Part shown: in pieces, positions 1 to 64,000 of the stretch
Layout of the letters: every line of letters starts with the position of its first letter
How positions within the stretch are numbered: the first letter of the stretch is position 1
Source: Candidatus Kutchimonas denitrificans
GTDB lineage: Bacteria > Gemmatimonadota > Gemmatimonadetes > Palauibacterales > KS3-K002
DNA: 64,000 nt
NCBI GenBank assembly: GCA_011774835.1
Contig: JAACAK010000083.1
Span: 25,042-89,041 of the forward strand
Direction: 5' to 3'
Notes under the pieces: generated by a model
Told to the model about the DNA's origin: nothing
Databases searched by the model: none
The model's input: the letters and a program-made list of their open reading frames with translations, nothing else
Program-made: the position numbers and the translations under genes

Positions 1-912
1 AACGGCGAGACCCGAGGTCCAGCCACGAATGGCGCGGATGATCTCGAAGCCTTTCTCGACGCCGGTGCGGAAGTGCTCGGCGCCGGCGACGGGATCGGCC
101 ATGTAGAGGTAGTAGGGGCGAATCCGGTTCTTGAGGAGCTTCTGCATCAATTCCTTCATGATTTCCGGATCGTCGTTGACGCCCTTGAGGAGCACGGTTT
201 GGGAACCGAGGGGGCAGCCGGCGTTGGCGAGCTTCGCGATCGCCTTTTCGGTGGGTGGTGTAAGCTCTGCCGGATGATTGAAGTGGATGTTGACGAATAC
301 GGGATGATACCTCGAGATCAACTTGCAGAGATCAGCGGTGACGCGCTCGGGCAAGTGGAGCGGGACCCGCGTGTGTATGCGGATGATCTCGATGTGTGGG
401 ATTTCCCGCAGACGCTTGAGGAAGTATTCGAGCCGGCGATCGGAGAGCATGAACGGGTCGCCGCCCGATAGGATGACGTCGCGCACCTCGGTATGCTGTT
501 CGAGATACTCGAAGGCGGATTCGAACTGATTCAGCGGGATCTTCTCGGGGTCGCCCACCTTGCGTCGCCGAGTGCAGAAGCGGCAATAGCTGGCGCAGAC
601 GGGGCTGACCAGGAAGAGGACCCGATCGGGGTAGCGATGGGTGATGTTCGGCACGGGCGAGTCATTGTCCTCGCTCAATGAGTCGACGACTCCGTCGAGG
701 ACCTCGTTCTCCTCACCCGAGGGCACGTACTGCTGCCAGAACGCGTCGCCCATCGACTCGATCTGCTTCAACACGGCCGGGGTGATCCGGAGGTTGAACT
801 GCTCGATCGCGGTCTGCGCGGCCTCGCGGTCGATGTTCTCCTCGCCGAACAATTCGATGAGCTGGTCAACCGTCGTGACACTCTTCTTGAGTATCTGTTG
901 CCAGTTCGCCAT
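1..912 (-). CDS. KamA-family radical SAM aminomutase (lysine 2,3-aminomutase-like); C-terminal part lies outside the window
   Basis: Absent from the ORF track because it runs off the left edge. My manual minus-strand translation from ATG 912 is open for 304 codons: MANWQQILKK...HRYPDRVLFLVSPVCASYCRFCTRRRKVG...VILSGGDPFML...TVLLKGVNDDPEIM...RIRPYYLYMADPVAGAEHFRT. It has the CxxxCxxC radical-SAM motif plus the GGDP, GVND and HFRT blocks typical of KamA/AblA/EpmB enzymes. GAGG lies about 8 nt upstream of the ATG. Confidence 0.85.
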   Translation of the reverse strand, partial: MANWQQILKKSVTTVDQLIELFGEENIDREAAQTAIEQFNLRITPAVLKQIESMGDAFWQQYVPSGEENEVLDGVVDSLSEDNDSPVPNITHRYPDRVLFLVSPVCASYCRFCTRRRKVGDPEKIPLNQFESAFEYLEQHTEVRDVILSGGDPFMLSDRRLEYFLKRLREIPHIEIIRIHTRVPLHLPERVTADLCKLISRYHPVFVNIHFNHPAELTPPTEKAIAKLANAGCPLGSQTVLLKGVNDDPEIMKELMQKLLKNRIRPYYLYMADPVAGAEHFRTGVEKGFEIIRAIRGWTSGLAV

Positions 913-931
913 AACGCTTACCTCGGTCGAA

Positions 932-1534
932 TCATGAGTTAGAGTTGCGGAGGGCCGTTCCCCTCACGTCCTCACCTCGTCCTTCGTCTTCACCTCTCGC
1001 ACTCACTCGCGGCGAAGGAACGCCTACAAAGAGCTTGGTATAAGTGACCCGATCGTCGCGCTCGTCGTAGAAATCGGGCACCCTGGCGACCTCCTTGTAG
1101 CCACAGGCGTCGTAAAAACGCCGGCTGGCGCTGTAGTCGTCGCGTGAGGATGTCTCGATCACGCACATGCGAGCTCCCCGGTTCTGCATGTCCCGCTCGA
1201 CTCGTTCGATCAGTCCGCGCCCCACGCCGCTGCGGTGGAAGTCGGGGTGTACGACGATCCAGTACAGGTCCCAGGTGTCCACGGTGCACGGCGTCGGTCC
1301 GTAAAACGCGAAGCCGGCCATCGCGCCGTCGGCGAATGCGGCCAGCGCCCGGTAGTCGACGCCGGGGGCGGCACAGAAATCGTCGAAGACCTCCAGCGCG
1401 ACCTCGATCTCGTCGGGCCGGAAGGCGCCGGTGGCCATCGCGATGTCGGCGACGCGCCGACGGTGCCGGCGGTCCGGCGGCCGCCACTGGAAATCGGCGG
1501 CCCGTTTACTGGGTGCTGAGGCTGCGGTCCTCAT
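932..1534 (-). CDS. GNAT-family N-acetyltransferase
   Basis: This is the C-terminal 201 aa of track ORF 932..2041. I chose the start at ATG 1534, which overlaps the stop of the upstream gene (ATGA). The block LYWIVVHPDFHRSGVGRGLIERVERDM matches the GNAT acetyl-CoA binding motif. The Arg/Pro-rich N-terminal part of the track ORF is an off-frame shadow of the neighbouring gene. Confidence 0.75.
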   Translation of the reverse strand: MRTAASAPSKRAADFQWRPPDRRHRRRVADIAMATGAFRPDEIEVALEVFDDFCAAPGVDYRALAAFADGAMAGFAFYGPTPCTVDTWDLYWIVVHPDFHRSGVGRGLIERVERDMQNRGARMCVIETSSRDDYSASRRFYDACGYKEVARVPDFYDERDDRVTYTKLFVGVPSPRVSARGEDEGRGEDVRGTALRNSNS

Positions 1535-2655
1535 CGGGCGTCTCCCAGCTTCTCGACCGGTCTCAGGAAGACCCACTCCCGCTCGGCCGTGGCCTTCCCG
1601 TTGGTGGCCAGGGCCGAATCGACGATGCGATGGATCAGATCCGTAAAGGACCAGCCGGCGACGCGTGCCTGCCTGGCGAGGCCGGCGTCCACCGACAGAT
1701 CGGGGTTCGGGTTGATGTCGATGACGTAGGGCGCGCCGTCGGCGGCGATCCGGATGTCGACGCGGGCGTAACCGCGGCCCTCCATCAGAGCCCAGGCTCG
1801 GCCGGCGAGGAGCTGCAGCCGGCGCGCTTCGTTGTCGGATAGCGGCGCCGGGCAGATGGGCTGCGTGCCCAGGTCTTCGGGGCTCCCGGTCATCCACTTG
1901 GCCTCGAACGAAACGATGGGGGGCGAGTCGTCCGGCAGCCGGCTGAAGTCGATCTCGGCCGGTGGCAGCAGGTGGTTGCCGACGATGGCGAGGTTGATCT
2001 CGCGCCCCTCGATGAACTGCTGCACGACCGCCCTCTTCCAATGGGGGCGTATCCGCTCCAGCGCGCCGGCGAGCTCACCCGCCGATTCGACCACCGAGCC
2101 CGGGTGAACGCCGTTGGATGCGTCGTCGGCCGCCGGCTTGACGATGGCGGGAAACTGGTTCCAGTCGGCGGGCGGCGCGTCCTGCGTATATACGAGAGCC
2201 CAGTCCGGGACCGGGATGCCGTGGGATCGCAGCACGGCGGCACAGCGGTCCTTGTCCAGGCAGTAGAGGAGCGTGGCAGCGGAAGCGCCGGTCTTGGGGA
2301 GCTTCAGCAACTCCATCGTGGCGGCGGCCAGGTGCTCGCCTTCGGCGTGCCCGGCTACGGTCTCGCAGAGGTTGAAGGCGAAGTCGAACCGATCCGAGGC
2401 CAGCCGCTTCACCCATTCGTGGATGCGGTGCTCCTGCAGGGCCAGCTCGACCGTTTCGTAGCCAAGCTGTCGCAACGCCTCGATGATGCGAACCGTCGAC
2501 TGGGAAGGCGCCGCCATGCCGGTGGCGGCCGCTTCCTTTTCTGCGATCTCATCGACTACGACCACGACACGCTCGACGGTCTTGATTTCACCGTCGGGTT
2601 GTGCCGTGGGTTGGCTCGCAGGCTGGCTCGCCTTAGTCGAAGACTCTGAGGTCAT
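1531..2655 (-). CDS. ATP-grasp ligase, D-alanine--D-alanine ligase-like paralog
   Basis: Track ORF 1531..2655. ATP-grasp blocks are FPAIVKPAADDASNGV, VVQQFIEGREINLAIVG and GYARVDIRIAADGAPYVIDINPNPDLS. It lacks the canonical Ddl N-terminus seen in the true ddl at 51856. Confidence 0.8.
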   Translation of the reverse strand: MTSESSTKASQPASQPTAQPDGEIKTVERVVVVVDEIAEKEAAATGMAAPSQSTVRIIEALRQLGYETVELALQEHRIHEWVKRLASDRFDFAFNLCETVAGHAEGEHLAAATMELLKLPKTGASAATLLYCLDKDRCAAVLRSHGIPVPDWALVYTQDAPPADWNQFPAIVKPAADDASNGVHPGSVVESAGELAGALERIRPHWKRAVVQQFIEGREINLAIVGNHLLPPAEIDFSRLPDDSPPIVSFEAKWMTGSPEDLGTQPICPAPLSDNEARRLQLLAGRAWALMEGRGYARVDIRIAADGAPYVIDINPNPDLSVDAGLARQARVAGWSFTDLIHRIVDSALATNGKATAEREWVFLRPVEKLGDAR

Positions 2656-3670
2656 AGCGCGCAGCGGCCGCCGCGAGGACCTTCAGGATCACGTCATCGA
2701 ACGAGAATCCTGCGGCTCGAGCGGCTTTCGGGTAGCACGAGTTCGCGGCCGGGTCCGGAATCACGCCGGGTATCGGGTTCACCTCGATGATGTGCGGGGT
2801 GCCGGTCCGATCACAGCGTACGTCGATTCGGCCCCAGTCGCGGCAGCGGAGACTGCGAAACGCTGCCATGGCGATCTCTTCGATCCGGCGCTGCAGTTCG
2901 GGCTCGCACCGGGCCGGACATTGGAAGATGTCCAGCGGCTTCTGCGGTCGGTCCCAGACCCACTTGGCTTCGAAACCGTAAAGCGGCTGGGCTCCGCCGG
3001 GGAGCGTGGAGTAGTCCAGCTCCACGATCGGTAGGGTTCGCCCGTCACCGTCGTTCCCCAGGACCGCCACGGTGAATTCGCGGCCGTCCAGGAACTCTTC
3101 GATGATGGCGGGTTCACGGTACCGCTCGACCACCCGGGCGACCTCATCTCTCGCTTCACGCCAGGTGGTGCAGAAGGATCGCTGGGTAATGCCCTTGCTG
3201 GACCCCTCGTGGAGGGGCTTTACGATGACGGGCAGCGGCAGGGTGCGTTGCACGTCGTCGGGGCATTCCACGACCTGGAACTCGGGCGTCGGTATCCCGT
3301 GGTGGGAAAGCGTCTCCTTGGTGCGCGCCTTGTCGAGGCAGATCCCCAGGGTGAGAGGATCGCTGCCGGTGTACGGGATACCCCAAAACTCGCAGAAGGC
3401 GGGGACGAAGGATTCCCTGCTGGCCCCACCGATGCCCTCCGCGAAGTTGAAGACTATGTCGGGCTGTGTGTCGCGCAGTTGGAAGGGGAAGTCCGCGTTG
3501 GCCTCGAGGCGAACGACTTCACCGGCGGCCGACAGCGCGCGCTCGATGGCGGCGATGGTCTCCTCATCGTCCCACTCGGCGTACATGTCGTCGAAGCGAT
3601 GGCCGTCGGCGCGCGTCGCTCGCTTGCCGTTCTTCGCGGCAACCGATCTCTGCGTCTGTTGGGGAGACAA
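2633..3670 (-). CDS. ATP-grasp ligase, D-alanine--D-alanine ligase-like paralog (second copy)
   Basis: Track ORF 2633..3670. ATP-grasp blocks are LPVIVKPLHEGSSKGI, AIIEEFLDGREFTVAVLG and WGRIDVRCDRTGTPHIIEVNPIPG. It overlaps the next gene by 23 nt. The TTG start at 3670 is uncertain; ATG 3586 is an in-frame alternative. Confidence 0.8.
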   Translation of the reverse strand: MSPQQTQRSVAAKNGKRATRADGHRFDDMYAEWDDEETIAAIERALSAAGEVVRLEANADFPFQLRDTQPDIVFNFAEGIGGASRESFVPAFCEFWGIPYTGSDPLTLGICLDKARTKETLSHHGIPTPEFQVVECPDDVQRTLPLPVIVKPLHEGSSKGITQRSFCTTWREARDEVARVVERYREPAIIEEFLDGREFTVAVLGNDGDGRTLPIVELDYSTLPGGAQPLYGFEAKWVWDRPQKPLDIFQCPARCEPELQRRIEEIAMAAFRSLRCRDWGRIDVRCDRTGTPHIIEVNPIPGVIPDPAANSCYPKAARAAGFSFDDVILKVLAAAAARYDLRVFD

Positions 3671-3672
3671 AA

Positions 3673-3695
3673 GGGCGAGCTCGCCCGAAGGCGAG
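3673..3695 (-). promoter_or_regulatory. Three-segment alternative-pairing element at the 5' end of the ATP-grasp/GNAT/KamA operon
   Basis: The plus strand reads GGGCGAG CTCGCCC GAAG GCGAG. On the minus-strand RNA, CUCGCC-UUCG-GGCGAG competes with the perfect palindrome GGGCGAGCUCGCCC. That palindrome is followed by UUUUG, whose last three bases are the putative TTG start. Confidence 0.3.
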
Positions 3696-4117
3696 TTGAC
3701 CTGAAGCGACGCCGACTCGTGGTCCGGCGGTTTCAGGTTAAAGGCGAATCCGATGCGAAGCCTGTTCGCGCGAAAGCCCTGGACCGACGTGGCAGTCGAT
3801 CGTGCTCCAGTGCTTCTGATTGCGCCCCCTCCTGTGGGAGTTCATCGAGCGAAGCCGCGCTTGAGGCACATAAAAAAAATTGATCCCCACCTCCGCACGT
3901 CCCCATCACTTTCAACTCGAACAAATTTAGATGAAAGAATCGGAAAAGGAAAGAGTTTTTGTGAACCGATGTCACCCTTTCTACTCCGGGGGCGTCGTGC
4001 ATCGACCGTCGATTCGTCGATCGTGGCCCGGATAGCTCATCGATTTGATCGCCCCGGTCGGCGAGCGTAGCTTGTTAACCTTCATTAACGAAAGTGAAAT
4101 GCGAAGCGGACGGCGCG

Positions 4118-5251
4118 ATGCCGATGGGTGACCAGCAAAAAGATGTTTACCGAACGACGGTGACCGTCCCGCCATCGACAGCGGCCCGTTCCTACGAGGT
4201 GATCGTCCGCTCCGACCTCCTCGATCAGGCCGGCGAGCCCATCGCCGACCTCTGCCCCGCCCATCGATATGCCGTGATCGCCGACACACAGGTCGCCGAC
4301 CTCTACGGAAAGCGTCTGCTCGAAGCGTTGGCCGCGGCGAAGCTCGAAGCCAGCCTCTTTCGCTTCCCGGCGGGCGAGTGGAACAAGAGCCGGCAGGTAT
4401 GGGGCGAGTTATGCGACACTATCTTGCGAGCCGGCTTCGGGCGTGATTCGGCCGTCATCGCCCTCGGCGGTGGCGTGGCGGGTGATCTGGCGGGGTTCGT
4501 GGCTGCCACCTACATGCGGGGGGTGCCTGTCGTGCAGGTCCCGACCAGCCTGCTCGCCATGCTCGACAGCTCGGTCGGCGGCAAGACGGGCCTCGATACG
4601 CCCATGGGGAAGAACCTCATCGGGGCCTTCCACCAGCCCGCGGTCGTGCTCGTCGATCCAGAGACGCTGAAGACTTTGCCCCTCCCCCAGTTGGCGGCGG
4701 GCCTGTCCGAGGCGATCAAGCATGGCCTCATCCTCGACGCGGACTATTTCGAGGAGATCGCGGGCCGGTTACCGGCGGTGTTCGACCGAGACTCCGAGTA
4801 TCTGCTGCGTCTGATCTTCCGCTCGGTGGAGCTGAAGGCCGGGGTGGTGAGCCGGGACGAGCGGGAGAGGGGATACCGAACGGTGCTGAACTTCGGTCAC
4901 ACGGTGGGACACGCCCTGGAGACCCTGTCGGGCTACGGGTGGCTGCACGGCGAGGCGGTGGCGGCCGGGCTGGTGGCGGAGGCGCGGATCGGCGAGGCGG
5001 CCGGGGTGACCGCCGCCGGGACGGCGCAGCGGGTGCAGGAGGTGCTCGAGGCGGCGCGACTCCCGGTGGAACCGGAGGCCGACGTGACGGCCGACCGCTT
5101 CTTCCGGGCGCTCGAGGTGGACAAGAAGCGAAAGGGTGGGAGTGTGCGGTACACACTCCTGACGCGCATCGGAGAGGTGGCAGGCTCGAGCGGGTCCGGG
5201 TGGTCGAAGGAGGTTCCGGAGGAGCTGGTGCGAAGGGCGCTGTTCGGCTGA
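4118..5251 (+). CDS. aroB: 3-dehydroquinate synthase
   Basis: Track ORF 4094..5251. Signature blocks are GGGVAGDLAGFVAATYMRGVPVVQVPTSLLAMLDSSVGGKTG, NLIGAFHQP, VLNFGHTVGHALE and HGEAVAAG. I prefer ATG 4118 over GTG 4094; the start is uncertain by about 10 codons. Confidence 0.9.
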   Translation: MPMGDQQKDVYRTTVTVPPSTAARSYEVIVRSDLLDQAGEPIADLCPAHRYAVIADTQVADLYGKRLLEALAAAKLEASLFRFPAGEWNKSRQVWGELCDTILRAGFGRDSAVIALGGGVAGDLAGFVAATYMRGVPVVQVPTSLLAMLDSSVGGKTGLDTPMGKNLIGAFHQPAVVLVDPETLKTLPLPQLAAGLSEAIKHGLILDADYFEEIAGRLPAVFDRDSEYLLRLIFRSVELKAGVVSRDERERGYRTVLNFGHTVGHALETLSGYGWLHGEAVAAGLVAEARIGEAAGVTAAGTAQRVQEVLEAARLPVEPEADVTADRFFRALEVDKKRKGGSVRYTLLTRIGEVAGSSGSGWSKEVPEELVRRALFG

Positions 5252-5354
5252 ATGGGTTTGACGGCCGCCCGATACCCTAGCAGATTAGTAGGTTCCGGAA
5301 CTTCCGATATGGAGGGGGCTCATCAGCGATACCGCTCGTTTCACAGGCCTATCG

Positions 5355-6920
5355 GTGCTCGACGTCTTCGACCGCTGCGTGGCCGAGGGAGGCGATACGC
5401 CGTTCGTCCGATACGGCGCGGAGACGCTGTCGTTCGGGCGCACCGTGCAGGAAGCGCGGACTCTGGCGGCGGCGTTGCACAACCTGGGCGTGGGCCCGGG
5501 CGATCGGGTGGCTATCGACCTGCCGAACGGCCCCGAGTTCGTGGTCAGCGCCCTGGCGGCCGCCAACCTGGGTGCGTCCATCGTACCGCTGAACCCGGCC
5601 TACTCATCCCACGAGCTTCAGTTCATGCTGCGCAACTCGGAGTCGTCCGTGGTTGTCGTGGTCGAAGAGTTCGACGGGATCGACAACCTGGAGCTGTTCG
5701 AGCGCATGCACTTCGCCCTGCCTGACCTGCAGTACATGGTCACGGTGGGTGAAGAGGACCTCTGGTACGACGACCGGATCTTCCAGTTCGAGGACCTGAT
5801 CTCGAGCGGGGAAGGGAAGCCGTTGCCGGCGGTCGAGATCGACCCGTCCGAGCACGTGTTCGCCATCCTCTATACGGCGGGAACCACGGGCAAGCCGAAG
5901 GGGGTGATGCTCACTCATTCGAACCTGGTCCGAACCAACGCCGCCACCGCGGAAGCGCTCGACCTGACCCGCGAAGACACGGTCATGATCGCGATGCCGC
6001 TGTTTGCCATCTTCGGGCTGGGCGCCCTCATCGCGGCGATCAACGCGGGCGCCTCGGTCGCCCTGGTCGACCGGTTCGATCCCGATGAGACGCTGCGGGC
6101 GATTGCCGACCAGCGTGTCAGCGCTATCTACGGCACGCCCTCCGTGTTCGCGGGTATGCTGCGAAGCCCGCTCCTCGATCAGGTCGACCTGAGCAGTCTG
6201 CGGGCCGGTATCATCGCGGGAGCACCGGTTATCGACACCCTGATCCGCGAGGCACGCCAGCGGCTGACCCCCGGCCTGGAGATCGCCTATGGCATGACCG
6301 AAACCTCGTCCACCGTGTCGCTGACGCGCCCCGACGACGCGGCCGAGGCCCGCAACTTCACCGCCGGACGGCTGTTGCCCGGTGTCGAGGCTCGGGTGCT
6401 GGCCGACGATGGCTCGGAGCTGCCGGTCGAATCGGTCGGCGAGCTGGCCGTACGGGGCTTTAACGTCATGAAAGGGTACAATCGCCAGCCCGAGGAGACC
6501 CAGCGCTCGTTCACGCCGGATGGCTTCTTCCGCACCGGCGACCTCGGGATGGTGGACGAAGACGGCTACCTTCATATAATTGGACGGAAGAAGGAGACGA
6601 TCATCCGCGGGGAACTCGTCATTTATCCCCGGGAGCTCGAGACGCTCCTTCGGCTACACCCCGCCGTGCAGGACGTTGCCGTCGTCGGCGTCCAGGACGA
6701 TGTGCTGGGCGAGCTGATCTGCGCCTGCATCCTGCCGGTCGAGGGCGCAATCGTTACCGGCGACGAAGTCAAGGAGTTCTGTCAGGGTAAGGTCGCGGCT
6801 TACAAAGTCCCGGACCTCGTTCGGTTCGTGGACGCCTTCCCCATGACGGGAAGTGGGAAGGTCCGACGCGTCGAGCTGGCCCGTATGATGGTGGCCGAGC
6901 GCGCGGCGCGCCGTGGCTAG
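5355..6920 (+). CDS. AMP-dependent synthetase/ligase (acyl-CoA synthetase, FadD-like)
   Basis: AMP-binding motif ILYTAGTTGKPKGVMLTHSNL. It also has YGMTETS, FRTGDLG and a C-terminal GKVRR lysine motif. Confidence 0.85.
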   Translation: MLDVFDRCVAEGGDTPFVRYGAETLSFGRTVQEARTLAAALHNLGVGPGDRVAIDLPNGPEFVVSALAAANLGASIVPLNPAYSSHELQFMLRNSESSVVVVVEEFDGIDNLELFERMHFALPDLQYMVTVGEEDLWYDDRIFQFEDLISSGEGKPLPAVEIDPSEHVFAILYTAGTTGKPKGVMLTHSNLVRTNAATAEALDLTREDTVMIAMPLFAIFGLGALIAAINAGASVALVDRFDPDETLRAIADQRVSAIYGTPSVFAGMLRSPLLDQVDLSSLRAGIIAGAPVIDTLIREARQRLTPGLEIAYGMTETSSTVSLTRPDDAAEARNFTAGRLLPGVEARVLADDGSELPVESVGELAVRGFNVMKGYNRQPEETQRSFTPDGFFRTGDLGMVDEDGYLHIIGRKKETIIRGELVIYPRELETLLRLHPAVQDVAVVGVQDDVLGELICACILPVEGAIVTGDEVKEFCQGKVAAYKVPDLVRFVDAFPMTGSGKVRRVELARMMVAERAARRG

Positions 6921-7140
6921 TTCGTTGTCGGTGGAATAGAGAGCAGTCCCGCAAACTTCGCCCGAGCGGCGTAGGCGGGCTCGCGAGGTACGGCTGCCGG
7001 GATCGTCGGCAGGATCGAAAGACCTGAACGGTCGTCGGCGCCGTTGCCATTCATACGCGAACCCTCCCATCGGGGTCTCACCCCAGCCGCCCCTCGCGCC
7101 ACGGTCACGGGCCTGTCTCTCCTTGGCGTAATTTACTGTC

Positions 7141-7159
7141 TTACAAGGAGTTACAAGGA
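7141..7159 (+). repeat. Tandem direct repeat TTACAAGGA (2 copies, 10-bp period) immediately upstream of the NYN gene start
   Basis: The sequence reads TTACAAGGAgTTACAAGGAaagATG. Each copy carries a Shine-Dalgarno-like AGGA. Confidence 0.5.
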
Positions 7160-7162
7160 AAG

Positions 7163-9394
7163 ATGAGTAGAACGCATGACTCGCCCGACGGGCGAGGCGA
7201 AGCGCTTGCACCGGTGACCGACGAGGCCCACCAGGCGGCGCTGCTGATCGATTTCGACAACGTCACCATGGGCATCCGCTCCAACCTCGGCCAGGAGATG
7301 CGCAACCTGCTGAACTCCGAGGTGATACGAGGGAAGGTCGCCGTGCAGCGGGCCTACGCGGATTGGCGCCGCTACCCCCAATACATCGTTCCCCTCTCCG
7401 AAGCTTCGATCGATTTGATCTTCGCGCCGGCCTACGGCTCCTCGAAGAAGAACGCCACCGACATCCGGCTGGCGATCGATGCCCTGGAGCTGGTCTTCAT
7501 CCGTCCCGAGATCCGGACCTACATACTGATGTCCGGCGACAGCGATTTCTCCAGCCTGGTCCTGAAGCTGAAGGAATACGGGAAATACGTGATCGGCGTG
7601 GGGATCCAGGAGTCGAGCTCCGATCTTCTGGTGCAGAACTGTGATGAATACTACAGCTACACGGCCCTCTCGGGGCTGAGCAAGACCAGCGATCAGGTGA
7701 TCGAGAGCCACGACCCGTGGGTGTTGGTGGAGAAGGCGGTGAGCAAGATGGTCGAGCGGGGCGACACGATGCGCTCGGATCGTCTGAAGCAGGTGATGCT
7801 GGAGATCGATCCGTCGTTCGACGAGAAGGAACACGGCTTCAGCAAGTTCAACCGTTTCGTGGTGCAGGCGGCATCGAAAGGGCTGGTCTCGATCCAGAAG
7901 ATGGAGAACGGGCAGTACGGGGTGGCGCCGGGGGACCGTGGCGGCAAGGGACGCAAGCCGAAAGAAAAAGGCGAGGCGGAAGCGGACCGCAAGAGCGAGG
8001 CGAAGGCACGGTCCGGAAAGCGTGAGGATCGAGGCGAACGAGGCCGCGCCAAGAAGAAAGACCGTGAGGGGTCGGAGCCGGGGCGGCAGGAGCGGACCCG
8101 GCGGGCGCGACCGAAGCTCACGATGGAGGGGGCGCTGGCGCTGTTGGACCGGACCCTGGGCATCCTGCTGGAAGGAGGGGGTGACTCGGTCCGCGACAGC
8201 GACGTGAAGCGCCGGATGTTGGAGTTGGAGCCGGGCTTCGACGAGGGCGAGCTGGGATACAGCAAGTTCAGCAAATTCTTGCAGGCGGCGGAGGAGCAGG
8301 GGGCCATCCGGCTGACCCGGGGGCCTAACGGCAACTACCACGTGAGCCGCGGCGGGAAGCGCGAGCCTAAAGCGAAGGAGGTGGCGGCGGAGCCGGAAGC
8401 CGGGGTGAGCACCGGCGAGTCGACGATGAGGCGGTTGGCCCGCTTCTTCTTCGGCGGCAAGCCGGAGGGCGCCGAAGAGCCTTCGGGCGCGGGCGGCGGA
8501 GAGCTGGCCCCAACCCCGGGCGGGAGGCCGACGGAGGAATCACGTCGGCGGCACCGGGGTCGAGGGCCGCGTCGCGAGGCGCGCGGAGCGCCACGGGCGG
8601 ACCGGCGCGAGGGGCCTGCGGGTCGCGGACGCCGGGACGCGGAGGAACGGTCGGGTCGAGGCCGGGAGGTGCGGCGCGAGGAACGACGGGCGGTGCGGGA
8701 CAAGAGCGAGGCGCGTCAAGGCGAGCGTCGCCGGGAAGAGGGGCGAAAGGCGCAACCTCACGGACGCCGCGAGCCTCGTAAAGGGCGCCAGAAACCCGAC
8801 CGCGAGCCGGAGCCGCGGCAGGAAGAGCCGCGCCCGGCCGCCGCGGCGGCGGCACCGCGCGAGGCGGAGCCAGCCGATGCGAACGATCGGCAGGCGGCCG
8901 CTCCGAGCAAGGAGGGGAAGCCGGCCGCTGAGGGTAAAGAGGAAAAGCCGGCGGCCGAGAGCACGGAGCGGAAGCCCGCGGTGACCGAGGCGCCTCTGCC
9001 GGGCGCGCCGCGGGGCACGATCCGGGGTCGCTGGGGAAGCCGGGGACGCTACCGTCCCTCCGAGGCGCCCCCGCCCATCTTCGAGGGACAGACTCGGGAC
9101 GGCGTCTCGAAGAGCGAGTCCACCGAAAGGCGCGGCGAGACGGCGGAAGCTTTAGCGGGCTCGGAACCGACGGGCGTGGCGGGGCCGTCGCAGGACGAGG
9201 GCATCGTGGCGCACCTCACCGGCTACGCGGGTGTGGGTGGCAAGACCGCCGAGGCGCTGGTGGAAGCGTTCGGAGACGAGACCTTCCGGGTGCTGGACGA
9301 GGAGCCCGACCGGGTTCGGCAGGTGTTGCCCGATCATCGGGCCGAGCGCGTGCTCGAAGCCCGGCGCCAGGAGCGTGAATCCGAAGGTACGTGA
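7163..9394 (+). CDS. NYN-domain (PIN-like RNase) protein with two LOTUS/OST-HTH domains, a long Arg/Glu/Pro-rich low-complexity tract and a C-terminal helix-hairpin-helix-like tail
   Basis: NYN/LabA block: ALLIDFDNV...AYADWRRY...KNATDIRLAIDALE...YILMSGDSDFSSLVLKLKEYGKYVIGVG. The two OST-HTH-like segments end in GFSKFNRFV and GYSKFSKFL. About 270 aa are R/E/P/A-rich. The tail GYAGVGGKTAEALVEAFGDETFRVLDEEPDRV resembles an HhH motif. A single uninterrupted frame links all parts. Confidence 0.8.
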   Translation: MSRTHDSPDGRGEALAPVTDEAHQAALLIDFDNVTMGIRSNLGQEMRNLLNSEVIRGKVAVQRAYADWRRYPQYIVPLSEASIDLIFAPAYGSSKKNATDIRLAIDALELVFIRPEIRTYILMSGDSDFSSLVLKLKEYGKYVIGVGIQESSSDLLVQNCDEYYSYTALSGLSKTSDQVIESHDPWVLVEKAVSKMVERGDTMRSDRLKQVMLEIDPSFDEKEHGFSKFNRFVVQAASKGLVSIQKMENGQYGVAPGDRGGKGRKPKEKGEAEADRKSEAKARSGKREDRGERGRAKKKDREGSEPGRQERTRRARPKLTMEGALALLDRTLGILLEGGGDSVRDSDVKRRMLELEPGFDEGELGYSKFSKFLQAAEEQGAIRLTRGPNGNYHVSRGGKREPKAKEVAAEPEAGVSTGESTMRRLARFFFGGKPEGAEEPSGAGGGELAPTPGGRPTEESRRRHRGRGPRREARGAPRADRREGPAGRGRRDAEERSGRGREVRREERRAVRDKSEARQGERRREEGRKAQPHGRREPRKGRQKPDREPEPRQEEPRPAAAAAAPREAEPADANDRQAAAPSKEGKPAAEGKEEKPAAESTERKPAVTEAPLPGAPRGTIRGRWGSRGRYRPSEAPPPIFEGQTRDGVSKSESTERRGETAEALAGSEPTGVAGPSQDEGIVAHLTGYAGVGGKTAEALVEAFGDETFRVLDEEPDRVRQVLPDHRAERVLEARRQERESEGT

Positions 9395-10011
9395 GCCGCG
9401 CCAACCGGCCGCTGCCGGCCGGCTTCTTCGATCGTGACGCCCCGGTCGTGGCCCGGGAGCTGCTCGGCGCGCTGCTGGTCTCGGACTGCGGCGCGTCGCG
9501 CTGCATCGGCCGCATCGTGGAGACCGAGGCCTACCCGGGACCCCACGACCCGGCCTCCCACGCCGCCGCGGCGGTGGGCCACACCGAGCGCAACGATCCG
9601 ATGTACGGACCCCCGGGCTCCGCCTACCTCCACCTCAATTTCGGAATCCACTGGTGTCTGAACGTGGTGGTGGGATCTGAGGGCTATCCCGCCGCCGTGC
9701 TGATCCGTGCCCTCGAGCCCGTCGAAGGGATCGAGGCGATGCGGCAGCGACGGGACCGGCGCCGCGATCGTGAGCTGACGTCCGGCCCGGCGCGGCTGAC
9801 CCAGGCACTCGCCGTCGGGCCCCACCTGCAGCGCCATCCGCTGCAGCGACCGCCGCTGGTCATCACCCCCGGCACGAAAGTGCCCGAGAGCGCTCTGGTT
9901 CGGACCACCCGGGTCGGGATCAGCCGCGGCGCCGACCGGGAATGGCGCTACTACGATCGACGGAGCCGATACGTCAGCAGGAGGGATCGGGCGGCGGAGA
10001 TCGGCGGCTGA
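9391..10011 (+). CDS. mpg: DNA-3-methyladenine glycosylase (MPG/AAG family)
   Basis: Signature blocks are GRIVETEAYPGPHDPASHA, NDPMYGPPGSAYLHLNFGIHWCLNVV, VLIRALEP and SGPARLTQALAV. The GTG start overlaps the upstream stop (GTGA). Confidence 0.85.
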   Translation: MSRANRPLPAGFFDRDAPVVARELLGALLVSDCGASRCIGRIVETEAYPGPHDPASHAAAAVGHTERNDPMYGPPGSAYLHLNFGIHWCLNVVVGSEGYPAAVLIRALEPVEGIEAMRQRRDRRRDRELTSGPARLTQALAVGPHLQRHPLQRPPLVITPGTKVPESALVRTTRVGISRGADREWRYYDRRSRYVSRRDRAAEIGG

Positions 10012-10869
10012 TCAGGACGCCGGGGTCGGCGGCCGCAGTCGGCGCACCAGGTACCGGACCGCGAAGGCGGCCAGCAGAACCAGGGCGAACGCGCAGACGA
10101 CGGTCGGACCGGTCGGCAGATCAGTGCGGTAGGACGCGTAGAGTCCAAGAACGGTGGCAAAGGTGCCGGTCGACCAGGCGATCGTGATCAGCTTTCGCGG
10201 CTGCACTGTGAACAGGAACGCGATGACCGCCGGGATCACCAGAAAACTGAAGACGAGCAGGACGCCGGCGATAGCCACCGACGAAGTGACGACCACACCG
10301 AACAGCCCGTAAAAAACGAAGTCCCAGAGCCTCACCGACCAGCCGCGTCGCCGCGCTTCGTCCGGGTTCATCGAGATCGTCAGGAAGCGATCACGCAGCA
10401 GCCAGTGGATTCCGCCCAGCAGCGCGTAGATCAGCGCGGTCTTCCAGATCTCCGGCCAGCTCACCCAGAGCAGGCTGCCCGACAGCAGTTCCTCGACGTG
10501 CTCCGATCCCCGGGGCGCCTGCGCCGCCAGCAGGATGGTCACCGCCGACGCTACGACATAGACGATCCCGATGATCGCCTCCTGGGGAACGTAGGCGTGC
10601 TCCATCCGCGAGACACTGAACAGGGCGGCGGCGACCAGGGTCGCGGCGAGGCCCACGCCGTACGCCGCGATCGATTCCGGGAGGCCCAGCCAGCCTGCCA
10701 GGGTGTCGGAGAGGCCGAGGCTGGCGGCGGCCCATCCCATGGCGGCGACCTGGGCCAACGCCAGGTCGACGAAGATCACTCCGCGGGCGATGATGTGAAT
10801 TCCCAGGTATCCGTGGATGCCGACGAGGATCAGCGCGGCCACGAGGGCCGGTAGCATCAATTCGAGCAT
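10012..10869 (-). CDS. Metal ABC transporter permease, ABC-3 family (ZnuB/TroD-like)
   Basis: A 285-aa multi-pass membrane protein. Its N-terminus LPALVAALILVGIHGYLGIHIIARGVIFVDLALAQVAAMG is typical of ABC-3 permeases. It lies directly downstream of a ZnuA-like binding protein. Confidence 0.8.
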   Translation of the reverse strand: MLELMLPALVAALILVGIHGYLGIHIIARGVIFVDLALAQVAAMGWAAASLGLSDTLAGWLGLPESIAAYGVGLAATLVAAALFSVSRMEHAYVPQEAIIGIVYVVASAVTILLAAQAPRGSEHVEELLSGSLLWVSWPEIWKTALIYALLGGIHWLLRDRFLTISMNPDEARRRGWSVRLWDFVFYGLFGVVVTSSVAIAGVLLVFSFLVIPAVIAFLFTVQPRKLITIAWSTGTFATVLGLYASYRTDLPTGPTVVCAFALVLLAAFAVRYLVRRLRPPTPAS

Positions 10870-10947
10870 GCCAACTCCCGTCTCTCCACCGAAGGAACCG
10901 CGCCCCCAGCGGGCGAACGGCCAGCCCGGGCTCGGGATCCGTCCGGC

Positions 10948-12048
10948 TCACTCATCGCGGTGTTCCCGTCGACGGTCCAGGCCGACGAAGGCCTCGGCCA
11001 GCTCCGTCACCCACCGGTCGATGAGGTCGAAGTAGGTGTCCACCCCCTCCGCACCGTCCACGTGCTCCGGAACCACAACGGCGCGTGCACCGGTCCGGGA
11101 CGCGACCCGCTCGACCTGCCGCTGGCTGAAGTAGTTGGCGGCGAAGAGGACCGGGATGTGCTCCTCTTGCATCGTGGTGATGACGTGGTTCAGGTGGCCG
11201 GGTGAGGGAGGGATGCCGGGCAGCGGCTCGATATAGAGGGCGCACTCGACCCGGAAGCGGGCGCTGAAGTAGGCCCAGTTCTTGTGATAACAGGCCATCC
11301 GCCGATCGCGAAACGGCGCCGCCTCGCCGATCCAGCCGCCGACGTATTCGCTGAGCGGCCTCCCCTCATAGGTCTGCCCGATGGCGAACTCCCACAGCGC
11401 GTAGGTCCGCGCCAGCTGGAGAATCGTCTCGGCACCCAGCAGGTCGACGAACTCATCGCCGTAGGTTCGGCGCAGCACGCGGTCCTCGAACCTCTCGAAA
11501 TTGGCCTCGTAAGTCGCGCTGTTGTCGGGATCGACCCGCTTCAACCCGACCAGGATGTTGCGGGCGATGGTTGTCCCGTTCACCGGGTCGGTGTGGATGT
11601 GAGGGTTCCCGAAGGCGTGTACATCGCCGCCGGTCCGCGATACATCCTCCGGAACCTGTAGCAGCTCGATGCCCGAGTAGACCGCCACGTTCCCCGCGGC
11701 GCCTTCGACGACCCGTGGGTTCCGGGCCCGGTCGATGATCGAAGGGACCCAGAGCTCGAGGTCGAGCCCGGTAACGATGAACAGATCCGCCCGCCCCACC
11801 TGAGCGGCGAAGCTGGGACGCGGATTGACGAAGTGCGGGTCCTCGTCGCCCCGGGCGATGGCGTTCACTTCGGCCAGATCTCCCGTCAGCTCCCTGGCGA
11901 TGGCAGCGTAAGTGGGCAGCGTCGTCACGACCCGGAGGCGATCCTGTGCCAGCGCCTGGCTTTGCAAGAAGAGCACGGTCGCGATCAGCGTGAGCACGGT
12001 GCCCGACGCGACCGTGAAGCATCGACCCGTCCCAGGTTTCCGTTTCAT
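10948..12048 (-). CDS. Metal ABC transporter substrate-binding protein (ZnuA/TroA-like)
   Basis: It has a signal peptide (VLTLIATVLFLQSQALAQ). Family blocks are VVTTLPTYAAIARELTGD, EDPHFVNPRPS, ADLFIVTGLDLE and FGNPHIHTDP. Confidence 0.8.
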   Translation of the reverse strand: MKRKPGTGRCFTVASGTVLTLIATVLFLQSQALAQDRLRVVTTLPTYAAIARELTGDLAEVNAIARGDEDPHFVNPRPSFAAQVGRADLFIVTGLDLELWVPSIIDRARNPRVVEGAAGNVAVYSGIELLQVPEDVSRTGGDVHAFGNPHIHTDPVNGTTIARNILVGLKRVDPDNSATYEANFERFEDRVLRRTYGDEFVDLLGAETILQLARTYALWEFAIGQTYEGRPLSEYVGGWIGEAAPFRDRRMACYHKNWAYFSARFRVECALYIEPLPGIPPSPGHLNHVITTMQEEHIPVLFAANYFSQRQVERVASRTGARAVVVPEHVDGAEGVDTYFDLIDRWVTELAEAFVGLDRRREHRDE

Positions 12049-12060
12049 ATCCTTCTCCCC

Positions 12061-13398
12061 TCAGTACGTCTCGTGCTTGTGCGGACCGATCGCCCAGACG
12101 ATCTGTCCGGTAATCGTGTGGCTCCCCTCGATCCCGTCCGGTTTGAGGTAGTTGTATTGCAGTCTCAGGTAGACCCATTCGCTCTGCCACCAGGTCACGC
12201 TGGGCACGAGCATGTAGACGTCCGGCCCGGCCTCGAGGTCGTCGAGATAGTCGAATCGGAGACCCGCGACCCAGCGCCTCGCCAGTCGATAGTTGCCCTG
12301 GAGGTATCCGCCGTGGCCTCTCAGGTCGGGTGCGCCGAAATCGCGGCGCGCCCAGTAGTACTCGGCGGACAGCCGCAGATCGCGGTAGAGACCGCGGCCC
12401 GGCGGCCGCCAGCGAAACGCCAGGTAGACGTTGAACAGCGTCGAACGCAGACCCTCGCTCCGGTTCTCGCCGTAAACGCCTGCACCGCCGAGCTCGAGGT
12501 AGCTCGATGCGCTGAGGTCCCAGAAGCTGCTGAGGTTTCCGAGAAAGGCCAGATTGGTCTTGCTGTCAGCGAACAGCGCTTCGTTCGCCGTGTTGGTCAC
12601 CTCGAGGGTCAGCGTCTGCAGGCTCGGGCCGATGGCCAGCGGCGGTGCGACGATCGAGAGGCCGGTCTGGATCAGGCCGTCGTCGCCGAGGAAGGCGACG
12701 GTGGGCAGCGGGCGGCCGACCTCCAGCAGCGCGTGGGTGTGCCAGCGGTTGTAAAGGCCGATCTGTTGCCTGAACTTGCCGGCCTTTACCCCCAGGTTGG
12801 CCGGCAGGCCGACCCAAAAGACGTAGCCCTCTTCGATCTCGACCGGAGCGTGGCCGGCCTCGGCCTCCTCCTCCGCCAGGCCCGCGATCCCGAACTCCTC
12901 CTCGTGGGCCACGAAGATCTTGGTCCGGGTATAGGGGTCCAGCGCGGCCTGGAACGCGAACTCGAACTCCCGCGGAACGCCGGTGAAAAAGCTCTTTTCG
13001 CCGACAGGCGCCAGGTGTTGACCCAGTACGTCGCCCGTGACGCTGATCTCGGGGTTCAGGATGTTCAGATTTCGCGTTCGGCTCGCCTGCTCGGTGGTAT
13101 CCGGAGCCTCCTGCTCCGCCGCGGCGGCGCGGGCGGCGGCGCGCAACGCCTCGAGCGCATCGGTCGTGGCCCGGGCGGCCGAGTCGGCGCGTTCGCCGCG
13201 GGCCAGGACGGCGAGCAGGCTGTCGAGTCGAGCTTCGAGCTCGCGGATACGCGCCTGCAGGCTGTCGATCCGCGCCCGGGTCACGCTGTCGGGCTCCACC
13301 TGCTGCGCCGGCAGGTGTGCTGGTGCCAGCGCGCTGAGCGCGCCGATCAATACGAATAAAGGCAATACGCGAATCGCTCGCATGTGTCTCTTCACCAT
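12061..13398 (-). CDS. Putative outer-membrane beta-barrel (porin-like) protein with N-terminal coiled-coil
   Basis: Track ORF 12061..13446. The signal peptide is MRAIRVLPLFVLIGALSALAPA, followed by a heptad-like segment ARIDSLQARIRELEARLDSLLAVL. Alternating aromatic/hydrophobic beta-strand patterns run to a C-terminal aromatic residue (HETY). The start is ATG 13398 or 13383. Confidence 0.6.
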   Translation of the reverse strand: MVKRHMRAIRVLPLFVLIGALSALAPAHLPAQQVEPDSVTRARIDSLQARIRELEARLDSLLAVLARGERADSAARATTDALEALRAAARAAAAEQEAPDTTEQASRTRNLNILNPEISVTGDVLGQHLAPVGEKSFFTGVPREFEFAFQAALDPYTRTKIFVAHEEEFGIAGLAEEEAEAGHAPVEIEEGYVFWVGLPANLGVKAGKFRQQIGLYNRWHTHALLEVGRPLPTVAFLGDDGLIQTGLSIVAPPLAIGPSLQTLTLEVTNTANEALFADSKTNLAFLGNLSSFWDLSASSYLELGGAGVYGENRSEGLRSTLFNVYLAFRWRPPGRGLYRDLRLSAEYYWARRDFGAPDLRGHGGYLQGNYRLARRWVAGLRFDYLDDLEAGPDVYMLVPSVTWWQSEWVYLRLQYNYLKPDGIEGSHTITGQIVWAIGPHKHETY

Positions 13399-13476
13399 GC
13401 TGAAAAGGAGTTGCTTCGGCCCGGGGGGCCGGTCATCGACCCTCACTCGCCGGTCGCGAACGACCGACGCCGTGGA

Positions 13477-13809
13477 TCAGAGAAAGGGAGGTGGCGCGCG
13501 GGCGCCGCCCTGGAAGCCGAGCGATTGGGCAGGTGCGAAGTGGCGTACCGGACCGGGCTCCAGCGGACGAGCGGATGCCGGATTCGGGTCCGAGTTCGAA
13601 CGGGAGAACGCCCAGGGGATGTGCTGCGCCTGAAGGCAGACCCGGTGGTCGTGCTCCCAGGCGCAGCCGCCCGAGTGTTCGGTCTCCACCCGTGCGGTGT
13701 TGGCCGAGGCGGCCAGCGAATCGATCGCCAGCCGCGCGCCGGCCGTACCCGGCAACGCGAGTAGCAGCGCGAGAGCCGCCGCTCGCGTCAGTCCGTCGCG
13801 ACTACGCAT
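13477..13809 (-). CDS. Small secreted protein (110 aa) with a His/Cys cluster; function unknown
   Basis: This is the internal start at ATG 13809 of track ORF 13477..13953. The signal peptide is MRSRDGLTRAAALALLLALPGTAGA. Third codon positions are strongly G/C-rich when I read the frame by hand. The motif is EHSGGCAWEHDHRVCLQAQH. Confidence 0.5.
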   Translation of the reverse strand: MRSRDGLTRAAALALLLALPGTAGARLAIDSLAASANTARVETEHSGGCAWEHDHRVCLQAQHIPWAFSRSNSDPNPASARPLEPGPVRHFAPAQSLGFQGGARAPPPFL

Positions 13810-13836
13810 GGCGTTCAGGATAGGTTGCCGCCTACG

Positions 13837-13844
13837 TGACGTCA
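13837..13844. promoter_or_regulatory. Perfect 8-bp palindrome TGACGTCA in the divergent ZIP / secreted-protein intergenic region
   Basis: Read directly in the 137-bp divergent spacer. No recognisable Zur-box consensus surrounds it. Confidence 0.2.
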
Positions 13845-13946
13845 ACTCGATCTGTTGTCGAACGGAGACGCCGGCTATCTTGATGCCGCTCGAACACGTT
13901 CCGGCCGTCCGCAAACACGCTCCAGCCGCGAAAGACAGGGCCGCCG

Positions 13947-14750
13947 ATGCCAACCGACCCCGCGATGGCCACCACCGGACTGGCGCAGGGCACTCCCGCC
14001 GGTCCGACCACCGTGCTCTTTCTGGCTGCCCTCACCGCCCTCGGCATGCTGGCGGGCGTCGGGGCGATGCGGCGCTTCGAAACGTGGGCGATCCGCCACA
14101 CGGCCGAGCTCGTCGCCTTCGCAGCCGGACTGCTGGTCTCCGGCGCGCTGTTGCACCTCCTGGGCCGCGCCTCCCGGCTGATCGGCATCGACGACGGTTT
14201 GACCTGGGCTCTCGTCAGCTTCCTCGTCTTCTACCTCCTCGAGGCTCATTTCGTCCCCCACGTGCACGCCCGCGGCGACGCCCCGATCGAAGGGGATCAC
14301 CACGGCCATGCTCACTCGCTCGGGCCGCTGGTCGTCCTCGGTCTCGGGCTCCATTCGATCATCGATGGGGTGTCGGTTGGGGCTGGCCTTTCCGCCGGCG
14401 CGGTCATCGGTAGCGTCACCGCCATGTTGGTCGTCGTCCACAAACTGCCGGTGGGCATCGCCGCCATGTCAGCGCTGTACCACACGGGAGTGCCCGGCGG
14501 TCGCGCCGCGCTCATCACGACCGGGCTCGCCGCCGTCACCCCGGTTGCGGTCATCGTCAGCTACTTCGTGCTGCGCGGCGTCTCGGATCACTTGCTGGGC
14601 GTGTTGCTCGCCCTCGCCGGCGGCTCGTTCCTCTACGTCGGTGCCGCCGATCTGCTACCCGAAGGTCAGGCTACCGGTCGCCCCGCCAACACGCTCATGT
14701 TCCTGGTCGGCGCCATCATCATGGCGGCCATCAAGCTCGTCGCTCACTGA
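13947..14750 (+). CDS. ZIP-family divalent metal (Zn) transporter
   Basis: A multi-pass membrane protein with a His-rich loop (HVHARGDAPIEGDHHGHAHS). The ZIP signature blocks are GLGLHSIIDGVSVG, HKLPVGIAAMSAL and GGSFLYVGAADLLPE. Confidence 0.85.
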   Translation: MPTDPAMATTGLAQGTPAGPTTVLFLAALTALGMLAGVGAMRRFETWAIRHTAELVAFAAGLLVSGALLHLLGRASRLIGIDDGLTWALVSFLVFYLLEAHFVPHVHARGDAPIEGDHHGHAHSLGPLVVLGLGLHSIIDGVSVGAGLSAGAVIGSVTAMLVVVHKLPVGIAAMSALYHTGVPGGRAALITTGLAAVTPVAVIVSYFVLRGVSDHLLGVLLALAGGSFLYVGAADLLPEGQATGRPANTLMFLVGAIIMAAIKLVAH

Positions 14751-14773
14751 CCTCTGCTTCGGTATTTGTTCAA

Positions 14774-14802
14774 TTGACGCTCCCTCCCCATCGCATTACT
14801 AT
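14774..14802 (+). promoter_or_regulatory. Sigma70-like promoter candidate (TTGACG - 17 nt - TACTAT)
   Basis: Read directly: the -35 element TTGACG is at 14774-14779 and the -10 element TACTAT is at 14797-14802, with exactly 17 nt between them. It sits in a locally AT-richer patch just after the ZIP stop codon. Confidence 0.35.
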
Positions 14803-14976
14803 GCAGCAAGCGAACAAAGGGCCGCAGCGACCCATTCTTGAGCCAACACGAGAATGTGCGGACCCGGCTCCGCTGGCTGACGTCAGGCCCGTTCAGGGAA
14901 GACGAAAGGCTGGCGGGAGGGTACCAAAGGTTGCAGAAGGGCTTCATTGAATGCCCTGCGGTTCGGCAGTTCGCTG

Positions 14977-15011
14977 CCGGCTTCCGATGCGCTCGGGGGC
15001 CGGTTTTTTTT
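14977..15011 (+). terminator. Intrinsic terminator (9-bp stem, 9-nt loop, T8 tract)
   Basis: CCGGCUUCC (14977-14985) pairs with GGGGGCCGG (14995-15003), including two G-U pairs. The loop is GAUGCGCUC, followed by TTTTTTTT at 15004-15011. It lies 227 nt after the ZIP stop and 133 nt before the PTPS start. Confidence 0.7.
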
Positions 15012-15143
15012 GGCCGCTCTCCCACCTTCCGGGGGCCGGAACTGGCATCCCGTCCAGCAATCGTCTAAGTTAGGTCGATTTCCAGAGGAATTCGGCGAAT
15101 TCGGGGCATCACGCCCCGGTATCCCGTAAGGCATGATACACAA

Positions 15144-15557
15144 ATGCCCATCGTTCGGATTACGCGGCGACTCCACTTCAGCGCGGGCCACCGACTTCAC
15201 AACCCGGAGCTCTCCGAAGAAGAGAACCGGGAGATCTATGGTCTGTGCAACAACCCGGCCGGCCACGGACACAACTACGGTCTCGAGGTCACGTTGCGGG
15301 GCGAAGTCGATCCGCGGACGGGCTACGTGTACGACCTGAAGCGACTGAAGCGGCTGGTGGAAGAAGCGGTACTGGCCGACGTCGATCACGCCAATCTGAA
15401 CGTGGACGTGCCCTGGATGCAGGGAGTGGTTCCGACGGCGGAGAACATAGCGGTTCAGATCTGGCGGCGACTGGAGTCGGAGCTGCCGGCGGGGATGCTG
15501 GAGCGAATCCGACTGACGGAGACGGAACGTAACGTGGTGGAGTACAGCGGCGAGTGA
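15144..15557 (+). CDS. 6-pyruvoyl-tetrahydropterin synthase / QueD family protein (animal-type PTPS-like sequence)
   Basis: FSAGHRLHNPELSEEENREIYGLCNNPAGHGHNYGLEVTLRGEVDPRTGYVYDLKRLK and VPTAENIAVQIW closely follow the PTPS signature as I remember it from animal PTPS (CNNPNGHGHNY). Confidence 0.85.
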   Translation: MPIVRITRRLHFSAGHRLHNPELSEEENREIYGLCNNPAGHGHNYGLEVTLRGEVDPRTGYVYDLKRLKRLVEEAVLADVDHANLNVDVPWMQGVVPTAENIAVQIWRRLESELPAGMLERIRLTETERNVVEYSGE

Positions 15558-15584
15558 AGGTGAGAAGAGCGGAAAGTTAGGGCG

Positions 15585-16172
15585 ATGGCGGACACTTGGT
15601 CGAAAACCAGACGGATGAGCGAGCTGGTGCGCGAGCTACTGTTGTATCTGGGCGAGGACCCGGAGCGCGAGGGTTTGCGGCGTACGCCGGAGCGGGTGGA
15701 GGCGTCGCTGCGCTGGCTGATGCGCGGATACGATATGAGCGTCGCGGAGGTGGTGGGCGACGGGGTGTTCGAAGCGGACCATGACGAGATGGTTGTGGTC
15801 AAGGACGTCGAGGTGTACTCGATGTGCGAGCATCATCTGCTGCCGTTCTTCGGCAAAGCTCACATCGCGTACATCCCGAACGGTCGGATCCTCGGCTTCA
15901 GCAAGCTGCCGCGGATCGTGGAGGTGTTCGCGCGGCGGCTCCAGGTCCAGGAGCGGCTGACCGACCAGATCGCCACGGCGATCCAGGAGGTGCTGCGACC
16001 GAAGGGGGTCGGTGTGGTGATCGAGGCGGCCCACCTCTGCATGATGATGCGTGGGGTCGAGAAGCAGAACTCGAAGACGATCACCAGCGCTGTTCGGGGG
16101 ATCTTCCGGAGCGATCAGCGGACGCGGGACGAGTTTCTCCGACTCGTGGCCTCTCAAACCCTCCTGTCGTGA
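15585..16172 (+). CDS. folE: GTP cyclohydrolase I (type IA)
   Basis: Signature blocks are [58 protein letters not shown] and [11 protein letters not shown]. Confidence 0.92.
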
Positions 16173-16930
16173 GCGAAGCGAGCGCCGGCTTCTCCGGACA
16201 TAGAGTGGTTCTGACCGGTGCGACGGGTGGCGTGGGCCGGGCGGTGGCGGATCGGCTGGCCCGCGGGGGTGCGCGGCTGGCGCTGATCGCGCGAGGGGCG
16301 GCGGAGCTGCAGGAGCTGGCGGAGCGCCTCGATGCGGCGGCTCTGTCCGGGGACCTGACGGATCGCGATTTCATCGCGGCCGCTCCGGGCTCGCTGTCGG
16401 ACGCATTGGGTGGGACGCCCGACGTGGTGATCAACAACGCCGGAGCGTTCGCCGTGGCTCCTTTCGTCGACACCGAGCCGGAGACGTTCGAACGAATGCT
16501 GGCGGTGAACGTGCGGGCTCCGTTCGAGCTGACCCGGGCGCTGCTGCCCGACATGCTGCGTCGCGGCCGGGGCCACCTGGTGAGCGTGGGGTCGGTGGCG
16601 GGGCGAACCGCGTTTCCGGGCAACGCGGCGTACTCGGCATCCAAGTTCGGACTGTACGGGTTGCACCGGGTGCTGGTCGAAGAGCTGCGGGACAGCGGAC
16701 TGAAAGCGACGTGGATCGAGCCGTCCGCGGTGGATACGCCGCTGTGGAATCCCCTCGAGCCGGATCAGCGGCCCGACCTGCCATCACGGTCGGAGATGTT
16801 ACGGCCGGAGGCGGTAGCGGACGCGATCGAGTTCGTGCTGTCGCGTCCCGAGAACGTCAACATCGAAGAGCTCGTGATTCGGGCAAATAGTGCGCGGGTT
16901 GGCGATGGCGAACGGGTTGCGGAGGAGTAA
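16169..16930 (+). CDS. Classical short-chain dehydrogenase/reductase (candidate sepiapterin/pteridine reductase by context)
   Basis: In frame within track ORF 15824..16930. The GTG start at 16169 overlaps the folE stop (GTGA). SDR motifs are [14 protein letters not shown] and YSASK. Confidence 0.8.
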
Positions 16931-16936
16931 CGCGAA

Positions 16937-18178
16937 ATGATCCTTCAGAATCTGAAGAAGTTCCAGAAGATCAGCGAGACGAAGGAAGGGATCACGCGTC
17001 TCGGCCTGACCGACTGGGAGGACGAAGCTCATGAGGCGGCGGTCTCTGTCTTCAGCCGCTTCAAACGCATCACCGATGTCCGCGACGGGGCCGGCAACAC
17101 GTTTCTGTATAACGGCGACGGCAAAGGCAAGTACATCGTGATGGGGTCTCACCTGGATACGGTGCCCGCCGGCGGTAGGCTGGACGGCGCGCTGGGGGTG
17201 GCTGGCGCTCTCGCGGCGATGCAGCGGGTGCTGCGCAAGCATCGCGACGCGCCGGTGGCTGTGGCCATCTGGGCGGACGAGGAAGGGTATCGATTCAATA
17301 ACGGGCTCTGGGGATCGAGGGCCTTTATCGGCGCGGTGACGGAGGAGGAGCTGCTGAGCCTGCGGGATCGGGACGACGCTCTTCTGGCCGAGGTCCTGGC
17401 CGAGCGAGGGCTGCAGAAGAAGCCGCGCCGAAGCCGGGAGACGGGCGAGCTCAATGTCAAGTTCAGGTACAAGGCACCGATCGAGATCGCGTCGTATCTG
17501 GAGGCGCACATCGAGCAGGGCCGCAAGCTCATCCGCGCAGGAAAGCGAATCGGACTGGTGACGCACGTCGCCGGCGTTCGCCGCTGGCGTCTGGAGAGCG
17601 TGGGCGAAACGAACCACGCGGGAACGACGCCGATGCGCGACCGGCGCGACGCGCTGGTGCCGATCGCCGGGATGGTTGGCCGATTGCCTCAGCTGGTGCG
17701 AGGCGTTGAGGAGGGCGTGATCACCTGCGGTGCGCTGGGCGTGCAGCCGGGTGTGGCCAACGTGATCCCGGACCGGGCCTGGGCGATCGTCGAGCACCGG
17801 GCGCCCAGCGAGCGCGACCAGGATGAGATCGCCCGGCGGCTGAAGGAGCTGGTGGCGACGACGGGCCCGCGGGCCCCCGGCGTCGGACTGGAGATGACGC
17901 CGCTATCTGCCGTGCGGCCGACCGCGCTGTCGGACGATGTGACCGCGGGGGTCGAGGAGATCTGCAAGAAGTCGAACGTGGAATACATGCGCATGACGTC
18001 GATGGCGGCGCACGACGCCATGAACATCGTCCGGGTCGCCCCCGCCGGAATGTTCTTCATTCCGAGCTTGAAGGGCGTGAGCCATCGACCCGACGAGGAC
18101 TCCCGCAAAGAGGACATCAAGCTGGCCGGCGAGATCCTGTACAAGTGGGCGCTGGCCGAGCTCGACCGTGTTCTTTGA
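16937..18178 (+). CDS. M20-family Zn-dependent amidohydrolase (allantoate amidohydrolase / N-carbamoyl-amino-acid hydrolase type)
   Basis: Signature blocks are GSHLDTVPAGGRLDGALGVAGAL, IWADEEGYRF and NHAGTTPMRDRRDAL. Confidence 0.8.
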   Translation: MILQNLKKFQKISETKEGITRLGLTDWEDEAHEAAVSVFSRFKRITDVRDGAGNTFLYNGDGKGKYIVMGSHLDTVPAGGRLDGALGVAGALAAMQRVLRKHRDAPVAVAIWADEEGYRFNNGLWGSRAFIGAVTEEELLSLRDRDDALLAEVLAERGLQKKPRRSRETGELNVKFRYKAPIEIASYLEAHIEQGRKLIRAGKRIGLVTHVAGVRRWRLESVGETNHAGTTPMRDRRDALVPIAGMVGRLPQLVRGVEEGVITCGALGVQPGVANVIPDRAWAIVEHRAPSERDQDEIARRLKELVATTGPRAPGVGLEMTPLSAVRPTALSDDVTAGVEEICKKSNVEYMRMTSMAAHDAMNIVRVAPAGMFFIPSLKGVSHRPDEDSRKEDIKLAGEILYKWALAELDRVL

Positions 18179-18809
18179 GCTGACCGATCTGCTGACCTGT
18201 CCGCGCTGCGGTCCGCAGCACGGCCTCGTGCTGCTGGTGAAGGATGTCGAGGATCGGAGAGTTCGAGAGGGATGGCTGGGGTGTCCCAACTGTCGGAACG
18301 ATTACCCTGTGGAGGCCGGGGTCGCCGATCTCCGACTGGCACCCGGGCCGGAAACGGAGGCGAAGCCGCCCTACCATGAAGAGGAGCTCTCGATCAAGAT
18401 CATGGCCCTGTCCGGGCTGGAGCAGGAGAAAGCGGTGCTGGCGCTCGACGGGCGGCTCGCGCACGCCGCTTCCGCCATCGTCGAACGCGCGCCCGAGCTC
18501 GAGATCATCGTCCTGCTCGGGTCGCGGGATGCGGGCGGCGTCGAGGCGGGTGTGAGCCGCATCATGTACGACGTGGAGATCCCGCTGGCCGAGCGCGCCC
18601 TCCGCTGTATCGCCCTGGCGCCCGGGGGCGACCCGGAAAGGGTGGCCGCGGCATCGCGTCGCGTCGCCGGCGAGGGACGGCTGGTCCTGTTCGACGCTCG
18701 AGAGGAGGACATCGAGGCGGCCAAAAGCGACGGGCTGACGGTGCTGGCCGCTGAAGGATCCACCGCGGTAGCCGAGCGCAGGAGCGGTTCGCTGCCGATC
18801 GTCGGCTGA
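18168..18809 (+). CDS. Trm112-like zinc-ribbon protein with an uncharacterised C-terminal domain
   Basis: The N-terminus is LLTCPRCGPQHGLVLL...WLGCPNCRNDYPVEAGVADLRL, a CPxC...CPxC zinc ribbon. The GTG start overlaps the upstream gene by 11 nt. I recognised no SAM-binding GxGxG motif in the C-terminal part. Confidence 0.55.
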   Translation: MFFELTDLLTCPRCGPQHGLVLLVKDVEDRRVREGWLGCPNCRNDYPVEAGVADLRLAPGPETEAKPPYHEEELSIKIMALSGLEQEKAVLALDGRLAHAASAIVERAPELEIIVLLGSRDAGGVEAGVSRIMYDVEIPLAERALRCIALAPGGDPERVAAASRRVAGEGRLVLFDAREEDIEAAKSDGLTVLAAEGSTAVAERRSGSLPIVG

Positions 18810-18884
18810 CCCGTCGTCCGGTTTGCGCGCTCCGTGACCGGCGGCTACCATGACCGCAAGCGCACGTTCCCAAAGGAGGGACCA

Positions 18885-19127
18885 ATGAAACTGAAAGCGA
18901 CTGCGTTCGGCCTCGCGTGCGGTTCCGTTCTGGGTCTGGCGAGCTTCGTGGCCACGCTGTTGTCGTTGTGGCGTGGCGGGGGGTTTACGATCACGGCCGT
19001 CGCCGGCGCCTATTTCGGTTATAGCTGGAGCCTGGCTGGCGCGTTCATCGGCCTCTTCTGGGGGGTCGTCTACGGCTTCATCTTCGGCTGGCTGCTGGCC
19101 ACGATTTACAACCGGCTCTCCGGCTGA
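18885..19127 (+). CDS. Small (80 aa) glycine-rich two/three-TM membrane protein
   Basis: ATG 18885 is preceded by AAGGAGGG. The sequence MKLKATAFGLACGSVLGLASFVATLLSLWRGGG...FIGLFWGVVYGFIFGWLLATIYNRL resembles small proteins often auto-annotated as holin-like. Confidence 0.55.
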   Translation: MKLKATAFGLACGSVLGLASFVATLLSLWRGGGFTITAVAGAYFGYSWSLAGAFIGLFWGVVYGFIFGWLLATIYNRLSG

Positions 19128-19191
19128 TCACCGGTTGGATCGCCTGGACCTGATCGGCTTCGACACGCGCGTGCCTGGAGGTTAGCGCGTT

Positions 19192-19638
19192 ATGGATTGG
19201 TGGCCGTTCTCGCGGCGGAAACGAGTGCCGGGCGAGCCGCCCGACTATTACCGGGAGGCGCTCAGGCTCGCCGACCAGCAGAAGTACCACGAGGCCCTCA
19301 CCTCGTTTCGCTTGGCTCTCCGCTCGCAGCCGGATGACCCGGAGATCATGGAACAGATGGCGATCATATACACGCACATCGGGATGCCGGACGAGGCGAT
19401 CAAGTACTACGAAGAGGCGATCCGAATCGGGGGCGATTCCGCCGGCGCCCACTACGGTCTGGCGTTCCTCTTCTTGCGTCGCGGCGATACCGCCAACGCC
19501 GTCCTTCACCTGCGGGCTTTCCTCCGCAGGCCGCCCGAGGACGAAGAAGCCGCGGCTCACGTCGAGCACGCGCGGCGCACGTTGCAGAGGCTCGAAGGGA
19601 GTCCCGGTGGACCCATCGAGAATCGGCCGGGAGAATAG
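19192..19638 (+). CDS. TPR-repeat protein
   Basis: It contains repeated 34-aa TPR-like units (YHEALTSFRLALRSQPDDPEIMEQMAIIY, PDEAIKYYEEAIRI, AHYGLAFLFLRRGD). Confidence 0.7.
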   Translation: MDWWPFSRRKRVPGEPPDYYREALRLADQQKYHEALTSFRLALRSQPDDPEIMEQMAIIYTHIGMPDEAIKYYEEAIRIGGDSAGAHYGLAFLFLRRGDTANAVLHLRAFLRRPPEDEEAAAHVEHARRTLQRLEGSPGGPIENRPGE

Positions 19639-19639
19639 C

Positions 19640-21499
19640 GTGTCCAACGAGAAGAGCCCGTCGTTCATCGCCAGCGCCGGCGTGCCGGCCGATATCCCTC
19701 CCGGGAACATCGCCGAGCTCTTCTTCCATGCCGTCGACACCTTCCGCAAGCCCGACGCCCTAAAGTACAAAGCCGGCGAGGGCTGGCAGGACATCTCTCA
19801 CCAGAAGGTCTACGAGGACGTGAAGTGCCTCTCCGCGGGACTCGAGTCGCTCGGTATCGAGGCCGGCGACCGCGTCGCCATACTGGCCGAGAACCGGCCC
19901 GAGTGGCTGCTGGCCGATTTCGCCTGCGTGACCTCTCTGGCGATCAGCGTGCCGCTCTATCCGGTGCTGCCGGCGGAGCAGATCGAATACCAGCTGCGCA
20001 ACAGCGAGGCGCGGGTGATCTTCGTGTCCAGCGACGAGCAGCTACAGAAGGTGCGTCGGCTGAAGCCGCGTTCGCCGGCCCTGGAGCTGGCCATCGTCTT
20101 CGATCGCGAGGCGGCTGGCAGCGAGCCGTGGATCCGGACGTTCGACGAGGTCATAGCGCTGGGCCGTGAAGCGGCAGACGGCGGCAGCGACGCCGAGTAC
20201 CGGGAACGAGCGCTGGCCACCGAGCCGGATGAGGTTCTGACGATCATCTACACCTCGGGAACCACGGGCCGGCCCAAGGGCGTCATGCTGACCCACAACA
20301 ACCTGGTGTCCAACGTCCGGGGCGCGCTTCGCTGCATCGACATCAACCCGTCGGAGACGGCGCTCTCGGTTCTCCCCCTGTCGCACGTGTTCGAGCGCAT
20401 GGCCGGGCATTACGTGATGTTCGCCGCAGGCGCGACGATCGCGTACGCCGGGTCGTTCGATACCGTCGGCGAGGACATGCTGGCGGTGCGGCCGACGCTG
20501 ATGGCGCTGGTCCCCCGCGGCTACGAGAAGATCGTCGAACGGGTCGAAGAGGTCGCGCGCCAGGGTGGGCCGCTCAAAGAGAAGCTGCTGTCCTGGGCTC
20601 GGGAAGTGGGGAAGCGGTGGGTCGGACGGAAGCTGGAATCGGGCGAGGAGCCGGGCCTGTGGCTCTCGGCCCAGCACCGGATCGTCGACCGGTTGGTATT
20701 CAGGAAGTTGAGGGCGCGTACCGGCGGTCGGATCAAGCTGTTCATATCGGGAGGCGCGCCGCTCAACCCGGACCTGGCCCGGTTCTTCCTGGCCGCTGAT
20801 CTCACCCTGTTGGAGGGGTACGGCCTCACCGAGACGTCGCCGGTGATCGCGCTCAACCGGCCGGATTCGATCTGCATCGGCACCGTGGGTTCGCCGCTGC
20901 CCGGGGTGGAGGTAGCGATAGCGGCGGACCGCGAAATCCTGACCCGCGGACCCCACGTGATGAAGGGGTACTTCAAAGATCCCGAGGCGACGGCGGCGGC
21001 GATCGACGGGGACGGCTGGTTCCACACCGGCGACATCGGCGAGCTGGACGAGGACGGCTACCTGAGCATCACCGATCGCAAGAAGGACCTGATCGTCACG
21101 GCGGGCGGCAAGAACATCGCGCCGCAGCCGATCGAGAACCGCACGGCGACGAACCCATACGTGAGGCAGGTCGTGATGATCGGCGACCGTCGGCGCTTTC
21201 CCATCCTGGTCATCGCGCCCAACTTCGATGCCCTGGAGAGCTGGGCGCGCGACGCGGGCATCGAGTTCGAGACGCGTGAGGAGCTGGTGCGCAACGGCCG
21301 GGTGCGGGAGTTCATGGAGCACGAGATCCTGGACACGCTCTCCGATTTCCCCCGGCACGAGCAGCCGAAGAAGATCGCGCTGCTCCACCGCGAGCTGAGC
21401 ATCGAAACCGGCGAAATCACCCCGACCCTCAAGGTCAAACGACGGGTGATCGAGGAGAAGTACTCCGACCTCATCGAACCGCTTTACCGGGATGGGTGA
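19640..21499 (+). CDS. Long-chain acyl-CoA synthetase (AMP-forming)
   Basis: In frame within track ORF 19334..21499. The GTG start at 19640 comes right after the TPR gene stop. Motifs are IIYTSGTTGRPKGVMLTHNNLVSNV, GYGLTETS, FHTGDIG and KNIAPQPIEN. Confidence 0.85.
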   Translation: MSNEKSPSFIASAGVPADIPPGNIAELFFHAVDTFRKPDALKYKAGEGWQDISHQKVYEDVKCLSAGLESLGIEAGDRVAILAENRPEWLLADFACVTSLAISVPLYPVLPAEQIEYQLRNSEARVIFVSSDEQLQKVRRLKPRSPALELAIVFDREAAGSEPWIRTFDEVIALGREAADGGSDAEYRERALATEPDEVLTIIYTSGTTGRPKGVMLTHNNLVSNVRGALRCIDINPSETALSVLPLSHVFERMAGHYVMFAAGATIAYAGSFDTVGEDMLAVRPTLMALVPRGYEKIVERVEEVARQGGPLKEKLLSWAREVGKRWVGRKLESGEEPGLWLSAQHRIVDRLVFRKLRARTGGRIKLFISGGAPLNPDLARFFLAADLTLLEGYGLTETSPVIALNRPDSICIGTVGSPLPGVEVAIAADREILTRGPHVMKGYFKDPEATAAAIDGDGWFHTGDIGELDEDGYLSITDRKKDLIVTAGGKNIAPQPIENRTATNPYVRQVVMIGDRRRFPILVIAPNFDALESWARDAGIEFETREELVRNGRVREFMEHEILDTLSDFPRHEQPKKIALLHRELSIETGEITPTLKVKRRVIEEKYSDLIEPLYRDG

Positions 21500-21518
21500 C
21501 GATCCGACCCTCTTTCGT

Positions 21519-21757
21519 GGGAATCTCGAGGTCGGAATTGCGAGGTCGGGATTCTGATTTGGGGAAGATCGAGTTCTCTCCGAATTGTTGAGGCGGGTTC
21601 GGGGATTCGGGGATTCGGGGCATCGGGGAGGTGGGAAGCGGCCCCCGGCCGGCAATCACTTCGTCCTTCCCCGCATCCCGAACCCGCTTCGGCAATCGGG
21701 CTCTTTCGACCTTCCCTAAAGCGGAATCTCGAAGTCGGATTCCGACTCGAGATTCCC
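21519..21757. repeat. 239-bp nested inverted-repeat element in the fadD-like/cutA spacer
   Basis: The outer arms are GGGAATCTCGAGGTCGGAAT (21519-21538) and ATTCCGACTCGAGATTCCC (21739-21757), whose reverse complement differs by one deleted base. The inner arms are GCGGGTTCGGGGATTCGGGG (21593-21612) and CCCCGCATCCCGAACCCGC (21669-21687). Extra direct copies of the outer motif lie at 21539-21557 and 21723-21741. Confidence 0.6.
21601..21628 (+). repeat. Canonical G-quadruplex motif / 8-mer tandem repeat (GGGGATTC GGGGATTC GGGGCATC GGGG)
   Basis: Four G4 tracts at 21601-04, 21609-12, 21617-20 and 21625-28 are separated by 4-nt loops. A further GGG lies at 21633-35. Confidence 0.6.
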
Positions 21758-21884
21758 ACCCCACAAAACCGGCTACCGCACCGCCTCCCTCCACATTACA
21801 TTAGGGGGGCTGTCTGGATCGTCCCCCTGACGCGTCCTGCCGCGGCCGCCGACGCCGCCGCGATATCACCTTCTGAAACTCGAC

Positions 21885-22220
21885 ATGGCAGATAACAGGA
21901 ACCAAGCTGTCATCATCCTGGTAACAGCTCCGGACGGCGAGACCGCGGCGTCCATCGGCCGGAACCTGGTCGCGGAGCGGCTGGCGGCCTGCGTCAATGT
22001 CGTTCCCGGACTGCTCTCGATCTTTCGCTGGGAAGGCGCGGTCCAGGATGAAGACGAGGTGCTCATGCTGGTTAAGGCGCGGCGCGAGGATGTCGACACG
22101 ATCGCCGCGCGAGTCCGCGAGCTGCACCCGTACGAGGTCCCGGAAGTGGTGGCGACCGAGATCGTGGCGGGGCTGACCGCGTATCTGGACTGGATCACGG
22201 GCGAGACGGAGCGGGGGTGA
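21885..22220 (+). CDS. cutA: Divalent-cation tolerance protein CutA
   Basis: Signature blocks are AVIILVTAPDGETAASIGRNLVAERLAACVNVVPGLLSIFRWEGAVQDEDEVLMLVK and HPYEVPEV. Confidence 0.85.
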   Translation: MADNRNQAVIILVTAPDGETAASIGRNLVAERLAACVNVVPGLLSIFRWEGAVQDEDEVLMLVKARREDVDTIAARVRELHPYEVPEVVATEIVAGLTAYLDWITGETERG

Positions 22221-22858
22221 TGGTCGGAAGCGAGGCGGCGCGGCAGGGCACCGAGACGCTGTACCTGCGGGCGCGAGAGCTGGCCGAGGGAGGAGCGTTG
22301 CGGGAGGCAGTGGGGGTGTACCGCCAGCTGCTGGCGGACAGCCCCGACCATCTGAAGGCGCACAACAACCTCGGCTTTCTCTACGATCGACTGGGCGATT
22401 CCGAAGCCGCGCTGGCCGAGTATCGGGCGGCCGAGTCGCTGGATCCGGACGATGTGCGACTGCAGTGCAACGTGGCGGCGGCGCTGGCGTCGTTGGGACG
22501 GTACGGCGAGGCGGAGGAGAAGCTGGCCGAGGCTCTGCGCAGCGATCCTAAGGAGGCGGATATCCGGGAGAACCTCGGGCTGGTCCATTACAAGAGGGGT
22601 CTGTACGCCGAGGCAGCGGAAGAGCTGCGGATCGCGGCCGATCTCGATCCTCAGCGCGCCAGGGCGTTGCTTTACCTGGGCGAGGCGCTGAACCGTATCG
22701 ACGATCTGGAAGGAGCGCTGACGGCGCTCAGGCGTTCGGTCGAGATCCAGCCGAGCGCTCGTGCCTACTACGCGATGGGAATAGTGTACGACCGAATGAA
22801 CCAGAAGGGCGCCGCGCAGGCGATGTATCACAAGGCGGAGGAGCTGGGCGGATGGTGA
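22217..22858 (+). CDS. TPR-repeat protein
   Basis: It has several TPR units (AHNNLGFLYDRLGDSEAALAEYRAAESLDPDD, YLGEALNRIDDLEGALTALRRSVEIQP). Its start overlaps the cutA stop. Confidence 0.7.
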   Translation: MMVGSEAARQGTETLYLRARELAEGGALREAVGVYRQLLADSPDHLKAHNNLGFLYDRLGDSEAALAEYRAAESLDPDDVRLQCNVAAALASLGRYGEAEEKLAEALRSDPKEADIRENLGLVHYKRGLYAEAAEELRIAADLDPQRARALLYLGEALNRIDDLEGALTALRRSVEIQPSARAYYAMGIVYDRMNQKGAAQAMYHKAEELGGW

Positions 22859-24396
22859 TGACTCGCCGGCGCACCGTCATGGCCGTCATCCTGCTGGCGT
22901 GGGTGGCCGTGCTCGCCTGGCACGTGCGCCGGGAGTACTTTCGACCGCTGACCGTCCGACTGGCGGAAGCCTCGGCCAATCTAGTGCCGATGGCCTCTTA
23001 CTATGCGGTGAAGCTCGGCGACGCGACGATTGGCTACGCCGCATCGCGCGTGGACACGGTGCCGGGCGGTTTCGCCCTGATGGACGACTTGAGGCTGCGC
23101 GTCAACGTCATGGGCAGCGACGCTCCGGCCAGCGCCCGCACCGTTGTGAACCTCGGCGAGCGACTGGAGCTCAAGGATTTCCAGTTCACGCTTCGCTCCG
23201 ATTTCGGCGATTTCGAGGTCGCCGGTGAGATGGCGGGCGATACGGCACTCGAGCTGGCGATCGACGCCGGGGGTGACGAGCAGACGACGGTGCTTCCCAC
23301 CGGGGGACCCGTGCTGCTGCCCCAGGTCATGCCGATGCACTTCGCGCTGGGTGAAGAGCCGGAGGCCGGGGAGACTTATGTCTTCGAGATCTTCGATCCG
23401 AGCGTGCTTGAACGGCAGCGCGTGACGCTGGAGGTGGTCGAGGAAGAGACGGTGATCTTCCCGGACAGCGCCGAGTACGACGAAGGCTCGGATTCCTGGG
23501 TGCCGGTGCGCTACGACACGGTGGAGACGTGGCACGTGAAGCAGGGGTTCGGCGGACTCGAGCTCGACGCCTGGCTCGATCCCGACGGCCAGGTCGTGAA
23601 GGCGACGAGCCCGCTCGGCTATACGATCGAACGGACCGCGTTCGAGATCGCCTGGAATCGGTACCGGGCCCTGGAGGCGGCGGAGGCGCGGCTGGCGACG
23701 CCCGACATCATCGAGAAGACGGCCATATCGGTCGGCGTCGACCTTCCGGAGGGCGACCGCCTGGGCCGCTTCGCCGTGCGCCTGCAGAACGTCGATCTGG
23801 AGGGCTTCGATCTGGAAGGCGCACGGCAGACGTTGCGGGGCGACACGTTGTTCGTGGAGAGCGAGGCGGAGTTGCCCGCTGGCGGCTACGAGTTGCCCGC
23901 CGACCCGGACGCGTTCGGCGCGGAGCTGGCGGCGACCCCCCTGATCCAGGTTGATGACCCCGAGATCCGGCGAACGGCCGAGGAAGTGCTCGGCGGCGTG
24001 ACCGAGCCGCGGGCGGCGGCGCAGCGGCTGTCGGAGTGGGTGTATTCGACGCTGGACAAAAGGGTCACGTTGAGCGTGCCGAGCGCCCGCCAGGTGCTGG
24101 AGGCGGGCAGCGGGGACTGTAACGAGCACACGGTGCTCTATGTGGCGCTGGCGCGGGCAGCCGGCCTGCCGGCGCGAACGGCGGCCGGGCTGGTCTACGT
24201 ACGGGATCGATTCTACTACCACGCCTGGCCGGAGGTCTGGCTCGACCGGTGGGTCCCGGTCGATCCGACGCTGGGCCAGACGCCGGCCGACGCCTCGCAT
24301 CTGCGCTTCGTCGTGGGCGGCCTGGCGCGGCAGGTGGAACTGGTGAGGCTGATCGGCCTACTACGGCTGGACGTGGTCTCGGTGGAGGAAAGGTGA
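22852..24396 (+). CDS. Membrane-anchored transglutaminase-like (cysteine protease fold) protein
   Basis: An N-terminal TM helix (VMAVILLAWVAVLAWHV) is followed by a C-terminal transglutaminase core: GSGDCNEHTVLYVALARAAGLPARTAAGLVY...YHAWPEVW...VDPT (Cys-His-Asp). Confidence 0.8.
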   Translation: MVMTRRRTVMAVILLAWVAVLAWHVRREYFRPLTVRLAEASANLVPMASYYAVKLGDATIGYAASRVDTVPGGFALMDDLRLRVNVMGSDAPASARTVVNLGERLELKDFQFTLRSDFGDFEVAGEMAGDTALELAIDAGGDEQTTVLPTGGPVLLPQVMPMHFALGEEPEAGETYVFEIFDPSVLERQRVTLEVVEEETVIFPDSAEYDEGSDSWVPVRYDTVETWHVKQGFGGLELDAWLDPDGQVVKATSPLGYTIERTAFEIAWNRYRALEAAEARLATPDIIEKTAISVGVDLPEGDRLGRFAVRLQNVDLEGFDLEGARQTLRGDTLFVESEAELPAGGYELPADPDAFGAELAATPLIQVDDPEIRRTAEEVLGGVTEPRAAAQRLSEWVYSTLDKRVTLSVPSARQVLEAGSGDCNEHTVLYVALARAAGLPARTAAGLVYVRDRFYYHAWPEVWLDRWVPVDPTLGQTPADASHLRFVVGGLARQVELVRLIGLLRLDVVSVEER

Positions 24397-25151
24397 TACA
24401 GCTCAAGAACCTGACCAAGAAATACGGCGATTTCACCGCCCTCGGTGCGCTCAACCTTACCGTGCCGCGCGGCGTGCTCTACGGCCTGCTGGGCCCGAAC
24501 GGAGCCGGCAAGACCACGGCGCTGCGCATCATCGCCGGAATCCTGCAGCCCAGTTCGGGCAGCGTGTCCGTGGGTGGCTTCGACGTCCAGGCGGAGTCGG
24601 AGCGCGCCAAGAGCAAGCTCGGGTACATTCCGGACCGGCCGTTCATTTACGAGAAGCTGACGGGCGCGGAGTTCCTACGCTTCGTCGCCGGCCTCTACGG
24701 TCAGAACGGGACCGATGTGGATCGGCGGATCGACGAGCTGCTGGAGGTGTGGGAGCTGACGACGTGGCGCGACGAGCTGCTGGAGGCCTACAGCCATGGC
24801 ATGCGTCAGAAGCTCATCATCTCCTCGGCGCTCATTCACCGGCCCGAAGTGATCGTGGTCGACGAGCCGCTGGTCGGTCTCGATCCCAAGGCGGCCCGGT
24901 TGCTGAAGGATCTGTTCCGGGGGTTCGTCGCTCGCGGCGGCACGATCCTGATGTCGACTCACACGCTGGAAGTGGCCGAGGCGCTTTGCGACCGCATCGC
25001 GATCATCCAGGCGGGCCAAATCCGTGCCGAGGGCACGATGGACGACTTGCGGGAAGAGGCGCAGAGCGGTGACGCGAGGCTGGAGGAGATCTTCCTGAAG
25101 CTGACCGGCGGTGACGAGGTGCAGGAGCTGTTGGAGGTTCTCGGCTCGTGA
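24393..25151 (+). CDS. ABC transporter ATP-binding protein
   Basis: In frame within track ORF 24249..25151, with a GTG start overlapping the upstream stop (GTGA). Walker A is GPNGAGKTT, the signature is YSHGMRQKL and Walker B is VIVVDEP. Confidence 0.9.
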   Translation: MIQLKNLTKKYGDFTALGALNLTVPRGVLYGLLGPNGAGKTTALRIIAGILQPSSGSVSVGGFDVQAESERAKSKLGYIPDRPFIYEKLTGAEFLRFVAGLYGQNGTDVDRRIDELLEVWELTTWRDELLEAYSHGMRQKLIISSALIHRPEVIVVDEPLVGLDPKAARLLKDLFRGFVARGGTILMSTHTLEVAEALCDRIAIIQAGQIRAEGTMDDLREEAQSGDARLEEIFLKLTGGDEVQELLEVLGS

Positions 25152-26842
25152 GCGCGGTCTCCGTCGGCGTCTGGCACATGCTGAGGCCGAAGCGCATCAC
25201 GGCCCGCCGTCGGCTGGGCCGGCAGAGCGCCGGCGGCAGCAAGCTCGGCACGATTCTCGGCATCGGGGCGCTCTTCTGGCTGGCGGCCTACGGGATCCTG
25301 TACCGCATCCTCCGGTACTTCCAGGGTGTCGAGGACATCGGCGACTTGCTGGCCGCCAAGCTGCTGGGCCTGGTGCTGCTCACCTTTCTGGGCGTTCTGC
25401 TTCTGTCCAACGTGATCACGGCACTCTCCACCTTCTTCCTGTCTCGCGACCTGGAGTTGCTGATCGCGGCGCCGACGGTTCCGGAACAGGTCTATCTGAC
25501 GAAGCTCACCGAGACGGCGGTCCATTCGAGCTGGATGGTCACGCTGATCTGTGTGCCGATCCTGGTGGCGTACGGGAACGTTTACGGCGGCGGTCTCGAC
25601 CTGTTGCTGGTCTCGCTGGCGGCGCTGATCCCGTTCTTCGCCATCGTCGCCGCGATCGGTTCGGCGGTCACCCTGCTGCTGGTGAGCATTTTCCCGGCAC
25701 GTCGGGCCAAGGACATCTTCGGGGTGATCACGGTGGCGGCGGCGGGCGGCGTGGTGCTGCTGATTCGGATGCTGCGACCGGAGAGCCTGGCGACGCCCGA
25801 GGGCTTCCGTAACCTGGGCGAATTCATGGCGCTGTTGCGCGGGCCGACTTCCCCGTGGCTGCCGAGCGAGTGGGCGACCGACGCGATCATAGGTACCGTG
25901 CAGGAGGGATTCGATCCGTTCACTCTGGTGCTGCTGTGGAGCAGTGCGGCGGCGGTCGTGGTCCTCGGGATGGTCGTCCATGCTCGCTACTACCCGTCGG
26001 CGTTCACCCGATCGCAGGAGGGCGCACAGAAGCACACGGCCGGGCACCGGTTCGGCCTGTCGATGCGGTTCCTGTTCCGGCGGCTGGGCGTGAGTCGCGG
26101 GGAGCTGATGCTGAAGGACATCCGGGTGTTCTTCCGCGATACGACCCAGTGGTCGCAGCTGATACTGCTGGCGGTGCTGGTCGTGGTCTACATCTACAAC
26201 ATCCGGGCGCTGCCGTTGCGCACGGAAGGTGTGACGACTTTCTTCGCCAACATCGTCGCGTTCCTCAACGTCGGGCTGGCGGGCTTCGTACTCTCGGCGA
26301 TCGCGGCCCGCTTCGTGCTCCCCGGCGTGAGCCTCGAGGGCCCCACCCTGTGGCTGCTGCGCTCGAGCCCGCTGCGACCTCGCGATCTGTTGTGGAGCAA
26401 GTACTGGGTGGGCACCGTGCCGCTGCTGATCATGGCGATCGTTCTGACGCTGGGCACGAACCTGCTGCTCAAGGTGGGGCCGGCGATGATGGCGCTGTCG
26501 CTGGCGACGACGGCCGCGATGACGTTCGCGCTGGCCGCGCTGGCGCTGGCCTTCGGGACTCTGTTCCCTCAGTTCGAGACCGAGAACATGGCCCAGATCC
26601 CGACCAGCATCGGCGGCCTGCTGTTCATGATGTCGGCGGTGGCGCTGGTCGGTGTGGTGCTGGTCCTCGAGTCATGGCCGATGCTGACGATGATGCGGCA
26701 TCGGTTCATCGGTGTGCCGCCGACGACCGGTACGATCGCCATGGCGGTGGGCGGCGGAGTGGCCGCCCTGCTGATCTGCACGGCGGCGACGATCGTGCCG
26801 CTGCGGGTGGCGCTGCGGCGAATCGAGACTTTCCAGGCCTGA
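25148..26842 (+). CDS. Large multi-pass membrane protein, putative ABC exporter permease
   Basis: A 564-aa protein with roughly 10-12 hydrophobic segments. Its start overlaps the ATPase stop (GTGA). I recognised no catalytic motif. Confidence 0.65.
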   Translation: MSAVSVGVWHMLRPKRITARRRLGRQSAGGSKLGTILGIGALFWLAAYGILYRILRYFQGVEDIGDLLAAKLLGLVLLTFLGVLLLSNVITALSTFFLSRDLELLIAAPTVPEQVYLTKLTETAVHSSWMVTLICVPILVAYGNVYGGGLDLLLVSLAALIPFFAIVAAIGSAVTLLLVSIFPARRAKDIFGVITVAAAGGVVLLIRMLRPESLATPEGFRNLGEFMALLRGPTSPWLPSEWATDAIIGTVQEGFDPFTLVLLWSSAAAVVVLGMVVHARYYPSAFTRSQEGAQKHTAGHRFGLSMRFLFRRLGVSRGELMLKDIRVFFRDTTQWSQLILLAVLVVVYIYNIRALPLRTEGVTTFFANIVAFLNVGLAGFVLSAIAARFVLPGVSLEGPTLWLLRSSPLRPRDLLWSKYWVGTVPLLIMAIVLTLGTNLLLKVGPAMMALSLATTAAMTFALAALALAFGTLFPQFETENMAQIPTSIGGLLFMMSAVALVGVVLVLESWPMLTMMRHRFIGVPPTTGTIAMAVGGGVAALLICTAATIVPLRVALRRIETFQA

Positions 26843-26848
26843 GCGGGG

Positions 26849-27811
26849 TCAGAGCTCGCCGCGCTCCAGCAGCCCCTCCACGCTACGACGCTCACCCGAA
26901 AACTCCATCCAGCCACGCACGCGATAGAGCGCGTTGTAGGGTTTGGGCCCCTGGTCGATGGGGTACTCGTTGAACTGGCGCTCGGCGGCGGTCAGCTCGC
27001 AGCGGATATCGGGCTCGGGAATCCGGAACCAGAGCCGTACCGGTACGTTGCGACGCAGCTGGCTCGAATTGACGACTTCAACGATGCGCGATTCCAGCGC
27101 CGTCCAGCGGCGCGTCAGGCCGTCGGCGTACATCCAGGCGAAGGGGTCTCCATAGACTTCAGGTTCGGAGGTGTGGAACAGTACGATGATCGCTCCGTCC
27201 TCGGATCGCAGGATGGCGCGTTCGTACGCTCCGAACCGGACCGGGCGTTCGGGTTCGGGTCGCGCGAAGCGATGCGACACCACTATTCCCTGCGCCCGCT
27301 GGTTGCCCGCGATCCAGAGCGCATCACGTATCTCGTGCCAGGTACCGGCGCGGTCTTCCCATGCATCGAGATGGTTGCCAAGGTCCAGCGTGTAGTCGGA
27401 AGCGCCGACCCGAAAGATCAGGTCGTCCGGATCGCCGTCGGCGTTCACCGTGAGGCGAAGCGCCGGGACCGGCATCAGCCGCCAGGGCGCGCGGATCGGG
27501 ACCGTCTGCGAGTCCACCGCCAGCAGGGTCTGCCAGCCGTTCCGGACGAGCTGCCAGCCGAAGTACCGGGTGACAACCTCATCCGCCGTCGCCGTGTTGG
27601 CGAAATGTAGAATTAGCGCCCGGGTGCGACCCGCCTCGAAGGGGAGGAATTGCAGGCTGGTGGCGTATTCGATAACGGTTGTCGGCGGTGTGGCCACCAG
27701 TTCGTCCAGAACGCCTTCCGACGCGCCGGACCCCTCCCGGTCGTCACCCCCGGGTCCACAGGCCATGGCCAGCAGAGACGCGGCCGCCAGGTACCGATTG
27801 GGCGGTTTCAT
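26849..27811 (-). CDS. Lipoprotein of unknown function
   Basis: The lipobox-like N-terminus is MKPPNRYLAAASLLAMACGPGG. I can name no conserved catalytic motif. Resemblance to AttH/CrtC-type lipocalin-like proteins is only a weak impression. Confidence 0.55.
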   Translation of the reverse strand: MKPPNRYLAAASLLAMACGPGGDDREGSGASEGVLDELVATPPTTVIEYATSLQFLPFEAGRTRALILHFANTATADEVVTRYFGWQLVRNGWQTLLAVDSQTVPIRAPWRLMPVPALRLTVNADGDPDDLIFRVGASDYTLDLGNHLDAWEDRAGTWHEIRDALWIAGNQRAQGIVVSHRFARPEPERPVRFGAYERAILRSEDGAIIVLFHTSEPEVYGDPFAWMYADGLTRRWTALESRIVEVVNSSQLRRNVPVRLWFRIPEPDIRCELTAAERQFNEYPIDQGPKPYNALYRVRGWMEFSGERRSVEGLLERGEL

Positions 27812-27994
27812 GCTGGCAAGCTATCGCGCGAACGGGAGCGGCTCAATACGCCGGCTCGGGTGGCCGCGGAGGTCAGACGCCGGCGAAAGAGGTCCGGCGC
27901 ATGCGGGCATTGGACGATCGTCACCTTCGCTCCTATCTTCAGCGCGGCCCGTTCCGGGCCGCGAGCTGGCGTGCGACGAACCGGCGAGTGAGAA

Positions 27995-29314
27995 ATGGCG
28001 CTACACAACAAGATCGGGATCGGACTTGTGGCCGGTGTGGTGGTGGGCGTGCTGGCCAACGCCCTCGACCTCGAGTGGCTGCGGCAGGCCATCAGCTGGG
28101 TGGCCCCACTCGGGCCCGCCTGGATCCGGCTCATCATGATGATCGTGGTCCCACTGGTCATGGCCAGCCTGATCGTCGGTACGGCGAGTCTCGGCGACAT
28201 CACGCGGCTGGGCCGCATCGGTGGCAAGACCGTCGGGTTCTACCTGGGCACGACCACGATCGCGATCACGATCGGCCTCGTGCTGAGCAACCTGGTTCGG
28301 CCGGGCCGGGGCGTGGATGAAGCGACGCAGGCGCAGCTGATGGAGAGCTTCGGTGGCGACGCGGCGGCTAACGTGCAACTGGCGCAGGAAGCGCCCGGCA
28401 TCATGGACGTCGTGCTCAACATCATACCGCGCAACCCCGTTGAGGCCGCCGCCAACGGTGACATGCTCCCGATCATTTTCTTCTCGCTCATGTTCGGCGC
28501 GGCCCTGTCTCTGGTCCAGCGCGAGCCCCGGGAGACCGTGCTCGGCTTCTTCAACGGGGTCAACGATGTGGCCATGATCATGGTCGACTGGGTCATGCGC
28601 CTGGCTCCGTACGCGGTGTTCGTTCTGCTGGCCGACGTGGTCGGACAATTCGGGCTGGACCTGCTGCGTAGCCTGGCCCTCTACATGCTGACCGTGATCT
28701 TCGGCCTGGCGCTCCATGCCTTCGGGACCTACGCGCTGGCGATGCGGCTGCTCGCCCGCTTCAATCCGATCGAGTTCTTCAGACGGATCCGCAAGGTCCC
28801 GATCATCGCCTTCTCCACCTCGAGTTCCAACGCCACGCTGCCGGTGACGATCGAGTCGGCCGAGGAAGATCTGGGCGTGAGCAACGAGGTCGCCAGCTTC
28901 GTGCTGCCCCTGGGCGCCACCATCAACATGGACGGCACGGCGCTCTATCAGGGCGTGGCCGTGATGTTCATCGCGCAGGTGGTCGGGATCGACCTAACCT
29001 GGCAGGCACAGCTCATGGTCGTGCTCACCGCGACGCTGGCCTCGATCGGAGCCGCCGGTGTCCCATCGGCCGGGATCATCATCCTGACCGTCGTGCTGGC
29101 GCAGGCCGGCGTCCCGGAAGCGGGCATCGCGCTGATCCTCGGGGTCGACCGGGTGCTCGACATGTGCCGGACCGCGGTGAACGTGACGGGCGATCTCACC
29201 TGTTCGGCGTTCGTCGCGCGGAGCGAGGGCGAGGAGTTGACCCCGCGCCCGATAGGGGTCGAGGAGGCGGCGCTGCGGGGGGCGACCGTGAAGAAGGGGG
29301 CTGGACTCGGCTGA
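27995..29314 (+). CDS. Dicarboxylate/amino acid:cation symporter (DAACS family, GltP/DctA-like)
   Basis: Signature blocks are FSTSSSNATLPVT, GATINMDGTALYQGVAVMFIAQ, AGVPSAG and DMCRTAVNVTGD. Confidence 0.88.
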   Translation: MALHNKIGIGLVAGVVVGVLANALDLEWLRQAISWVAPLGPAWIRLIMMIVVPLVMASLIVGTASLGDITRLGRIGGKTVGFYLGTTTIAITIGLVLSNLVRPGRGVDEATQAQLMESFGGDAAANVQLAQEAPGIMDVVLNIIPRNPVEAAANGDMLPIIFFSLMFGAALSLVQREPRETVLGFFNGVNDVAMIMVDWVMRLAPYAVFVLLADVVGQFGLDLLRSLALYMLTVIFGLALHAFGTYALAMRLLARFNPIEFFRRIRKVPIIAFSTSSSNATLPVTIESAEEDLGVSNEVASFVLPLGATINMDGTALYQGVAVMFIAQVVGIDLTWQAQLMVVLTATLASIGAAGVPSAGIIILTVVLAQAGVPEAGIALILGVDRVLDMCRTAVNVTGDLTCSAFVARSEGEELTPRPIGVEEAALRGATVKKGAGLG

Positions 29315-29326
29315 CTCGGTCCGCCG

Positions 29327-29797
29327 CTATCCGTCCACTCCCAGTCGACGGTCGAGATCGCGAAAGAACTTCCCGATGCGGCGCGTGTTGACCCCCAGGT
29401 CGGCGTTGCCGACCCGCGACTGCGACCACATGTCGACCCGGGTCAGGGCGTTCGCATCGAGCCTGATCTTGAGGCGGACATCGTCGACGAACCGGAAGAC
29501 GGGAGTGGTCGCTTCCGCTCCGATCAGCCCCTTGTCCTCGTTGGCGCGCACCAGGTTCCAGCGCGGCCGCTCCCTGATCATCTCGATCACCTCATCCCAG
29601 ACTCTGGCGAACGGAACCATGTAGGTCCGCCCTCGCAGGCGCGGGTCTTCTGCGTCCTCGCTGGTCTGAGCCGAGTTCTCTGTCAGCGCTTTGATCAGGC
29701 GGCTTCGCATGGCATGTCGCAGCGTGAGGTCACGCCTGATCATGAGGGGCGCTCTGCGTTTCGGCAAGATCGGCGGCCGAACCAGTGGGGTCGGCAC
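29327..29797 (-). CDS. DUF1499-like protein
   Basis: The C-terminal block FVDDVRLKIRLD...VDMWSQSRVGNADLGVNTRRIGKFFRDL resembles the DUF1499 signature (SRxGxxDxGVNRxR). The start is uncertain, since several in-frame Met codons are available. Confidence 0.55.
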   Translation of the reverse strand: MPTPLVRPPILPKRRAPLMIRRDLTLRHAMRSRLIKALTENSAQTSEDAEDPRLRGRTYMVPFARVWDEVIEMIRERPRWNLVRANEDKGLIGAEATTPVFRFVDDVRLKIRLDANALTRVDMWSQSRVGNADLGVNTRRIGKFFRDLDRRLGVDG

Positions 29798-29880
29798 CCC
29801 CCGTCGGTGGCTGGCCAGCGAGGGTTGATTGCATAGTTTGAGGCGGAGAGTTGAAGCGAGAACTCACCAGGGAGAGACGA

Positions 29881-30888
29881 GTGAAGGTTATCATTCCACT
29901 GGCAGGCAAGGGAACGCGGTTGCGGCCGCTGACACACACGGTGCCAAAACCGCTCCTCGAGGTCGCGGGCAAGGCGGTGCTCGACTACGTCGTCGAAGAT
30001 CTGGTCGACCAGCTGGACGTGGAGGAGCTGATCTTCATTACGGGCCACCTGAAGGAGCAGGTGGAGGCCCACGTGCGGGCGGCGTACAGCGTGCCGTCGA
30101 CATTCGTCGAGCAGGCGGTGCAGAACGGCACGGCCGGGGCGATCAAGCTGGCGCAGCCGCATGTCGATGGGCCGCTGCTCATCGTGTTCGTGGACACGCT
30201 ATTCGATGCCGACCTGTCGGCGATTCGCCGGGATCCGGAGGCCGATGGCTTCATCTGGGCAAAGGAAGTGGAGGACTACCGGCGTTTCGGGGTGATCGTC
30301 ACCGACGAGCAGGGTGTGATGCAGACGATCGTCGAGAAGCCGAGCGAGCCGATATCGCGTCTCGCCAACATCGGCCTCTACTACCTTCGCGATCATGAGC
30401 TGCTATTCGAGGGGATCGATCATACGCTCGAGTCCGATCCGTATCTGGGCGAGTACTTCCTGACCGACGCGTTTCAGTACATGGTCGATCACGGGTCGCG
30501 CATCCAGGTGCTCGAGGTGCAGGGCTGGTACGATTGCGGCAAGCCGGAAACCCTGCTGGCCACTAACCGGCATCTGCTCGAGACCGGTGGGGCGCGGCGG
30601 CCGGAGTCGGTGGGTGACGTGAAGATCGAGGAGCCGGTGCGGGTCGAGGAGGATGTCGAGATCTCGAGCTCGGTCCTTGGCCCGAACGTGTCGGTGGGGA
30701 AGGGCAGCCGCATCCTGCGAAGCATGCTGCGCGACTGCATCGTAGGAGAGGATGTCGTGATCGAGGATTGTACGCTGAGCGAGTCGTTGATCGGGTCCAA
30801 CTGCCGCGTCCGGGGCATCGAGGGTACGGCGCTGTTGGGCGCCGATTCCGTGGTCGGTTGCGGCGGAGAGCCGCCGGCCATCGACTAG
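29881..30888 (+). CDS. Sugar-phosphate nucleotidyltransferase with C-terminal left-handed beta-helix
   Basis: VKVIIPLAGKGTRLRPLTHTVPKPLL is the NTP-transferase signature G-x-G-T-R-x-x-P. The C-terminal hexapeptide-like repeats include VEEDVEISSSVLGPNVSVGKGSRI. GTG 29881 fits the family N-terminus better than the track start TTG 29851. Confidence 0.8.
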   Translation: MKVIIPLAGKGTRLRPLTHTVPKPLLEVAGKAVLDYVVEDLVDQLDVEELIFITGHLKEQVEAHVRAAYSVPSTFVEQAVQNGTAGAIKLAQPHVDGPLLIVFVDTLFDADLSAIRRDPEADGFIWAKEVEDYRRFGVIVTDEQGVMQTIVEKPSEPISRLANIGLYYLRDHELLFEGIDHTLESDPYLGEYFLTDAFQYMVDHGSRIQVLEVQGWYDCGKPETLLATNRHLLETGGARRPESVGDVKIEEPVRVEEDVEISSSVLGPNVSVGKGSRILRSMLRDCIVGEDVVIEDCTLSESLIGSNCRVRGIEGTALLGADSVVGCGGEPPAID

Positions 30889-32120
30889 AGCTCGGCGACG
30901 GCGATCAAGATGTCGAGCAGGCGAACGGCACCGGTTGCACCGTCGCTGTCCTCGAACCATTCGTGCTCGGTGTGCATGTCACCCGACCGGCCGCCACCGC
31001 CAACGGCGATGGCCGGGATGCCCAGTGAGATCGGCACGTTGGCGTCGGTGGAGGAGGAGACGAGGGCTGGAGACGCACCGGCCGCGCGGGTCGCCGCTTC
31101 GGCGGCGCGCACCAGCGGGTGGGTCGGCGGCACGACCCCCGCCGGACGCTCGCCGATGATCTCGACCTCGGCGCTCAACGAGCCGCTGCTGCGACTTCCC
31201 TCGGCGGCGATGCCGGCGGCCAGCAGCTCGCGGATGCGTGACTCGATCCGGTCGATTGCGGCGGCGTCTTCCGAGCGCAGATCGATCTCGACCCAGATAT
31301 CGGTGGGTATCGCGTTGATGGCGGTGCCGCCGCCGACCCGGGCCACCGTGAGGGTGGTTCGCGGGTCCTCTGGTAACGGGAGGTCGGCGAGGGCGGCGAT
31401 CAGACGGCCGACGGCGTTGGCCGGGTTGCAACGTCCCCAATCGCTCCACGAATGGCCGCCGGCGCCCTCCACCGTTATCCGGAAACGGCGGCTGCCGAGC
31501 GCGCGGTGGATGATCCGGTTCAGTCCACTCCCATCCACGGCGAGAAAAGCCGCGGCCGAACGGAGCGTGCTGCCGGGGCGGAACAAATGTTTGACCCCCC
31601 GCAGGTCGCCCGGCCCCTCCTCGCCGACCGTGAAGACGAAGAGCAGCGGCCGCCGCGGCTCAGCGGCGCAGCGGAATAGGGCCCGGATGACGGCGAGCGT
31701 CACCGCTAGACCGCGGGCGTTGTCGGTGATGCCGGGCCCCACCCAGCGATGTCCGGCGGCCTGGATCTCGACCCGGGTCTCGGGCCCGAACACGGTGTCG
31801 AGATGGGCGGCGATGACGACCGGCGGGTCGTCCTTTGCGGTGGCCCCCCGGGGGAACCCGGCGAGCAGGTTTCCGACTTCGTCGAATCGGGGCTCGGCGC
31901 TCAGCGACTTCAGTTTGGCGGCGACGGCTTCGCCCCGGGCGCGCTCTTTGAAAGGCGGTGACGCGATGGCCGCGAGCTCGATCTGCTCTTGCAGGATCGC
32001 CGGGCCCTGGTCGTCCAGCCAGGCCCGTGCGATAGCGACGCTGGCGGTCGCGCCCTGGGAAGAGCCGTCGGTATCCGTACGCATGCGGCAAAACATTGGA
32101 GCCGCCGAAGAGGCTGTCAA
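30885..32120 (-). CDS. M20-family metallopeptidase (ArgE/DapE/PepT-like)
   Basis: Signature blocks are AAHLDTVF, GITDNARGLAV, FTVGEEGPGDLRGV and GGGGRSGDMHTEHEW. The start may instead be an internal Met at about 32084. Confidence 0.8.
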   Translation of the reverse strand: MTASSAAPMFCRMRTDTDGSSQGATASVAIARAWLDDQGPAILQEQIELAAIASPPFKERARGEAVAAKLKSLSAEPRFDEVGNLLAGFPRGATAKDDPPVVIAAHLDTVFGPETRVEIQAAGHRWVGPGITDNARGLAVTLAVIRALFRCAAEPRRPLLFVFTVGEEGPGDLRGVKHLFRPGSTLRSAAAFLAVDGSGLNRIIHRALGSRRFRITVEGAGGHSWSDWGRCNPANAVGRLIAALADLPLPEDPRTTLTVARVGGGTAINAIPTDIWVEIDLRSEDAAAIDRIESRIRELLAAGIAAEGSRSSGSLSAEVEIIGERPAGVVPPTHPLVRAAEAATRAAGASPALVSSSTDANVPISLGIPAIAVGGGGRSGDMHTEHEWFEDSDGATGAVRLLDILIAVAEL

Positions 32121-32139
32121 CGCGGGACAGAGGTGATAG

Positions 32140-33798
32140 GTGCCGGACTACCTTCGCCAGCTCATCCAGATCGACTACGTGTCGTTCGTCGTCATCGGCA
32201 CGATCGCGGGTCTGCTGACCAACGCGGTGGCGATCTGGATGCTGTTCCACCCACACGAGGCGCTGCGGGCCGGCCGGCTGCGGCTGTTTCCCCAGGGCGC
32301 CATACCGAAGGAGATCGGCCGGATCGCCAGGCGGATCGGGCAAACGGTAGGCACCCACCTGCTGCGGACCGAGGATATCGTCGCGACGCTCGGCCAGCCC
32401 GAATTTCGCGAGCGCTTCGACTCGACGCTGCGCAACGCCCTCGAGCGGCTGCTCGACAAGGAGCTGGGCAATTTGAGGTCGGAGCTCCCCGAGCACCGTC
32501 TGGGCGAGGTAGCGGGGACGGTGAGCGAGTTCGGGGAGCGCCTGCTGGAGGGGCTGGTCGAGTACCTGAACGGCGCGGCGTTCGAGCGGCGCGTGCACGA
32601 ACTGGTCGAGCGGCTCCGCAGCGAGTTCGGCGAGGTCCCCCTCGAGCAGGTCTTGACGCCGGCAGCCCGCGAACAGCTGGTGCTGACGCTTCGCGACCTG
32701 GGCGAAGGCGTGGTCATGGGGCACGGCTTCCGGCAGACGATTGGGGATTTCTTCCATCGCAACCTGCGGGAGTTCGTCAACTCGGACGAGCCGCTGGGTC
32801 GATTCGTCCCGGTGGGCGCGATCAACTTCGGCGAGGCGGTGGTCGGCAACTACCTGCCGCTGGTCCTGGACCGGTTCGGTCAGGTGCTCGAGTCGCCGGC
32901 GGCGCAGGAGCGGGTACGCCGCGCGCTGCGCGACTTCATCGACGGCTACCTGAGCCAGCAGGGTATGTTTCAGCAGATCGTCGGCCGGCTGATCATCACC
33001 GAGCGGACACTGAGCCAGACGGTGCAGGCGCTGGAGCGAGGCGGCGCCGAGGAAGTGGCGGCGTTGCTGCGGGAGCCGCTGATACAAGACCGGGCGGCGG
33101 CCGCCGTGAACGATGCCATCGACGACATGCTGCAACGCCCGGTACGCGAGATCTTCGGCGACATGAGCGATGAGGAACTGGCCCGGGTTGGAGACGTGCT
33201 GGCGGATCGGATCGTCGATTTCGCACGGCACGAGACGACCGAGGAGTTCGTTGTCAATCGTACGGACCGGCTGCTGAAGGCGTCGGAAGGGAAACGGCTG
33301 GTCGATGTTCTGGAGTATCTCGGTCCGGAGGCGGCCGGTCGAATCACCAATCGCCTCGCCGACTGGGTGGTGGAGATCGCCCGGGGCGAACGGGTCCACG
33401 ACCTGCTCGAGGCGACGCTGGTCCGCCAGACCGAGTGGCTGATGACCGTGCCGATCGGCCGACTGCGCGACTATTTGCCACCGGACGCGATCGACCGGGC
33501 GGACCAGCTGGTGTTCGGTCCGCTGTGGGAGTTTCTGCAGAAACGGGTGCCAGCGCTGGTCGCCGAGCTGCCGATCGCCGAGATGGTGGAACAGCGGATC
33601 AGGGCATATCCGATCGCCGACTTCGAGCGATTGATCTGGACGGTGACGCGCCGGGAGTTGAGGCTGATCATATACCTGGGCGGATTCCTCGGCGCGGTGG
33701 TCGGATCACTGATGGTCGTCCTACAGGCGCCGGCGGTCGGGGCGACGTATGTCGGCGTGATGCTCCTGGCTTCCTATCTGTTCATCAACCTGCGTTAG
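32140..33798 (+). CDS. DUF445-like membrane-associated protein
   Basis: It has an N-terminal TM helix (FVVIGTIAGLLTNAVAIWMLFHP), a long helical middle region, and the C-terminal block ELRLIIYLGGFLGAVVGSL typical of DUF445/UPF0754 proteins. Confidence 0.55.
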   Translation: MPDYLRQLIQIDYVSFVVIGTIAGLLTNAVAIWMLFHPHEALRAGRLRLFPQGAIPKEIGRIARRIGQTVGTHLLRTEDIVATLGQPEFRERFDSTLRNALERLLDKELGNLRSELPEHRLGEVAGTVSEFGERLLEGLVEYLNGAAFERRVHELVERLRSEFGEVPLEQVLTPAAREQLVLTLRDLGEGVVMGHGFRQTIGDFFHRNLREFVNSDEPLGRFVPVGAINFGEAVVGNYLPLVLDRFGQVLESPAAQERVRRALRDFIDGYLSQQGMFQQIVGRLIITERTLSQTVQALERGGAEEVAALLREPLIQDRAAAAVNDAIDDMLQRPVREIFGDMSDEELARVGDVLADRIVDFARHETTEEFVVNRTDRLLKASEGKRLVDVLEYLGPEAAGRITNRLADWVVEIARGERVHDLLEATLVRQTEWLMTVPIGRLRDYLPPDAIDRADQLVFGPLWEFLQKRVPALVAELPIAEMVEQRIRAYPIADFERLIWTVTRRELRLIIYLGGFLGAVVGSLMVVLQAPAVGATYVGVMLLASYLFINLR

Positions 33799-33872
33799 GG
33801 CACGGTGATCGAAGGGTTCCGCCCCGCGGGGCCGCTGTGGCCGGTCGACGGCTGACCGATCGGAGGTCGAAT

Positions 33873-34463
33873 ATGAAGTGGAAAGCGGTCGTCGTTCTCG
33901 CCGGTCTGCTCGCGCTTCCACAGGTCGGCAGCGCCCAGTTCATCTCTTTGCGCTTTGTGGGGCTCGATATGCTGGGTGGCGCGGTGGTCCCTGGCGCCGG
34001 TACCGATGTGGGCGTGACGTTCGGAGCCCGTTTCGGTTTCGGTGACCTGTTCGGCGGTTTCGCGCGGTTGGGCGTGGAGGTCGATTGGTGGACCGCCCGG
34101 CACGACGATCCGGCCTACGAGATCCGGAATATCCTGGGCGGGATCGCGATCTGGAAAGAGATAGTCGGCAGCGGGCCGGTCGTCCCGTACCTGGGCATGG
34201 GTGGAGCGATTCACTCTCTCGATACCGCGCCGGTGGGCCGGCTGACCGACCCGCTCCCCGCCGAGGCTCGACGGATAGCGGGCGCCCGGTTGGGGGGTAG
34301 CGGCTTCGGCGGAGTGGCCTTCGCGCTGTCTCGAACGAGGGCGATGTGGATCCTGCTCGAGTACCGCTACACCGCCGTTACAGACATCCCCTTCCAAGAA
34401 ATTCGTCTCGGGTTCCGGCTGGCGGGCCGGCGGCCGGTTCGCTCGGTTGCTAGCTTCCCGTAG
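33873..34463 (+). CDS. Small outer-membrane beta-barrel protein
   Basis: ATG 33873 is preceded by GGAGG. The signal peptide is MKWKAVVVLAGLLALPQVGSAQ. Gly/aromatic-rich alternating strands are present (FGARFGFGDLFGGFARLGVEVDWW). It is in frame within track ORF 33435..34463. Confidence 0.55.
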   Translation: MKWKAVVVLAGLLALPQVGSAQFISLRFVGLDMLGGAVVPGAGTDVGVTFGARFGFGDLFGGFARLGVEVDWWTARHDDPAYEIRNILGGIAIWKEIVGSGPVVPYLGMGGAIHSLDTAPVGRLTDPLPAEARRIAGARLGGSGFGGVAFALSRTRAMWILLEYRYTAVTDIPFQEIRLGFRLAGRRPVRSVASFP

Positions 34464-34532
34464 TGCGGGCTATGATGGACCGCGAAACGGTGTACCGGGC
34501 CGTACCGCCGCGGCCCTGCGCCACAGCGACGG

Positions 34533-35435
34533 GTGGGCGACTTGGAAGGACCCGCAGATCTGGATGAAGGCCAGGAATACGTGCAGGTGCCCGGTCCATC
34601 GGGCGCCGGCGAGGCCGTCGAGGCCCTGCTGGAGGAGGTGGGCGAAGAGACCCAGACGCAGCCGGCGGCGCACTTCGGCGGGCTGCGGGGCCGCACGGCG
34701 ATGGTCTCGGGAGGCGCGACGGGCATCGGCCGCCGGGTCGCGCTCGAGTTCGCGCGTTGCGGAGCGAACGTGGCGTTCAACTGGTACGATTTGCCCGGCC
34801 GCTCGATAGACGAGGCTGCGGCCAAGACCGAGGCGGAGCTGCAGCAGCTCGAGGTGAAGGTCCTGTCGAAGCGCGTCGACGTTAGAGATAGCGAGTCGGT
34901 CGAGAGCTTCGTTGAGCTGGCGCGCCAGAAATTGGGGGGACCTCACTTCCTGGTCAACGCGGCGGGGGTGCACCGTTCGGGACCGCTCTGGAAGCTGACC
35001 GATGAGCAGTGGCGCGACGTCGTGGACGTGAACCTGACGGGTGCGTTCAACATGATCCGCGCGGTGGCGCCCACCTTCAGATCGCAGCGCCATGGCAAGA
35101 TCGTGAACATCTCATCGGTCCAGGCTTTCGAGGGGCACTTCGGCGTCGCCAACTACGCCGCGGCCAAATCGGGTCTGATCGGTTTGACGCGATCCGCCGC
35201 CGCCGACCTCGGACCGTCGAACGTCAACGTCAACGGAGTGGCCCCCGGATTCGTCCGCACCGAAATGCTGTCGGATGTGTCCGACCAGGTCATCGCCGAG
35301 ACGGAGAAGCGGGCGGTGCTGGGGCGTTTGCCGGAGCCGGTCGACGTGGCTCACGTGGTGCTGTTCCTCTGTTCAGAGATGGCGCGACAGATCACGGGGC
35401 AGGTCATTCGGGTGGACGCGGGGCTGCTCGGTTGA
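34533..35435 (+). CDS. Short-chain dehydrogenase/reductase (FabG-like 3-oxoacyl reductase)
   Basis: SDR motifs are SGGATGIGRRVA, NAAG and YAAAKSG. The acidic roughly 50-aa N-terminal extension makes the true start uncertain. Confidence 0.8.
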   Translation: MGDLEGPADLDEGQEYVQVPGPSGAGEAVEALLEEVGEETQTQPAAHFGGLRGRTAMVSGGATGIGRRVALEFARCGANVAFNWYDLPGRSIDEAAAKTEAELQQLEVKVLSKRVDVRDSESVESFVELARQKLGGPHFLVNAAGVHRSGPLWKLTDEQWRDVVDVNLTGAFNMIRAVAPTFRSQRHGKIVNISSVQAFEGHFGVANYAAAKSGLIGLTRSAAADLGPSNVNVNGVAPGFVRTEMLSDVSDQVIAETEKRAVLGRLPEPVDVAHVVLFLCSEMARQITGQVIRVDAGLLG

Positions 35436-35468
35436 GCGGATCCGCAGTCGTGTGAGGGAGGGTTCGAT

Positions 35469-36125
35469 TTGAATTGGAACAGGGGTGGGGGCGGAATCGC
35501 CACGGCGCTGGCCGCCGCGCTGGTGGCGGCGGCCGGCTGCGGTGGTGGTGGCTCCGGAGAGGCGCCGGCCCCGATGACCGGTTTCGGGGTCCTCAGCGGC
35601 AAGACGACACTGGTGCTGCCGGTCCAGTATGTGGGTCGGGTCCCCGGGGGCTGGCCCGGCGGCGCGGCCACCGCCCGGGAAGCGATGCGGGCGGCGGACG
35701 CCGAGATCCGCTTCGCCCTCGAGGAGTACGGCGGTCGTGCGATCTGGGTCATGCCGGAGCGACAGGTGGAGACGCTCCGCCGGCAGCCTTCGATCCAGGG
35801 CGTCGACCCGTACCTGCTGTCGGCGGACTATCTGCGGCGCGAAGGCGGCGACGCCAGGTGGTTCCGCGATCCGCTGTTCGGTGAGATCCGCAAGCTGGCC
35901 GCCCTGTTCGACGCCCGCTACGCCGTCTGGCCCCTCGAGTTGATCCACGTCGAGGACCGGGACGGAACCGGCGTGCGCCTCGCCATCCGGAGCTTCCTGC
36001 TCGACACTCGGAGCGGCGCCGTGCTCTGGTACGGGGTCGTCGCCTCCGGCGATGATCAGGCCCCCGCCATGCCTGGCGCGCTGGCGACGGTGGCGCAGAG
36101 ATTCGCCGAGCGGGTGAGCCCATGA
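35469..36125 (+). CDS. Lipoprotein of unknown function
   Basis: The lipobox is LAAALVAAAGCGGGG, reached from a TTG start. I recognised no domain. Confidence 0.5.
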   Translation: MNWNRGGGGIATALAAALVAAAGCGGGGSGEAPAPMTGFGVLSGKTTLVLPVQYVGRVPGGWPGGAATAREAMRAADAEIRFALEEYGGRAIWVMPERQVETLRRQPSIQGVDPYLLSADYLRREGGDARWFRDPLFGEIRKLAALFDARYAVWPLELIHVEDRDGTGVRLAIRSFLLDTRSGAVLWYGVVASGDDQAPAMPGALATVAQRFAERVSP

Positions 36126-36153
36126 TCCGGGGCTCGCGGCCCGAGGATGGGCG

Positions 36154-37170
36154 ATGACCGCGACCGTAACGCTGATACCCGGCGACGGCATCGGCCCCGA
36201 GATCGTCGATGGCGCGGTGCGCGTCTTCGAGGCGGCGGGCGCCGACGTGGGGTGGGACCGGCAGCTGGCCGGGGTGGCGGCGATGGAAGAGGGCCTGGGG
36301 CCGCTGCCCGACGAGACTACCGACTCGATTCTGGAGAACAAAGTCGCGCTGAAGGGACCGCTGACCACTCCGGTGGGCGAGGGGTTCCGCTCGATCAACG
36401 TGGCGTTACGAAAGCACTTCGATCTCTACGCGAACGTCCGCCCGGCGAAAACGCTCATGCGCGGCGGCCGCTACGAGGACGTCGACCTGATCGTGATTCG
36501 CGAGAACACCGAAGGGCTTTACGTCGGGATCGAGCACTTCATCGGAATGGAGGAAGACCCCGAAGCGGCGGCCGAGTCGGTGATGATCGTCACCCGCTAC
36601 GGCGCCGAACGGATCGCTCGCTTCGCCTTCGACTACGCGGTCACCCACGACCGCCGCAAGGTGACGCTGGTTCACAAGGCGAACATCCTGAAGTGCACCC
36701 AGGGGCTCTTCCTCGAGGTGGGCCGGAAGATCGCCGAGGACTACGCCGGCCGAATCGAGTTCGAGGACCGGATCGTCGATAACACCGCGATGCAGCTGGT
36801 GGTCGACCCGTACCAGTTCGATGTCATCGTCACCGAGAACATGTTCGGCGACATCCTCTCGGATGAAGCGTCGGGCCTGATCGGCGGCTTGGGTCTGGCG
36901 CCCGGCGCCAACATAGGCAACCATGCGGCGATCTTCGAAGCCGTGCACGGCTCGGCCCCGGACATCGCCGGCCAGGGGATCGCCAATCCATCGGCGGTCA
37001 TCCTGGCCGGCTGCATGATGTTCGACTACCTGGGCGCGTCGGAGGTCGCCGAGCGGGTGCGCGAGGCCCTGACCACGGCTCTGGCCGGCCCGGTCAGGAC
37101 CCGCGACCTGGGCGGCGACGCGTCGACGCGGGAGTTCTCCCACGCGATCATCGAGGAGCTGAGGGATTGA
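36154..37170 (+). CDS. Isocitrate/isopropylmalate dehydrogenase family enzyme (NAD-dependent isocitrate dehydrogenase-like)
   Basis: Signature blocks are VTLIPGDGIGPEI, SINVALRKHFDLYANVRP, IRENTEGLYVG, NMFGDILSDE and HGSAPDIAG. Confidence 0.85.
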   Translation: MTATVTLIPGDGIGPEIVDGAVRVFEAAGADVGWDRQLAGVAAMEEGLGPLPDETTDSILENKVALKGPLTTPVGEGFRSINVALRKHFDLYANVRPAKTLMRGGRYEDVDLIVIRENTEGLYVGIEHFIGMEEDPEAAAESVMIVTRYGAERIARFAFDYAVTHDRRKVTLVHKANILKCTQGLFLEVGRKIAEDYAGRIEFEDRIVDNTAMQLVVDPYQFDVIVTENMFGDILSDEASGLIGGLGLAPGANIGNHAAIFEAVHGSAPDIAGQGIANPSAVILAGCMMFDYLGASEVAERVREALTTALAGPVRTRDLGGDASTREFSHAIIEELRD

Positions 37171-37499
37171 GATTCGGATCGAGCGAGGCCTCCTGCACCA
37201 GCTGCCACCAGCTGTATGCGGCGAGCGACCTGGACCGCTATCTGTGGTGCCCGAACTGTCGCAAGCAGCTCGAGCGCCGGGGGACGAAGGTGGGCCGCGC
37301 CGTCGGAGTCGTGGCTTCCGCCGGCCTGGCCGCCTACCTCGTCGTCGAGGTCCACCCATCGGCCCGCTTCGTGGCCATCTACCTGCTTCTGCTGGTGATG
37401 ACCTACACGCTCACCAGTCGAATCGCCAGGGCCGTGGTCCAGGGCTTCTACCGCTCACGGGCCCTGGGCGGCGTAGTCGAAACCGAGAACCCGGAGTGA
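37167..37499 (+). CDS. Small zinc-ribbon membrane protein
   Basis: It has CTSC...CPNC cysteine pairs followed by two hydrophobic helices. The TTG start overlaps the dehydrogenase stop (TTGA). Confidence 0.45.
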   Translation: MRFGSSEASCTSCHQLYAASDLDRYLWCPNCRKQLERRGTKVGRAVGVVASAGLAAYLVVEVHPSARFVAIYLLLLVMTYTLTSRIARAVVQGFYRSRALGGVVETENPE

Positions 37500-37502
37500 C
37501 CC

Positions 37503-38687
37503 GTGGCAAGAACCAGCAGCCTGGACTATTTCGATACCGAGTCGCTGTTGTCCGAGGAGGAACGGGCGGTACGTGATACGATCGGTGAATGGGTAGACGA
37601 GAAGTTTTTGCCGGTCATCGGTGAATGCTATATCGAGGGCCGCTTTCCCAAGGAGCTCATCCCCCAGCTGGCGGACCTGGGTGCGTTCGGCGCGAACATG
37701 CCGGAGAAATACGGCTGCGCGGATCTGAACAGCGTGGCCTACGGGCTGATCATGCAGGAGCTGGAGCGTGGCGACTCGGGCGTCCGCTCGTTTGTCAGCG
37801 TGCAATCGGCGCTGGTCATGTACCCGATCCTCGAGTTCGGCAGCGAGGAGCAGCGTCAGCACTGGCTCCCCAAGCTGGCCCGGGCCGAGGCGATCGGCTG
37901 CTTCGGCCTGACGGAACCGGACTACGGCTCGGACCCTGGCGGCCTGATCACGCGGGCCGTCAAGGATGGTGACGAGTGGGTGATCAACGGCACGAAGATG
38001 TGGATCACCAACGGTTCGCTGGCCGATGTGGCGATCATCTGGGCGAAGACCGGTGACCTCGACGACCCCGGTTCGATCCGCGGCTTCATCGTCGAGACCG
38101 ACCGGGATGGTTTCGTGGCCAAGGACCAGAAAGGGAAGCTGTCGCTGCTGGCCGCGGACACGAGCGAACTGGCGCTACAGGACGTACGGGTCCCCGACGA
38201 TCACCTGTTGCCGAACTCGTCGGGTCTACGCAGCGCGCTGATGTGTCTGAACCAGGCCCGTTATGGCATCGCGTGGGGCGCGGTGGGCGCGGCGATGGCC
38301 TGTTATCAGGAGGCGCTGAGCTACGCGCAGAATCGAGTCCAGTTCGAGCGCCCCATCGCCGGCTACCAGATCCAGCAGATCCGCCTGGTCGAGATGCTGA
38401 CCGAGATCACCAAGGGGCAGCTGCTGGCCCTGCAGCTGGGCCGGCTGAAGGACCGGGGCGAGCTCCACCACGGTCAGGTGTCGATGGCGAAGCGGAACAA
38501 CGTGAACATGGCCTGCGAGGTGGCGCGGGAGGCGCGCCGCCTGCTGGGCGCCAACGGGATCCTCGTGGAGTACCAGTCGATGCGGCACATGGCGAACCTG
38601 GAGTCGGTCTACACCTACGAGGGGACCCACGACATCCACGGCCTGATCATCGGCGAGGACATCACCGGGATCAGCGCGATCAGCTAG
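37503..38687 (+). CDS. gcdH: Glutaryl-CoA dehydrogenase (acyl-CoA dehydrogenase family)
   Basis: Signature blocks are GCFGLTEPDYGSDPGG, WITNG and YEGTHDIHGLIIGEDITG. The overall N-terminal pattern LLSEEERAVRDT...FPKELIPQLADLG is typical of GcdH. Confidence 0.85.
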   Translation: MARTSSLDYFDTESLLSEEERAVRDTIGEWVDEKFLPVIGECYIEGRFPKELIPQLADLGAFGANMPEKYGCADLNSVAYGLIMQELERGDSGVRSFVSVQSALVMYPILEFGSEEQRQHWLPKLARAEAIGCFGLTEPDYGSDPGGLITRAVKDGDEWVINGTKMWITNGSLADVAIIWAKTGDLDDPGSIRGFIVETDRDGFVAKDQKGKLSLLAADTSELALQDVRVPDDHLLPNSSGLRSALMCLNQARYGIAWGAVGAAMACYQEALSYAQNRVQFERPIAGYQIQQIRLVEMLTEITKGQLLALQLGRLKDRGELHHGQVSMAKRNNVNMACEVAREARRLLGANGILVEYQSMRHMANLESVYTYEGTHDIHGLIIGEDITGISAIS

Positions 38688-38806
38688 CGGGTAGCTGGGT
38701 TCCGCCTCCGTGGCGGTTGGAAACTTCGCTCTCGTGTAGGCGCGCCGTCGCACTTGCACGCCGCGTCGGTGCGCCAGAGATTATCCCACCTGACCGAATT
38801 CTCAGC

Positions 38807-38880
38807 GCGCCCGTAGCTCAATTGGACAGAGCACTGGGCTTCGGACCCAGGTGTTGGGGGTTCGAATCCTCCCGGGCGCG
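38807..38880 (+). tRNA. tRNA-Arg (anticodon UCG)
   Basis: I folded the cloverleaf by hand. The acceptor stem is GCGCCCG/CGGGCGC and the D stem is GCTC/GAGC. The anticodon stem is CTGGG/CCCAG with loop CTTCGGA (anticodon TCG). The T arm is GGGGG-TTCGAAT-CCTCC and the discriminator is G. CCA is not encoded. Confidence 0.93.
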
Positions 38881-38887
38881 CTTCGAA

Positions 38888-38980
38888 TCGGTATGCAGTG
38901 TGCGGTGAGTCGGTGTGCGGTGGGGGCCCGGGCTGGAGGGGCGGCTACTGCACACCCGTTTACTGCAGACTGCATACCGA
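38888..38980. terminator. Long imperfect hairpin between the convergent tRNA-Arg and nadA (possible bidirectional terminator)
   Basis: TCGGTATGCAGT (38888-38899) is perfectly complementary to ACTGCATACCGA (38969-38980). There is additional inner pairing (CGGTGTGC with GCACACCCG). No U-tract is present. Confidence 0.4.
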
Positions 38981-38982
38981 AT

Positions 38983-40008
38983 CTAGTCGTCGCGCCCGAT
39001 CTCGAGCATCCGGGTCAGCGCGCGGTGCGCCCGCACGCGCACGTCCTCGGGAACGTCCACCTCGTAACGTCCCCGGCGCAGGGCGGCCAGCGTGTTCTCG
39101 AGGGTGATCTTCTTCATGTGGGGGCAGAGCGTGCAGGGCCGCACCAGCTCCTTGTCGGGGTGCGCCTCCTGAACGTTGTCCGACATCGAGCACTCGGTGA
39201 CCAGCAGGATCCGCGGGGCGTCGCTCTCGTCGACGTAGTTGATCATCGCCGTGGTCGAGCCGACGAAATCAGCCTCGTTGCAGACCTCCGGCGCACACTC
39301 GGGGTGGGCGAGGATCAGGAGTCCCGGAAACTGATCCCGGTACGAGCGCAGCTCGGCCACGGTGAACTGCTCGTGCACGATGCAGCGTCCCTTCCACGCG
39401 ATGACCTCGACGTCCGTCTCCCTCTGGACGTTCCGCGCCAGGTACTCGTCGGGCAGGAAGATGACCCGATCGACGTCCAGCGATTCCACGACGGCCCGGG
39501 CGTTGGCCGACGTGCAGCAGATGTCGGACTCCGCCTTGATCGCCGCCGGCGTGTTCACGTAGGTCACGACCGGAACACCCGGGTACCTCTCCTTCAGCAA
39601 CCGCACGTCGGCCGCCGTGATGCTCTCGCTCAGCGAGCAGCCCGCCTCGAGGTCCGGGATCAGCACCCGCTTCTCCGGGTTCAGGATCTTGGCCGTCTCG
39701 GCCATGAAGTGGACGCCGCAGAAGACGATCGTGTCCTCGTCCACCTCCATCGCCGCCTGCGCCAGACCCAGCGAGTCACCCTGGAAATCGGCGATCCCGA
39801 AGAAGATCTGGGGGACCTGGTAATTGTGCGCCAGGATCACCGCCCCCACCTCCTGCTTCAGCCGCAGGATCTCGTGGATCAGCGGCGCCTGCAGCCGCCA
39901 TTCCAGTTCGGGGACCATATCGGAGATCCTCTCGTAGATATGGGCCGTGGCGCTGGCGACCTCGGGTGTGTACTCGAGCGATGGGTCCTCAAGGTGCGTC
40001 GTTGACAT
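38983..40008 (-). CDS. nadA: Quinolinate synthase
   Basis: Signature blocks are VILAHNYQVPQI, ADFQGDSLGLAQ, IVFCGVHFMAETAKILNPEKRVLIPDLEAGCSL and YVNT. Confidence 0.92.
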   Translation of the reverse strand: MSTTHLEDPSLEYTPEVASATAHIYERISDMVPELEWRLQAPLIHEILRLKQEVGAVILAHNYQVPQIFFGIADFQGDSLGLAQAAMEVDEDTIVFCGVHFMAETAKILNPEKRVLIPDLEAGCSLSESITAADVRLLKERYPGVPVVTYVNTPAAIKAESDICCTSANARAVVESLDVDRVIFLPDEYLARNVQRETDVEVIAWKGRCIVHEQFTVAELRSYRDQFPGLLILAHPECAPEVCNEADFVGSTTAMINYVDESDAPRILLVTECSMSDNVQEAHPDKELVRPCTLCPHMKKITLENTLAALRRGRYEVDVPEDVRVRAHRALTRMLEIGRDD

Positions 40009-40129
40009 GTATGCTACGCTACTCCATGGCGCTTTCGCCGTGCGGTGGTCGGCTCGTTGTTAAACCGTGTTGTCGGTTGAAGTTTCGGCAAACAGGGAGT
40101 GAAAAGTCAACCCATCGGCGGCGACCACC

Positions 40130-40158
40130 TTGACCCGACGGGAGCCGGTCGGTGATAT
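40130..40158 (+). promoter_or_regulatory. Sigma70-like promoter candidate for rnpB (TTGACC - 17 nt - TGATAT)
   Basis: The -35 element TTGACC is at 40130-40135 and a -10-like TGATAT is at 40153-40158. The predicted start site falls about 7 nt downstream, coinciding with the 5' strand of the P1 helix. Confidence 0.4.
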
Positions 40159-40164
40159 TGCGGG

Positions 40165-40531
40165 GTCCGCGAGGGGAGCGAAGGGTCGCGGGCCGGCGCC
40201 GTCAGGCGCGCGGTCCGAGGAAAGTCCGAGCTCCGCAGGGCAGGGTGCCGGGTAACGCCCGGGCGGCGCGAGCCGACGGAAAGTGCCACAGAAAACAGAC
40301 CGCCGGTGCCTTCGGGCGTCCGGTAAGGGTGAAAAGGTGGGGTAAGAGCCCACCGCCCGAGCTGGTGACTGCCGGGGCACGGTAAACCCCACCCGGAGCA
40401 AGGCCAAGCAGGGGAGAGTGGTGGCCCGCCGCGTGACCATCCCCGGGTAGGCCGCACGAGGCGTCGGGCAACCGGCGTCCCAGATAAATGACCCAATAAA
40501 CAGAACTCGGCTTACGGCTCCCCTCGCGGTA
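40165..40531 (+). ncRNA. rnpB: RNase P RNA, bacterial class A
   Basis: The universally conserved P4 strands are GAGGAAAGTCCG and ACAGAACTCGGCTTAC. Other conserved blocks are GGTAACGCC, GAAAGTGCCACAGAAAA, GGTAAGGGTGAAA, GGTAAACCCCACC and AGCAAGGCC. The P1 helix pairs CCGCGAGGGGAGC (40167-79) with GCTCCCCTCGCGG (40517-29). Confidence 0.9.
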
Positions 40532-40533
40532 CT

Positions 40534-40562
40534 GCCCTCCGTCAGGAGGGCGGCCTTTTTTT
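40534..40562 (+). terminator. Intrinsic terminator after rnpB
   Basis: GCCCTCC-GTCA-GGAGGGC forms a 7-bp stem, followed by GGCC and then a T7 tract. Confidence 0.8.
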
Positions 40563-40671
40563 GGAAGAACAGAAGCAAGGCGTCGAGATCGACGTGGATG
40601 TCGGCGTTCGGCAGCGGTCCGGTCGGATTCCGTTGCCGTCGTTATCGAGGATCAAAGCGTGGAAAGGACGA

Positions 40672-41979
40672 ATGAACTCTCACAGGGACGTCGACAGGGG
40701 TGTGATTCACTTCGATTTCAGCGAGCACAGCCTGGAGAACGGGCTGCGGGTGATAGTGCAGGAGGACCATACGGCGCCGGTGGTCTCGGTCCACGTCATG
40801 TATCACGTCGGGTCGAAGCACGAGCGGAAGGGGCGGACGGGCTTCGCTCACCTGTTCGAGCACCTGATGTTCCAGGGCTCGGAGCATGTGGCGGATGACG
40901 CCCACTTCCGGTACGTGCAGGATGCGGGCGGCACGCTGAACGGCAGCACGTGGTTCGACCGCACGAACTACTACGAGACGCTGCCGACCAACGAGCTCGA
41001 GCTGGGGCTGTGGCTGGAGTCGGACCGGATGGGCTTCTTCGAGTCGGCGATCACGCAGGAGAAGCTGGACAACCAGCGCGACGTGGTGAAGAACGAGCGG
41101 CGCCAGTCGTACGAGAACCGGCCGTACGGTCTGGCGATGGAGACGATCCTGCGGATGGTCTATCCCGAGGGTCACCCGTACCGTCATCCGACGATCGGGT
41201 TCATGGAGGACCTGGACGCGGCGAGCCTGGAGGACGTTCGCGGGTTCTTCCGCAAGTTTTACCGGCCGGAGAACGCCGTTCTGGTGCTGGTGGGCGACGT
41301 GGAGGCGGAGCGAGGCTTCGACCTGGCCGAGCGGTACTTCGGCGCGATACCCCGGGGCCCCGGGGCGGCGCAGGTGACGGCGCCCGGAGTTCCGCCCGGG
41401 CAGGAGGTACGCGAGACGATGCGGGACAACGTTCAGTTCCCGCGGGTCTACGTGTTCCACCACGCGCCGGCGTTCGGCCAGGAAGGCTTCGAGGCCGCCG
41501 ATGTTCTGACGGGGCTGCTGGCGGACGGAAAGAGCTCGCGGCTGTACCGAAAGCTGGTCTACGAGCGGCGCATCGCCCAGGACGTGAACGCCTCGGTCTA
41601 CCCCACCGAGGACTGCGGGCTTTGCTTCATCGTGGCTACCGCTCGGCCGGGCGTCGAAGCGGCGGCCCTGGAAGAGGCGATACTCGAAACGTTGGCCGAG
41701 ATCCATGACGGGCCCCCGGGCGCCGACGAGGTCGAGGGTGCGGTGAACCGCACGGCCCGCGAGCTGGTCTCGGTGCTGAACGGTGTGGGGAACCGCTCCG
41801 ATGCGATCGCGACATCGGCGACGTTCCTGGGACGACCCGGCTACGTGAACGAGCTCTTCGGACGAATGAACGCGGTGACCCCGGAAGCGGTGCGCGATGT
41901 CGGGCGGACCTGGCTGGTCCCCGAACGGCGGGCCACCCTTCACGTGCTGCCGAGTGAGAAGTCGGGAGGTGGTGGATGA
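40672..41979 (+). CDS. M16-family zinc peptidase (insulinase-like, active-site subunit)
   Basis: The HxxEH motif is present in GFAHLFEHLMFQGS. ATG 40672 is in frame within track ORF 40561..41979; the upstream part of that ORF overlaps the rnpB terminator. Confidence 0.85.
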   Translation: MNSHRDVDRGVIHFDFSEHSLENGLRVIVQEDHTAPVVSVHVMYHVGSKHERKGRTGFAHLFEHLMFQGSEHVADDAHFRYVQDAGGTLNGSTWFDRTNYYETLPTNELELGLWLESDRMGFFESAITQEKLDNQRDVVKNERRQSYENRPYGLAMETILRMVYPEGHPYRHPTIGFMEDLDAASLEDVRGFFRKFYRPENAVLVLVGDVEAERGFDLAERYFGAIPRGPGAAQVTAPGVPPGQEVRETMRDNVQFPRVYVFHHAPAFGQEGFEAADVLTGLLADGKSSRLYRKLVYERRIAQDVNASVYPTEDCGLCFIVATARPGVEAAALEEAILETLAEIHDGPPGADEVEGAVNRTARELVSVLNGVGNRSDAIATSATFLGRPGYVNELFGRMNAVTPEAVRDVGRTWLVPERRATLHVLPSEKSGGGG

Positions 41980-43346
41980 CGGAGCTGGACCGCAGGGCAC
42001 GACCGGCGCCGGGGCCGGAGCCACAGATCAAACTGCCGCGCTTCACCCGCTTCCAGCTGAAGAACGGACTCAGCGTGCTGGTGATGCGGCACGACGACAT
42101 GCCCGAGGTTTCCGGCCGGCTGCTCTTCTTGCGCGGAGCCGCGAACGACCGGCGCGATCGGGCCGGCACCGCGCTGATGGTGGCCCGGGCGCTGACCGAG
42201 GGGACGAAGGAGAGGTCGGCCCGTGAGATCGCCGAATGGGCCGGCCATCTCGGCGTCCGGTTCGGGGTCGATGTAAACCACGACAGCTCGATGCTGAGCT
42301 TCCATTGCCTCAGTCGCGTTCTGGACGGTGCCCTCGAGTTTCTGGCCGAGGTCACCACCCGGCCGGCATTCGCCGAGGACGAGGTGGCGCGTCTGCGCGA
42401 TGAGCGGCTGGACGAGATCGCCGCCGGAATGGATGAGCCGCGCGTGGTCGCCAGCCTCCGGGTGAGAGAAGCGGTCTTCGGCGAAGATCCCTACGGCATG
42501 AGGGTGGGCGGCACCGATGAGACCGTGCGGTCGATCGAGCCCGGAACGCTCCGCGATTTTCACGAGCGATTCTATCGGCCGTCGGCGGCCACTCTGATCC
42601 TGGTAGGCGACCTTCCCGACGCCGCGACGCTGGAGCGGCAGCTCGAGTCCGTTTTCGGCGGCTGGGAAGGCCCCAGCGCGCCCTCCCTCGGGTTGGACGA
42701 TCCGGTGCCGGCGGATCGCCGGCGGATCTGGGCCATACCGTGGCCCGGCCCCCAGACCGAGATCCGGGTCGGCGGCGTCGGCATCGCTCGCCGAGACGAC
42801 GGCTACGCGGCTGCCATGCTGATGAACTCGATCCTCGGCGGCCTGTTCAGCTCGCGCATCAACATGAACCTCCGCGAAGACAAGGGGTGGACGTACGGCG
42901 CTAGGTCCCGGGTGCAAGCCCGCGCGCGACGTGGCCCGCTCTACGTTGCCACTGCCGTCGACGCGCGCGTCAGCGTCGAGGCGGTGCAGGAAATCCTCGG
43001 TGAGATGGACCTGATGAGATCCGAGGCGCCGGGTGACGAGGAGATGACCCTGGCCGTCAATTCGCTCACCAAGTCGCTCCCCCGTTTGTTCGAGACCGCC
43101 GAGCAGGTGTCCGGACGCATCGCCCACCAGGTCCTCCACGAACTGCCAGACGACTACTGGGAGGGCTACGCCGACATGATCCGGTCCGTCAGACGTGAAG
43201 ACGTACAGCGCGTCGCTCAGCGGATCATCGATATCAACCGCGTCGCCGTGGTCGTCGTGGGCCCCGTGGCTGATTTCCGTCGAGAGCTCGAAGGGCTGGG
43301 GCCGGCGGAGATCCGCGACATCTACGGCCGGCCGGCCGGCGGCTGA
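41976..43346 (+). CDS. M16-family peptidase, second (non-HxxEH) subunit-like paralog
   Basis: It has the same overall fold pattern (FQLKNGLSVLVMRHDDMPEVS..., REDKGWTYGA) but lacks the HxxEH motif. Its ATG overlaps the upstream stop (ATGA). Confidence 0.8.
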   Translation: MTELDRRARPAPGPEPQIKLPRFTRFQLKNGLSVLVMRHDDMPEVSGRLLFLRGAANDRRDRAGTALMVARALTEGTKERSAREIAEWAGHLGVRFGVDVNHDSSMLSFHCLSRVLDGALEFLAEVTTRPAFAEDEVARLRDERLDEIAAGMDEPRVVASLRVREAVFGEDPYGMRVGGTDETVRSIEPGTLRDFHERFYRPSAATLILVGDLPDAATLERQLESVFGGWEGPSAPSLGLDDPVPADRRRIWAIPWPGPQTEIRVGGVGIARRDDGYAAAMLMNSILGGLFSSRINMNLREDKGWTYGARSRVQARARRGPLYVATAVDARVSVEAVQEILGEMDLMRSEAPGDEEMTLAVNSLTKSLPRLFETAEQVSGRIAHQVLHELPDDYWEGYADMIRSVRREDVQRVAQRIIDINRVAVVVVGPVADFRRELEGLGPAEIRDIYGRPAGG

Positions 43347-43586
43347 ACCGCCACCGCGCCGCCGCCTCCCGGCCGGAGCGTCCGGCCGCCGACTCTGCAA
43401 AAATGTGCCGCCTGGAACGGGCCCGAGTTTGGGGCTCGACTTTCGGCCTATTTTCGGTTACCTTGTAAACAGATGTAGGGCATCTCCGGCTCGGCGTGGC
43501 GGTGGGAGAGCGGCGGCGGCAAACACCTGTTTGTACCGGGAGACGCTCTCACACCGCCATTCCAAACCCGACTCACCCCCGCGGAT

Positions 43587-43624
43587 GGAAACCCTCCGGG
43601 GTTCTGACACGTCTATTAAATAGA
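43587..43624 (+). promoter_or_regulatory. ECF-type promoter candidate (GGAAAC - 17 nt - CGTCT) overlapping an AT-rich 13-bp palindrome TCTATTAAATAGA
   Basis: GGAAAC is at 43587-43592 and CGTCT at 43610-43614. The palindrome is at 43612-43624. The element lies about 270 nt upstream of the ECF sigma start. Confidence 0.3.
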
Positions 43625-43895
43625 GGGGTGGTTTCTTCGGGGTGGCCGAAAGTCGGGGCTCGCCGGAGCGGCGAGGCGGCGGCGCGGGCACAATTACTGA
43701 GGGAGCGTGGACAGAAGTACTGAAAACATTGCAGTCGAGGGGCCAGGCCTGCCCCGGGGCTCGATGTGGGCCATGGGCCATAAGTGATTGTGGTTCGGGC
43801 ACTTAGTTGATCGGGCCCTTCTGAGGGTGATGAAATCGAGTGCGGGAATGGATCGTGCACTCGCGAAGGGTGGGGAGAAAAGGGAGGACCTGGCC

Positions 43896-44618
43896 ATGAC
43901 AAAAGAGCGGGCAAAGAGCGACGTTGCCTTGTTGGAGCGTGAAAAGGAACCGGCGGGGCAGGGGTCGCCGGAAAGCGGGCAGTGGGACATGACTCAGGCC
44001 GCAAAAAAGAAAGTTACGGGTTCGGAAGTCGAGAGCCCGCTAGCTAGCCTGGCGGATAACGAGCTGGTGGCGCGGTTTCTGGACGGAAACGGCCTCGCCT
44101 TCCCGGAGCTGGTATCCCGGTACCAGTCGAGGCTGTTGAACTTCATCTACCGAACCATCGGTGATCGGGACCGGGCCGAGGATCTGGTGCAGGAGACGTT
44201 CATTCGCGTCTACCGGCATCTGCATCGCTTCGATCAGACGAAGAAGTTCTCGACCTGGATCTACACGATCGCGAGCAACCTGGCGAAGAACGAGCTCCGT
44301 AACCGGTCTCGCAATCCGCTGGTGCTGTTCCAGACGATCAAGAAGAACTGGGAGGCCGACCATCGGCCGCTGCAGTGGGAAGATCCCCACTACCGGCCGG
44401 ACGACCTCTTCCGCAAGCGGCACCTGCGCGGAGTGGTGGAGAAGGCTGTGGAACAGCTGCCGGAACATCACCGTGCGGTCTTCGTCCTGCGTGAGATGGA
44501 GGGCAAGACGTACGAGGAGATCTCGGAGATCACCGGGGTGAACCTGGGAACGGTCAAGTCCCGGCTGAACCGGGCCCGGAACAACTTCGCGCAGATCGTA
44601 GCGCCGATGTTGCGCTGA
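43896..44618 (+). CDS. ECF-subfamily RNA polymerase sigma factor
   Basis: Region 2 is DRAEDLVQETFIRVYRHLHRFD...FSTWIYTIASNLAKN and region 4 is KTYEEISEITGVNLGTVKSRLNRAR. I chose ATG 43896 because AGGGAGGA lies 7 nt upstream; ATG 43989 is an alternative. Confidence 0.88.
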   Translation: MTKERAKSDVALLEREKEPAGQGSPESGQWDMTQAAKKKVTGSEVESPLASLADNELVARFLDGNGLAFPELVSRYQSRLLNFIYRTIGDRDRAEDLVQETFIRVYRHLHRFDQTKKFSTWIYTIASNLAKNELRNRSRNPLVLFQTIKKNWEADHRPLQWEDPHYRPDDLFRKRHLRGVVEKAVEQLPEHHRAVFVLREMEGKTYEEISEITGVNLGTVKSRLNRARNNFAQIVAPMLR

Positions 44619-44648
44619 TCACATAAATGAGGTCCGACGATGGACGAC

Positions 44649-44677
44649 GGGGCGGCCGCTGGCCGCCCCGTTTTTTT
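44649..44677 (+). terminator. Strong intrinsic terminator directly after the sigma gene
   Basis: GGGGCGGCC-GCT-GGCCGCCCC forms a 9-bp GC stem, followed by G and then a T7 tract. Confidence 0.85.
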
Positions 44678-44845
44678 GCGCTACATTGGTTAACGGTCTC
44701 AGCGCCCATAACCCGGTGACCCGAGCCCGGCCCACCGGGCGGAAATGTCGAACGGCAGGCGGTGGAACTCCTGGGCCGCAGGTGAGTAGATACACCCGAT
44801 CAGCGTTACGGCGATTGGAACGGCGAAAACAGGCGGTCTGCAGAA

Positions 44846-45403
44846 ATGGACTGCGAAGAGTTTCTCCAGGACTACTCCGACTACTTCGACTGGCGTCTCG
44901 AAGAGCACTCGCTCTGCGAGTACCGCCTGCACCTGTCGAACTGTCCCAGCTGCCATGAGTACGACCGCGTCATGCGCAGCGGCCTCCACCTGATCAAAAA
45001 CCTCGAAGCGCCCCACTCCCACCCGGACATCACCTCCCGAGTACAGGAAAAGATCGCGGCTCTGAACCGCCGGCTCGGTCAACGGACCGGCGAGCTGGGT
45101 CGGGCCCTGGCGGTGGCGGGTCTGACGGCGGTAGCCGTACTTTTGATTACATCTCTGCCGGTGTTCCAGCCGTCGGGCGGGACGGTCGAGCTGCCCCCGG
45201 TGGTGGTCGACCGGAGACTCCAGGCGGTCCCGTCGGTGTTCGGACCAGCGCCCAGGTTTCGGAGCTCGTCGAGCGTGATGCGGATGCCGGCCATGCCAGA
45301 GCCGGTCTTCCTGGTCACGCCGCAGGACCGGGCCTCTCTATTTGGCACGCCGCTGGTCGATGTCACGGCGGAACGTGAGCCGGCCAGTCCGGTGACGCAG
45401 TAA
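44846..45403 (+). CDS. Putative anti-sigma factor (zf-HC2 type) with one TM helix
   Basis: The N-terminus MDCEEFLQDY...HLSNCPSCHEY carries the HxxxCxxC zinc-binding motif. A central TM helix follows (LGRALAVAGLTAVAVLLITSLPVF). Confidence 0.65.
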   Translation: MDCEEFLQDYSDYFDWRLEEHSLCEYRLHLSNCPSCHEYDRVMRSGLHLIKNLEAPHSHPDITSRVQEKIAALNRRLGQRTGELGRALAVAGLTAVAVLLITSLPVFQPSGGTVELPPVVVDRRLQAVPSVFGPAPRFRSSSSVMRMPAMPEPVFLVTPQDRASLFGTPLVDVTAEREPASPVTQ

Positions 45404-45457
45404 CGACACGCGCCAATCTGTGTTGACACCCCATCAGCGCCCGTCCAATAGTTCGGT

Positions 45458-46519
45458 ATGGGTCAGCTGACTTATGAGCAGCTTCGCGCCAGGCTGGACC
45501 GTGGCAAGCTGGGCGGGAGCTATTTTCTTATCGCGGAAGACGAGTTCCTGCGTGATGAGGCGATCGAGCTCATCGCGGGAGCTCATCTGGAAGGCGGTTC
45601 GGTCGATTTCGACCTGGACCAGCTGACCGGGTCGGAGGTCGAGGCGTCGGCGCTGGCGGCGGCTCTGGGAACGCCGCCAATGTTGTCGAGCTACCGGGTG
45701 GTGGTGATCCGGGACGGCCAGGGGCTGGTGCCGTCGGCGCGATCGGTGGTGGAGGAGGCGGCGTCAGGGTCGGTGGAAGGGCGGGTTCTGGTGTTGACGG
45801 CGGACATCGGCCGCTCGAAAGCGAAATTCTGGGACCGGCTGCGGAAGGCGTGCCACACGGTCTCGCTGAAGACGCCGCAGGCCGCGGAGCTCCCCGGCTG
45901 GTTGGTGAAGCGGGCCCGGGGCGTGCACGGGCTGGAGCTGGAGACACGGGCGGCGCAGTTGCTGGCGGCGGGAATCGGTGCGCGGCTGGGCGTGCTGGAC
46001 CAGGAGCTGGAGAAGCTGGCGAACTTCGTGGAGCCGAGCCGGCGGGTCGGTCTGGACGAAGTGCGAGCGGCGGTGGGTGCGTTGCCCCAGGTCGATCGCT
46101 GGAGCTGGATCGACAAGGTGGCCGATCGGCGGATCGGCGAGGCGCTCGTCGATCTGCCGGACCTGCTCGACTCGGGCGAAAGCGCGGTGGCGCTAATCGG
46201 TGCGATCAGCGAGTCGTTGTTGCGGGTGGGCCTGGCGCTGGAGGGTCAGAACGCGGTGGTTCGTGTGCTCAAGCGGGACGGTGCCTATCGGAACCTGGGG
46301 TGGAAGGTCAAGACGTACGTGCGGCAGGCTCGGCGCTGGAACGGCGAGGAGATCGAGAGCGCGCTGACGGAGTTGTTTCATGCGGATCGTCTGATCAAGT
46401 CCGGCGGCTTGGCGCCCAGGTCGGCGCTGGAGGAGGCGCTGCTTCGAATCGAGGCACTCGGCTCCAACGGGGGCCGGGGGACCGGGCCCAGGGGGAAGGC
46501 GGGAGGTGGACGTGGTTGA
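45458..46519 (+). CDS. holA: DNA polymerase III delta subunit
   Basis: The length and pattern fit HolA: YFLIAEDEFLRDEAIELI..., VVVIRDGQGL, a C-terminal helical domain and LTELFHADRLIKSG. Confidence 0.75.
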   Translation: MGQLTYEQLRARLDRGKLGGSYFLIAEDEFLRDEAIELIAGAHLEGGSVDFDLDQLTGSEVEASALAAALGTPPMLSSYRVVVIRDGQGLVPSARSVVEEAASGSVEGRVLVLTADIGRSKAKFWDRLRKACHTVSLKTPQAAELPGWLVKRARGVHGLELETRAAQLLAAGIGARLGVLDQELEKLANFVEPSRRVGLDEVRAAVGALPQVDRWSWIDKVADRRIGEALVDLPDLLDSGESAVALIGAISESLLRVGLALEGQNAVVRVLKRDGAYRNLGWKVKTYVRQARRWNGEEIESALTELFHADRLIKSGGLAPRSALEEALLRIEALGSNGGRGTGPRGKAGGGRG

Positions 46520-47363
46520 CGCGAGACGAAGGGGGTGGGGGCGTGGGCGGCGTAGGATCCTCTTGGCCGCGCTCGCGGTCGGTCTGTGGTCGGTGGCAGG
46601 TCCGCCGCGGGACGTGAAGGCGCAAGAGTCCGATTTGCTGGCCCAGGCGGAAGCTCTGGCGGACGAGGGCGTGGCGGGGCAGGCCCGGCAGCTGCTGGCC
46701 CGCTGGGAGGATGAGCACGGCGCGTCGGCGCCGCTGGACGAGCGGGCCCGGGCGTGGTACCTGGCGGCGCGGCTGGCTGAAGAGGGGGAGACCGCCGAGC
46801 TGCTCTATCTGCGGGTGATCGTCGAGGGATCGAGCACGCCGTACGCCGACGATGCGCTTTTGCGCCTGGGTCAGTACAAGTTCGCCCAGGGCGAGCACGG
46901 GAAGGCCATCGAGTACCTGGGACGGCTGCGGCGCGACTACCCCACCAGCGAGCACGGCCCGACGGCGCTGCTGTGGATCGCCAGATCGGCGCGGCTGGCG
47001 GGAGATGATGCCCGGGCCTGTGCCGCGGCGGAGCAGGGCCTCAACGAGCTGGTCCCGGCCACGGACCCGGATCTCGAGATCGCCTTGCTGGAACAGCGCC
47101 GGGGGTGTCACGACGTGACCGGCGCCTATACCGTTCAGGTCGCGGCGTTCAGAGATGACGCAGCGGCGCAGAACCTGGCCCGGGAGCTGCTGACGCTGGG
47201 ATTCGATGCCTGGGTCCTGAACGCGACGGCGGACGACCCGATCTACCGGGTGCGGGTCGGTCGCCGCCTGATCGAGGGAGAAGCGAAGGCACTGGTCGAG
47301 CGGCTGACGCGAATGGGTTACTCGCCGTTCATCGTCCAGGGTACCCGGACGACTGGTGGTTAG
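46506..47363 (+). CDS. TPR/YbgF-like protein with C-terminal SPOR (peptidoglycan-binding) domain
   Basis: The TPR-like block is ALLRLGQYKFAQGEHGKAIEYLGRLRRDYPTSEH. The SPOR-like block is YTVQVAAFRDDAAAQNLARELLTLGFDAWVL...YRVRVGR. Confidence 0.7.
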   Translation: MDVVDARRRGWGRGRRRILLAALAVGLWSVAGPPRDVKAQESDLLAQAEALADEGVAGQARQLLARWEDEHGASAPLDERARAWYLAARLAEEGETAELLYLRVIVEGSSTPYADDALLRLGQYKFAQGEHGKAIEYLGRLRRDYPTSEHGPTALLWIARSARLAGDDARACAAAEQGLNELVPATDPDLEIALLEQRRGCHDVTGAYTVQVAAFRDDAAAQNLARELLTLGFDAWVLNATADDPIYRVRVGRRLIEGEAKALVERLTRMGYSPFIVQGTRTTGG

Positions 47364-47406
47364 CCGGTCGAGTTGACTACGAATAGCGAGCCTGAGCGAG
47401 GAAGGT

Positions 47407-50028
47407 TTGTCCAACGCCCCGAACACGCCGCTGATGCGCCAATACCTGGAGATCAAGGAGCGGCACGGCGACGCCATCCTCTTCTTCCAGGTCGGGGATT
47501 TCTACGAGATGTTCTTCGACGATGCCGTGCAGGCGTCGCAGCTGCTGAACCTGACCCTCACCTCGCGCAACAACGGAGAAGCGGCCGAGGTCCCGCTGGC
47601 CGGCGTGCCGATGAAGGCGGCGCAGGAGTACGTCGAGAAGCTGATCCGAATGGGCCATCGGGTCGCGATCTGCCAGCAGGTGGAGGACGCCTCGCAGACG
47701 CAGAATCTGGTGCGCCGGGAGGTGGTGGAGACGATCACCCCGGGCGCGGTTCTGTCCGACTCGCTGCTGTCGGCGGATCGGAACAACTTCATGGCGGCGC
47801 TGGCCGGCGCGCCGGATGCGGACGCGCTGGGACTGGCGTGGGCGGACATTTCGACGGGCGAGTTCGCCTGTGCCGTCGTGTCGCGCTTCGAACTCGAATC
47901 GGAGCTCGACAGGATCGACGCCCGCGAGCTCGTGTTGCCCCGTTCCTGGGAGTGCGAAGGTGCAGGTCCGGAGCTTCCGCCCCTGCCGCTGACCCCTCGC
48001 GAGGATTGGTGCTTCGACGGCGACATCGCCGCTGACAACATCCGTCGGCATTTCGGAATCCGGAGCCTCTCCAGCCTGGGCCTGACCGAAGCGGGCGACG
48101 AGCTGGCGGTGCGGGCGGCGGGCGCACTGCTGGGCTACCTGCTCGAGGTGCAGCCGGGTGGCGGCGAGCAACTGCGGCCACCCCAGATGGAGCGGGGTGC
48201 TGGCGCTCTCTACATGGACGAGATGACGCGTCGCAACCTCGAGGTCATCCGTCCCATGCGGCCGGAATCCGACGGGACCAGCCTGCTGGACGTGATCGAC
48301 GCCACCCTCACGCCCATGGGTGGTCGGCTCCTCCGGTCCTGGCTCCTGCGGCCGCTGGCCGAAGTGGCGGCCATCCGCCGCCGCCTGGCGGCGGTGGATG
48401 AGCTGCATCGCGACGGCGCGCGCCGGAAGGCCGTGCGGGAGAGCCTGCGCGCGGTGCGTGACCTGGAGCGCCTGGCCGGCAAGGTCGCCGCTGCCCGGGC
48501 GGCGCCCCGGGACCTGCTGGCACTGGCGGGATCGCTCCGCGCGGCACCCGAGGTGCTTGAGGCGCTGGGCGCGGCGGAGAGCGACGAGCTCGGGCACGTC
48601 GCGTCCGGCTACGACCCCGTTCCCGACATGGCGGAGCTTCTGGAGCGTGCGATCGATCCCGACGCGCCGGCGGCGCTGGCGGACGGCGGTGTGATCCGGA
48701 CCGGCTACTCGTCGGAGCTCGACGAGTTGCGTTCGCTGCGGGATGGCGCGGTGAGCTGGATCGCCGATCTGCAGAGCTCCGAGCGAGAGCGCACGAAGAT
48801 CGGCTCGCTGAAGGTCGGTTACAACAAGGTGTTCGGGTACTACATCGAGGTGAGCAAAGCGAACCTGGACAAGGTGCCGGAGGACTATCAGCGACGGCAG
48901 ACCCTGACCAACGCCGAGCGGTTCATCACGCCCGAGCTCAAGGAGTGGGAATCGAAAGTCCTCAGCGCGGAAGAGCGGATCGGGGAGCTGGAGGGAGCCC
49001 TGTTCCGCGAGGTGCGCGAGCGGGTGGCGGCCGAGGTGGACCGGTTGCAGGAACTGGCGAGTCGGATCGCGCGGATCGATGTCTTCTCGGCGCTGGCCCA
49101 CGTGGCCGACCGCAACGCTTACGTCCGTCCCCAGGTCGATGACGACGACCGAATAGACATCCGTGCCGGACGGCACCCGGTGGTCGAGCAGATGATGCCG
49201 CGCGAGCGCTTCGTACCGAACGACGTGCGGCTCGATCGCAGCGAGCGCTTGATCATCCTGACCGGGCCCAACATGGCCGGCAAGTCGACGATCCTGCGGC
49301 AGGTCGGCCTGATCACGCTACTGGCCCAGATCGGCTCGTTCGTACCGGCGGACGCGGCGACGATCGGGGTGACGGATCGGATCTTCACCCGGGTGGGGGC
49401 CAGCGACAACATCGCGCTGGGTCACAGCACGTTCATGGTGGAGATGATCGAGACGGCGGCGATCCTGAACGGGGCGACGGAGCGGAGCCTGGTGCTGCTG
49501 GACGAGATCGGGCGCGGCACCTCGACCTACGACGGGGTCTCGATCGCCTGGGCGGTCACGGAGTACGTTCACGAGCGGATCGGGGCCAAGACGATCTTCG
49601 CCACGCACTACCACGAGCTGACACAGATCTGTGACCTGTTGCCGACGGCCGCGGCCTGGAACGTAGCGGTCAAGGAAGTCGGCGACGAGATCGTCTTCTT
49701 GCGTCGGCTGGAACCGGGCGGCGCCGATCGGTCTTACGGAGTCCAGGTGGCACGGCTGGCGGGGCTGCCGCGGGAAGTGATCGCGCGAGCTCGACAGATC
49801 CTTCTCGACCTCGAAGGTGTAGAAAGGGAGTCGGCCCCGGACCCTGGCGCCGTAGGCCGTCGCGGGCGTCTGCCGGACTCGGCGAACCGGGAGCAGCTGT
49901 CGCTGTTCCGGGCGGCGCCGGAAAGCCCGGCCCTCCAGCGGCTCCGCTCGCTGAAGCCCGAGGAGATGACCCCTTTGGAGGCGCTCAACGCTCTGGCCGA
50001 ACTGCGGGATCTACTGGAGGACGCGTAA
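47407..50028 (+). CDS. mutS: DNA mismatch repair protein MutS
   Basis: Signature blocks are TPLMRQYLEIKERHGDAILFFQVGDFYEMFFDDA, Walker A GPNMAGKSTILRQ, LVLLDEIGRGTSTYDG and HYHEL. The start is TTG with an upstream GGAAGG. Confidence 0.95.
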   Translation: MSNAPNTPLMRQYLEIKERHGDAILFFQVGDFYEMFFDDAVQASQLLNLTLTSRNNGEAAEVPLAGVPMKAAQEYVEKLIRMGHRVAICQQVEDASQTQNLVRREVVETITPGAVLSDSLLSADRNNFMAALAGAPDADALGLAWADISTGEFACAVVSRFELESELDRIDARELVLPRSWECEGAGPELPPLPLTPREDWCFDGDIAADNIRRHFGIRSLSSLGLTEAGDELAVRAAGALLGYLLEVQPGGGEQLRPPQMERGAGALYMDEMTRRNLEVIRPMRPESDGTSLLDVIDATLTPMGGRLLRSWLLRPLAEVAAIRRRLAAVDELHRDGARRKAVRESLRAVRDLERLAGKVAAARAAPRDLLALAGSLRAAPEVLEALGAAESDELGHVASGYDPVPDMAELLERAIDPDAPAALADGGVIRTGYSSELDELRSLRDGAVSWIADLQSSERERTKIGSLKVGYNKVFGYYIEVSKANLDKVPEDYQRRQTLTNAERFITPELKEWESKVLSAEERIGELEGALFREVRERVAAEVDRLQELASRIARIDVFSALAHVADRNAYVRPQVDDDDRIDIRAGRHPVVEQMMPRERFVPNDVRLDRSERLIILTGPNMAGKSTILRQVGLITLLAQIGSFVPADAATIGVTDRIFTRVGASDNIALGHSTFMVEMIETAAILNGATERSLVLLDEIGRGTSTYDGVSIAWAVTEYVHERIGAKTIFATHYHELTQICDLLPTAAAWNVAVKEVGDEIVFLRRLEPGGADRSYGVQVARLAGLPREVIARARQILLDLEGVERESAPDPGAVGRRGRLPDSANREQLSLFRAAPESPALQRLRSLKPEEMTPLEALNALAELRDLLEDA

Positions 50029-50029
50029 T

Positions 50030-50434
50030 TTGAAACGACTGATGACTGCTGGTCTGATCGTCGCGACCGCGGCTGTCGCCTACGCGGCGGCGAGCGATCT
50101 GATCGACGTCGACGCGCTGTTCCGAAAGCCGGTGCAGCGGCTGCCGGCGCTACGCAGCCAGGAGATGCCGTTTCGATACCCGGTTCGCCTGTGGCGCGAG
50201 GGGGTCGAGGGCGAGGTGCTGCTGCGGATTCACATCTCGGTGGACGGCACCGTGGACTCCGTCGAACTGTCACGCTCCAGCGGCCACGCCGCGCTCGATT
50301 CGATCGCCATGGCGGGCGCCGAACGGCTCCGCTATCACCCGGCGACGGTGGGGACTCAGCCGGTCGCCGTTTGGGCGGCTCTGCCGGTCCGCTTCCAGCG
50401 CACGTCGATGACGAGCTCACCGGAGGAGAGGTAA
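50030..50434 (+). CDS. TonB C-terminal domain (energy transducer-like) protein
   Basis: After a signal/anchor helix comes YPVRLWREGVEGEVLLRIHISVDGTVDSVELSRSSGHAALDSIAMAGAERLRYHPA, which is a TonB_C pattern. Confidence 0.65.
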   Translation: MKRLMTAGLIVATAAVAYAAASDLIDVDALFRKPVQRLPALRSQEMPFRYPVRLWREGVEGEVLLRIHISVDGTVDSVELSRSSGHAALDSIAMAGAERLRYHPATVGTQPVAVWAALPVRFQRTSMTSSPEER

Positions 50435-50436
50435 TC

Positions 50437-51840
50437 ATGTCGGCCCATGCTCAGCCGCCGCACAAACGACCGTACGACAGCGTTCTCGACGTCATCGGCT
50501 GGACGCCGCTGATCCGCCTCACCCGGGTCGTCGATGGCGCCGTCACCCCGGTGTACGGGAAGGCGGAGTTCATGAACCCGGGCGGCTCGGTGAAGGACCG
50601 GATCGGGATCGCGATGATCGAGGCGGCCGAGCGGGCCGGCACCCTCAAGCCCGGAGGCGTGATCGTCGAGGGGACCGCTGGGAACACGGGGATCGGTCTG
50701 GCGATCGCCGCCTGCGTGAAGGGTTATCGCTGCATCTTCACCATGCCGGACAAGTTCAGTCAGGAGAAGATCCGGCTGATGCGGGCCTTCGGAGCCGAGG
50801 TGATCACGACGCCGTCGGCGGTGCCGCCGGATCACCCCGATAACTACCTGAACGTCGCGCGCCGGCTGGTCGACGAGACGCCGAACGCGGTCATGGCGGA
50901 CCAGTTTTACAACGATGCCAACCCCGAGGCGCATTACGAAACGACCGGACCCGAGATCTGGGACCAGACCGGCGGCCGCATCACTCATTTCGTCGGCGCC
51001 GCTGGAACCGGCGGCACGGTGACCGGCGTCGCCCGCTATTTGAAACAGCAGAACCCGAACGTGAAGGTGATCACCGCCGACCCCAGAGGATCGATCTATG
51101 CCGACTACTGGAGGACGGGCAAGATCGGCGACTACGCGCCCTACAAGGTCGAAGGCGCCGGGAACGACAAGATTCCCACCACGCTCGACTTCGACGTCGT
51201 CGACGAGTTCCACAGCGTGGACGACCGTGACTCCTTCCGAATGGCTCGCCGCCTGACCCGCGAGGAGGGCTTGTTCGTCGGTAGCACCTCGGGCCTCATC
51301 CTCCACGTGGCGGTGCAGCTGGCTCGCGAGCTCGACGACCCCAACGCGCTCATCGTCGGGCTGCTCTGTGACACCGGCGAACGCTATCTGTCGAAGCTCT
51401 ACAACGACGAGTGGATGAGAGAGAACCAGCTGCTGGTCGACCAATCCCCCACCATCGAGTCACTGCTGAGCAAAAAGCAACGCGACCTGCCGGGCCTGAT
51501 CGCAGTCGCGCCGGACACCTCGATCCGCCAGGCGCTGCAGCTGATCGAAGACAACAACGTGTCGCAGCTTCCCGTGCTGCACGAGCGGGAGTGTGTCGGA
51601 TCGGTATCGGAGTCGGGCCTGATGGCCCGGCTACTGCGGGAGCCGGACATGATCGACGCGCCGGTGGATCAGGTGATGGAGTCCCCGCTGCCGGTGGTGG
51701 AAGACGGGGCCGATTTCGACCGGATTACCCACGAGCTGACGGGCGGACATCCCGCCGTGGTGGTCCGCACCCATGGCGAGCCGGCGGCCATCATCACACG
51801 ATTCGACGTCGTCCACTACCTGATCGGACTGGACGGCTAG
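50437..51840 (+). CDS. Cystathionine beta-synthase-like PLP enzyme (CysK fold) with C-terminal CBS-domain pair
   Basis: Signature blocks are NPGGSVKDRIG (PLP lysine), TAGNTGIGLA and GTGGTVTG. The C-terminal CBS-type repeats include IRQALQLIEDNNVSQLPVL. ATG 50437 is in frame within track ORF 50191..51840. Confidence 0.85.
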   Translation: MSAHAQPPHKRPYDSVLDVIGWTPLIRLTRVVDGAVTPVYGKAEFMNPGGSVKDRIGIAMIEAAERAGTLKPGGVIVEGTAGNTGIGLAIAACVKGYRCIFTMPDKFSQEKIRLMRAFGAEVITTPSAVPPDHPDNYLNVARRLVDETPNAVMADQFYNDANPEAHYETTGPEIWDQTGGRITHFVGAAGTGGTVTGVARYLKQQNPNVKVITADPRGSIYADYWRTGKIGDYAPYKVEGAGNDKIPTTLDFDVVDEFHSVDDRDSFRMARRLTREEGLFVGSTSGLILHVAVQLARELDDPNALIVGLLCDTGERYLSKLYNDEWMRENQLLVDQSPTIESLLSKKQRDLPGLIAVAPDTSIRQALQLIEDNNVSQLPVLHERECVGSVSESGLMARLLREPDMIDAPVDQVMESPLPVVEDGADFDRITHELTGGHPAVVVRTHGEPAAIITRFDVVHYLIGLDG

Positions 51841-51855
51841 ATTGGACCCGGTCGC

Positions 51856-52887
51856 GTGAAGATCGCGGTTCTGACCGGCGGCTCCAGCGCCGAGCGAGAT
51901 GTCTCGCTCGCGACGGGGACCGAGATCGCCCGGGCGCTGCGGGCCAATGAGCACGAGGTCATCGCCATCGATGCGGCGGGCGGCAAGCTGCTCGACCTGG
52001 ACGACGGTGCGGCGTCGGGCATCGGGCGCCGGCCCCCGGGACGCGACGAGCTGGCCGGGTTGAGCGAGCGCGGCCTCGCCAGCGAGCTGGAGAGGCTCCC
52101 CGCCTTCGCCGGCACCGATGTGGTCTTTGTGGCCCTGCACGGCGGAGCCGGCGAGGATGGTCGGGTGCAGGCGCTCCTCGATCTGGTGGGCGTACCCTAC
52201 ACGGGCAGCGGTCCCCTGGGCAGCGCGCTGGCGATGGACAAGCTCGTGTCGAAGGAGCTCTTCATCGGGGCCAACGTCCCGACGCCGCCCTGGCTGGTCG
52301 GGCCCGTCGACGCCGGAGAGGTGGAGAGCGCGCTGGGCGGCTTCCCCGTCGTGGTCAAGCCGGCGCACGAGGGCTCGACGGTCGGGGTGAGCGTGGTGAG
52401 GCGGCCAGCCGATCTGGAGGAGGCGCTGGCGCGGGCGTCGGCGTTCCAGGGACCGCCGCTGATCGAGCGGTTCATCCCGGGTCGCGAGCTGGCGGTGGGC
52501 GTGCTGGGCGAGAAGGCGCTGCCCGTCGTCGAGATCCGGCCGCAGCACGAGATCTTCGACTACGAGTGCAAGTACACCAAGGGGATGTCGGAGTACGAAA
52601 CGCCCGCGCCGATCGAGCCCGAGATCGCCGAATCCGCCCGCTCGTTGGCGGAGGCCGCGCATCGTATATTGAGATTGTCGGCCTACTGCCGGGTCGATTT
52701 CCGGCTCGACCCCGACGGCGGCCTATGGTGTCTGGAAGCGAATTCGCTCCCGGGGATGACGCCGACCAGCCTCGTCCCGAAGGCGGCGCGGGCCACCGGG
52801 ATGTCGTTCGAGGAGCTGTGCGAGCGGATCGTTCAGCTGGCGCTGGAACGGCCAGGAACTCCCCGTGAACATTGGGGTTTAGGGTAG
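51856..52887 (+). CDS. ddl: D-alanine--D-alanine ligase (canonical)
   Basis: Signature blocks are KIAVLTGGSSAERDVSLATG, ALHGGAGEDGRVQALLD, VVVKPAHEGSTVGVSVV and LEANSLPGMT. Confidence 0.9.
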   Translation: MKIAVLTGGSSAERDVSLATGTEIARALRANEHEVIAIDAAGGKLLDLDDGAASGIGRRPPGRDELAGLSERGLASELERLPAFAGTDVVFVALHGGAGEDGRVQALLDLVGVPYTGSGPLGSALAMDKLVSKELFIGANVPTPPWLVGPVDAGEVESALGGFPVVVKPAHEGSTVGVSVVRRPADLEEALARASAFQGPPLIERFIPGRELAVGVLGEKALPVVEIRPQHEIFDYECKYTKGMSEYETPAPIEPEIAESARSLAEAAHRILRLSAYCRVDFRLDPDGGLWCLEANSLPGMTPTSLVPKAARATGMSFEELCERIVQLALERPGTPREHWGLG

Positions 52888-52924
52888 GTAGCGTGACAGC
52901 CACTCCGGAACCGACGTGGTATAG

Positions 52925-53791
52925 ATGAGGACAGCCTTTCGCAGCGGGGGGATCTCTTTCGGCTATCGGCTGACGCCCTGGGTCAAGCGCCTGATCATAG
53001 CCAACGCCGTGTTCTGGCTGCTCACCTGGACGCGCCTGATCCCGCTCGAGCTGGCCGTCGAGTATCTGGGGTTCACCGCCTCGGAAGCCCTGAAGGAGCC
53101 CTGGACGATCATCACCTACATGTTCGTCCACGGGAACTTCTTCCACGTCTTCCTGAACATGCTGATGCTCTTCTTCTTCGGGCCGCCGTTGGAAGAGCGT
53201 TGGGGCGGAAAGGAGTTCCTGAAGTACTACGCGATCTGCGGGGTGGCCGGGGCGCTGTTCAACGTCGGCGCCATGGCTTTCGGCCTGGGGACCGGCAACA
53301 TTCCGATCGTCGGCGCGTCGGGCGCGATCTACGGCATCATGCTGGCCTACGCGCTGAACTGGCCGAACAGCCTCGTCTGGATCTACGCCATATTCCCCAT
53401 CAAGGTGAAGTACCTGGTCATCATCCTGGGAGCGATGACCTTCTTCTCGGCGTTCGGGGGAGCGTCCGACGGGATCGCGCATTTCGCTCATCTGGGCGGC
53501 CTCGTGGTCGGCTACATCTACCTGAAGAAGGGGTGGCGCGTGCAGCTGCATTGGGAAGGGCTCAAGAAGCGTCTCCGCAAGCGCAAGCTCACCGTCATCT
53601 CCGGCCAGTCGAACGGAGATGCCCGGCGCCGCTCGACCCGGTCCGACGAGGAGACCCGGATGCTCGAAGCCGTGGACAAGTTGCTCGACAAGATCGCCGC
53701 CCACGGGATCGATTCTCTGACTCCCGAGGAACGTCGCTTCCTCGACGACGTCTCGCGTCGTCGTCAGCGGCAGCACGGGGTGCGACACTGA
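52925..53791 (+). CDS. Rhomboid-family intramembrane serine protease
   Basis: Signature blocks are HGNFFHVFLNMLMLFFFG, the catalytic serine GASGAIYG and the catalytic histidine AHLGGLVVG. Confidence 0.85.
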   Translation: MRTAFRSGGISFGYRLTPWVKRLIIANAVFWLLTWTRLIPLELAVEYLGFTASEALKEPWTIITYMFVHGNFFHVFLNMLMLFFFGPPLEERWGGKEFLKYYAICGVAGALFNVGAMAFGLGTGNIPIVGASGAIYGIMLAYALNWPNSLVWIYAIFPIKVKYLVIILGAMTFFSAFGGASDGIAHFAHLGGLVVGYIYLKKGWRVQLHWEGLKKRLRKRKLTVISGQSNGDARRRSTRSDEETRMLEAVDKLLDKIAAHGIDSLTPEERRFLDDVSRRRQRQHGVRH

Positions 53792-53794
53792 GAA

Positions 53795-53836
53795 GACAGT
53801 AAGCAGTTAGCAGTATGCAGTTTGCAGTGCCGCAGG
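53795..53836 (+). repeat. Degenerate heptanucleotide tandem array (6 units, core GCAGT)
   Basis: The units GACAGTA AGCAGTT AGCAGTA TGCAGTT TGCAGTG CCGCAGG start 4 nt after the rhomboid stop codon. Confidence 0.6.
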
Positions 53837-54004
53837 CGCTTCGGAAGGTCCTGATCCGCAGGTTCGACGGACAATCGTGTTCATCATCGTCGGCGACCCT
53901 CGAGGCTCGATTCTCGGGCCGCCCCGGTCGCCTTGACTGGCCCTTGAGCGGGGAATACGATTCCGCTCCCGACTACAACTCGATCAAGTGACGGAGGCGG
54001 CATC

Positions 54005-56104
54005 TTGGCAGCCAAGACCTATCCCACCGAAGCGATCCGGAACGTCGTATTCTTGGGCCACGGAGGCACGGGCAAGACCACCATGGTCGACGCCATCTGC
54101 CATTCCGCGGGCCTGACCAATCGCAAGGGCTCGATCAGCGAAGGCACCACCCTGACCGACTTCACACCGGAGGAGCGCGACCACGCGATCTCGGTTGGCC
54201 TGGCCGTCGCGCACGCCGATTGGGACGGGACCAAGGTCAACCTGCTGGACGCGCCGGGATACCTCGATTTCGCCGGTGAAGCGGTGGCGGGCGTTCGGGT
54301 GGCCGACGGGGCGGTGATCATGGTGGACGCCACTGCCGGCGTGCTGGTCGGCACCGAGCGCTGCTGGGAGTACTGCGTCGAGCGGGATCTGCCCCGGATC
54401 TTCGCGATCTCGATGATGGACAAGGAGAACGCGAACTTCGACTCGGTGCTGAACGAGGTCCGCGAGGAATTCTCCAGGGATGCCGCGCCGCTCGAGATCC
54501 CGATCGGATCGGGTGAGGACTTCAAGGGCGTGGTCGATCTGCTGTCGAGAAAAGCGCGGATCTTCGATCCGAAGTCGACCCGGGGCGAGTACAAGGAAGA
54601 GGACATCCCGGATGAGATGAAGGAAGCCTACAACGCGGCTTACATGGAGCTGGTCGAGGCGATCGCCGCCACCGACGACGCGCTGATGGAGGAGTACTTC
54701 GAGAAGGAGACGATCGAGCCGGCACGCGCCGCGGAAGCGCTGAAGGCGGCCATGAAGCAGGGCCTCATCTTTCCCGTCGTCTGCGGCGCGCCGGAAAAGG
54801 GATACGGCGCCCGCACTCTGTTGACGCGGTTGATCGAGCTTATGCCGAGCCCTGCCGAGACGTCGAACGAGGTGGCGAAGGACGGGGAGGAAGAAGTCGA
54901 GCTCGCTGCCAGCGACGACGAACCCCTGGCAGCGCTGGTATTCAAGACCACCTCGGAGCCGCACGTCGGCGAACTGTCGTACTTCCGGATCTTCTCAGGC
55001 ACCGTCAAGAGCGGCGACTCGGCCGTCAATGCCAATCGTGAGGTGACGGAGAAACTGGGCCACCCCGGCATCCCGCAGGGCAAAGACCGGGCCGAGGTCG
55101 AACAGCTCCACGCCGGCGACATCGGGGTGGTGGCCAAGCTGCGCGATACTCATACGGGGGATACGCTGTCGGCGGAGAATCGGCACCTGGTCCTGCCCGG
55201 CGTCCCCTTCCCCGAGGCGGATATCGCGATCGCGGTCAAGTCGGCGACGCGCGGCGAAGAGGAAAAGGTTTCCACCGGACTCCACAAGATCCACGAGGAA
55301 GACCCCACGTTCAGCGCCGAGTACGACCCCGAGCTTGGACAGACGATCGCCCGCGGCCTCGGCGAGCAGCATCTCGAGCTGGCGATCGAGCGGCTGAGGC
55401 GGCGCTTCGGCGTGGAGGTGGAGACCGAACAGCCGCGCATCCCTTACCGTGAGACGTTCACCCGGACCGCCGAAGGGCAGGGCCGCTACAAGAAACAGAC
55501 GGGAGGCCGTGGCCAGTTCGGTGACTGCTGGGTCCGGCTCAGCCCGTTGCCGGCGGGTTCCGGGTACGAGTTCGTCAACGCGATCACCGGCGGCGTGATT
55601 CCCGGAAAGTTCATCCCGTCGGTGGACAAGGGGATCCAGGAGGCGGCGCAGCGGGGCGTGGTGGCCGGCTACCCGGTGGTCGACTTCCAGGCCGAGGTCT
55701 ACGACGGCTCGCACCACTCCGTCGACTCGTCCGACATCGCCTTCAAGGTGGCCGGCTCGCTGGCGTTCAAGAACGTGGCCCCCCAGGCCGGCCCCATTCT
55801 TCTCGAGCCGGTCTACGAGGTCGAGATCACCGTGCCGAACGAGTACATGGGCGACGTGATGGGCGACCTGAACCAGCGGCGCGGCAAGATCATGGGGATG
55901 GAACCACGCGGCAACAAGCAGGTCGTGAAGGCGCAGGTGCCGCTGGCCGAAATGCACAAGTACTCGTCCACCCTCCGCTCGATCAGCCAGGGCCGCGGCA
56001 GCCACAGGATGAGTTTCTTCGCCTACGAACAGGTCCCCGCCAACGTGGCCGAGAAGATCATCGAGGAGGCGAAGGCCCGGGAGGAGGAAGAGGCGAAGAA
56101 GTAG
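54005..56104 (+). CDS. Elongation factor G paralog (EF-G2-like translational GTPase)
   Basis: G1 is GHGGTGKTT, not the canonical AHIDAGKTT. Other motifs are DAPGYLDF and SMMDKEN. Full EF-G domains II-V are present (e.g. YKKQTGGRGQFG, HSVDSS). The start is TTG, preceded by GGAGG. Confidence 0.88.
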   Translation: MAAKTYPTEAIRNVVFLGHGGTGKTTMVDAICHSAGLTNRKGSISEGTTLTDFTPEERDHAISVGLAVAHADWDGTKVNLLDAPGYLDFAGEAVAGVRVADGAVIMVDATAGVLVGTERCWEYCVERDLPRIFAISMMDKENANFDSVLNEVREEFSRDAAPLEIPIGSGEDFKGVVDLLSRKARIFDPKSTRGEYKEEDIPDEMKEAYNAAYMELVEAIAATDDALMEEYFEKETIEPARAAEALKAAMKQGLIFPVVCGAPEKGYGARTLLTRLIELMPSPAETSNEVAKDGEEEVELAASDDEPLAALVFKTTSEPHVGELSYFRIFSGTVKSGDSAVNANREVTEKLGHPGIPQGKDRAEVEQLHAGDIGVVAKLRDTHTGDTLSAENRHLVLPGVPFPEADIAIAVKSATRGEEEKVSTGLHKIHEEDPTFSAEYDPELGQTIARGLGEQHLELAIERLRRRFGVEVETEQPRIPYRETFTRTAEGQGRYKKQTGGRGQFGDCWVRLSPLPAGSGYEFVNAITGGVIPGKFIPSVDKGIQEAAQRGVVAGYPVVDFQAEVYDGSHHSVDSSDIAFKVAGSLAFKNVAPQAGPILLEPVYEVEITVPNEYMGDVMGDLNQRRGKIMGMEPRGNKQVVKAQVPLAEMHKYSSTLRSISQGRGSHRMSFFAYEQVPANVAEKIIEEAKAREEEEAKK

Positions 56105-56269
56105 CGGGGCGGGGCGTCGATTCGCCCCGTCTGGCGCTGTCGCCGTGTCGCGATCACCCGGTCGCGGCGCGCCTCGCTCCCGCGCTGGCCGAAACCATCG
56201 ATTGAAAAGCCCACGGCGCGCGCCTATCTTTCCCACTACTGGATGGTCCCGAAAATACAGGAAGGCAGT

Positions 56270-57025
56270 ATGGCTGGCCACAGCAAGTGGTCACAGATCA
56301 AGCGCAAGAAAGCGGCGGAAGACAGCAAGCGCGGCCGGCTGTTCGGAAAGCTGATCCGCGAGATCACCGTGGCGGCGCGGGAAGGCGGCGGCGACCCGGA
56401 CGGCAACCCGTGGCTGCGCACGGCGATCGAGAACGCCAAAGCCGCCAACATGCCCAAGGAGAACATCGAGAAGGCGATCCTTCGCGGTACGGGCGAACTT
56501 CCCGGCGTGGCCTACGAGGACGTCACGTACGAGGCCTACGGGCCGGCCGCCGTGGCGATCTTGATCCAGGCGGTGACCGACAACACGAACCGCACGGTGG
56601 CGGATCTGCGCCGAACGCTCGAGAAGCACGGCGGCAGTCTCGGCTCGACCGGGTCGGTGGCCTGGAACTTCGAGCGAGTGGGTGAGATCCTGGTCGACGC
56701 GAGCCGCTACGACGAGGACGTGGCCTTCGAAGCGGCGCTCGAGGCGGGAGCGGAGGACCTGCGATCGGAGGGCGACGCCTACGTGGTGACGACGGACCCG
56801 TCCAGCTTCCACGCCGTACAGGACCGACTGCGGAACCGGGGTCTGGAGATCAAGGAAGCGCACCTGGCGATGGTGTCGAAGACCACGGTGAGTGTGGAGG
56901 GTCGCGAAGCGGAGCAGCTGCTGACCCTGCTCGAATCGCTGGAGGACCTGGACGACGTTCAGAACATCTACTCCAACCTGGACATCGACGAGGCGCTGCT
57001 GGCCGATCTGGCAGGTTCTGGCTAG
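56270..57025 (+). CDS. yebC: YebC/PmpR-family transcriptional regulator
   Basis: The signature is MAGHSKWSQIKRKKAAEDSKRGRLFGKLIREI...AKAANMPKENIEKAI. Confidence 0.9.
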   Translation: MAGHSKWSQIKRKKAAEDSKRGRLFGKLIREITVAAREGGGDPDGNPWLRTAIENAKAANMPKENIEKAILRGTGELPGVAYEDVTYEAYGPAAVAILIQAVTDNTNRTVADLRRTLEKHGGSLGSTGSVAWNFERVGEILVDASRYDEDVAFEAALEAGAEDLRSEGDAYVVTTDPSSFHAVQDRLRNRGLEIKEAHLAMVSKTTVSVEGREAEQLLTLLESLEDLDDVQNIYSNLDIDEALLADLAGSG

Positions 57026-57072
57026 CGGGAGACGAGGGAGGCGGTTGGGAAGCGAGGGGAGGAGCGGGGGCA

Positions 57073-57582
57073 GTGATCGTTCTCGGCGTTGACCCCGGGG
57101 CGACGGTAACGGGCTACGGGGTGGTGGCCGCCGGCGGCGCGCCGGCGGCGCTGATCGAGTGCGGCGCCATTCGACCGCGAGCCGGCGGTCCGCTGGCCGA
57201 GCGGTTGCTGGAGATCTTCCAGGGCCTGACGGAAGTGATCGATCGGGTGCGCCCCGACGTCGTCTGCGTCGAGGGCGTTTTCTATGGCCGGAACGCGCGA
57301 ACCACGGTGATCCTGGGTCACGCCCGGGGTGCGGTGCTATTGGCGGCGGCGGCGCGGACGATACCGGTGGTCGAGTATCCGCCGGCGGAGGTCAAGAGCC
57401 TGATCGTCGGTACCGGTGTGGCCAGCAAGGAGCAGGTGGCGTTCATGGTCCAGAAGCACCTGTCTCTGGCCGACGTCCCGGAGCCGGAGGACGCGGCGGA
57501 CGGGGTGGCGGTGGCGCTCTGCCACGTCTTTCACGATGCGGTCGATCGACGTACCGGCGGCGTGGGGAGAAAGCACGGATGA
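57073..57582 (+). CDS. ruvC: Holliday junction resolvase RuvC
   Basis: Signature blocks are VLGVDPGATVTGYGVV, AVEGVFYGRN, YPPAEVK and DAADGVAVALCH. Confidence 0.9.
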   Translation: MIVLGVDPGATVTGYGVVAAGGAPAALIECGAIRPRAGGPLAERLLEIFQGLTEVIDRVRPDVVCVEGVFYGRNARTTVILGHARGAVLLAAAARTIPVVEYPPAEVKSLIVGTGVASKEQVAFMVQKHLSLADVPEPEDAADGVAVALCHVFHDAVDRRTGGVGRKHG

Positions 57583-58172
57583 TCAGCCGGGTGCGGGGTG
57601 TGCTCATGCACAAGGATGTCGATCGTGCGGAGATCGCCACCCCGGGCGGCGTGACCTACGAGCTGCTCATCCCCTCATCGTCGTTCGAGTCGCTGCCCCG
57701 GGTCGGCCGCGAGGTGGAGCTTTACGCGGCGCTGATCGGACGCGAGGATGGCATCGAGCTGTACGGTTTTGGCGACGAGCTGGAGCGGCAGCTGTTTCTG
57801 AGGCTGCAGTCGGCGTCCGGAGTCGGGCCCCGGTTGGCGCTGACCATGCTGGGCGCGATGAGCACGCCCCACCTGGTGGAGGCGATACGCGGTCGCGACC
57901 TGGCGCGCCTGTGTACGGTCAGCGGGGTGGGTAGGAAGAAAGCGGAGCGGATCGCCCTCGAGCTCGGCGACAAGCTCGACGACATGGTGACGGCCGCGGC
58001 GGCGACCGAGCCCGAGAGCGCCGCGGCCGAAGCCGCGATCAACGCGCTGGTCGCGTTGGGCTACTCGCGGTCCGAGGCGGAAGCCGCGGTTCGCGGCGTG
58101 TTGAAGGGCGCCGACGGCGCCGAGCGTGATGTGGAGAGTCTCGTGAGAGAGGCACTGGCCGGATTGTCATGA
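57579..58172 (+). CDS. ruvA: Holliday junction branch-migration complex subunit RuvA
   Basis: Signature blocks are [41 protein letters not shown] and [16 protein letters not shown]. The ATG overlaps the ruvC stop (ATGA). Confidence 0.9.
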
Positions 58173-59198
58173 CGACCGAGATCACGACTCCGAAGCAGCT
58201 GGACGGAGAGGGGATGACGGAAGCGGCGCTGCGGCCGCAGCGGATGTCGGAGTTCGTCGGCCAGAAAAAGGTGAAAGAGAGCCTGGGCATCTACATCGAG
58301 GCGGCGCTGCAGCGCGGCGAGCCGCTGGATCATACGCTGTTCTACGGGCCGCCCGGTCTCGGCAAGACGACGCTGGCCCTGCTGGTGGCCCGTGAGCTGG
58401 GCGTCGAGATCCAGACGACATCGGGGCCGGCGCTGGAGAAGCCCGGCGATCTGGTCTCGTCGCTCACCAACCTGAAGGAAGGGGATGTCCTCTTTATCGA
58501 TGAGATCCACCGGCTGCGCCCGGTGATCGAGGAGTTCCTCTATCCCGGGATGGAGGATTTCCGGATCGAGATCCGGCTGGGCGAAGGGCCGAAGGCGCAG
58601 ACGATCAGCATGAAGCTCGAGCGATTCACGCTGATCGGGGCCACCACGCGGTTCGGGCTTCTCACGCCCCCCATGCGCGCCCGCTTCGGCGTGGTCGAAC
58701 GGCTTGGCTACTATCCGGCGAGCGAGCTGAAGGTGATCGTCGAACGATCGGCCGCCATACTCGGTGTGCCCATCGACGATGACGGTTCGGAGGAGATCGC
58801 GCGGCGGTCGCGGGGCACCCCGAGGATCGCCAACCGTTTGCTCCGTCGGGTGCGAGACTACGCCGAAGTCAAAGGCGATGGCCGCGTCACCCTGCCGATC
58901 GCCGAGGCGGCGCTTCAGATGCTCGATGTCGACGAATACGGGCTCGAGCAGATGGACGCCCGCATGTTGCGCCTGCTCATCGAGGATTTTGCCGGCGGAC
59001 CCGTGGGGCTGCAGAGCCTGGCCGTCGCGCTGGGTGAGGAGGCCGACACCTTGGAGGAGGTGTACGAGCCTTATCTGATCCAGAACGGCCTGCTACAGCG
59101 AACGGCCCGCGGACGCGTCGCCACCGCCAAAGCCTACCGCCGCTTCGGCTACGACATCCCGCCAGACGCCGCCGAGGGACAGGGCCAGCTGTTCTCCG

Positions 59199-59206
<8 letters not shown>
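58169..59206 (+). CDS. ruvB: Holliday junction DNA helicase RuvB
   Basis: Signature blocks are [32 protein letters not shown] and [17 protein letters not shown]. Confidence 0.95.
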
Positions 59207-61423
<2,217 letters not shown>

Positions 61424-61598
61424 CTAGATTAACGGTGGCTGACTCGATATACGATACTGATACTCTATTCTCGATAACCGAGGCCGAGGTCCCGACCGGG
61501 GTCGAGCGCCGCCGGTCGAGCTCGATCCGGCACGGGCGCCCGTCATGTTTTGCGGGGATGCCCGGCAAACGATCCTTCATCTTGGGAAGAGGACAACC

Positions 61599-61919
61599 GT
61601 GTTAGCTCTCTTATTCGCTCCGGCTCAACAGGGTGGGGGTGGCAGCGCGATGGGAACGATCATCATGCTCGCCGCCTTCGTCGGCATCTTCTACTTCCTG
61701 CTCATCCGGCCGCAGCGCCAGCAGCAGAAGCGGCACCAGGAGATGGTGAGCAGCCTGAAACGAGGGGACGACGTGGTGACGCTGGGCGGCATCGTGGGCA
61801 AGATCATCCATATCAAAGACCAGCAGCTCACGATCAAGACGGGGGAAGAAACGCGCCTGGTCATCGAGCGCGACAAGGTGGCGCGGAAGGTCGCGCCCGG
61901 CGCGGAGGAGGAGTCATAA
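61599..61919 (+). CDS. yajC: Preprotein translocase subunit YajC
   Basis: Signature blocks are IIMLAAFVGIFYFLLIRPQRQQQKRHQEMVSSLKRGDDVVTLGGIVGKI. GTG 61599 is in frame within track ORF 61545..61919. This gives the canonical queA-tgt-yajC order. Confidence 0.85.
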   Translation: MLALLFAPAQQGGGGSAMGTIIMLAAFVGIFYFLLIRPQRQQQKRHQEMVSSLKRGDDVVTLGGIVGKIIHIKDQQLTIKTGEETRLVIERDKVARKVAPGAEEES

Positions 61920-61924
61920 GCGAG

Positions 61925-62425
61925 TTGGAAATCCGGCTGCTGGGCGATCCTGTGCTTCGCCAGCGAGCCGAGCCGGTGGAGGTCTTCGACGACGAGCTGC
62001 GCCAGCTGGCCCAGGACATGTTCGACGCGATGTACGAGAACGAGGGGATCGGTCTCGCCGGCCCTCAGGTCGGAGTCGGCAAGCGGCTGTTCGTGATGGA
62101 CATCCGGGACGAGGAGTCGGAGCCGCGGGCGGTAGTGAATCCGGTGGTGATCGAGGAGGAAGGGGCGGAACGGGGCGAGGAAGGCTGCTTGAGCCTGCCG
62201 GGACTGGTGGGCGTGGTCGAACGGTCAAAGAGGATCGTCATGGAAGGGCAGGATCTGGAGGGGAGCCCGATACGGATCGAGGCGTCCGATCTGCTCGCCC
62301 GCTGCATCCTGCACGAGACCGACCATCTGGACGGTGTTCTGTTCATCGATCGGGTATCGCCGATCAAGCGCAAGCTGCTGTTGAGCAAGTGGAAAAAGCT
62401 GCAGCGGGAGGCGGCGACGCGGTGA
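61925..62425 (+). CDS. def: Peptide deformylase
   Basis: Signature blocks are GIGLAGPQVGV, EGCLSLPG and HETDHLDG. There is no ATG or GTG near the family N-terminus. TTG 61925 (EIRLLGDPVLRQ...), preceded by GGAGGAGGAG, is the best candidate. Confidence 0.85.
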   Translation: MEIRLLGDPVLRQRAEPVEVFDDELRQLAQDMFDAMYENEGIGLAGPQVGVGKRLFVMDIRDEESEPRAVVNPVVIEEEGAERGEEGCLSLPGLVGVVERSKRIVMEGQDLEGSPIRIEASDLLARCILHETDHLDGVLFIDRVSPIKRKLLLSKWKKLQREAATR

Positions 62426-63354
62426 GGATCGTCTTTTGGGGCACGCCCGACTTCGCCCTTACCGTTCTCGGGGCTCTCCTCGAGGGCGGTCGTGACGTCG
62501 TCGGGGTGATCACCCAACCCGACCGACCGGCGGGCCGGGGCCGAAAGCTCCAGCCGCCACCGGTCAAGTCTGTGGCCGCGGAGGCCGGGGTGCCGGTCCT
62601 GCAGCCCGAGAAGCCACATGGCGAGGAGTTCATGCGGGAGTTCGCCGGGCTCGAACCCGACGTGTCCGTGGTCGCGGCCTACGGCCAGATACTGAAGGCG
62701 GAGGTGCTCGAGCTTCCCCGTCTCGGCTCCTTCAACGTTCACGCCTCGCTGCTACCCGAACTGCGCGGTGCGGCGCCGGTCAACTGGGCGATCATCCGGG
62801 GCCATACGGAGACCGGCGTGACGATCATGCGGATGGTGGAGCAGCTCGATGCCGGTCCCATGGTCTTGAAGGCGCGGACCGGGATCGCGGCGAACGAGAC
62901 GGCCGGGTCGCTCATGGAGCGCCTGGCGGAGTTGGGCGCGGCGACATTGCTCGAGGCGCTGGAGCTGATCGAAACGGGCCGCGCCGTGGAAGAGGAGCAG
63001 AACGAGGACGAGGCGACCTATGCGCCGAAGCTGAGGAGCGAGGACGTTCGGGTCGACTGGGGCCGTCCGGCGGAGGAGATCGAGCGCTGGATCCGGGGTG
63101 CCGACCCGGTTCCGGCGGCGTGGTCGGAGCTCGAGGGGAAGCGCGTGCGCCTGTTCGCGCCGCGGGTCCACGACTTGGACGCGGACGCGGAGCCCGGGGT
63201 CGTCGTCGTCGCCGACCCCAATACGGGACTGCACGTGGCCACGGGATCGGGCACGCTGTGCATCGATGAGGTCCAGCCGGCGGGCAAGCGCCGCATGGGT
63301 ACGGCCGATTGGATACGCGGACGTGGAGTGACTGGCGGCCAGCGGTTCGTCTGA
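62422..63354 (+). CDS. fmt: Methionyl-tRNA formyltransferase
   Basis: Signature blocks are RIVFWGTPDFA, QPDRPAGRG, NVHASLLPELRGAAPVNWAI and a C-terminal domain ending QPAGKRRM. The GTG overlaps the def stop (GTGA). Confidence 0.92.
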   Translation: MRIVFWGTPDFALTVLGALLEGGRDVVGVITQPDRPAGRGRKLQPPPVKSVAAEAGVPVLQPEKPHGEEFMREFAGLEPDVSVVAAYGQILKAEVLELPRLGSFNVHASLLPELRGAAPVNWAIIRGHTETGVTIMRMVEQLDAGPMVLKARTGIAANETAGSLMERLAELGAATLLEALELIETGRAVEEEQNEDEATYAPKLRSEDVRVDWGRPAEEIERWIRGADPVPAAWSELEGKRVRLFAPRVHDLDADAEPGVVVVADPNTGLHVATGSGTLCIDEVQPAGKRRMGTADWIRGRGVTGGQRFV

Positions 63355-63992
63355 AGCGGCTGCCCCGTCTCTATCTCGTCACCCGCGACGATGTCGTCGT
63401 CGGCGCCGACTTCGCCTCGCGGGCGGCCGCGGCGATGCGGGCGGCAGGGGAAGGAGCCGCCCTTCAGCTGAGGGCGCACGGCGTCGACGGTCGAACGCTA
63501 CTGCGGGAGGCGGAGCGCCTGGCCCGCGTCGCCCGCGAATCCGGTTGCCAACTATGGGTCAACGACCGGGTCGATGTCGCGTTGACGGTTCGGGCGGCCG
63601 GCGTCCAGCTGGGCTCGGCCAGCATGCCCACCGCCGATGCCCGGCGACAGTTGGGTCACGCCGTCTGGATCGGGCGCTCGGTGCACGCCCCGGAGGAGAC
63701 CGAGGCTGCGCTGGACGAGGGCGCGGATGTGGCCGTGCTCGGCCACGTATTCGCCACCGCCTCGCATCCCGACCGGTCGCCGCTGGGGGTCGACGCGGTG
63801 CGTCGGGCCGGGGCCGGGCGACCGATTGTGGCGATCGGGGGTATAAGCGTAGAACGCGTGAAAGAAGTCGTGAACGCCGGCGCCTGGGGCGTGGCGGTCC
63901 TGAGCGGCGTCTGGGACACTGCGAATCCGGCTGCCGCGGTACGGCGCTACAAGCGAGCGCTCCGGCAGGCCGGAGGATCGAGCGAAGGCTGA
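63309..63992 (+). CDS. thiE: Thiamine-phosphate synthase-like protein
   Basis: Signature blocks are LYLVT, LQLRAHG, LWVNDRVDVAL, GVQLG, SVHAPEE and VAIGGISVERVKEVVNAGAWGVAVLSGVW. The start is uncertain: the track TTG 63309 overlaps fmt by 46 nt. Confidence 0.65.
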   Translation: MDTRTWSDWRPAVRLKRLPRLYLVTRDDVVVGADFASRAAAAMRAAGEGAALQLRAHGVDGRTLLREAERLARVARESGCQLWVNDRVDVALTVRAAGVQLGSASMPTADARRQLGHAVWIGRSVHAPEETEAALDEGADVAVLGHVFATASHPDRSPLGVDAVRRAGAGRPIVAIGGISVERVKEVVNAGAWGVAVLSGVWDTANPAAAVRRYKRALRQAGGSSEG

Positions 63993-64000
63993 AGCTATGA

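Follow-up and report, generated by a model that had tools for sequence, protein, structure and literature searches.

A four-gene operon with two Ddl-like ATP-grasp ligases, a GNAT and a lysine 2,3-aminomutase-type enzyme: a candidate route to beta-lysine peptides in Gemmatimonadota

Analysis of a 64-kb window (the whole stretch of 64,000 nucleotides studied here, part of a contig of a Gemmatimonadota MAG from an uncultured bacterium) revealed an operon of four minus-strand genes. We read it, with a probability of roughly 0.55, as a self-contained operon for the ribosome-independent synthesis of a small beta-lysine peptide, which would be N-acetylated in this organism and would most likely serve as an organic solute or stress metabolite. 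The genes and the features discussed with them are:

3834..3990, minus strand: conserved leader and A+T-rich promoter region, with blocks conserved across Gemmatimonadota loci
3828..3833, minus strand: Shine-Dalgarno sequence AGGAGG, 7 nt upstream of the AUC at 3820
2633..3820, minus strand: AG1, Ddl-like ATP-grasp ligase, stop codon TAA at 2635..2633
1531..2655, minus strand: AG2, Ddl-like ATP-grasp ligase, 374 aa, ATG at 2655
932..1534, minus strand: GNAT N-acetyltransferase, 200 aa
1..912, minus strand: KamA-family radical SAM/PLP lysine 2,3-aminomutase, ATG at 912, cut by the left edge
4094..5251, plus strand: aroB, divergent from the operon
51856..52887, same window: ddl, the genuine housekeeping gene

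The packed layout reported in a preliminary description of this DNA was confirmed at all junctions. The ATG of AG2 at 2655 lies inside the end of AG1 (23-nt overlap), the start of the GNAT is coupled to the AG2 stop by an ATGA overlap (1534/1531), and a 19-nt gap (913..931) separates the GNAT from KamA. The window holds the first 304 of the 363 codons of KamA. On the parent contig, where the whole gene lies at L001:11744-12835, KamA stops 180 nt past window position 1 with a full length of 363 aa; it is the final gene of the operon, and the neighbour beyond it is convergent. Further cluster genes past the window edge, which had been thought possible, were not found when the contig was extended to the left: the four-gene cluster is complete. 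Upstream and divergent from it lie a genuine aroB and an acyl-CoA ligase gene. A mycosporine-like amino acid cluster (MysA-D) was considered and rejected, since the neighbouring DHQS homologue is aroB (364 bits; aroB equivalog cutoff 305), no methyltransferase is found in the locus and the synteny comparison showed no counterpart of the aroB neighbour in other phyla.

Comparison of the full KamA protein with NCBIfam models showed a score above the cutoff of the KamA-family model (TIGR00238; 297 bits, cutoff 199) and below every equivalog cutoff, in the order AblA, Glu, Arg, EpmB. The scores were 437 bits for the AblA/KamA equivalog (TIGR03820, cutoff 525), of which about 55 C-terminal model positions are missing in KamA, 372 bits for glutamate 2,3-aminomutase (cutoff 650), 314 bits for arginine 2,3-aminomutase (cutoff 600) and 246 bits for EpmB (TIGR03821, cutoff 369), the lowest among the KamA subfamilies. 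In the Clostridium lysine 2,3-aminomutase, Asp293 and Asp330 bind the epsilon-ammonium group of lysine and Arg134 binds the carboxylate. An alignment with this enzyme (PDB 2A5H; 47% identical aa) showed that C125, C129, C132, R134, D293, D330 and K337 are all kept in KamA, whose translation contains the motifs CASYCRFC and YLYMAD; the Asp of YLYMAD, previously aligned by eye, corresponds to Asp293. Among 46 full-length (>300 aa) cluster-linked KamAs, CxxxCxxC, R134, D293 and D330 are kept in all and K337 in 45, and the acidic pair that fits a cationic side chain is thus retained. Their identity to the Clostridium enzyme of known structure is 47-56%, and that enzyme is as near to some of them as they are to one another. 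Residues and NCBIfam scores assign KamA to the lysine type and not to the EpmB, glutamate or arginine type, in agreement with the basic substrate favoured earlier.

KamA-type enzymes also serve the beta-lysylation of EF-P, RimK-like ATP-grasps modify proteins and Ddl relatives act on peptidoglycan precursors. By these precedents the ligases could put beta-lysine on a macromolecule: a cell-envelope precursor, or a protein that would then carry a new modification of the EF-P or RimK kind. We regard this as unlikely given the EpmB score and the absence of efp and epmA from the called genes within 10 kb on either side of the cluster, with no match to EF-P or epmA anywhere in the 64-kb window; the EF-P alternative raised in the preliminary description thus found no support. 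Moreover, the cluster shows no small ORF or potential target gene that is conserved across phyla, and both ligases have the complete architecture of small-molecule Ddl enzymes. The operon shares with EpmA/EpmB a KamA-family aminomutase acting on lysine, but its ligases are ATP-grasp enzymes and not a LysRS paralogue.

AG1 and AG2 are paralogues with 33% identical aa and matched the Pfam model Dala_Dala_lig_C (PF07478) with 119 and 97 bits. Ddl models were their best matches (E 1e-53 and 1e-40 for the two ligases), but the scores for NF002378 and TIGR01205 (179 and 144 bits for AG1, 136 and 117 bits for AG2) are below the respective cutoffs of 243 and 246. In AG2 the catalytic residues K97, K144, E187, K215, R255, D257 and N272 (Ddl numbering) are kept, whereas the substrate residues are altered (H63E, S150A, Y216W, G276D, S281A, L282G); AG1 likewise keeps the catalytic residues and has H63E, Y216W and L282C. 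The same was seen in about 50 family members, with invariant catalytic and altered substrate residues, and equivalents of K97, K144, E187, K215, R255, D257, E/D270 and N272 are conserved in both families. An AlphaFold model of AG1 (pTM 0.78; strand 21-27, RIGFAFN, with pLDDT of about 92) gave TM values of about 0.8 against Ddl structures in Foldseek. AG1 and AG2 therefore share the three-domain fold and the ATP/Mg catalytic residues of Ddl and Van ligases and differ from them in the H63E, Y216W and S281/L282 changes, a longer lid region and the sub-cutoff scores. As expected earlier, they are distinct from the housekeeping enzyme: the ddl of the same window scores 324 bits (cutoff 243) and keeps E15, H63, Y216, S281 and L282, and so agrees with a true Ddl in both score and residues. 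A function of AG1 and AG2 as D-alanine-D-alanine ligases was rejected on the sub-cutoff scores, the changes within the D-Ala-binding set E15, H63, S150, Y216, S281 and L282 and the separate true ddl, and we predict that both are catalytically intact Ddl-fold ATP-grasp ligases but not functional Ddl.

The GNAT matched Pfam Acetyltransf_1 with 46 bits (cutoff 20.7), which places it in the GNAT superfamily, and contains the acetyl-CoA motif RSGVGRG (pattern R/Q-x-x-G-x-G/A); the family assignments of the preliminary description therefore stand, as do those for the ligases (Dala_Dala_lig_C) and KamA (TIGR00238). Its top NCBIfam match, RimI, is below the cutoff (44 bits, cutoff 86), and its 12 NCBIfam matches with E < 0.01 include none of the AblB type. 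In the PDB, the nearest relative is 2R7H, a 'putative D-alanine N-acetyltransferase' (E 1.7e-28, with the alignment starting at residue 5). A single protein combines AG2 and the GNAT in P0009 and P0021, and one Dormibacterota locus has an unrelated Eis-type GNAT in the same position; because of these fusions and this replacement, acetylation appears to be an add-on step. The GNAT is best described as an accessory, lineage-variable enzyme that is not AblB/YodP-like. Ngg, which combines a GNAT with an ATP-grasp, makes N-acetylglutaminylglutamine, and the AG2-GNAT fusions parallel the cooperation of the two activities, sometimes in a single polypeptide, in the Ngg/AsnO system. The operon differs from Ngg/AsnO in its Ddl-type ligases and in including a beta-amino-acid-forming enzyme, and an NAGGN cassette was rejected because the genes called within 10 kb include neither an AsnO-type amidotransferase nor a peptidase.

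Comparing loci from different phyla revealed the order AG1-AG2-GNAT-KamA in 16 Gemmatimonadota, five Ignavibacteriota and one Planctomycetota loci, and AG1-AG2-KamA without the GNAT in 11 Methylomirabilota, one Auribacterota and two unclassified loci. Most apparent exceptions stop at contig ends or 100-N scaffold gaps. The expected conservation of the four-gene neighbourhood was thus found as synteny across phyla, but not for the GNAT, which is absent in Methylomirabilota; the conserved core is AG1, AG2 and KamA. AG1-AG2 without an adjacent KamA despite ample flanks was seen in Acidobacteriota (L043), a deltaproteobacterium (L063) and Sandaracinus (L083), and AG2-GNAT alone in Myxococcota; therefore the ligases may not be strictly beta-lysine-specific. 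Because carriers are found among ordinary soil MAGs and not just among those from sediment, their distribution does not point to osmotic function in particular, and no conserved transporter, regulator or salt-linked element was seen with the cluster in the compared loci. The small ORFs of other phyla are each found in a single lineage and encode a zinc ribbon in one case and a membrane coiled-coil protein in the other.

The gene pairs ablA/ablB and yodP-kamA, both for N-epsilon-acetyl-beta-lysine synthesis, are known from methanogens, Chlorobi and Pelobacter and from Bacillus, respectively. In these pairs, as in the operon, a lysine 2,3-aminomutase gene lies beside a GNAT gene, and the preliminary description had compared them for this reason; the likeness holds for the gene order but not for the GNAT, given the lack of an AblB match. 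According to passages in PMC3543383 and PMC9337991, ablA/ablB make N-epsilon-acetyl-beta-lysine. That KamA and the GNAT alone make this compound here, with the ATP-grasp genes as unrelated neighbours, would suit the GNAT-then-kamA order of yodP-kamA and ablB/ablA and the best score of KamA on the AblA model with its lysine-binding Asp pair kept. We consider it quite improbable: the operon KamA is shorter than AblA and below its cutoff, its constant partners are the two ATP-grasp ligases and not the GNAT, which is dispensable in some lineages, Methylomirabilota clusters without the GNAT still keep AG1-AG2-KamA, this adjacency is maintained in five or more phyla, and some genomes carry the AG2-GNAT fusions.

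Cationic antibiotics characteristically contain beta-lysine, and acetylation of streptothricin beta-lysine by GNATs is a resistance mechanism. The product could on these grounds be a specialised bioactive metabolite, for example an oligo-beta-lysine or a negamycin- or streptothricin-like cationic peptide, with the GNAT, dispensable in some lineages, as a tailoring or self-resistance enzyme. The negamycin gene cluster also joins beta-lysine formation with an ATP-grasp ligase for amide-bond formation (bioRxiv 10.1101/2025.05.27.656397). An antibiotic nevertheless seems an unlikely product, since in the compared loci no exporter, resistance gene or additional tailoring enzyme is conserved beside the module, and the compact module keeps a stable chromosomal position through whole clades (beside aroB in Gemmatimonadota), a pattern that fits core physiology better than a secondary-metabolite island. 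The operon lacks the hydrazine-forming, hydroxylating and methylating enzymes described for the negamycin cluster; it is a compact chromosomal set of four genes that recurs in several phyla.

The 5' end of AG1 lies further upstream than the limit of 3670 given in the preliminary description. TTG 3670 opens the mechanical ORF and ATG 3586 the gene call of the NCBI assembly, whose record shortens AG1 by 78 residues; the frame, however, runs upstream to about 3820 and takes in the first beta-strand RIGFAFNLKP (3757..3728). In other phyla the N-terminal motif of AG1 opens the protein. AG1 starts some 150 nt 5' of the listed ORF, probably with the non-canonical codon AUC (3820..3818), and would then comprise 395 aa. 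The AGGAGG is kept in 13 of 14 aligned Gemmatimonadota loci, and its spacing to AT[AC] is equal in 16 of 18 aligned segments. The leader region (3834..3990) showed no Rfam match and predicted hairpins without covariation support.

The 5' intergenic region contains the AG1 extension only, with no small ORF conserved there, and this bears on a further alternative. Two ATP-grasp genes and a GNAT form the MdnB/MdnC/MdnD pattern, which the operon would fit as a graspetide (microviridin-like) RiPP cluster of two macrocyclases and a GNAT acting on a ribosomal precursor. Such a cluster is very improbable here, as no conserved small ORF or precursor peptide gene was found and both ligases are full-length Ddl-type and not RimK-type maturases.

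The analysis establishes the identities of the genes, the conserved active sites, the limits of the operon, its synteny and its separateness from the housekeeping ddl. For the beta-lysine peptide route that we favour, we infer the following order of steps, partner substrates, product and physiological role. KamA, using radical-SAM/PLP chemistry, would turn L-lysine into beta-lysine (3,6-diaminohexanoate). AG1 and AG2, each forming one amide bond via an acyl-phosphate intermediate, would couple beta-lysine to one or two more amino acids, possibly another beta-lysine, and the GNAT would put an acetyl group from acetyl-CoA on a free amine as a cap. These steps would yield a small beta-lysine di- or tripeptide in the cytoplasm, acetylated in this lineage and unacetylated where the GNAT is absent. 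This is close to the N-acetylated beta-lysine di- or tripeptide or compatible solute suggested by the preliminary description, whose interpretation as a whole is partly supported and whose computable predictions were all borne out.

A search of the literature found no published description of such an operon. We tentatively suggest, at slightly less than even odds, that AG1, AG2 and KamA, with the GNAT as an optional addition, constitute a previously unrecognised NRPS- and ribosome-independent route to a new class of beta-lysine peptides, for instance a short oligo-beta-lysine or a di- or tripeptide with an N-acetyl-beta-lysyl residue. Its product would be a core physiological metabolite of Gemmatimonadota, Methylomirabilota, Ignavibacteriota, Planctomycetota and Auribacterota, soil and sediment phyla most of whose members are uncultured, and AG1 would be translated from a conserved AUA/AUC start in Gemmatimonadota. 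This probable start would be a rare case of conserved non-canonical initiation that current gene callers miss. The label 'D-alanine--D-alanine ligase', which public records give to AG1/AG2-type proteins, is a systematic mis-annotation that distorts inferences on cell walls and Van-type resistance. If the proposal is true, the Ddl branch of ATP-grasp ligases would gain two new substrate specificities, of possible use in enzymatic beta-peptide synthesis, and abundant, poorly cultured soil and sediment bacteria would contain a new beta-amino-acid peptide metabolite.

Pfam and NCBIfam searches assigned families to four tightly packed genes on the minus strand of the window (1..3820):

AG1, TAA stop at 2635..2633, minus strand: Ddl-like ATP-grasp ligase (Dala_Dala_lig_C, 119 bits)
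AG2, 2655..1531, minus strand: second Ddl-like ATP-grasp ligase (Dala_Dala_lig_C, 97 bits), with a 23-nt overlap between its ATG start and the 3' end of AG1
GNAT, 1534..932, minus strand: acetyltransferase (Acetyltransf_1, 46 bits), ATGA overlap with the AG2 stop
KamA, ATG at 912 and running off the left edge, minus strand: KamA-family gene (Radical_SAM and KamA models), 19 nt past the GNAT stop

A letter-for-letter identical AG2 was found on contig JABAHQ010000977.1 (assembly GCA_012974725.1, a Gemmatimonadetes MAG), which provides 180 nt of KamA absent from the window and completes a protein of 363 aa (L001:11744-12835, L001 being this contig). The next gene, 172 nt 3' of KamA, is convergent and encodes a surface protein. 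The operon therefore consists of exactly four genes with nothing relevant past the window edge, and the suggestion of the preliminary description that further genes might lie beyond the cut does not hold. Divergently transcribed genes upstream of the operon encode a 3-dehydroquinate synthase (364 bits; aroB equivalog cutoff 305) and an acyl-CoA ligase. The former prompted the idea of a mycosporine-like cluster, which was rejected because this gene is aroB by the curated cutoff; moreover, there is no O-methyltransferase, and the aroB neighbour is not kept outside Gemmatimonadota.

The 5' limit of the operon had been set at 3670, which proved too short. AG1 proteins of other phyla start with M-[R/K]-I-[A/G]-x-x-x-N-x-K, and a matching motif, RIGFAFNLKP (3757..3728), is encoded in the same frame, 5' of the mechanical TTG start at 3670 and also of the gene call of the NCBI assembly (ATG 3586, 317 aa). 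No ATG, GTG or TTG is present between this motif and the in-frame stop at 3844..3842. Eighteen Gemmatimonadota loci align over this 5' stretch, 15 of 15 compared column-wise without a gap. The 15 codon-compared loci showed no stops in the AG1 frame versus 26 and 2 in the other frames, and 288 synonymous differences versus 190 and 199; the third codon position is the most variable in the AG1 frame. A strong AGGAGG (3833..3828, minus strand) stands 7 nt (6 nt in the related locus L004) ahead of a codon that is AT[AC] throughout: ATC at 3820..3818 in the window and ATA in most relatives (L004-L028). L004 has lost one nucleotide from the spacer between the Shine-Dalgarno sequence and the codon, from which it follows that the stretch 5' of the codon is non-coding. 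The AlphaFold model of AG1 puts the RIGFAFN strand in the N-domain sheet with high confidence (pLDDT ~92). AG1 is thus probably a 395-aa protein starting at a non-canonical AUC, and the gene call on record would be 78 residues short. A canonical start is present in some relatives about 10 codons 5' of the motif, so the start of AG1 may vary within the clade.

The leader (3834..3990, minus strand) contains blocks strongly conserved among Gemmatimonadota: an A+T-rich block (TTTACA...TATCTTG in relatives), a GGCGGAGGTG element and a CUCC adjoining the Shine-Dalgarno sequence. Another frame holds a variable upstream ORF that begins with the ATG at 3845..3843. At E up to 5, the only Rfam match of the leader was one at chance level. 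A hairpin sequestering the Shine-Dalgarno sequence and a GGAGC/GCUCC hairpin were predicted, with zero compensatory pairs, so that we make no claim of RNA structure for the leader; an upstream riboswitch was rejected, with no Rfam family and no covariation for any hairpin.

A scan with an AG2 profile over one genome per species (185,579 species) revealed 536 loci with a relative. The best 80 of these were fetched and searched with all four proteins.

Gene arrangements by lineage among the best 80 of 536 loci
Gemmatimonadota: AG1-AG2-GNAT-KamA, 16 complete loci
Ignavibacteriota: AG1-AG2-GNAT-KamA, 5 loci
Planctomycetota: KamA-AG1-AG2-GNAT, 1 locus
Methylomirabilota: AG1-AG2-KamA without GNAT, 11 loci
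Auribacterota: AG1-AG2-KamA without GNAT, 1 locus
Unclassified: AG1-AG2-KamA without GNAT, 2 loci
Dormibacterota: AG1-AG2 with an Eis-type GNAT and a distant KamA-family gene, 1 locus
Myxococcota: AG2-GNAT only, 16 loci
Acidobacteriota (L043): AG1-AG2, no adjacent KamA, 1 locus
Acidobacteriota (L045): AG1-AG2, no adjacent KamA, ending at a contig end, 1 locus
Deltaproteobacterial (L063): AG1-AG2 and GNAT, no adjacent KamA, 1 locus
Sandaracinus (L083): AG1-AG2 and GNAT, no adjacent KamA, 1 locus

The gene set thus recurs in related genomes and in further phyla, as the preliminary description had expected of a functional unit. Incomplete Gemmatimonadota loci end at contig ends or at 100-N scaffold gaps; in L009, L023 and L025, from 'chromosome' MAGs (CP0706xx-CP0708xx), exactly 100 N follow straight after AG2 or GNAT, and the absence of KamA there is a scaffolding gap and not biology. 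Across these lineages AG1, AG2 and KamA thus form the conserved unit, to which N-acetylation would be a variable extra step. The Methylomirabilota clusters are also evident in Pfam-marked gene tables, and two genes stand ahead of them (L002:5507-6821; L006:5897-6824), one for an Rv0495c-family protein rich in cysteine (PF11307), the other for a conserved coiled-coil protein of 65 aa with a membrane anchor; a literature search on the Rv0495c family yielded only a redox-phenotype preprint and no mechanistic hint. In the Dormibacterota locus the small GNAT is replaced by an Eis-type enzyme (L072:8843-9985; Acetyltransf_9/17 and SCP2). The Myxococcota AG2-GNAT loci include L062 and L070 (Cystobacter fuscus), and in Cystobacter a transglutaminase-like protein follows the two genes; these loci seem to represent a separate though related module, present in cultured organisms.

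The GNAT is a small protein with the acetyl-CoA motif RSGVGRG. Its top NCBIfam match is RimI, far under the cutoff, and its nearest solved relative is the structural-genomics protein 2R7H from Desulfovibrio (E 1.7e-28), labelled 'putative D-alanine N-acetyltransferase'; that the alignment with 2R7H begins as early as residue 5 speaks for the ATGA-coupled start at 1534. A protein search with GNAT matched close Gemmatimonadota relatives only. In some Gemmatimonadota, AG2 and GNAT form a single polypeptide of 540-547 aa (P0009, L004:8001-9644; P0021). Two proteins of about 605 aa (P0166 and P0171) resemble AG1 joined to a partial AG2; these joins may be assembly or gene-calling artefacts, since the end sequence of P0166 looks artefactual. 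The ablA/ablB genes constitute an osmolyte pathway (PMC3543383, PMC9337991). Plain synthesis of N-acetyl-beta-lysine, with the ATP-grasp genes as unrelated neighbours, is contradicted by the clusters without GNAT and by the AG2-GNAT fusions, and we regard it as very improbable.

The CASYCRFC and YLYMAD motifs read earlier in KamA were both confirmed. In NCBIfam searches the full-length protein exceeded only the cutoff of the family-level model TIGR00238 (297 bits, cutoff 199). It remained below those for AblA-type lysine 2,3-aminomutase (437, cutoff 525), glutamate 2,3-aminomutase (372, cutoff 650), arginine 2,3-aminomutase (314, cutoff 600), AblA_like_2 (311, cutoff 396) and EpmB (246, cutoff 369). 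The proposed family membership was hence upheld at the KamA level and not at that of AblA or EpmB, and the GNAT gave no match to the NCBIfam AblB model. KamA retains the three cluster cysteines, Arg134, Asp293, Asp330 and the PLP lysine Lys337 of the Clostridium subterminale enzyme (PDB 2A5H), in which the two aspartates hold the lysine epsilon-ammonium and Arg134 the carboxylate. These residues are kept throughout 46 cluster-linked homologues from other genomes, save that in the distant Dormibacterota paralogue of L072, with about 31% identity to the window KamA, no PLP lysine is seen in the alignment. Cluster KamAs share 47-56% identity with the Clostridium enzyme, and those of Planctomycetota, Auribacterota and unclassified bacteria are nearer to it than to the window KamA; the characterised lysine aminomutase therefore falls within the cluster-KamA diversity. 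From these sequence comparisons we conclude that KamA is a beta-lysine-forming enzyme. An EpmB-type role in EF-P modification, with efp or epmA just outside the window, was looked for and rejected: EpmB gives the lowest of the KamA subfamily scores, and the 64-kb window and the 10 kb flanking the operon on each side contain neither efp nor epmA.

AG1 and AG2 are both full-length Ddl-type enzymes, 33% identical to each other, with Ddl structures as nearest PDB relatives (E 1e-32 and 1e-22). The AG1 model (pTM 0.78) superposes on Ddl with a target-normalised TM of ~0.8. About 50 AG1/AG2 family members were aligned with E. coli DdlB, of which residues 71-304 were checked against a PDB alignment. 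The family members retain every position for ATP, Mg and catalysis (K97, K144, E/Q180, E187, K215, R255, D257, E/D270, N272). The D-Ala-binding positions are altered in both families (H63 to Glu, Y216 to Trp; S281-L282 to S-C in AG1 and A-G in AG2) and, in AG2, S150 is A or G and G276 is D; both carry insertions in the lid region. Their scores of 179 (AG1) and 136 bits (AG2) are far below the Ddl cutoff of 243. Other features of the window include the genuine ligase of the host:

7163..9394, plus strand: NYN / OST-HTH protein, 743 aa, with a very long Arg/Glu/Lys/Pro-rich low-complexity region, local G+C up to 0.77 and strong purine skew
38807..38881, plus strand: tRNA-Arg, anticodon TCG
40170..40530, plus strand: RNase P RNA class A (274 bits)
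50191..51840: cystathionine-beta-synthase-like gene preceding ddl, scoring just below the cutoff of that model
51856..52887, plus strand: third Ddl homologue, D-Ala-D-Ala ligase, passing the NCBIfam Ddl cutoffs (324 and 282 bits)

This Ddl keeps E15, H63, S150, Y216, S281 and L282, and a housekeeping Ddl role for AG1 or AG2 was rejected. Retained catalytic residues, altered substrate residues and a separate true ddl argue for AG1 and AG2 as active ligases with predicted specificities other than D-Ala-D-Ala. Glu63 would suit a cationic substrate, yet does not argue for beta-lysine, because it is also found in Myxococcota AG2 proteins without KamA. The Ddl-type fold is the wrong ATP-grasp type for a graspetide RiPP cluster and no precursor ORF was found, which led us to reject this least probable of the readings. 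The ligases might instead modify a protein or envelope precursor; this is unlikely, as no target gene, efp or epmA accompanies them and both have the full small-molecule Ddl architecture.

In the pathway that we favour, KamA would supply beta-lysine, AG1 and AG2 would contribute one amide bond each, made via an acyl phosphate as in Ddl, and GNAT would acetylate an amine that is left. The negamycin cluster also pairs beta-lysine with an ATP-grasp ligase (bioRxiv 10.1101/2025.05.27.656397), which lends some support to a bioactive cationic metabolite as the product. The genes flanking the module vary by phylum, however, and comparison of the loci across phyla revealed no conserved transporter, regulator or candidate target; with no exporter or further tailoring genes conserved and the module in a stable core position, we consider such a metabolite doubtful, at odds hardly different from those of macromolecule modification. 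A full-text literature search, with the amidoligase survey of Iyer et al. 2009 outside it, found no description of KamA together with Ddl-type ATP-grasp ligases.

The operon is real, complete and widely conserved, and its parts belong to known enzyme families; their combination is, as far as we found, uncharacterised, and the public-record name 'D-alanine--D-alanine ligase' for AG1 and AG2 is misleading. A small beta-lysine-containing peptide is the most probable product (probability roughly 0.55). Its partner substrates and the order of the steps are matters of inference, as is its role, which may be that of a solute, a stress metabolite or another.
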